From assembly GCA_964610875.1 (NCBI GenBank), contig CAZSWP010000024.1, positions 1 through 31,159 on the forward strand: a stretch of DNA of 31,159 nucleotides, written 5' to 3'. Made by a program: the position numbers and the translations under genes. The notes below the pieces were generated by a model, which saw only the letters and a program-made list of their open reading frames with translations, had not been told where the DNA came from and made no database searches. This document shows positions 1 to 31,159 of this stretch, piece by piece. This stretch comes from an uncultured archaeon (GTDB taxonomy: Archaea; Asgardarchaeota; Thorarchaeia; Thorarchaeales; Thorarchaeaceae). The number at the start of each line of letters is the position of its first letter. The first letter of the stretch is position 1.

Positions 1-71
1 ATCGCCCGGATTTGAACCGGGGATGACCAACTCCGGAGGCTGGTGCCTTATCCATGCTAGACTACGATCCC
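1..71 (-). tRNA. tRNA-Arg(CCG), 3' end truncated by window edge
   Basis: Minus strand reads GGGATCG-TA-GTCTAGCATGGATAAGGC-A-CCAGC-CT-CCG-GA-GTTGG-TCATC-CCCGG-TTCAAAT-CCGGG-CGAT. Acceptor, D, anticodon (CCG) and T arms all form; no intron. The last acceptor bases lie outside the window. Confidence 0.95.
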
Positions 72-107
72 ATCGTGTGCTACTGTAGCGTGCATTTTAG
101 CATTTTG

Positions 108-623
108 CTAGGATACTAAGAGTGAATAGCTAGTAATCCACCATGCACCCCGTTTCCCATCTATCTCGCTCTTTTCAAGTCTAAGAATCTCTTCTCCAAG
201 ATGCTCGTTGGCTTGCTCATTCATCTTTACTATTCGTGAGTGAACGGTTCTACGTTTCTTCGGACTACCTAGAATCTCTTCTCCTAATTCAGGTGTAGTA
301 GCACCTTTGTGTTGAATAAAATATGAAAGAATTCGTTCATCAATTTCATCACGACAGATATTCTCTTTTACGAACTCTTTGAGGTCACCTCGATAAACAC
401 TAGTTTCTTGAACGTTTTCCAAATATTCAACTCTCGCCCTCAGATTCTCTACTTGGTCAACTAGATCGAGTACCACAGGAGGTAGTTCTTGATCAAGTCG
501 CCAGTTTATTGCATCTTCTATGAATCGCTGACGTCCGTTTTCTCCAGCGAGTCTGTCAATCCGCACCAGGAGATCCTTACTCAATCGTAAGCGAATACTC
601 ACAATATCATCTTTCGAATGCAT
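108..623 (-). CDS. Putative transcription factor: N-terminal ribbon-helix-helix (CopG-like), coiled coil, C-terminal winged helix
   Basis: IVSIRLRLSKDLLVRIDRLAG..RQRFIEDAI is an RHH pattern. LVDQVENLRARVEYLE is a heptad. IDERILSYF..ATTPELGEEI..RRTVHSRIVKM..GAWWI is a wHTH pattern. Confidence 0.65.
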   Translation of the reverse strand: MHSKDDIVSIRLRLSKDLLVRIDRLAGENGRQRFIEDAINWRLDQELPPVVLDLVDQVENLRARVEYLENVQETSVYRGDLKEFVKENICRDEIDERILSYFIQHKGATTPELGEEILGSPKKRRTVHSRIVKMNEQANEHLGEEILRLEKSEIDGKRGAWWITSYSLLVS

Positions 624-651
624 GATTCATAGAATCATACTCGGTTATGAA
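622..651. promoter_or_regulatory. Palindromic candidate operator overlapping the start codon of the RHH-wHTH gene
   Basis: ATGATTC-ata-GAATCAT (622-638) is a perfect 7-bp inverted repeat. TCATA-N6-TATGA (635-650) overlaps it. Confidence 0.4.
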
Positions 652-695
652 AAGCATTACCATTATTATGCTGAATTGGTCATTTAGCGACACAG

Positions 696-702
696 TTATA
701 AA
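696..702 (+). promoter_or_regulatory. Candidate archaeal TATA box for ORF 749..1024
   Basis: TTATAAA about 47 nt upstream of ATG 749 in a divergent intergenic region. Confidence 0.35.
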
Positions 703-748
703 ATCAGGATATGGCTGCTCCAAGTATCAGCTAATGAAGTGATTCCCT

Positions 749-1024
749 ATGGTGAACAAAGGACGTAAACTAATTCGTGAACGAACACGTCTCATAAAAA
801 GACAGAACCCACAAGTAGTTGATTTCCGTGCAATGAGGAAAGCACGTTCCATTAGAACAGCATATTGGAAGCTCAAGAAGAAAGGAACTAGAAAAACAAC
901 GGAATCGGAAACAGCTGAAAAGAAGAAAAAGAAAGAGAAGAAAGAAAAAGAACCCGAGTTCGAAGTTATTGATGAAGAGCTTGAAGATATCTACTCTTTA
1001 GATGATGAAGACTTAGATGAATGA
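749..1024 (+). CDS. Small basic protein with acidic C-terminal tail; possible divergent ribosomal protein eL39-like
   Basis: Fills an intergenic gap with an ATG start. The N-terminal 45 aa are Arg/Lys-rich with NK...KRQNPQVVDF...R..T..YW, resembling eL39 spacing. The C-terminus is Lys-rich then Asp/Glu-rich. Confidence 0.55.
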   Translation: MVNKGRKLIRERTRLIKRQNPQVVDFRAMRKARSIRTAYWKLKKKGTRKTTESETAEKKKKKEKKEKEPEFEVIDEELEDIYSLDDEDLDE

Positions 1025-1074
1025 ATAACAGACTTAATCTTGTTAACTGATTTTTCGTCGTATCCAAGAAGTAT

Positions 1075-3522
1075 ATGTATCACCATATCATAGAATATAA
1101 TGTGATGGTGCCAAATTTGCGAAAGTCATACCTTATTGTAGCATTATTGATGCTACTATTAGTTTTACAACAACCCGTTAATCCAACCGTATCTCAAAAT
1201 ACGGATGTTGGATCTTCAGAGGATGTATCACTTGCTCAGACGGGAGCAAGAGTACTCGTTGATGAATCACACACAGACAGAGGAAGTGATATGTGGACAC
1301 CGGGCAATGCATCCCTCTTTGGTTGGTTATTGATGGAATCAGGATATGAGGTATCAAACAATTTCGATGAACCTCTTGATGGTGGAATACTCGACGAATA
1401 TGATATTCTTTGTCTATTCTTCCCACAGATTGCGCTTACTTCTAGCGAGATTCAGGCGGCACATGACTTCGTAGCGGATGGCGGAGGTCTGCTTCTTGTT
1501 GGTACAGATCATCGCCCATCAACGACCGATTATACAAATGAACACTTGAATGAAATAGCAGAAGAATATGGAATCACATTCAATAATGATGATATTCTCG
1601 GGCGTGCACTTCGTTCTGATGATGATCTTGCAGAACACCCGATTATGTATAGTGTGGACTCGTTCACTTCTTCAAATGAACTGCTTACAGGATGTTCTTT
1701 GACAATAGAAAGTCCAGCAGTATCAATTGGCACGATAAAGAATGATGATATGATAGCAGCTGTTGAAACAAGTGGAGGTAATGTTATTGCAGTAGGCACA
1801 CCAGCACCATTCTTCCAATATTATGTAGAGAGAGGATGGTTGGTAAACGATAACGACCATCTACAACTTTCACTGAACATTGTGGATTGGATTTCAGGTG
1901 TGTCTGAGAGGGACTTAGACCTTCCAGACAAAGCAATAATCAAAATTCGACAAGATTCTGAACTGACACCTGGACAAGTGCAACAATACACTGCATTTGG
2001 AGGAATAATTCATGATCATACAACCATGAGCGATGGCGCAGACTCTCCAGAACAAATGCTACTCTATGCACATCGAGCAGGCTATGAGTATTTTGTAATG
2101 ACTGACCACTCTTATAATATAGACGCAAACAATGGAGTTTACGGTGGTATTGCTACCAATCGGATTCAAGATAGATATGATATCGGAATTGAGATGTTTG
2201 TGGGAGCTGAACTTTCCTCGATACCACATACAGTCGGATTTCCGCTGACCGAGCAAGTGATTACAGATGATACTCAAGAAGCTGTTGATGGAATTCATGG
2301 CCAGGGAGGAATTGCAATCTTTGCCCATCCAACTATCTCAGGTGCTTACATTCCAGTCTGGGAAAACTTCCACATATACGGATATGACGCCTTTGAAGTT
2401 GTCAACAAGAAATACTTCCATGGACTCGGAGAGACTGCATTCACCACACCATTTGTTGGTGCTAGTGATGGACACTCGAAGTATTATGTTGGACAGACCT
2501 CAAATGTCATCTTTGTGGAAAATCCCTCAGGAGAAGATGGAAAAGTAGCAGTTGAGGATGTAGTTGATGCAATACTCAATAGAAGAATCGTTGTTCTAAG
2601 CCGAGAGAATCATCTGGTGTTTGGTGATGCTGTCTGGGTTGACAGATATTTGGAACTTCTTACTGAAGCTGAAACAGCAGTTGAAGCTGCTGAAGAAACA
2701 ATTGGCGCGGCCGAAACTGCAGGAGAGTCTGTTGAGCTATCTAAACTCTATCTTAGCTTTGCAAAACGAGCACTAGAATCGTGGATTCCCTCAAAAGCAA
2801 AAGCACTTGCTGATGCAGCGACATCAGAAACAATACTTGGTATAGATTTGACACTAGATGGTGATACTCTAGGAATTATAGAACCATCAAGCGACATAAC
2901 ATTCACTCTGACTTTGGAAAATAATCTTGATTCTCAATTGAGTATGAATTGTACACCATTCACCACATATTCAATGAATATTGACCAGACATCACAGATT
3001 CTTTCTGCGGCTGCAGGTGCAACAGAAACATACGACTTCACAGCAACTGTTGATGAATATGGTTATGTACATTCATACCTAAATATCAAAGATTACAATC
3101 CCGATTCAGGACTGTTATCTGTGCTGATGCCCATAGAAGGATTGATTTCTAATTCAACTTATGAAACAAAAATTACGAATGAAGGCACTTATGTCACCAT
3201 CAAATTGCTAAGAACTAGTAGTGATGTGAACCTAATAACTAAAACGTTCATCAGTTTTGATGATGGTAATGGGCTAAATAAAACACAAATGAAACGTTCC
3301 TTTAGCTTCTATTCAATAACTCTTGGACCTTATACATCATCAACGAACATATCATACTACATCTCAGTCGAAGATGTATATGGAAATGCGTTTTTGTTAG
3401 ATGAGAAATCGGTGGTCGTAGGTGGAGGTAATATCGACCTTTTCCTCGTTGTCGGAATTTTAGGAGCCATAGGTATTGTAGCACTTCTTGCAATCATTAT
3501 GGTGCTAAAGAAAAAGACCTGA
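1075..3522 (+). CDS. Secreted, C-terminally membrane-anchored protein: GIFT/GATase1-like (GldG/IFT52/DUF4350) domain, PHP metallophosphoesterase domain, Ig-like region
   Basis: Hydrophobic signal LIVALLMLLLVL. GIFT-like motifs VLVDESH and YDILCLFFPQ..SEIQAAHDFVADGGGLLLVG. PHP motifs HDHTTMSDG, TDH, GAELS..H, AHP and SDGH. C-terminal TM helix followed by KKK. True start may be ATG 1105. Confidence 0.8.
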   Translation: MYHHIIEYNVMVPNLRKSYLIVALLMLLLVLQQPVNPTVSQNTDVGSSEDVSLAQTGARVLVDESHTDRGSDMWTPGNASLFGWLLMESGYEVSNNFDEPLDGGILDEYDILCLFFPQIALTSSEIQAAHDFVADGGGLLLVGTDHRPSTTDYTNEHLNEIAEEYGITFNNDDILGRALRSDDDLAEHPIMYSVDSFTSSNELLTGCSLTIESPAVSIGTIKNDDMIAAVETSGGNVIAVGTPAPFFQYYVERGWLVNDNDHLQLSLNIVDWISGVSERDLDLPDKAIIKIRQDSELTPGQVQQYTAFGGIIHDHTTMSDGADSPEQMLLYAHRAGYEYFVMTDHSYNIDANNGVYGGIATNRIQDRYDIGIEMFVGAELSSIPHTVGFPLTEQVITDDTQEAVDGIHGQGGIAIFAHPTISGAYIPVWENFHIYGYDAFEVVNKKYFHGLGETAFTTPFVGASDGHSKYYVGQTSNVIFVENPSGEDGKVAVEDVVDAILNRRIVVLSRENHLVFGDAVWVDRYLELLTEAETAVEAAEETIGAAETAGESVELSKLYLSFAKRALESWIPSKAKALADAATSETILGIDLTLDGDTLGIIEPSSDITFTLTLENNLDSQLSMNCTPFTTYSMNIDQTSQILSAAAGATETYDFTATVDEYGYVHSYLNIKDYNPDSGLLSVLMPIEGLISNSTYETKITNEGTYVTIKLLRTSSDVNLITKTFISFDDGNGLNKTQMKRSFSFYSITLGPYTSSTNISYYISVEDVYGNAFLLDEKSVVVGGGNIDLFLVVGILGAIGIVALLAIIMVLKKKT

Positions 3523-3534
3523 AAGTGTCGGGAT

Positions 3535-3568
3535 GAGCTGGTAAAACATGCCAGCTCGCTCATTTTTT
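3535..3568 (+). terminator. Hairpin plus T-tract after the GIFT-PHP gene
   Basis: GAGCTGGTA-aaaca-TGCCAGCTC (9 bp including one G-U), followed by T6 at 3563-3568. Confidence 0.55.
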
Positions 3569-3626
3569 CCGATAGGAAACGCTAAAGGGCGTATAGCTAG
3601 CCATAGAAACGGAATTACACATATAG

Positions 3627-4478
3627 TTGGATGATGTAAAATTCCGTGAGCTGGCCAACATGACAACACTTCGTGATGTGATCCTTCATATTCATTCCTT
3701 GGCATCAAGAGATCTACAAGTATTTGGACACTCTGGCCGGATAGAAATTGGGCCAGACATTGAATCTGAACAGGAAAAAACAACCATCAAACGAATAACT
3801 GTGTCTTCTTACCCTTCTTCTCGTGCTGTGACTAAAGCAAGTCAGGACAAGTCTAATCTCTTACTTACTTCTCAACCTTTGTTCAGGGAACCAATCAAAA
3901 CAATTACCGCTAGCCACCTCACAAGAGTAAGACTATTGGTCAAGAATTATATTTCTACATATGTAATTGGCAGTGCGTGGGTAGCTGCAAGGGATGGGAT
4001 TGCTGACGCTCTTGTCAAAACACTTGATTTGAAACTTGACGGAGAATTTCATGTCCAAGGAGATTTCCAACGTCTTGTGCCTCTCGGAAGAGTCTGTAAG
4101 CCTCAGAACACAACAAACCATTCAGGTTTTGCAAACTATATAGTAGACAGGATGGAACTTGAATCCATTACATTCACTGGTAACTTAGATGCCGATGTAA
4201 AACAGGTACTAGTCTGCCCTGGTGAATATCTTAACATACAGCTAATGGAGAAAGCTCGAAGAGAAGGGTTGAAAACTGTAATCACAGGAGATGTGACTCC
4301 TGACACAAGGCACTATGTGCACAACATGGGGGTTTCACTCTATGAGATTGGATCCATCACCACAGACGAACCAGGTATGAAAAGATTACGCCATCATCTG
4401 AGTTCTGAGTTTCCTGAGATGCAAATTGACTTTGCGGAGAGTCAGTCTTTTACTCAATCGCTACGTCCCTATTCTTAG
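3627..4478 (+). CDS. NIF3/YbgI (DUF34) family protein with degenerate metal ligands
   Basis: Family layout is recognisable: IKRITVS, NLLLTSQPLF (canonical THHP), G.ADAL..L, LGRV, VKQVLVCPG, ITGDV, and EIGSITTDEPGM (canonical GHxxTE). Confidence 0.75.
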   Translation: MDDVKFRELANMTTLRDVILHIHSLASRDLQVFGHSGRIEIGPDIESEQEKTTIKRITVSSYPSSRAVTKASQDKSNLLLTSQPLFREPIKTITASHLTRVRLLVKNYISTYVIGSAWVAARDGIADALVKTLDLKLDGEFHVQGDFQRLVPLGRVCKPQNTTNHSGFANYIVDRMELESITFTGNLDADVKQVLVCPGEYLNIQLMEKARREGLKTVITGDVTPDTRHYVHNMGVSLYEIGSITTDEPGMKRLRHHLSSEFPEMQIDFAESQSFTQSLRPYS

Positions 4479-4490
4479 AATAGCCGACAA

Positions 4491-5378
4491 CTACTTTTTT
4501 GGATATCGGATTAGTATCACATTCCTATGGATTGGACAATTGACATGTTTAGCTACTGGTATGCATTTCGTTCTCATAATGTGTACAGTTGGGGAGAGAG
4601 GATCGAATTCCGTTAATGACTCAAAATTACCCATACCCTTGGCAATAATGAGTTCGCTGGATTCGAATAAATCAAGAAATTCTCTTGAGTTTCTTTCGTA
4701 GTTAACACCAATAGCAGGAGCTCCCGTAGATACCACTTCATCTGCATATTCGTGAAGACCAACTTCTTCTGCATCTTTAACCGTGGCATCGTTGAGAATA
4801 GGACCACCTTTAACCGCAGCAATGACTTTGAGACCCAAATGTTTCAATTCATCAATTAGAATCATATCTAGGACAACTTCACCTGCATTATCCATTAGAT
4901 AGATGACACTCTTAGACTTTTTACATAGTTCCATGAATTCATCTATCTGGTCGATGGCTAGCTCTTCTTCAACATTCGAAATAATGCCACGTAACTCATC
5001 TAAACTGAAGTCCCTGCCAGCCACGTCAAACTCAATTGAATTTGCAGCTGCAGTGATTAAGGTCGCTTTTCGAAAACGGGCACGTTCATCACCAGACTCA
5101 GCTACTATTTCCTGCAATTCAGGAAGAATACTCAATGCCATAGTGTTGGACATCTTCTTCAGTTCATCATATGGATCCTTACCAGTCATCTTCTGAACTA
5201 ACAAATCTCGATCTGTACCAATATGACTAGGGACTGATTCTTCGTTGAAACTATCTGCTAGCATTTTTAGTATGGCAGTCGTGACTTTCATCTGAAGTTC
5301 AGAATCATCTGTCGCAAGTCGTACTTGTTTGATAGCACGTTCTAGTAAGCAGTACGCACACTGGTTTGTAACCTTCAC
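4491..5378 (-). CDS. DUF89/ARMT1-like damage-control metal-dependent phosphatase
   Basis: N-terminal CxxC (CAYC), DPY..K..N, AANSIEF, DNAGE..LD, VKGGPILNDAT, KGMGNFESL and KC. Start set to GTG 5378 by family length; the ORF track extends to 5420. Confidence 0.9.
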   Translation of the reverse strand: MKVTNQCAYCLLERAIKQVRLATDDSELQMKVTTAILKMLADSFNEESVPSHIGTDRDLLVQKMTGKDPYDELKKMSNTMALSILPELQEIVAESGDERARFRKATLITAAANSIEFDVAGRDFSLDELRGIISNVEEELAIDQIDEFMELCKKSKSVIYLMDNAGEVVLDMILIDELKHLGLKVIAAVKGGPILNDATVKDAEEVGLHEYADEVVSTGAPAIGVNYERNSREFLDLFESSELIIAKGMGNFESLTEFDPLSPTVHIMRTKCIPVAKHVNCPIHRNVILIRYPKK

Positions 5379-5431
5379 TGTTATTCCCAACCTGTCGAAA
5401 TATGGCGTATTGAAAAACACTATGTTATGTG

Positions 5432-6178
<747 letters not shown>

Positions 6179-6194
6179 CTATTAAGCGCTTTTA

Positions 6195-6785
6195 CTAACG
6201 AGTTGCACCAATCAACAGTTTCAAGGCAGGTACTCTATTGTAACCCTTACGAGAGAGGGCTGTTATGGCCTTTCTCATCTCTATTTTGACGAATTTACCA
6301 GGTTCAGGGTTCTTGTAATATTTCAAATAGATATCAGAGAACTCATCGAAATTTGATGCACTCAGTAGTTCATCGACAACATCATTTCCAATTCTGATGA
6401 ATGCATCTTCATCTGGAACCGCCCCTGAAGAAATCTCAACATTCTCCATGGACTTCTTCAGGACAGCGAATCTCTCACCCATTGCCATGAATTCAAGAAG
6501 GAATTCATCTGGAGCCTCAATGTACTCTGCAAATTCAGGTTCAGTGAACAAGTATAACAATCGATTTTGAATTGTATCATGATAGGGCATTGTACTGGAC
6601 GGAATCTCTATATCTTCAACAGGAGATTCAGCTCCTCTAGGAGATTCTTGTTCTTCACTTTCAACAGGTTCAGATTCAGTTGCATCTTCAGAAGTAGACT
6701 TCTTTTCCTCAGTTTTTGTCTCTTCTACCTCTTCTTCATCTTCGTCTTTCTTACGGCCAAATATCCTTCGTATCATTATTCGCAA
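6195..6785 (-). CDS. Hypothetical protein: short amphipathic N-terminus, acidic linker, possible SCP2-like C-terminal domain
   Basis: MIRRIFGRKK, then about 50 acidic residues, then the beta-rich FLLEF..GERFAVLK...VEISSGAVPDEDAFIRIGNDVVDELL. Collinear with tpiA. Confidence 0.6.
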   Translation of the reverse strand: MRIMIRRIFGRKKDEDEEEVEETKTEEKKSTSEDATESEPVESEEQESPRGAESPVEDIEIPSSTMPYHDTIQNRLLYLFTEPEFAEYIEAPDEFLLEFMAMGERFAVLKKSMENVEISSGAVPDEDAFIRIGNDVVDELLSASNFDEFSDIYLKYYKNPEPGKFVKIEMRKAITALSRKGYNRVPALKLLIGATR

Positions 6786-6918
6786 CGCTCCATTCTACAC
6801 GAAATGATCAATCGTTAAAATTTTCGAGTTGACCAATTTGTACGGTTATGCGATTAAACACGTTATCGTATGTAGTTATACTCATTGAAAAAGATAGTTC
6901 GATTGTATTAAATCAATA

Positions 6919-7140
6919 CTATTTGACTTCCAAGTTAGATCGAAGTGCGGTCAGTTTCTCAATCTGCTCAATTAGAGGCATCCCTGCAGATTGTCGCTTC
7001 TCACCCCATAGTTCATCTACCAAGAGATCTCTGATAGCTATCCTAATGACCTCCGATCTGTTTGGATACATTCCTTGCTGAATCAGTTTATCGACGCCCT
7101 CAACATAGGATTCGGGCATGCATATTGTTACAACTCTCAT
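6919..7140 (-). CDS. Ribbon-helix-helix transcriptional regulator, CdrS-like
   Basis: MRVVTICMPESYVEGVDKLIQQGMYPNRSEVIRIAIRDLL carries the GxYPNRSExIRxAIRDLL signature of archaeal CopG/Arc/MetJ proteins. SD-like GGTG lies upstream. Confidence 0.88.
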   Translation of the reverse strand: MRVVTICMPESYVEGVDKLIQQGMYPNRSEVIRIAIRDLLVDELWGEKRQSAGMPLIEQIEKLTALRSNLEVK

Positions 7141-7415
7141 TGTACACCATGAAAAAGGATACAGATTTGAGTAATTAACTGGTGTCTGATTCTGGTGGGT
7201 ATCTACGTATTACTAGGTATGAGGGTTGGCAACATCTGCGAAAATTCTGGACAAAGCTGAACATTTTAGGTGGGGACTTGTATGTTTCAGGAAGGAACCA
7301 TTATCTAGGTCGACTGACACCACTGTGCGGACTCCACGGAGCGACATTCCAGTGCCGTTTCAAAACGGACAAGACTCCGGTGTCCAGATCTGTCCACCTT
7401 ACAATGAACGGTTGT

Positions 7416-8465
7416 TTATGGTCTTAGCACAAGTTTTCCGAATTGATTTCCAGCCTCAAGCATGAGATGAGCCTTCTTAGCCTCTGACAATGGGAATACC
7501 TTGTCAACAACTGGGCGAAGACGCTGTTTCCAAACAAGTTTCAAGACTGCATCAAGTTCAGACCTTGATGCCATTGTGCTACCTAGAATTTCAAGTTGTT
7601 TCCAGAAAAGCAGATTCACGTTTGTTTCAGCCTTCGGACCAGATGTTGCACCACATGTAACTAATCTGCCACCTTTACGAAGACTTCTAAGACTGCGTTC
7701 CCATGTAGCTGATCCCACTGAATCCAGTACAATGTCAACGCCGCGACGATTGGTTTTTTCCCACACTGTCTTATGATAATCGGGTTGAGAATTGTGATTT
7801 ATTAGCACATCCGCGCCTAATAGACGAGCTTTCTCTAATTTCATATCAGATGAACTTGTGACGAGAACTTTTGCACCTGCGACCTTTGCAATTTCCATTG
7901 CAGCTAATGCAACTCCACCTCCAATCCCGATAATTAAGACATCATCACCAGCTCTCAGTCTTCCTTTTGTCATAAGTAACCGCCATGCAGTCATGAACGT
8001 CAAAGGAACAGCAGCAGCTTCTACATAATCAAGCCCACTGGTATCAGGAATAGGGATTATATTCTCCTCTTGTATTGTGAATAATTCTGAGTATCCACCA
8101 CGTACGTGTTCCCCAACAATACCGTAAGAAGTACAGAGAGATTGTTCACCAGCTTTACAGAACTCACATTTTCCACAATATAGACTTGGATCAACAATGA
8201 CTCTTTGCCCTTTGCTGATATCAGATTCCACATTTTCGCCAATCTCTCGAACTTGACCAGAAATGTCGCTCCCAAGAATATGAGGCATTTCTAGATTCAA
8301 ACCGGGAATGCCATTTCTGACAAAGAGGTCTAAGTGATTAAGCGCTACTGCTTTAACCTCAATTAGCACCTCATTTGGTCGTACAACTGGATCTTCGATT
8401 TCATCATACTTTAACACTTCAGGACCACCGTGATTATGAAAGAGACTAGCCTTCATGTATATCAT
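7416..8465 (-). CDS. Medium-chain dehydrogenase/reductase (quinone oxidoreductase-like, structural Zn retained)
   Basis: GGPEVL, ALNHLDL, PHILGSD, CGKCEFCKAGEQSLC, AAAVPLTFMTAW, GIGGGVA and GKLVL. Confidence 0.92.
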   Translation of the reverse strand: MIYMKASLFHNHGGPEVLKYDEIEDPVVRPNEVLIEVKAVALNHLDLFVRNGIPGLNLEMPHILGSDISGQVREIGENVESDISKGQRVIVDPSLYCGKCEFCKAGEQSLCTSYGIVGEHVRGGYSELFTIQEENIIPIPDTSGLDYVEAAAVPLTFMTAWRLLMTKGRLRAGDDVLIIGIGGGVALAAMEIAKVAGAKVLVTSSSDMKLEKARLLGADVLINHNSQPDYHKTVWEKTNRRGVDIVLDSVGSATWERSLRSLRKGGRLVTCGATSGPKAETNVNLLFWKQLEILGSTMASRSELDAVLKLVWKQRLRPVVDKVFPLSEAKKAHLMLEAGNQFGKLVLRP

Positions 8466-8486
8466 CCTCTCAATAAACTAACAATA

Positions 8487-8511
8487 ACAGAGAAATCACA
8501 TAAATCTCTGT
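8487..8511. promoter_or_regulatory. Inverted repeat in the divergent MDR/parvulin promoter region
   Basis: ACAGAGA-N11-TCTCTGT. Confidence 0.3.
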
Positions 8512-8597
8512 ACATGGCAATATGATGTCTCATTTGCACAAATTTAACAAGGTGTGTATGAAGAAAATTATAGAATTTAGGCGTAAAGCCTCATTAG

Positions 8598-8897
8598 GTG
8601 AATAATATGGGTAAAGGCAAAGCCGGTAAAATTCGAGCAAGCCATATTCTTGTGGACAAACACAAAAAAGCATTGGAATTGATTGCACATATTAAAGAAG
8701 GTGCAGATTTTAGGAAAATCGCCCAGAGTAACAGCTCGTGTCCATCAAAGAAGAAAGGTGGAGACTTGGGATGGTTCTCTAAAGGACAAATGGTCCCTGA
8801 ATTCGAACGTGCTGCATTCTCTCTTAATGTCGGACAAATGACGAATGACCCTGTAAAAACAAAATTTGGTTATCATATAATCAAAAGAACAGGATAA
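8598..8897 (+). CDS. ppiC: Single-domain parvulin-type peptidyl-prolyl cis-trans isomerase
   Basis: ASHILV, SSCPS..KGGDLGWF, MVPEFERAAF and PVKTKFGYHII. True start is probably ATG 8607. Confidence 0.95.
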   Translation: MNNMGKGKAGKIRASHILVDKHKKALELIAHIKEGADFRKIAQSNSSCPSKKKGGDLGWFSKGQMVPEFERAAFSLNVGQMTNDPVKTKFGYHIIKRTG

Positions 8898-8918
8898 TAA
8901 TTTAGGAATGAAAAGTAC

Positions 8919-8951
8919 AGCGGGAGGAAATCCCCCCGCTATCAGTTTTTT
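8919..8951. terminator. GC-rich hairpin between convergent genes (candidate bidirectional terminator)
   Basis: AGCGGGAGG-aaat-CCCCCCGCT, fully paired with one G-U on the minus strand. T6 follows on the plus strand and T4 on the minus strand. Confidence 0.65.
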
Positions 8952-8956
8952 CTAGT

Positions 8957-10120
8957 TTATTCAGGCGAGTCTGAATTATCTGCTTTAGGTCCTTTCACAA
9001 CAATATCTTCCTCAGTGAAACGATTTTCGCATTTGCTAAGGACTTTTGGTAGCGTCGTGTATTCCATCTCTAGTTCGGCTAATCGATGAGGTTGGAATGG
9101 ACCAATTCTTCTAAGATAGTCAGAGATTTCCATTGCTCTCTGCCTAGTGATATCAAACGCCACATCTTCAAAGAGGTCAATAGGACCAAGTAGTCGACCA
9201 TTCGAAACTTGGAAGCCAAGACCTATGACTCTTGGTGGACCATCGAATCGTGTACATCGTGAGTCCTTCAAAGCAACGGGCATAAGTGGACCAGTGTGAG
9301 AACCACGCATCCAACCAGATACCAGATGAGGTAGAGTGAATGCTTCAAGCACTTCACCCATGGCTGGAAGCCCTGAGTGTGCTCGGATGATTGCTACAGG
9401 GTCGTCTTTTCCGATATATTTCCCTGCCATCATGTGTAGTTTGTCTGTGCTTACAGCAGCTGCTTGAAGACCATCACGTCGATAGATCTTCTTGATTGTA
9501 TAGCGTCCGGTACTACCAAGGAGGGCAAGGACATCATAGCTCTCTTCAGGAGTCGTCATCTCGACGTAACAGGGTACTTCCTTCTGTACATCCTGAATGA
9601 CGAATGAGAATCCTTCATGTAAATTAGGATCAATGACCAATCCAGCTGTATTGAATGGGTCGGCAAATATCTTGTATAGTGGAAAATTAAATGCGCCTGG
9701 CTCTGTCTTATCAGCCATAAATATACCAAAAGGCTCAGACTTCCTTTCTTCAATGGTCATCTCAGCTGATCCAGGACCCATACCACGAATATTTCCACTA
9801 AATGTGTCCGTTAGCATGTCCTGACCTGCGGCATATATCTTATCTTCTCGGGCTCGCTTTGTGCACTGCATAAAGGTGTCCCAAGCTAGTTTATGGACTT
9901 CCTCATTATCTTCACCTTTATTGTGAGTCATAATGAGTTCCAAATCATCACCAGCATGGGTGACGTGGAAGTCCATGATTACCTTGTTTTCAACGGCCTC
10001 TTTCAGAGACTTGCGTGCCATCTCCAGAATGTAATCAGGGACAATGACATGCCCTGCCAGAGAACCGATGTCAGCTTTAATGACGCTGAGGGTCGTTTCT
10101 ACCATAGTAACTCGCTCCAT
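8957..10120 (-). CDS. fbp: Bifunctional fructose-1,6-bisphosphate aldolase/phosphatase (class V FBPase)
   Basis: SVIKADIGS..GH, GDD, YAAGQD, GNIRGMGPG, DKTEPGAFN, GKYIGKDDPV (Schiff-base Lys/Tyr), GWMRGSH, RFDGPPRV and MEYTTLP. Confidence 0.97.
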   Translation of the reverse strand: MERVTMVETTLSVIKADIGSLAGHVIVPDYILEMARKSLKEAVENKVIMDFHVTHAGDDLELIMTHNKGEDNEEVHKLAWDTFMQCTKRAREDKIYAAGQDMLTDTFSGNIRGMGPGSAEMTIEERKSEPFGIFMADKTEPGAFNFPLYKIFADPFNTAGLVIDPNLHEGFSFVIQDVQKEVPCYVEMTTPEESYDVLALLGSTGRYTIKKIYRRDGLQAAAVSTDKLHMMAGKYIGKDDPVAIIRAHSGLPAMGEVLEAFTLPHLVSGWMRGSHTGPLMPVALKDSRCTRFDGPPRVIGLGFQVSNGRLLGPIDLFEDVAFDITRQRAMEISDYLRRIGPFQPHRLAELEMEYTTLPKVLSKCENRFTEEDIVVKGPKADNSDSPE

Positions 10121-10131
10121 TTATGAGATAT

Positions 10132-10151
10132 AAGAACGAAATCTCGTTCTT
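10132..10151. promoter_or_regulatory. Perfect 8-bp inverted repeat just upstream of fbp (candidate operator)
   Basis: AAGAACGA-aatc-TCGTTCTT, 12 nt upstream of ATG 10120. Confidence 0.45.
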
Positions 10152-10272
10152 TCTGTGAGCCGGTTCACGAAACGAATATCCTTTAGATATTTCGGATAGC
10201 ATCCTCAACCTGCTCGTGTTTTCAAGCAGGCAAGTATTTTACACCCATATAATAGCTACGGTTGGTCACCAC

Positions 10273-11163
10273 TTACGTTTCAATAAGTAACATCTTCAAT
10301 TTCTCAGTGATTTCAAGTGCATCATCCCATTTTCTCTGCCAGATGTTTCTTCCAAAAATAAGACCGGCTGCACCTTCCTTTATCGCAGATCTTGCTCGTT
10401 CGATTACCTTTTCATCACTCATCTTACTACCACCTGAAAAGAGTACCAAAGTTCTTCCTGCGGACCGGATTACATGTTTCACCTCTTCTTCAGGCGATAA
10501 GGAGATCTTGTCATAGGGAGGAGTCTGATCATCTCTTCTTTTGATTTCAGTATCAGGCATATTCAGCTTTACAACATCAGCACCAAGCTCACATGCAACT
10601 CGAGCTGCGTAATCAACAGCAAATAGGGAATCACGACCACCCTTCTTCGCTATAGCCTCTCCTCTTGGGTACGCCCACATAATAACAGGAATGCCCAATC
10701 TATCAGCATCATACTTCACCCTCCTGAACTGATTCATGTCCTCATATTGTCTTGGAGAACCAACGTACAGGGTATATCCAACCGCATCAGCACCAATACG
10801 AACGGCATCTTCCACTGATGCAGTCATTGGAGAGAGTGCATCATTGTCAGGAGGAATACTTGTTTTGCCATTAATCTTCAAGACTATTGGAACTTTCCCA
10901 GCATACTTGTGAGCATATTTCTCAGCAAGACCAAGATGTAGCGCTATACCTGAGAACCCTCCTTCTTCAGCAAGTCGGAATTGAAAGTTGGGATCTCCAC
11001 TCTCAGGATTAGGAAAGAAATCCCTTGGACCATGTTCCATACCTTGGTCGATGGGAAGAATCATCATTCGTCCATTTCCAGGACCATGTTCATACATCAG
11101 TCTGTGAAGACGAATACGTTTACCAAGAGGGAGATAGTCGAGTTTGTCAAGAAGCTCAGTCAT
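10273..11163 (-). CDS. fba: Archaeal-type class I fructose-bisphosphate aldolase (DhnA family)
   Basis: LPIDQGMEHGP, LKINGKT, GYTLYVGS, WAYPRG, AARVACELGADVVK, SGG and GRNIWQ. Confidence 0.93.
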   Translation of the reverse strand: MTELLDKLDYLPLGKRIRLHRLMYEHGPGNGRMMILPIDQGMEHGPRDFFPNPESGDPNFQFRLAEEGGFSGIALHLGLAEKYAHKYAGKVPIVLKINGKTSIPPDNDALSPMTASVEDAVRIGADAVGYTLYVGSPRQYEDMNQFRRVKYDADRLGIPVIMWAYPRGEAIAKKGGRDSLFAVDYAARVACELGADVVKLNMPDTEIKRRDDQTPPYDKISLSPEEEVKHVIRSAGRTLVLFSGGSKMSDEKVIERARSAIKEGAAGLIFGRNIWQRKWDDALEITEKLKMLLIET

Positions 11164-11264
11164 AATCAGACCTCATTTTCGTAGATTATACATGAAATCA
11201 CTTCCTCATAAATGCCTGCTGTTTCTAGAAAATGTAAAATCATAGTGTGCAATGATAATATTGA

Positions 11265-12104
11265 GTGAAGCCCATGACTAAGAAGCGTGTATCAGCAGAC
11301 AGCCCAGTTACTGAAAATCGAGCTCAATATCACCTTGAAGTAAAAGAAGGAGATGTAGCAGAAACTGTGATAATTCCCGGAGACCCTCAACGAGTGGAGA
11401 AAATCAGCTCGTTATGGGATGAAAAGAAACAGGTTGCGATGCACAGGCAGTTTGTTACTCATACGGGGAAATACAAAGGAGCGGCAATTTCGGCTTGCTC
11501 TACAGGTATAGGAGGACCAGGAACAGCAATAGTGATTGAAGAACTTGCCAATGTTGGTGCAAGAAATTTCATTCGTGTTGGTTCAACGGCTACGCTGAAG
11601 GAAGAAATCGAGATTGGGGATCTGATCATTTCCACAGCCGCTGTGCGATTGGATGGAACCAGTGAGCAATATGTGAGGACTGAATACCCAGCTTCTGCAT
11701 CCTATGAGGTGATTCTGGCACTCATTGAAGCAGCGGACACAATTGGTGTAAACTATCACTTAGGAATCTCAGCATCCACTGACTCATTCTACTTAGGGCA
11801 GTCACGTCCAGGATTTAGAGGATTTACTCAGAGTCATAGTGAAACACTAATCAAAGACCTCACGAAAGCGAATGTAGCCAATTTTGAGATGGAAGCAGCT
11901 ACATTATTCACACTTGGTAACATCTATGGTTTCAGAACAGGAGCGGTCTGTGCAGTCTATGCAAATCGTGTAAAGAATGAATTTAAAGTTAAGGGAGAAA
12001 AAGATGTTATTCGTTGTGGTAATGAAGCTGTAAAGATTCTAGCAGAGATGGATGAAGAAAAGTCGGAAAAGGGAAAAGCACACTGGCGGAGAGGTTTCAG
12101 CTAG
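11265..12104 (+). CDS. udp: Uridine/nucleoside phosphorylase (PNP/UDP family 1)
   Basis: QYHL, PGDPQRV, STGIGGP, IEEL, IRVGST, DSFYLGQSR and NFEME. Confidence 0.9.
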   Translation: MKPMTKKRVSADSPVTENRAQYHLEVKEGDVAETVIIPGDPQRVEKISSLWDEKKQVAMHRQFVTHTGKYKGAAISACSTGIGGPGTAIVIEELANVGARNFIRVGSTATLKEEIEIGDLIISTAAVRLDGTSEQYVRTEYPASASYEVILALIEAADTIGVNYHLGISASTDSFYLGQSRPGFRGFTQSHSETLIKDLTKANVANFEMEAATLFTLGNIYGFRTGAVCAVYANRVKNEFKVKGEKDVIRCGNEAVKILAEMDEEKSEKGKAHWRRGFS

Positions 12105-13925
12105 CTACTTTCCTTTGCCAACATAATAATAGTTACCATCAGCTTTCTGTTGCTGGTCCAGTTGACTACCTTCTTTATTCACACGAGGTCTACCAGTTTG
12201 GGGATCTCGTCTGAATGTGACACCCATTTCTTTCAGGAATGCGTTCATTCCTATTCTCATCGTTGTGACTGGAGATGCTCTACCCTTCTTACCAGGAATT
12301 CCATTGAATACTACCATACTATCACTGAGATAGTCTGCCATCAGAATGGAGTGTTCAACTACAAATGCAGTACGTAACTTGTCTTGCACTATCTTTCTTA
12401 TAGCACGGGATGTCGCTAGTCTTTGTTCGATATCCAAAAAAGCAGAAGGCTCGTCAAAAAGATAGATGTCTGCATCCTGAGCTAAAGTACGAGCTATTGC
12501 AGCCCGTTGTAGCTCTCCGCCACTTAGTCCTTCAACACTATGGTCAAGAAGATGTTCAAGCTCAAGCTTTCGAATGACTGTTGTCTTGTAGTCAGCAGTA
12601 TCGACGGTATTTCCTCCTGCTTCTCGAAGATACATCCTCAGATTACCTGGATAGTCTTGCTCTATATATTGTGGTTTGTACGCCACCTTTAATTCGAAAC
12701 CGTTGATAGTTTCATCAGGAACTTCGCCTTCATCGGGTTCAAGAACTCCTGCCAACATTCTAACGAAAGTTGTTTTACCTATCCCGTTAGGACCCAGGAT
12801 GCCAATTATCTGCCCCTTTGCAACACGACCACCACGAACTTCTAACTCGAAATCCTCAAACTTCTTCTTCATATCCCCGTATTCTATTAGGGTTTCACTT
12901 CCAGCATATTCTTCATCCTGACTTGTCATCCCTTTGAAAGATATTGACGTCTCTCGGAATCGCATGTTCTCATCAGGAATGTAGCCATCAAGGAATATAT
13001 TGACTCCCACTCTCGTTCCATGAGGATGAGATACAATACCATAAGCTCCAGGACTACCATAGAAGATACAGACATGATCAGAAACATAGTCGAGAATAGA
13101 CAGGTCGTGTTCTACAACTACAACGGTCTTGCCTAGGTCTGAAAGTTTTCTAATCGCTCTTGCAATTCGTAACCGTTCACGTACATCTAGGTATGCGCTT
13201 GGCTCATCAAAGAAGTATATATCACCCTCACGGATAATCGCAGCCGTTACAGCCACACGCTGAAGTTCGCCACCACTCAAGAATTTGATAGATCTGTCCC
13301 AGATGCCTTCAAGATTCATGTCAATCTTGAGTTCTGAGAGTCTTCCAGATGAGTCAGCACTCTCTAAGAGTTCACTGATTGGCTTGTCTGCTATCGAGCT
13401 CAGTTTTGGAAGGTCAGTAATGGTCTGTGGTTTATGAATTGGAACAATATTACCATTTTGTATTTTCTCAAAGAATGGCTGTAACTCAGAACCTCTAAAT
13501 TCCTGGATGATCTCAGTCCACTCAGGCGGAGCATCCACTCTGCCAAGATTGGGTTGAATTTCTCCTGCAAGAATTCTGACAGCGGTTGTTTTGCCTACTC
13601 CATTGGGACCAATGAGACCTAGCACACCACCCTCTTTTGGTATAGGCAGTCGAAAGAGCTTGAACCCATTTACTCCGTACCTATGCGAGGTGTCTTCTTC
13701 AAGCTCTTCTGGAAGGTTGATAATGCTGATGACATTATATGGGCATTTCTTGACACAGATGCCTTCTCCAGAGCAGAGAGCTTCAACAATCACTGGAGGT
13801 TTATCTGGTCCATCAGGAAATATCACGGTTTCATCGCCAGTTCTTACTCTAGGACAGAACCTCCGACATTCATGTGTGCAGTCTTTTGGACGACATCTTT
13901 CTTGATCAACGATAGCAATTCGCAT
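12105..13925 (-). CDS. rli1: Ribosome recycling ATPase ABCE1/Rli1
   Basis: N-terminal Fe-S domain and two ABC cassettes (GPNGVGKTT/LSGGELQR/FDEPS and GPNGIGKTT/LSGGELQR/FDEPS). Hinge TFRRDP..GRPRVNK and C-terminal GNYYY. Confidence 0.98.
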   Translation of the reverse strand: MRIAIVDQERCRPKDCTHECRRFCPRVRTGDETVIFPDGPDKPPVIVEALCSGEGICVKKCPYNVISIINLPEELEEDTSHRYGVNGFKLFRLPIPKEGGVLGLIGPNGVGKTTAVRILAGEIQPNLGRVDAPPEWTEIIQEFRGSELQPFFEKIQNGNIVPIHKPQTITDLPKLSSIADKPISELLESADSSGRLSELKIDMNLEGIWDRSIKFLSGGELQRVAVTAAIIREGDIYFFDEPSAYLDVRERLRIARAIRKLSDLGKTVVVVEHDLSILDYVSDHVCIFYGSPGAYGIVSHPHGTRVGVNIFLDGYIPDENMRFRETSISFKGMTSQDEEYAGSETLIEYGDMKKKFEDFELEVRGGRVAKGQIIGILGPNGIGKTTFVRMLAGVLEPDEGEVPDETINGFELKVAYKPQYIEQDYPGNLRMYLREAGGNTVDTADYKTTVIRKLELEHLLDHSVEGLSGGELQRAAIARTLAQDADIYLFDEPSAFLDIEQRLATSRAIRKIVQDKLRTAFVVEHSILMADYLSDSMVVFNGIPGKKGRASPVTTMRIGMNAFLKEMGVTFRRDPQTGRPRVNKEGSQLDQQQKADGNYYYVGKGK

Positions 13926-14051
13926 AGGAATGTCAACACTCGCCTTTCGATATTGCGATTGTCTTGAATTGTCTATTTAGCGCTTTGGCTGTGTGATTGG
14001 TCAGTTGGAAAACCTTAACTTCTAAGAGAAAAATGTGATTTATGAAGAGAA

Positions 14052-14294
14052 ATGAAGTTAATAGAACGCCTTCTCAACATTCTCAATCCGGGCAGACAAG
14101 CAGTGACTGGTGCATTAGCTCAACCCAATGAACTCAAGGCACAAATCACTCTTATTCGTGCCAAAGCATTTCAAAGGATAACCGGTAGAAGGCTCATTAC
14201 ACTAGAATCTGGTTCTATAACTGAGTCATCTGATATTTCAGATCTAAAGAAAAACCTCTCACCATCTCGAAGGTTACTAAGACGAGGTATTTAA
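14052..14294 (+). CDS. Small basic hypothetical protein
   Basis: 80-aa ATG ORF filling the gap divergent from ABCE1, with a BRE/TATA-like GAAAACCTTAA upstream. No recognisable motif. Confidence 0.4.
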   Translation: MKLIERLLNILNPGRQAVTGALAQPNELKAQITLIRAKAFQRITGRRLITLESGSITESSDISDLKKNLSPSRRLLRRGI

Positions 14295-14318
14295 CTGTCA
14301 GAGCCCAACTATCCCACA

Positions 14319-14392
14319 GCGGGATGATGATGAAGTAGGGATGGGTTAACGCCTAATCAACGTGATGGCCCTATAAACCGCAATCTGACCGC
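14319..14392 (+). ncRNA. Box C/D methylation-guide sRNA (dual guide)
   Basis: Terminal stem GCGG (14319-22)/CCGC (14389-92). Box C ATGATGA (14324-30 or 14327-33), box D' CTAA (14353-56), box C' GTGATGG (14362-68), box D CTGA (14385-88). Intergenic, with both spacers antisense to rRNA-like sequence. Confidence 0.8.
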
Positions 14393-14450
14393 GCATTACG
14401 ATACTAATTAATCTCCATCAAATACAACAGACATCAGGAGCATAATTCCA

Positions 14451-14867
14451 TTGGCATCCTTTCAATGCAACCACGATGGCACTTGCGACAAAGTGAAATT
14501 ATGTTGTATGCAAACAGAGATGACATTGACAAAAGCAGATGCAGAAAGAATCGACAAACTTGGATACGATAGAAAGGAATACTTGAGATTAGCAAATGAT
14601 GGATTTTGCGAACTGGTGAATGTTGATGGCCACTGTTATTTTTATGTACCTGAAACGGGTCTATGTAAGATATATGAACATCGTCCAGAAGGGTGTAGAT
14701 ATTACCCAATTGTGTATAATGCTAGAAAAAGGAAATGTGTGGTGGACGGGGATTGTCCATCAGGTAGTACTGTGACACGACAAGAAATCCGTGATATTTG
14801 TCATCGTGTGCGTAATCTTATTGAACAACTGATGAGGGAGGCAGCTCATGGTGATAGGGCGTGTTGA
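14451..14867 (+). CDS. YkgJ family cysteine-cluster (Zn/Fe-S chelating) protein
   Basis: C..C....CC, LTKADAERI, GHCYFY..TGLCKIYEHRPEGCRYYP, and CP. Confidence 0.88.
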   Translation: MASFQCNHDGTCDKVKLCCMQTEMTLTKADAERIDKLGYDRKEYLRLANDGFCELVNVDGHCYFYVPETGLCKIYEHRPEGCRYYPIVYNARKRKCVVDGDCPSGSTVTRQEIRDICHRVRNLIEQLMREAAHGDRAC

Positions 14868-15705
14868 TCTTCATACTCACTCCTCATTTTCAGATGGCAT
14901 TCTACAGCCAGATGAATTAGTGAGTAAAGCTATAGACATGGGACTTGCAGGACTTGGTCTGACTGACCACGATACTCTTGATGGTATTCCTTTGTTTCTT
15001 AGCGTTGATATCCCAAAGAATTGGCTCAGAGTGCCAGGTGTAGAAATAAGTACCATTCACAACGGTCTTGATACCCATCTATTAGCATATTATGTACTTG
15101 ATAAGCCTAGAGAGTTAAAACAGGCATTAGCAGAGCTGGAGGAACATCGAAAGAAACGGTTGCCGAGGATGATAAGGAAATTAGAAACACTCGGTATCAG
15201 TATAGATTCTGAGGCTGTGGATAAGATGCTGCAGGATGTCACATCACCAGGAAGACCACACCTTGCAAGACTCATGGTCAAATCAGGTGCAGTAGATTCT
15301 ATTCAAGAAGCATTCCGAGAATATATTGGTGAATGTAGACCTGCTTACATTCCACGAAAACGAATCACGACAATTGAAGGAATCAAGATGGTTAGAAACG
15401 CTGGTGGTGTTCCAGTACTAGCTCACCCGTTGCTAATGAGAGCGCAAGACCTACGATCGATAGTGATAGAACTAGCAGATGAGGGGCTCACAGGGATAGA
15501 GGTCGAATATGAATATTCGCGGCAGAAAGTAAAAGGCACGCAAGATGATGTTAGAAAGGCAGCAGCAGGATTAGACCTAATCGAGACGGGAGGAAGTGAT
15601 TTTCATGGCGATTCAATTGGCCCAAAGATGGGGTGCGCCACCGTATCAACAAAAGTAGTAGGTAAACTTTGGGAAGCTGCTAAGAGAATAAGGGAGTCCG
15701 GTTGA
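14848..15705 (+). CDS. PHP-domain phosphoesterase (TrpH/YciV-like; 3',5'-bisphosphate phosphatase or 5'-3' exonuclease family)
   Basis: DLHTHSSFSDG, LTDHDT, GVEIST, HLLAY, GRPHLAR, VLAHP, GIEV and GGSDFHG. Confidence 0.92.
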   Translation: MVIGRVDLHTHSSFSDGILQPDELVSKAIDMGLAGLGLTDHDTLDGIPLFLSVDIPKNWLRVPGVEISTIHNGLDTHLLAYYVLDKPRELKQALAELEEHRKKRLPRMIRKLETLGISIDSEAVDKMLQDVTSPGRPHLARLMVKSGAVDSIQEAFREYIGECRPAYIPRKRITTIEGIKMVRNAGGVPVLAHPLLMRAQDLRSIVIELADEGLTGIEVEYEYSRQKVKGTQDDVRKAAAGLDLIETGGSDFHGDSIGPKMGCATVSTKVVGKLWEAAKRIRESG

Positions 15706-16190
15706 TGATGAAATTCATTGTGGATGCAATGCTTGGAAAGTTGTCTGTTTGGTTGCGGCTTACTGGCTATGATACTCTATATGAGCCAGATGTACACGAT
15801 GATGAGCTTCTCGTTATTGCTGAAACAGAATCACGAACATTATTGACGTCTGATAATAATCTATTCGAAAGAGCCAAAGCAAGGGGGTTAGAGTCACTAC
15901 TTGTCCGAGGATCTGTTGATGAAAGGATTGTTTTTGTTTTTGATAAGCTAAATCTTACTACAGAGATCGATCCAAGTAAGGCACGTTGTTCTAAGTGCAA
16001 TGGTGTTCTGGTTGAGATTACCAAATCGGAAAAAGAGAAAATCATAGACTTAGTACCTGTAATGACCTATTCACACTACAATTTGTTTTGGTGGTGCCAG
16101 AGATGTAATAGCGTCTTCTTCCAAGGAGGATATTGGTCAAATATTCTCAAATACATGAAGAAAATAGAACAGATGGTGAATAGATCTTAG
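15702..16190 (+). CDS. Mut7-C (DUF82) PIN-like RNase with zinc ribbon
   Basis: KFIVDAMLGKL..WLRL.GYDT, RTLLTSD, RCSKCNG and CQRC..FFQG. Confidence 0.9.
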   Translation: MMMKFIVDAMLGKLSVWLRLTGYDTLYEPDVHDDELLVIAETESRTLLTSDNNLFERAKARGLESLLVRGSVDERIVFVFDKLNLTTEIDPSKARCSKCNGVLVEITKSEKEKIIDLVPVMTYSHYNLFWWCQRCNSVFFQGGYWSNILKYMKKIEQMVNRS

Positions 16191-16642
16191 TCTGACCCCT
16201 CTCTAACAGTAATGCTGTAATCGATTGGCATGCAATTCTTTGTTGTACGAGTCAATGGGCAATATTTCTGTGCAAGTTGAACTGCACGCTCACCTAGCTC
16301 AAGTTCGCCCTCTCCAACGACCACCTCACCCGAAACCTCAAAGCTGCTTATCGAATAGCCTTCACCATCAAATTCAACCTTCAAATGTCCTTGTAGACTG
16401 AATGATAATAGCGAGATGTTAGACCTGCGTTTGACATCTAAGAAGGTATTATTCAAACAACCAAGAATAGCAGCGATGAAGATTCTGTAGGGGCATAGAC
16501 CTTGTCCTCTACCACCATATATCTCGGGAGTGTCAAAGATTAATTCATTATCCCGTAGTTTTGCAGTAGCACCTGTCATCCCATCCCAGTCAGTACTAGC
16601 AAAATATTCCATCATTTCGGGATACTTGGTCCTTACCTTCAA
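16187..16642 (-). CDS. OsmC/Ohr family protein
   Basis: DTPEIYGGRGQG..P, AAILGC and AQKYCPLT; both catalytic Cys are present. Confidence 0.85.
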   Translation of the reverse strand: MKVRTKYPEMMEYFASTDWDGMTGATAKLRDNELIFDTPEIYGGRGQGLCPYRIFIAAILGCLNNTFLDVKRRSNISLLSFSLQGHLKVEFDGEGYSISSFEVSGEVVVGEGELELGERAVQLAQKYCPLTRTTKNCMPIDYSITVREGSD

Positions 16643-16746
16643 TGTGAATTCCTCGGCTGGGGGGATTCAAGCTCGCACATTAAGCATTTTGGTGAGGACT
16701 AGCATTTAACAAGTCATTTAAACCAACATATAGAAAATGGAATCGA

Positions 16747-17802
16747 GTGCAGATTATGGGTTCAAAAATGAAGGCAGCAATGTATTATGACATTGGTGAT
16801 ATTAGATTTGAAGATACAGACATCCCAAAAGTAGGAGATGGAGAAGTACTCATCAAAGTTGGAGCTGCTTTGACCTGTGGCACGGATGTGAAGACCTACA
16901 AGCGAGGACATCCATTACTCCTTCAAAATGCCCCCTCACTCTTTGGTCATGAATATGCAGGTACAATTGAAGTAGTGGGTGAAGGTATTGAAACATTCGT
17001 TCCAGGAATGCGAGTTGTTGCTACTAACTCAGCACCATGTGGAACATGTTTCTTTTGTAAGAGAAATAGACCTTCCCTGTGTAAGGAACTCAAATCCAAT
17101 CTAGTAAATGGGGCGTACGCCGAATATGTTAAAGTACCAGCTCCGGTGGTAACGTGGAACACACACAAGATTGCAGAACACCTTACATTCAAAGAAGCAG
17201 CACTTACTGAACCTCTCGCATGTACATTACACGGAATTGAGGAATCAAACATAGAACTTGGAGATACTGTTGTTATAATTGGCGCAGGTCCCATTGGGCA
17301 GATGTTAATCATGCTCGCAAAGAAGAGGGGAGCATCAAAAGTGATCGCCTCAGATCTCTCTGAATTACGCAGAGAGATTGCGCTCAAAGCGGGTGCAGAT
17401 ATCGTCATTGCCCCCAATAGTGAAGACCCCGTCACACGAGTTAAAGATGAAACATCAGGATATGGTGCGGATGTGGTCATCGAGGCTGTTGGACTTCCAG
17501 CAACTTGGGAGCAAGCAATTGATATGACCCGCGATGCAGGAACAACGGTTCTATTTGGAGGAGCCGCATCAGGTACAAAGTTTGAGATTGACACAGAAAG
17601 ATTCCATTATGGACAGCTTACCATTAAGGGAGTTTTTCATCTAACTCCAAAACACGTTGAACAAGCTTTAGGATTACTGGAATCTGGAGAGATTAACACA
17701 GATCTACTGATATCTCATGAAATGCCTCTTAGTAGAGTAGAAGACGCACTAAAAATGATGAGTAAAGGAGAATCCATGAAAGTAGCACTGATTCCTGAAT
17801 AA
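16747..17802 (+). CDS. Zinc-dependent dehydrogenase (threonine/sorbitol dehydrogenase-like MDR)
   Basis: TCGTD, GHE, CGTCFFC.......C, EPLAC and GAGPIG. True start is probably ATG 16756 or 16768. Confidence 0.92.
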   Translation: MQIMGSKMKAAMYYDIGDIRFEDTDIPKVGDGEVLIKVGAALTCGTDVKTYKRGHPLLLQNAPSLFGHEYAGTIEVVGEGIETFVPGMRVVATNSAPCGTCFFCKRNRPSLCKELKSNLVNGAYAEYVKVPAPVVTWNTHKIAEHLTFKEAALTEPLACTLHGIEESNIELGDTVVIIGAGPIGQMLIMLAKKRGASKVIASDLSELRREIALKAGADIVIAPNSEDPVTRVKDETSGYGADVVIEAVGLPATWEQAIDMTRDAGTTVLFGGAASGTKFEIDTERFHYGQLTIKGVFHLTPKHVEQALGLLESGEINTDLLISHEMPLSRVEDALKMMSKGESMKVALIPE

Positions 17803-17825
17803 CTGTTCTATGGAGATAATTACTG

Positions 17826-18260
17826 TTGAGTTATAGAAGCATGCGTCCAATGAGGGATAATGAACGTGCCTTAGTTGAACTCCTCTTGAAGATAGATAGG
17901 AAATACAAAGACCTGGTTATGATTGTTGAAGGAAAAAGAGACGTAAACATTTTACGAGACCTCGGAGTGCAATCACGAATTTTCCGCACACAAACAAAAA
18001 GAACTCGTGAGGAAACAGCAGATTTGATTGCACAAAAAATTAAAGGGAATGAGCGTGTGCTGATACTGACCGATTTTGATCAAGAAGGAATTGAAATCGG
18101 ACAAATACTTGACCAAGCTTTAGAAATTAGAAAGGTGAAAACGTTGAAACGACTTCGAAAAGAAGTCAGAAAACTCATGGGGAATTGGCGGTGTATTGAA
18201 GAACTAGCCGCTTTATTCAAGCGGAAGGATTCTCCTGAACCGGCAAGACATTCTGTGTAG
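17826..18260 (+). CDS. Small stand-alone TOPRIM protein (archaeal small primase-like / RNase M5-like)
   Basis: IVEGKRD...L..LG, ILTDFDQEG and C-terminal IEEL. Confidence 0.88.
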   Translation: MSYRSMRPMRDNERALVELLLKIDRKYKDLVMIVEGKRDVNILRDLGVQSRIFRTQTKRTREETADLIAQKIKGNERVLILTDFDQEGIEIGQILDQALEIRKVKTLKRLRKEVRKLMGNWRCIEELAALFKRKDSPEPARHSV

Positions 18261-20064
18261 TGAACACTCTTCTTCTAGCTACAGACTCGAAACTCAACAT
18301 AACCGGCACTGAGAAAATCATCAACAACGCCCCGGTGCCTAGATACATATTAGCCAATCCCCCAGAAACTGCAAACATTATCGCCAAAAATGAATATGAA
18401 ATAATCATGATTGCAAGAACAGGCATCCAGAGAAGGATTGTCAGTTTCAGTGGGAGTTGATATCTAATTGAAGATAATGAAATTATGAAACAAACAAAAA
18501 GTAGCATTAGTGAAAGAAACCAACCGCTCAGTCCCAGCGTATTCCCATAGACTTCCAAGAATTGTAGAAAGTCTATCTCAACTCTATTACTAACACCAGT
18601 AAAAGGTAATATGAAACCAAGACCTATCATTGAATATCCAACAAACATTGGTGTTTCTCTAAGGACTCGTACTCGAGAGGGTCGCCATCTAATCCATCTA
18701 ATTATGAATAGTAGACATATTCCAGAGAGAATGGTGATAAGTGGGACTAGGAAAGAGCCTGCGTTTGCATCTTGAATGAGTGATGAAACAAACACAAGGT
18801 CACCATCTTCTTGCGACACAAAGAATGTAACACGACCAATATGATATGGAGTTAATTCATAGGTATAGACTCCATCTTTTTCCACCATTTCAACTTCATC
18901 CCACGGAGAGCCAGGGTCTCCTGTACGATAATGAAGTATCAGGTTTGAACCAGCTGAAGCAGTTGCGCTTATACTTATTGTCCAACCCTTTAGTGTGATT
19001 ATTTCCTCATGTTTCACCTCTATGGAGGGATAAGTGACCTCATTCTTAAAGTGAGCATCTAACCACCTTATTACGACTTCTACCCAAGAAGGTTCAATGA
19101 AATGACCAGAATTCGGATGAATACTCAGTGTTAAAGGAGCTGTGATCACCTCAGAGGTTTCTATCATACCATCTAAAACAAAGAATGGATCATTGGTACC
19201 AAAAAACATGAGAACTGGTTCGGTCAACTGTTGAGCGTATGCAATTGGGTCAAACCACTTGATAATATTATCAAGCTCCTCAGAGTATACACCATAATCA
19301 TGTTTTACATAACCATTCATGAGTGAACCTGCAAGCAAAGTTTCTTCAAGACAACCACTAGATATCATCGGAATGGACCCATCTACACGATTGTCTATTG
19401 CTGACAGAATGAAGGTCTCCATTCCACCCATTGATCCCCCTAGCACAATTGTGTTTTCGATATAGGATAGGCTCTCCAGAAACGTGAGAGCACGTGCAGC
19501 AGCCCAGATTGAGTGGTAGAGATGAGCACTTGTTGGACCATCTGAAATATCAAAAAATGTTGAAGGATTAAGAGGGAGATAAGAAGAAGATTGGCCCGAA
19601 CCAGGAGCATCAATTGCAAGTACAATATATCCTCCAATAGCTAAATTCTCTATTACATCAGCAAAGCCCTCAATACTACTACCATACCCATGAAGAACAA
19701 GAATTGCAGTTGTGATGTTATCAAAACTCGTTGGTCTTACTAGTAGAGAATTGATTCTAATCTCATTTTCTTTGTAAGTTTCACTATAGTAGTTAAAACC
19801 CCAATAATCGACAGAAAAGGTTCCTTCCTCAGTCGTGGTCACATGGGTGTATTCAGACACGTTTTCTATGTCTAGCGGGTCAGTAATTGCATTTGAAAGG
19901 TCCCAAAAATCGGTTTCATAGTAGCTTTCTTCACGTGGTTCAGAATAATTAGCGGGATATTGAAGCCCTATCCAAAATAGCATTGACACTACTCCACTCA
20001 AAAACAAGTATAAGGTGAGTATGAATATCACAAGTTGTATACTCTTCATGATGTTGAGCACCAC
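18217..20064 (-). CDS. Membrane-bound alpha/beta hydrolase with extracellular catalytic domain and about five C-terminal TM helices
   Basis: N-terminal TM, LHGYG, DAPGSG, GGSMGG nucleophile, GTNDPFF acid, SGH histidine, and a polytopic C-terminus. Confidence 0.85.
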   Translation of the reverse strand: MVLNIMKSIQLVIFILTLYLFLSGVVSMLFWIGLQYPANYSEPREESYYETDFWDLSNAITDPLDIENVSEYTHVTTTEEGTFSVDYWGFNYYSETYKENEIRINSLLVRPTSFDNITTAILVLHGYGSSIEGFADVIENLAIGGYIVLAIDAPGSGQSSSYLPLNPSTFFDISDGPTSAHLYHSIWAAARALTFLESLSYIENTIVLGGSMGGMETFILSAIDNRVDGSIPMISSGCLEETLLAGSLMNGYVKHDYGVYSEELDNIIKWFDPIAYAQQLTEPVLMFFGTNDPFFVLDGMIETSEVITAPLTLSIHPNSGHFIEPSWVEVVIRWLDAHFKNEVTYPSIEVKHEEIITLKGWTISISATASAGSNLILHYRTGDPGSPWDEVEMVEKDGVYTYELTPYHIGRVTFFVSQEDGDLVFVSSLIQDANAGSFLVPLITILSGICLLFIIRWIRWRPSRVRVLRETPMFVGYSMIGLGFILPFTGVSNRVEIDFLQFLEVYGNTLGLSGWFLSLMLLFVCFIISLSSIRYQLPLKLTILLWMPVLAIMIISYSFLAIMFAVSGGLANMYLGTGALLMIFSVPVMLSFESVARRRVFTTQNVLPVQENPSA

Positions 20065-20069
20065 TGCAA

Positions 20070-21092
20070 CTACACAGTGCTACCACAGTTTGGACATATG
20101 AATTTGCCCTGTGGTATCTCAGAACCACAAACACGACAAGTTCGGACCTTTTTTGCTCTCATTGAGTCTACAACATCTCCTTTCTGTGGCACAAGAATGA
20201 ACTTCCCATCATCATAACTGATTTTGAACTCAGATGGATTTCCAGCCATTTCAAGAAGGTCTGTGGGCATTGGTAATCTGTAATTATTATCTAATCGTAC
20301 AATACGAGTTGTTCCTAGTGTTTCGAGATCGATTCCCATCTGGTGAAATCCTGATACGATTCCATCTCGAATCTCGATTGTCACATCAGCCATAGAAGCG
20401 ACCTGTTGGCTGTGAGTGACAATGAAGAAACTTGTACCCAGTGTTTCATTGAGTTCTTTGAACAACTCGAGTATTCTCTGTGCGGTTTCAGGGTCTAGGT
20501 CACCAGTGGGCTCATCACATAGAACGAGTCCTTTACCTTCGGTATCAATCAGATTCACAAGAGCACTTGCAATAGCAACACGAGATTTTTCACCACCACT
20601 AAGTGTGACAGCTTTGTTTCGTTTGCGCTCCTCAAGACCTACGAGTCTGATTAGTCTATCAACACGCTCAGAACGGATCTTCTTTGGAACTCCTGCAATT
20701 CTTGCTGCGAGTTCTACATTCTGCCAAGCATTGAGATGTGGTAGGAGATTGTTTACTTGAAATACAAACCCAATAAAGTGACGCCTAGCTTCAGTCAGAA
20801 CATTCTCAGATAACTTGGTGATATCAGTTCGCAGATTTGCCCAGTATACCTTTCCTACAGTGGCTTTTGTGATGCCACCTATGATATTTGTCAGTGTTGT
20901 CTTTCCTGAACCACTGGGCCCAACAACACACATGATCTTCCCTTCAAGAACTTGCAGAGAAACTCCTGAGAGTGCGACTGTTTCAATGTCCTGTGTAGCA
21001 TAGATTTTGTACACATCTTCTACACTGACAACAACATCATCAGGATAGTCACCAAACAAATCAAGGCTATCTGCTGAAACCATATGTGTCAC
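20070..21092 (-). CDS. MacB/LolD-type ABC ATPase with C-terminal AbrB-like domain and zinc ribbon
   Basis: GPSGSGKTT, GFVFQ, LSGGE, CDEPTGDLD and VTH. Tail IVRLDNNYRLPMP..L and CRVCG......CPNCG. Confidence 0.9.
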   Translation of the reverse strand: MTHMVSADSLDLFGDYPDDVVVSVEDVYKIYATQDIETVALSGVSLQVLEGKIMCVVGPSGSGKTTLTNIIGGITKATVGKVYWANLRTDITKLSENVLTEARRHFIGFVFQVNNLLPHLNAWQNVELAARIAGVPKKIRSERVDRLIRLVGLEERKRNKAVTLSGGEKSRVAIASALVNLIDTEGKGLVLCDEPTGDLDPETAQRILELFKELNETLGTSFFIVTHSQQVASMADVTIEIRDGIVSGFHQMGIDLETLGTTRIVRLDNNYRLPMPTDLLEMAGNPSEFKISYDDGKFILVPQKGDVVDSMRAKKVRTCRVCGSEIPQGKFICPNCGSTV

Positions 21093-21160
21093 ATCTTCTT
21101 GTTTTTAGCGGCATCCAAATAAGGCTATTGAGAAGCGCATTTTTTAGTAGACCAATTCTA

Positions 21161-24073
21161 CTACAGATTTCTGAGTACATGGGCAGGATCAACTCTACTG
21201 GCTCTAAGTGCAGGTATATAGCAGCTGGCTATCATTACTATGCTTTCGGTTATGATAATGACTATCATTAGCGTCAACGGAATGGCAAGGACCTCGGTGA
21301 TAATGGGAGAGAAGGGAGAAATACTGAAAGTCAAGATGCCCATTACAAATCCGAACAAGACGCCTAGAATGATACTGATACCAATGGCTGCAATCACAAC
21401 TCCCGCAAATTCACCAAATACCATTGATACTACTTGTTTTCTAGTGCCACCTAACGCTCGAACAAGTGCGTATTCAGGTTCTCTCTCTAATACTGCAGAT
21501 CCAAGAAAGAGGGTTATGGCTGCCAAGCCCATAGCTGCCGACATCACAAATCCAACCATTGTTAGTCCATCTATCCCGGACACAAATAATTGAATTCCAG
21601 AAAACTCGTCTAATGCGAAGCTTTCAGGAGAGTATACATCAGTATTGCGTACAGCATCAATACTCATGATTAGTTCAGAAGAATCGAAACCAGAGATGAG
21701 GTCTACTAAGAATAGCTGAGATGTTTGAATAGTGGACACATTAGAAAGATAATCAAGATTGGTTAAAGCAAATCCTCCTTTTTTCACCTGGAATCCGAAT
21801 TGGGACCCGAAGGTGGAGGTTTGAATATCTCGTGTAGATGCAGCGCCAAACCCTGGTGCGCTTTTCATTACACCTATGATTTGATATTCTGCCGTTCTGG
21901 ATGCATTTATTGTTCCTGTACTGATTTGAAGTGTCTGTCCAGTTGACTTGTTCCAGAGATTGGCATAGTATTCACTAATTATTATTCCATTAGAAGTCGC
22001 ATTTAGTTTCGTTAATATGTCACTACTTGTATTATATGGAAAACTCTCAGGCGCAAAATAGCCAATCTTGAGATAATCAAGTGCATTGAGTCCCTCAATG
22101 AAGAATTCATCATCTCCAACCCGCCCCCAAGTTTCTAAGACTGGCGTTGCTTTGTATACACCAGGGTTGGATAATAATTCCTCAATATAGGTGAAAGGTA
22201 ATGGGTCTGTTTCAATTCGAAGATCTGCACCTATTGCGTAACTCAACTCATTAGTTAGTGTTGCTTCAAAACTTGCAGATTGAATCAACATCATAGAAGT
22301 TGTAGTAAGAGTCAATGTGAGGATTACCATTAGCGGAAGAAATTGGCCTTTCCTTTTTCTAAGACTCCGACTGAGATACACACTTTTTTCTCCAAATAGA
22401 AAATTTGTTCCTTCGGAAACATGTGCCGTTACAGCACGCATTGTTCTAGATCCAAGATATGACGCAACAAAGAGTAAAAGTGTGACAACGAGCACCTGTA
22501 TTATTGCTGTAGACCCTATTGGTTCAAAAACCAAGGGCATAACTACCATAACTGATAGAGTTGCTCCTAGAGCAAATGCATATCGCCAACCACTCGTTTC
22601 CTCTGTACCTTCCTCTTCGATGTTGGTTGTTGGCTGACCAACTTCAGATACGTCAATACGTCTTGCAACGTGAAGAATGTAAGCTGCTGGTAGATACATT
22701 GCTATAGCTCCAGCGATAATCAAAGCCAAAGGAGGGAGCGTAAGATACTCAATATAAGAAACGTAGATAGAGAAATCGAATGAGAAAAGACTGGTGGTTG
22801 AACCAATGAGTGGTGCCATAATCATCGCAAAACTTAGACCAAGGGCTAATCCAATAATTGCAAGTATTAATGCTTCCCAAACAAATGTCGAGAAGACTTG
22901 ATTGAATGATGCACCTTTGGATCTGAGTGTTGTGATCTCGCGTTTCCTACGGGATATAGAAGTTTCCGAGGTGAAGATTGTAAGCATCATACTCATGATT
23001 AATACTGGAAATGCAAGCAATGTCAAGATTTGGCTTGACATGTAGGTATTGACATGATTACGTAATTTTTCAACTTCATAGAGACCGGTAACAATTATTC
23101 TCTGGAATTCTTCTTCTAAGTGAATCTTTACTTCTTCAAGATTCTCATCGATATATTGCGCTCCACCTGCAATTAGATTTGCCCGATCAGGTGTGAGAAG
23201 AACAGGCGATTGGAAATAACCTCTTTCAAGAGTCGTTTCTACTACTGCTTCGCCAATGTCACTTGCCAGCATTATCACAGAGTCCCAAATACCCAACACG
23301 GGTTCAGCTGGACCGAGGGGGTCCCAATTGTGTCGACTAATTGAAGGATATGCTCGAATAACAGATGTGAGAACAGGAGAGGGTTCGAAAAGACCTGCGA
23401 TTGTCATATTGGCTATGGTGATGTTCCCAAGGGTTTCTGGGGTTGCTGCACCAGCACGTCCACCAATAGGTAAGAAATCCATTGAAATCTCATCGCCCAG
23501 CGTCAAGTTGAGATTGTGAACATCATATGTATATTCAAGAAACTTCGGACCAGCTAAAACTTGTCCGGGAGAGAGTGTAAAATTGCCTTCCCATGAGAAC
23601 TCTGATGACCAATATTCGAGGATATGATTGTCCACTAGTAGAACCCTGAAATCTTTGATTCCAAAAAGATAGTTGAGAGCTGTCATGGAATAAGTTTCCC
23701 AAGGTGTTATGTTGCCACCCTTTAGAATCCCAATAGAAGTCGGAATATGGTGTGCTTGGTCGATATAGGGATTCTGCAGGGCTACTTCCTTTGCTTCGAA
23801 TACACTCAGATAATCAGCTGAATCGCTAGTCCTTGGACTGAGTGTGAGCTGGTAATTTGAAGAATCAAAATACTGGTCAACTACAAGGGATGTGCCGGAC
23901 GCCGTCCAAACGAAAACTGTTGTTGGAAGAGACACTCCAATTGCAAGAACCAATGCAATTCCAGCATTACGAATTGGATAATTCCTTAATGCACCTAGTG
24001 CATATACAACTGAAAAGAGGGAATTGCTGTATGATTTTGGTTTGTCAATGCGTGCCATGCTTAATCCTCTCAA
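21161..24073 (-). CDS. Large FtsX/MacB-family ABC permease (tandem FtsX domains)
   Basis: RKREITTLRSKGAS and EREPEYALVRALGG motifs, two large extracellular loops, C-terminal PA.RASRVDPA.VLR. Confidence 0.9.
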   Translation of the reverse strand: MRGLSMARIDKPKSYSNSLFSVVYALGALRNYPIRNAGIALVLAIGVSLPTTVFVWTASGTSLVVDQYFDSSNYQLTLSPRTSDSADYLSVFEAKEVALQNPYIDQAHHIPTSIGILKGGNITPWETYSMTALNYLFGIKDFRVLLVDNHILEYWSSEFSWEGNFTLSPGQVLAGPKFLEYTYDVHNLNLTLGDEISMDFLPIGGRAGAATPETLGNITIANMTIAGLFEPSPVLTSVIRAYPSISRHNWDPLGPAEPVLGIWDSVIMLASDIGEAVVETTLERGYFQSPVLLTPDRANLIAGGAQYIDENLEEVKIHLEEEFQRIIVTGLYEVEKLRNHVNTYMSSQILTLLAFPVLIMSMMLTIFTSETSISRRKREITTLRSKGASFNQVFSTFVWEALILAIIGLALGLSFAMIMAPLIGSTTSLFSFDFSIYVSYIEYLTLPPLALIIAGAIAMYLPAAYILHVARRIDVSEVGQPTTNIEEEGTEETSGWRYAFALGATLSVMVVMPLVFEPIGSTAIIQVLVVTLLLFVASYLGSRTMRAVTAHVSEGTNFLFGEKSVYLSRSLRKRKGQFLPLMVILTLTLTTTSMMLIQSASFEATLTNELSYAIGADLRIETDPLPFTYIEELLSNPGVYKATPVLETWGRVGDDEFFIEGLNALDYLKIGYFAPESFPYNTSSDILTKLNATSNGIIISEYYANLWNKSTGQTLQISTGTINASRTAEYQIIGVMKSAPGFGAASTRDIQTSTFGSQFGFQVKKGGFALTNLDYLSNVSTIQTSQLFLVDLISGFDSSELIMSIDAVRNTDVYSPESFALDEFSGIQLFVSGIDGLTMVGFVMSAAMGLAAITLFLGSAVLEREPEYALVRALGGTRKQVVSMVFGEFAGVVIAAIGISIILGVLFGFVMGILTFSISPFSPIITEVLAIPLTLMIVIIITESIVMIASCYIPALRASRVDPAHVLRNL

Positions 24074-26964
24074 AGGTTCCTCAATACAATAGCTGGATCA
24101 GTCTTAGCAGCTTCACGTGCTGGAAAATATGCTCCAGCTATCATCATTATTAGTTCTAACAGCAATACAGCTGTAAGAAATCCCGTTGGAAAAGTGATTG
24201 CAGGTGTGAGTATTCTTGCAAATGGACTCATTGAGAATACTACTGAACTCATGATGAATCCAAAGAGTGTTCCTAGCAGAAGGCTAAATGCCAAAGATGC
24301 TAAAACAATCCCTGTAAATTCTGAGAATACTATATTTACAACCATTCTTCTTGAACCACCAACTGCCCTCAGAATAGCATAATCCCTTTTCCTTTCTCGA
24401 ACGACAGATCCAAGGAAGAGTGTCATCGCAAACATACCAAGAACAAGGGACATTGCAAAGCCAATGGAAAACAGTCCTTCAACTGTACTTAGAAAGAGAG
24501 CAGTTCCAAAAGAGCGTCCTTTCAAATCAAAGAGTTCAGGTGTTGTCGCAGACACACCGGGAAGGTCTTTCAATGCCCGGAGTAAGAACTCCTGATCAGT
24601 AATGCACACAAGATCAGCCATGAAGCTTCTGACTGTTGTTATGTCAGTCTGTTCTGATATGAAATCAAGATTTGCCAGAGCAAATCCAGTAAGACCAGCT
24701 TGAAAACCAAATCCAGCTCCTAAACTTGAGGAGGGGATATCCTGCTCGGCAGCATATCCAAATCCAGGAGCACTATGAATTAGGGCGACCAATGTGAATG
24801 TCACTCTTATAGAAGCAAGTCTGCCCCCAACATCAAGAGTTATTGAATCACCTATAGTCTTGTTCAGTCGATTGGCATGATATTCGCTCATGATGATGCC
24901 ATTTGATATTGCGGCCAATCTAGATAGGATATGATTTGAATCTTCTCCGAAGAAGCTTGTATCATCAAATTTTCCAATATCAGAATACTCCAAGGCATCA
25001 ATAGCTTTAATGTATAACCTCTCAGTCCCAGTTCGTGCAGTGGTTGTTAAGATAGGTGTCGCTTTGTTTACACCAGGATATGATTCGATGGTGTCGTTGA
25101 AGGAGAAAGGTTGGGGAGTGCACATAACACGTAGATCAGAACCAATGGCATAAGCAATCTCTTTCTCCAAGTCTGCTTGAAAACTGTGTGCTTGAATAGT
25201 GAAGGCAATAGTAGAAGACATTGTCAAAGCAAGTACAACCATTAGAGGGACAATCCTTCCTTTTCGCATCCGGAGATTTCCAGCAGAAATTAGATTCTTC
25301 TCACCGAGCATGAATGTAAGTCTAGCTGAGAATTTAGAGAAGCTAACTCGTGAAATTCTAGAGCCGTTATACGCTAGAAAGAACCAAGCTGCTGTTCCTA
25401 GGCCTAACTCAAGCAAAATCAATATCGGATTGGCTGGGAGAAGTAATACCGAGAACAAAACCATCCCCAGTAATACTGCAGAAGCACCCAATGTAAATGA
25501 GTGGGCCTCTTGATCTTCGGATACTGATTCTGATATCTCAGTTAGTGTTGAACCAATCTCTGTCCTTGCGGCTTTCCTTGCACTCTGCAGGATGAACAGC
25601 ATTGGAGGAACTATGCATATAATTATCGTGTAGATGACGGTTTCCAATCCAAGTACTGTCGCATCAAGGTAAAACATGTACAGTTCCATGTCAAATACCA
25701 TAAAAGCCAAGGAAGATGGAATTAATGCAGCAGAAACTATACTGATTGTCAAACCTAATCCAATACTCAGAATAGCCATTAGTATTGCTTCTGCCAAGAA
25801 AATGCCATAAATTTGACTGGAGCTCGCTCCTTTTGATCTGAGGGCACCAACTTCAGTAGTGCGAGCAGACATGAATGTGTCTGCGGCATAAATTGATAAA
25901 AAGAGCGCAAGAATGAATATTGGGAGATTCAATAGTGCTAGTGGAAGCGTGTCCAGATATGTATTAACAACGTTCTGTAGATTTCGTACCTCTGTAGCAC
26001 CTTCAACTTTAACATCATATTGTTCATTAATTCTCGCTTTTAGAATGAGCAGGTTATCTGCAATATTCTCAGGACCAGAGGAAATCAGAGCATCTGATGA
26101 CGCACGTATGAATACATTTGGTCCAAAGAATCCAACTGATGATACATCGGGAATTGCTACTTCATCTTTAAGCATCATTACGCTGTCCCTTATTCCAAGT
26201 ACAGGCGTATCATATACCACATAATCATAATTGGATCTCAGTCTTGACGGAAATGCTGTTTCTATAACCGAACTGTATCCTTCTATTTCGTATATTCCCA
26301 CAATCTTCAATGATGGTGTGCTGACGCGTCCAAGATCTCCGATTGGGGAAACAATGGAGGAAGAGCGTCTTGTGAGGAGCTCAAAATCAATTGTGGAGTT
26401 GATAGTGAGGGTGATTCCAAGTACATTGTACGTATAAGCAAGAAACCCTTTGGAAACCAATACCTCCCCCTGATTCAGCGAAAACTTCCCTTCAGTTTCA
26501 AATCCTGATGATGCATTTGAAAGGAAGTCAGCATCGACTAGTAGGACTTCGCAATCTTTCAACCCGTCGGTATATATGGGTTCATTCAACCCATATTGTA
26601 CAGTATCAGGTAACTCAGTTCCCCAGAGTAAGCCAACCACGGAATCGACATGTTGCGTGCTCTCTACGTATTCACTATTCAAAGCATATTGTTCAGCCAT
26701 ATCAATCTCTTGATTTGATCCAGCAACATTCTCAAGCACTAACTGATAGGGATTATTTTCAAAGTAAGTATCAACACTGACTTGGATACCGGTATCGCTC
26801 CAAATCATGACTGAAGCTATTAGAGCCACCCCAAGACTCAAGGTGAGTGCAAGACTTAATGATCTGAAAGGATTAGATCTCATAGCGCTCAGTGCATAGG
26901 AGAAGGAATATGCGCGGTTACCCTTTTTGAATTTTAAGCCATTATTCTTCCTTCTTCTTGCCAC
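24070..26964 (-). CDS. Large FtsX/MacB-family ABC permease (paralog of the neighbouring permease)
   Basis: RTTEVGALRSKGAS, ERKRDYAILRAVGG and PAREAAKTDPAIVLRNL; 4-nt overlap with the next gene. Confidence 0.9.
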   Translation of the reverse strand: MARRRKNNGLKFKKGNRAYSFSYALSAMRSNPFRSLSLALTLSLGVALIASVMIWSDTGIQVSVDTYFENNPYQLVLENVAGSNQEIDMAEQYALNSEYVESTQHVDSVVGLLWGTELPDTVQYGLNEPIYTDGLKDCEVLLVDADFLSNASSGFETEGKFSLNQGEVLVSKGFLAYTYNVLGITLTINSTIDFELLTRRSSSIVSPIGDLGRVSTPSLKIVGIYEIEGYSSVIETAFPSRLRSNYDYVVYDTPVLGIRDSVMMLKDEVAIPDVSSVGFFGPNVFIRASSDALISSGPENIADNLLILKARINEQYDVKVEGATEVRNLQNVVNTYLDTLPLALLNLPIFILALFLSIYAADTFMSARTTEVGALRSKGASSSQIYGIFLAEAILMAILSIGLGLTISIVSAALIPSSLAFMVFDMELYMFYLDATVLGLETVIYTIIICIVPPMLFILQSARKAARTEIGSTLTEISESVSEDQEAHSFTLGASAVLLGMVLFSVLLLPANPILILLELGLGTAAWFFLAYNGSRISRVSFSKFSARLTFMLGEKNLISAGNLRMRKGRIVPLMVVLALTMSSTIAFTIQAHSFQADLEKEIAYAIGSDLRVMCTPQPFSFNDTIESYPGVNKATPILTTTARTGTERLYIKAIDALEYSDIGKFDDTSFFGEDSNHILSRLAAISNGIIMSEYHANRLNKTIGDSITLDVGGRLASIRVTFTLVALIHSAPGFGYAAEQDIPSSSLGAGFGFQAGLTGFALANLDFISEQTDITTVRSFMADLVCITDQEFLLRALKDLPGVSATTPELFDLKGRSFGTALFLSTVEGLFSIGFAMSLVLGMFAMTLFLGSVVRERKRDYAILRAVGGSRRMVVNIVFSEFTGIVLASLAFSLLLGTLFGFIMSSVVFSMSPFARILTPAITFPTGFLTAVLLLELIMMIAGAYFPAREAAKTDPAIVLRNL

Positions 26965-26975
26965 TTCAACACCTT

Positions 26976-27776
26976 CTATGTTTTTGCATCCTGTTGTTCT
27001 TTTTCAAAGGGCTTTTCTTTAACATCAATTCCGCTAGCCTTGAAGAATTTGCTAATCAGTTCTTCAACTAAAACCCCATCTCGTAACAGAAGGATTTTAT
27101 CTGCCATTCTTGCAACTTCTGGGTCATGAGTGACAACCAAGACGGCTCTATTCTCTTGCTTTGCAAGATTTCTCATTAGTTTGATAATTTCGCCGCCGGT
27201 CTTATGGTCTAAGTCTCCAGTTGGTTCGTCGCAGAGTAAAATCGCAGGGTCATTCGCCAAAGCACGAGCTAACGCAACACGGGAGCGCATTCCACCAGAT
27301 AATTCGTGTGGCATGTGGTTGGCTCGGTGTGCAACATCAACTGCTTCAAGTAGTTTCATGGATTTCTCATGACGCTGTTTCGGGCGGATTTCGTCCAGTA
27401 GCATTGGTACTTCTACATTTTCTAAAGCTGTGAAAATTGGAAGTAAATGCTGGTCCTGAAATAACACACCTATTTTATGTCTGCGGAGTTCAGACATCCT
27501 CTCTTCGTCAAGTTCTGTGATGTCTATGTTATCAATGAATATACTACCACTTGTTGGTCTATCTAAACCTCCTATGAGATTTAGGAGAGTCGTCTTCCCA
27601 GAACCTGATGCACCGACTATAGCGATGAATTCGCCGCGATATACCGTAAGAGTTGTGCCCCTCAGCACCTTGATGATTCGTTGACCATCTTGGAATTCTC
27701 TAAAGACATCTACGCATCTTACGGCAACTTCATTATCAACCGTCACGCTTGTGCACTCCAAGGAAAATCCGTACAT
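26976..27776 (-). CDS. LolD/MacB-type ABC transporter ATP-binding protein
   Basis: GASGSGKTT, IGVLFQ, LSGG, CDEPTGDLD and VTHD. Confidence 0.95.
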   Translation of the reverse strand: MYGFSLECTSVTVDNEVAVRCVDVFREFQDGQRIIKVLRGTTLTVYRGEFIAIVGASGSGKTTLLNLIGGLDRPTSGSIFIDNIDITELDEERMSELRRHKIGVLFQDQHLLPIFTALENVEVPMLLDEIRPKQRHEKSMKLLEAVDVAHRANHMPHELSGGMRSRVALARALANDPAILLCDEPTGDLDHKTGGEIIKLMRNLAKQENRAVLVVTHDPEVARMADKILLLRDGVLVEELISKFFKASGIDVKEKPFEKEQQDAKT

Positions 27777-27837
27777 TAGGATATTTTTAAGGTTGTGACG
27801 AGAGCAAGAAATAGCAGTCAGTTATAGAGGTGTCTAT

Positions 27838-28347
27838 ATGGTGCGCATATTTTCTATTGCTGGTCTATCAAACTCTGGGAAGACAACGCTAATTGAAGCA
27901 CTAGTTCCACTTTTCAAAAGACGGGGATATAGAATTATCACTGTGAAGAGTACGAAAGAGAATATCTATCCACCAAAAGGAAAAGACACAGGAAGGCATA
28001 TCGAGGCTGGAGCCAACATGACTGTTATCATAGGTCCATCATCGACAGCCATTCATATTAGCGAAGCAATGACTCTAGAAGTGGTTCTTTCAATCTATGA
28101 TGCAGACCTCGTTCTTGTAGAAGGGATGAAGGCAAGCGATATTCCAAAGCTGTGGTGTGTGAGAGACGCTTCACTCAGTCTTCACTCACTCCCACCCAAC
28201 TGCAAAGGGATAGTAAACACATCAGAAACAGAACTAGAAAGTGACTATCCTCATGATATTTCTATTTTCAAATCAAGTAATGTGGATAGTATTGCCACAC
28301 TCATTGAAAACGAGGCAATAGACTTGAAATCACTCGGTGAGGAATAA
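27838..28347 (+). CDS. mobB: Molybdopterin-guanine dinucleotide biosynthesis adapter MobB
   Basis: GLSNSGKTTLIE.L, GYRI..VK, GKDT.RH..AGA and DLVLVEG.K. Confidence 0.85.
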   Translation: MVRIFSIAGLSNSGKTTLIEALVPLFKRRGYRIITVKSTKENIYPPKGKDTGRHIEAGANMTVIIGPSSTAIHISEAMTLEVVLSIYDADLVLVEGMKASDIPKLWCVRDASLSLHSLPPNCKGIVNTSETELESDYPHDISIFKSSNVDSIATLIENEAIDLKSLGEE

Positions 28348-28380
28348 TTTGACAGAAATGCGCATGACATAAACTATAAC

Positions 28381-30408
28381 TTGATGCCATATGTGAAAAA
28401 TCTCATGAACAGCGGTCGATATGTTCCACGTATCATGGTTATACTGATAGTATCAGTCATTTTCTTGACGCCTATTCCTGCTATGAACCAAGATGCAATT
28501 ATAGGAACCATAGATCCAGTTCGAAATGAAACACTTACTGCCACCAGCTTCGATGTTCAAAATAGTTGGAACAGTATATTTTCATCGGTTAGCCTAACAA
28601 ATTTGAGAGCGCTAGTCAAGGAATTAAGTGAAGATTATCCTCAACGTATATGGTATCCTTTGGACAAAGCGCCTTCTGCCCCTCTTGCTGGAGCTCATGC
28701 ATGGGCTAATACTACATTGAGTTCAAACACCCAGAACGGTCTTATATTTCGATATTTCTGTGAACAGATGAATCTTGTAGCTATTAAGAATGGGACAAAT
28801 CCACTGGCTGCCCCCATTTTCATTGTGGGAACCATATCGAGTCGATACAGTCCGGGTGCAAATTATTTGGGGGCGTCGGTTGCCGCGGTCATCGAAACGG
28901 CAAGAATTCTAGACCCGATGCAACTAACAAATGATGTTTACTATCTGCTAAGTAATACTAATGCAGGGAGATTTGGAGGTGGTAACGGAGACTTGGGAGT
29001 TCAAGCAATGTTGAACTATCTGGAAGATAGAAATATTCAGCCGGCAGCAATTTTCGCATATCACCAATTATTGGCCTCGGATAATGGAGAATCTGACGGA
29101 AATTATGTACAGCTCTCTTACCAGTCTACAGATAATCAGATTAGGCAATATGATTTCATAGATGCATTGTTTAGAAGAATTTCTTCAGAAGCTGGAAACA
29201 AGCGTTTAACTCAATATTCTGAAGGAGGTCATTGGTGGGAAAGGTCTGCGGCATATCAAGGATGGCAACATGAAATTCCCGGCTTCGTTATTACACAGAA
29301 GTATTTTGACGGTTATTCTGGAAGTGAGTACGACAATTTTGATGCTTGGCTATATGATTATACAATGGCTGTAGAAGCAGTCGGACTTGTTGCATCAGTA
29401 ATAGCAACTCTAGGGCAACTTGGGAAAGGTAATGCATTCAATCTGGAATACTCAGCCACGATGAACCCTGCTTCAACGAGAACAACAAGTGTTCTAACAA
29501 CATCCCAATCATATCTCAATGTGAGTGTATCATGGTCAGAAAATACATCTCTCACTGCGAGACTTCTTAACCATCAAGAAAATATTCTTTATGAGGATAG
29601 CAGCGAGAACAGGTCACTACAAATCAACTATCTGGTGATAAGCACTGGAGATATCACTCTATGGTTGAATAATACAGGAAATGAAACAGCTATTGTTAGT
29701 TATGCTTTCACTCATTTTCACGATTATGATAGAGATGGTTTGAATGACTATGGTGAGTCCATAATAGGAACAGACAGTCTATCAGTTGATACGGATCGTG
29801 ACTTTATACATGACCCAGACGAAGAAATCGTGGGAACAGATCCTACGAATTGTGACACTGATGCAGATACGGTACTAGATGGTATTGAAGTACAACTTGG
29901 AGCTAATCCGCTTTCTCAGGATTCGGACCAAGATGGTGTACCCGATGGTTACGAATACTATAATGGAATGAATCTAACATCATCAGACTCAGATAATGAT
30001 GGACTATTGGACGGTTTTGAGGTGGCTATGGGTCTGGATCCTACTTCAAGAGACTCAGATGGCGACGGTTTAGACGACAAGCAAGAAATAGAATACAACT
30101 TGGACCCATTATCCATAGATACAGATAACGATGGTCTAAATGATTATTTTGAGGTCATTAATGGATTGAATCCACTCTCATCTGACTCAGATAATGATGG
30201 ACTGTCAGATCTGTACGAGATTGAGAATGGCTTGTGTCCCACGAATCCAGACAGCGATTTTGATGGTATCAAAGATGGTGAGGATTTTGCACCATTAGAG
30301 CATTGGGTAAATATACTTCCATCAGTCGGTTTGGGGGTGTTCATTATTTTCTTTGGTTTTTGGTTGGGAATAAAAAGACACAGATACAATTCAGGTGAAA
30401 CTCAATGA
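28381..30408 (+). CDS. Surface protein: degenerate peptidase M28-like domain, beta-sandwich, thrombospondin type 3-like Ca-binding repeats, C-terminal TM anchor
   Basis: Signal/TM, NLVAIKNG, PGAN...SVAAVIETARIL, IPG, nine DxDxDG repeats, TM followed by KRHR. Confidence 0.8.
   Translation: MMPYVKNLMNSGRYVPRIMVILIVSVIFLTPIPAMNQDAIIGTIDPVRNETLTATSFDVQNSWNSIFSSVSLTNLRALVKELSEDYPQRIWYPLDKAPSAPLAGAHAWANTTLSSNTQNGLIFRYFCEQMNLVAIKNGTNPLAAPIFIVGTISSRYSPGANYLGASVAAVIETARILDPMQLTNDVYYLLSNTNAGRFGGGNGDLGVQAMLNYLEDRNIQPAAIFAYHQLLASDNGESDGNYVQLSYQSTDNQIRQYDFIDALFRRISSEAGNKRLTQYSEGGHWWERSAAYQGWQHEIPGFVITQKYFDGYSGSEYDNFDAWLYDYTMAVEAVGLVASVIATLGQLGKGNAFNLEYSATMNPASTRTTSVLTTSQSYLNVSVSWSENTSLTARLLNHQENILYEDSSENRSLQINYLVISTGDITLWLNNTGNETAIVSYAFTHFHDYDRDGLNDYGESIIGTDSLSVDTDRDFIHDPDEEIVGTDPTNCDTDADTVLDGIEVQLGANPLSQDSDQDGVPDGYEYYNGMNLTSSDSDNDGLLDGFEVAMGLDPTSRDSDGDGLDDKQEIEYNLDPLSIDTDNDGLNDYFEVINGLNPLSSDSDNDGLSDLYEIENGLCPTNPDSDFDGIKDGEDFAPLEHWVNILPSVGLGVFIIFFGFWLGIKRHRYNSGETQ
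29722..30285 (+). repeat. Eight complete 66-bp (22-aa) coding repeats plus one partial, consensus D[ST]DxDGLxDxxExxxGxDPxxx
   Basis: Units begin at 29722 (DYDRDG) and recur every 66 nt up to 30250 (DSDFDG); diverged at the DNA level. Confidence 0.92.
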
Positions 30409-30464
30409 GATGGTTTTGCTATAGTAGAAATCTACATAATAGTGGGATGAAGTGCATCAGAAAT

Positions 30465-31159
30465 ATGAGAGAGGTTTCAACACCCATCATAGGATTCTTA
30501 CTATTCTCATTGACTCTATCTCTATTCATCACCCCTTTGATGGGACCATATGAGTCTGTTCGTGTTGATCATGACTTGAAGAATAAGCTGACTCCCGCTG
30601 CTTTTGGTGAGTCCAACATAACTGCACTATGGGAGAGTATCTGGAATAGTACATCTGAAGATGATCTGATGGCATTGGTTCAAGAATTATCAGATGGATA
30701 TCCTTCACGAATCTGGTTTGAAGAGAATATGAGTGCATCAGTAAATCTACAAGGAGCATGGTCGTGGGCAAACAGTACTCTTCAGGATTTCACAGAAAAC
30801 GAACTATCATTCAATCACATCACTTCATTTGATTCATTGATTGCTCTACAGGAAGGCAGTGATGACTTGTTCAAACCTGCAGTATTCTTTATTGGAGAGA
30901 TAGATTCAGTTGACACACCTGGGGCAAATGATAGAGGTTCTACCGTAGCGGCAGTATTAGAACTTGCTAGATTACTCCACGACAAAGACATCGGTTTCGA
31001 CGTGTATTATGTACTCCTCAATGGAGGACTCTCAAATGTCAAAGCAGAAGGTGGAGGATCAGCTCTAGCTAACTGGATTGAGGAATCTAATATTGAAATA
31101 TACACCTCCATCTCATTTGAGAAGATATTGTATCAAGATACTGGACACTCCCTGAGTCC
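30465..31159 (+). CDS. Partial tandem paralog of 28381..30408 (M28-like surface protein); runs off the window and is absent from the ORF track
   Basis: Hand translation is open to the window end: MREVSTPIIGFLLFSLTLSLF...LVQELSDGYPSRIW...WANSTL...FIGEIDSVDTPGANDRGSTVAAVLELARLL...DVYY. An in-frame ATG also occurs at 30447. Confidence 0.88.
   Translation, partial: MREVSTPIIGFLLFSLTLSLFITPLMGPYESVRVDHDLKNKLTPAAFGESNITALWESIWNSTSEDDLMALVQELSDGYPSRIWFEENMSASVNLQGAWSWANSTLQDFTENELSFNHITSFDSLIALQEGSDDLFKPAVFFIGEIDSVDTPGANDRGSTVAAVLELARLLHDKDIGFDVYYVLLNGGLSNVKAEGGGSALANWIEESNIEIYTSISFEKILYQDTGHSLS

Follow-up and report, generated by a model that had tools for sequence, protein, structure and literature searches.

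Positions 14319-14392 of the window (the whole 31,159-nucleotide stretch of DNA that was analyzed) carry a 74-nt element that, judged by its own sequence and by those of its relatives, is a real and conserved box C/D sRNA of Thorarchaeota, a lineage of Asgard archaea. The element is flanked by a conserved 80-aa ORF and a YkgJ-type gene. Very probably it is a stand-alone archaeal guide of ∼74 nt that has a promoter to itself, leads a YkgJ-PHP-Mut7C gene run and binds 16S rRNA at C952 and helix 28; its loop may make a further contact. Taken as predicted, it is a member of an ordinary class of RNA that combines an uncommon long-range pair of targets with a plausible third contact of eukaryotic type. 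The fullest version of this reading, which we favor by a small measure, is a three-contact Asgard guide in which a C952/C1382 clamp would be joined by a loop contact to helix 33, and in some lineages the C'/D' motif and D' guide would be decaying in a eukaryote-like manner.

Table 1. Predicted features of the thorarchaeal box C/D sRNA and its promoter, in window positions.
Feature	Position	Strand	Remarks
TATA box (TATTTAA)	14288..14294	+	purine-rich BRE-like stretch upstream
Terminal stem, 5' arm	14319..14322	+	pairs with 14389-14392; double changes at 3 of 4 pairs
Box C (ATGATGA)	14324..14330	+	14323-25 form the K-turn bulge (3 nt)
D' spacer and guide	14331..14344	+	14332-43 pair with 16S 1378-1389
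Box D'	14345..14348	+	GUGA/GCGA in the family; degenerate GUUA in the window copy
Inner 3-bp stem, 5' arm	14349..14351	+	pairs with 14361-63; 95.7% paired
D'-C' loop	14352..14360	+	family core UCAUCAR; window copy has one mismatch to helix 33
Box C'	14365..14371	+	AUGAMCC in the family, AUGGCCC in the window copy; 3-nt bulge at 14364-66
D spacer	14372..14384	+	14375-84 pair with 16S 949-958
Box D (CTGA)	14385..14388	+	invariant in homologs; the search pattern selected for CTGA
Terminal stem, 3' arm	14389..14392	+	covariation with the 5' arm

The element has the terminal C (RUGAUGA) and D (CUGA) boxes, K-turn and closing stem of archaeal C/D RNAs, together with short spacers of similar length (∼12 nt) and guides of 10 and 12 pairs, Watson-Crick at N+5, on the 16S rRNA of relatives. 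A preliminary description made from the letters alone had called it an unannotated box C/D sRNA. That assignment is supported by the boxes, the K-turn stem, the homologs and covariation, and the 4-bp GC stem, box C, box D and D guide (14375-84) that it listed are all found in the sequence. The element is indeed unannotated: no Rfam family reaches its gathering score at 14319-14392, and even with the cutoff at E 5 the Rfam scan returned nothing there.

Homologs spanning almost exactly the element were found by blastn in 15 of 24 same-family genomes, and in 12 of these 15 the limits of the match fall at 69-72 and 141-147 of the 211 query positions. A strict scan for C/D boxes plus stem gave 13 matches in the host genome versus 2 in the reversed genome. 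When GTDB genomes were scanned with the sRNA pattern, 56 archaeal matches were obtained, mostly labelled Thorarchaeota; the host, which had been guessed to be an Asgard archaeon, is likewise one of the Thorarchaeota. The same scan returned 20 bacterial matches, whose interiors are unrelated and whose number is about that expected by chance. The pattern occurs in 41 of 57 same-family genomes. Among 163 other Asgard genomes only 3 match, apparently by chance and with no guide-like interior. A covariance model finds a single copy in each of 38 of 60 same-family genomes. The homologs were aligned as 47 distinct sequences. Box C, box D and the D guide are nearly invariant among them, the invariance of box D being partly an effect of the search pattern that selected it. 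Stem positions in this alignment are paired in 94.7% of cells, with double-sided changes at 7 of 11 pairs; none of 500 shuffles equalled the observed pairing, in a test that relatedness inflates, and no slid register came close.

Nine same-family genomes have the neighbouring genes in place and no visible C/D RNA, from which we conclude that the sRNA was lost there; its absence from the syntenic site in several genera means that it is dispensable. At the loci of 18 genomes of other Asgard families, no C/D RNA was seen near the YkgJ gene. In the sister family, one locus (L234 of genome G025) has a syntenic C/D RNA directly ahead of the YkgJ gene. It shares the inner stem, and its loop is similar. 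Helix 34 of 16S is matched by its D' guide over 11 pairs, its D guide lacks a target, and the locus is possibly a case of guide swap at the same site.

The inner C'/D' motif runs in the order D' (GUGA/GCGA), 3-bp stem, 7-11 nt loop, partner strand, 3-nt bulge, GA and stem II. Box D' reads GTGA in 27 of the 47 sequences, GCGA in 9, GTTA in 3 and TTGA in 3. The GA of C' stands at 1b/2b in 44 of 47, with GG in the same three rows that carry GUUA, and the 3-nt bulge before it varies freely. The first pair of the inner stem forms an A-U/G-U/G-C series, and the stem shows one change from C-G to U-A. The tandem sheared G-A pairs of D'/C' are GA/GA in most homologs, and the window copy is one G-A short: in this copy and two others, GUUA opposite GG is a double change that converts the second sheared G-A into G-U. 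Because sheared G-A pairs are the L7Ae site (PMC3116282; PMC5389607), the inner motif of the window copy is probably weak. The usual C-G pair of stem II, the stem II pair of C'/D' being read by Nop5 (PMC5389607), is flipped to G-C, which counts against the explanation favored here.

Spacer lengths are 14/13 in the window copy, 13/13 in 28 and 12/12 in 8 of the 47 rows, and three lineages or more have shortened both spacers jointly. Equal spacers are what a symmetric archaeal RNP would need. We take the C'/D' register to be fixed because the spacers are symmetric and were shortened together. The D' box proposed at first, CTAA at 14353-56, is present in only 1 of 47 rows, and the accompanying reading of C' as GTGATGG is out of register by three nucleotides. 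The GGG/CCC pairing noticed between the spacers is real, but it belongs to stem II of the true C'/D' motif. A reading of C' as an overlapping GUGAUGA was rejected, with only 26 of 47 rows versus 44 for the downstream GA.

The TATA box overlaps the stop codon of the 80-aa ORF, and the predicted start lies near 14318-19. Counted from the C box, the 47 homologs have an A+T fraction of 0.81-0.94 at -35 to -32 and a purine fraction of 0.91 at -40; a W5 run is present in 32 of them versus 4-15 in control windows, and the BRE/TATA signal is kept ∼25-30 nt ahead of the stem, which supports indirectly the predicted expression of a small RNA from 14319-14392. A sigma-70 promoter scan was set aside, the model being inapplicable to archaea. 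The host genome encodes fibrillarin, Nop5 and an L7Ae-family gene. A YkgJ gene (CxxCxxCC type) adjoins the sRNA in 43 of 44 loci, and the conserved 80-aa ORF (14052-14294, + strand, no Pfam match) lies beside it in 36 of 44. An ABCE1/RLI gene lies upstream in divergent orientation, so that within 12105-16190 of the window the sRNA sits between ABCE1/RLI (ribosome recycling) and the run of YkgJ, PHP and Mut7-C RNase genes. This context makes a link between the sRNA and RNA metabolism possible.

The host 16S gene is assembled only to about nt 507 and its 23S gene only as a 3' scrap. As the target sites of the host are unassembled, targets were read from the rRNA of relatives, which is 82-88% identical. 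On this rRNA the D guide matches 16S 949-958, the target that had been named for it, over 10 Watson-Crick pairs, and N+5 falls on C952, as predicted at the outset; the E. coli row in Dennis 2015 (PMC4644070) served to verify the numbering. Of the first 23 family 16S genes inspected, 21 contain the target, and the best site of the D spacer has a shuffle P of 0.013. The D guide would accordingly be predicted to direct 2'-O-methylation of C952, in helix 30. Host tRNAs gave no match in guide position, and metagenome scans for the host 16S signature and for a loop-compensating 16S variant gave no match and are uninformative for the host 16S. Among genomes without the sRNA, L029, L030 and L019 (G019, G012 and G013) carry substitutions in otherwise invariant D or D' target sites; other such genomes keep both sites.

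The D' guide (14332-43) makes 12 pairs, two of them G-U, with 16S 1378-1389, in the 3' strand of helix 28 plus the lead-in to it. This is the best site for the D' spacer in 16S and 23S together (shuffle P 0.006), and a run of at least 8 pairs with it is found in 40 of 47 homologs. The D and D' spacers each pair with family 16S, and the initial view of the RNA as a dual guide was right. The nucleotide predicted for the D' arm is C1382 in 29 of the 47 homologs, C1383 in 8 (the forms with a 12-nt spacer) and C1381, the window type, in 3, with no match in 7; a U/C change in the guide faces a G of the target. The two targets lie ∼430 nt apart in sequence and come close only in the folded head domain, at odds with the two nearby sites less than 100 nt apart of the preliminary description. 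Its own D' target, Um871, is absent from family 16S and 23S, with at least three mismatches everywhere. The 867-880 region of family 16S reads GCGAUAAACGGGCC or close variants, and the guide then proposed does no better than chance against shuffles (P 0.11). A 12-pair match of that guide at ∼145 in one relative was discarded, being poor in the host's own 16S fragment.

Some D' spacers have diverged: those of L011, L012 and L016 were possibly retargeted, as assessed on proxy rRNA, with a 9-nt match near the 3' end of 23S in G001 and G016 and an 8-nt match just upstream of the D target in G015. Thorarchaeal 16S genes (L017-L046) contain many hairpin inserts of ∼30 nt that resemble bulge-helix-bulge introns, located near 908, after C1386, and near 1340 and 1375, and some inserts reach several hundred bases. 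In G002, G003, G016, G024 and G213 a 30-nt intron after C1386 splits the helix-28 site, so that the full D' duplex needs spliced rRNA in these genomes.

The D'-C' loop has the consensus CUCAUCAG, the core of which is conserved although unpaired. This core, UCAUCAR, is complementary to the hairpin loop of 16S helix 33 (∼1013-1019), ∼60 nt 3' of C952. In the 17 genomes with both RNAs, the helix-33 site ranks top of 1487 16S positions, with 88% Watson-Crick pairing; 15 of the 17 have 6-7 loop pairs, separated by a gap of ∼55 nt from the D duplex. The chance of landing within 100 nt of a target is 9% for a random 6-mer and 2% for a 7-mer. The loop duplex amounts to -8.9 kcal/mol for the consensus versus -2.6 for the window copy, whose single mismatch leaves only 4 pairs with relatives' 16S. 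At the third core base the loop has A except in genus g4 and G015, which have G, and the facing rRNA base is C in G003, G053, G059, G015 and G055 and U elsewhere, which gives G/C in 4 genomes, G/U in 1, A/C in 1 (G055) and A/U in 11. Of 328 variable 16S columns, no more than 9 follow the loop state this closely, and among these the helix-33 column is the one that faces the loop. A Fisher test that ignores kinship gives P 0.01 for this covariation, which involves two lineages and one mismatch. G015 and g4 stand apart in both trees, but a clade of the two is not rejected (p-AU 0.09 and 0.23), and we therefore count two probable compensatory events, not five. Two other loop partners were considered and rejected: the correlation is negative for a 16S site near 409, and a 23S site near 1394, although equally good, shows no covariation, its base remaining U in G003 and G015. 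None of the 7 homologs in which the D' guide no longer matches has lost the loop core, and the loop therefore goes with the D guide.

Other readings of these data have to be weighed. It is very improbable that the element is no RNA gene, its boxes being due to chance or part of a conserved leader of the downstream mRNA: the position ahead of the YkgJ gene run would suit a leader element and the folding z-score is only -0.48, but weak folding is normal for protein-free C/D RNAs, and the boxes, K-turn geometry, covariation, guide complementarity and promoter all suit a C/D RNA. The model with CTAA at 14353 as box D' and U871 as the target, less than 100 nt from the other site, is scarcely credible at all. 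The window copy does have a CUGA-like word at this position, but the near absence of that word from homologs and of such a target from family rRNA speaks against it, and lopsided spacers would result. A look-alike site in helix 21 (∼E. coli 590-600) could be targeted by the D' guide instead of, or besides, helix 28, which we consider unlikely. Helix 21 offers 10-11 pairs in most genomes, fits as well as helix 28 in genus g4, and fits better in G008, whose guide and own helix-21 site share a change. For the window copy, however, helix 28 provides 12 pairs against 10 and -21.5 kcal/mol against -15.8; in G002 and G022 the guide continues to fit helix 28 despite drift of the helix-21 site, and known archaeal guides hit the same helix-28 strand. 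Possible, if rather doubtful, is an RNA that is functionally a single guide, like many eukaryotic snoRNAs, with only C952 methylated and a D' spacer that is a non-catalytic anchor or is decaying. The loss of the D' guide in 7 of 47 homologs would agree with this, as would a predicted D' site that slides among 1381, 1382 and 1383, a C'/D' motif that is non-canonical, most so in the window copy, and an invariance of the D guide that is partly a search-pattern effect. Against it, the GA pairs of D' and C' are kept in most rows, and the symmetry of the spacers survives repeated length changes. We prefer a dual guide acting on C952 and helix 28.

The role of the loop is the point on which a rival reading has a serious chance, though short of an even one: the sRNA may be a plain dual guide whose loop stays off the rRNA and is what remains of an inverted C-type box, pairs with box C or C' of the same RNA while no protein is bound, or is a protein site. 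In its favor, box C and the loop core are exact reverse complements of each other, the loop is joined to the C' region in the minimum-energy fold, the syntenic C/D RNA of the sister family keeps a similar loop despite different guides, and G055 has an A-C mismatch in the pairing to helix 33. Yet 12 of 47 rows have a C'-side bulge other than GAT, and in 11 of these the local pairing is broken with the loop core kept. The A-to-G changes in the loop weaken the pairing with box C and restore a Watson-Crick pair to 16S, and the base after the core, mostly G, pairs with C or U of the rRNA and not with the A of box C. On balance, we lean towards extra base-pairing of the eukaryotic type, in which the loop would touch the helix-33 hairpin loop as a third contact that does not methylate.

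Among the long-range dual guides that have been described as likely folding aids are sR17 and sR15 of Nanoarchaeum, directed to helices 28 and 30 (Dennis 2015, PMC4644070). The thorarchaeal sRNA resembles Nanoarchaeum equitans sR17, itself a long-range dual guide on the 16S head domain with a proposed folding-chaperone role (PMC4644070), and the D guide of sR17 covers nearly the same 3' strand of helix 28 as the thorarchaeal D' guide. We claim no homology between the two: sR17 predicts U1384 and has its partner site on the other strand of helix 28, whereas the thorarchaeal sites are C1382 and C952 with the arms swapped, and sR17 has a 4-nt K-loop where the thorarchaeal sRNA has a stem with a conserved 7-11 nt loop. 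The D' guides of Ignicoccus sR56 and Sulfolobus sR118 are complementary to 1377-1388, and both RNAs have long D'-C' inserts (PMC4644070 supplement), but their predicted nucleotides are other than those of the thorarchaeal sRNA. No C952 guide is found among the sRNAs of the seven species of that set (PMC4644070). Most archaeal dual guides hit targets within 100 nt of each other, with three families more than 100 nt apart (Lui 2018); the ∼430 nt between the thorarchaeal targets places this sRNA outside the majority class.

Extra D'-C' loop pairing has been described for yeast, human and plant snoRNAs, and in yeast it stimulates methylation up to five-fold (PMC3116282). The thorarchaeal sRNA is like the yeast snR70-type snoRNAs in having a short primary guide and, in the D'-C' stem-loop, a conserved stretch of 4-11 nt that is complementary to rRNA (van Nues 2011, PMC3116282; Arabidopsis, PMC8053127). 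At the level of the family it has the conserved D'-C' element complementary to rRNA near the target by which van Nues 2011 recognizes such pairing. Extra pairing in the snR70 type lies mostly directly beside the target, whereas the contact predicted here is ∼55 nt away, and the thorarchaeal sRNA is compact with symmetric archaeal spacers, unlike the snR70 type. In the literature searched, the coverage of which is incomplete, we found no report of extra D'-C' pairing in archaea, where long D'-C' inserts are known, nor any catalogue of C/D guides from Asgard archaea. Neither 952 nor 1382 has an Nm at its estimated equivalent in Arabidopsis 18S, and a plant Cm near 1383 was not confirmed.

We propose that the sRNA would assemble with L7Ae, Nop5 and fibrillarin, with its D guide directing the methylation of C952. 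The D' guide would bind 1378-1389 in helix 28 and methylate C1382 in most members of the family and C1383 in the forms with a 12-nt spacer. Bound in this way, the sRNA would clamp the 16S head domain at the strands that enter and leave it and may aid its folding. The D'-C' loop would probably dock on helix 33 and support the short D guide, an interaction that would be weakened in the window copy. As the C'/D' motif of this copy has lost its second sheared G-A pair, its D' arm probably binds and may not methylate; if it does, C1381 would be the nucleotide modified.

The family provides two predicted lineage-specific rRNA marks and a long-range clamp of the 16S head such as has been proposed for Nanoarchaeum. 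If the loop contact is true, the extra-pairing design of eukaryotic snoRNAs already exists in an archaeal sister lineage; without it, the sRNA is an ordinary representative of a known class. Its natural variants (canonical, GUUA/GG and D'-guide-lost) span the range of C'/D' decay from archaeal to eukaryotic.

Other RNA genes or candidates were noted along the way. A C/D candidate at G000 C10:84999 (minus strand) has two 10-nt guides to adjacent 23S sites, probably in helix 69; its D' and C' boxes flank a 5-bp stem. Just past the window lies another C/D candidate, L218 (G000 C24:32511, minus strand); it is well formed, has 13/13 spacers, shows no strong match when compared with the rRNA of a relative and would be an orphan or a tRNA guide. 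Finally, positions 1-71 of the window hold, on the minus strand, a tRNA gene cut by the window edge, which was missed by ARAGORN and seen by Rfam.
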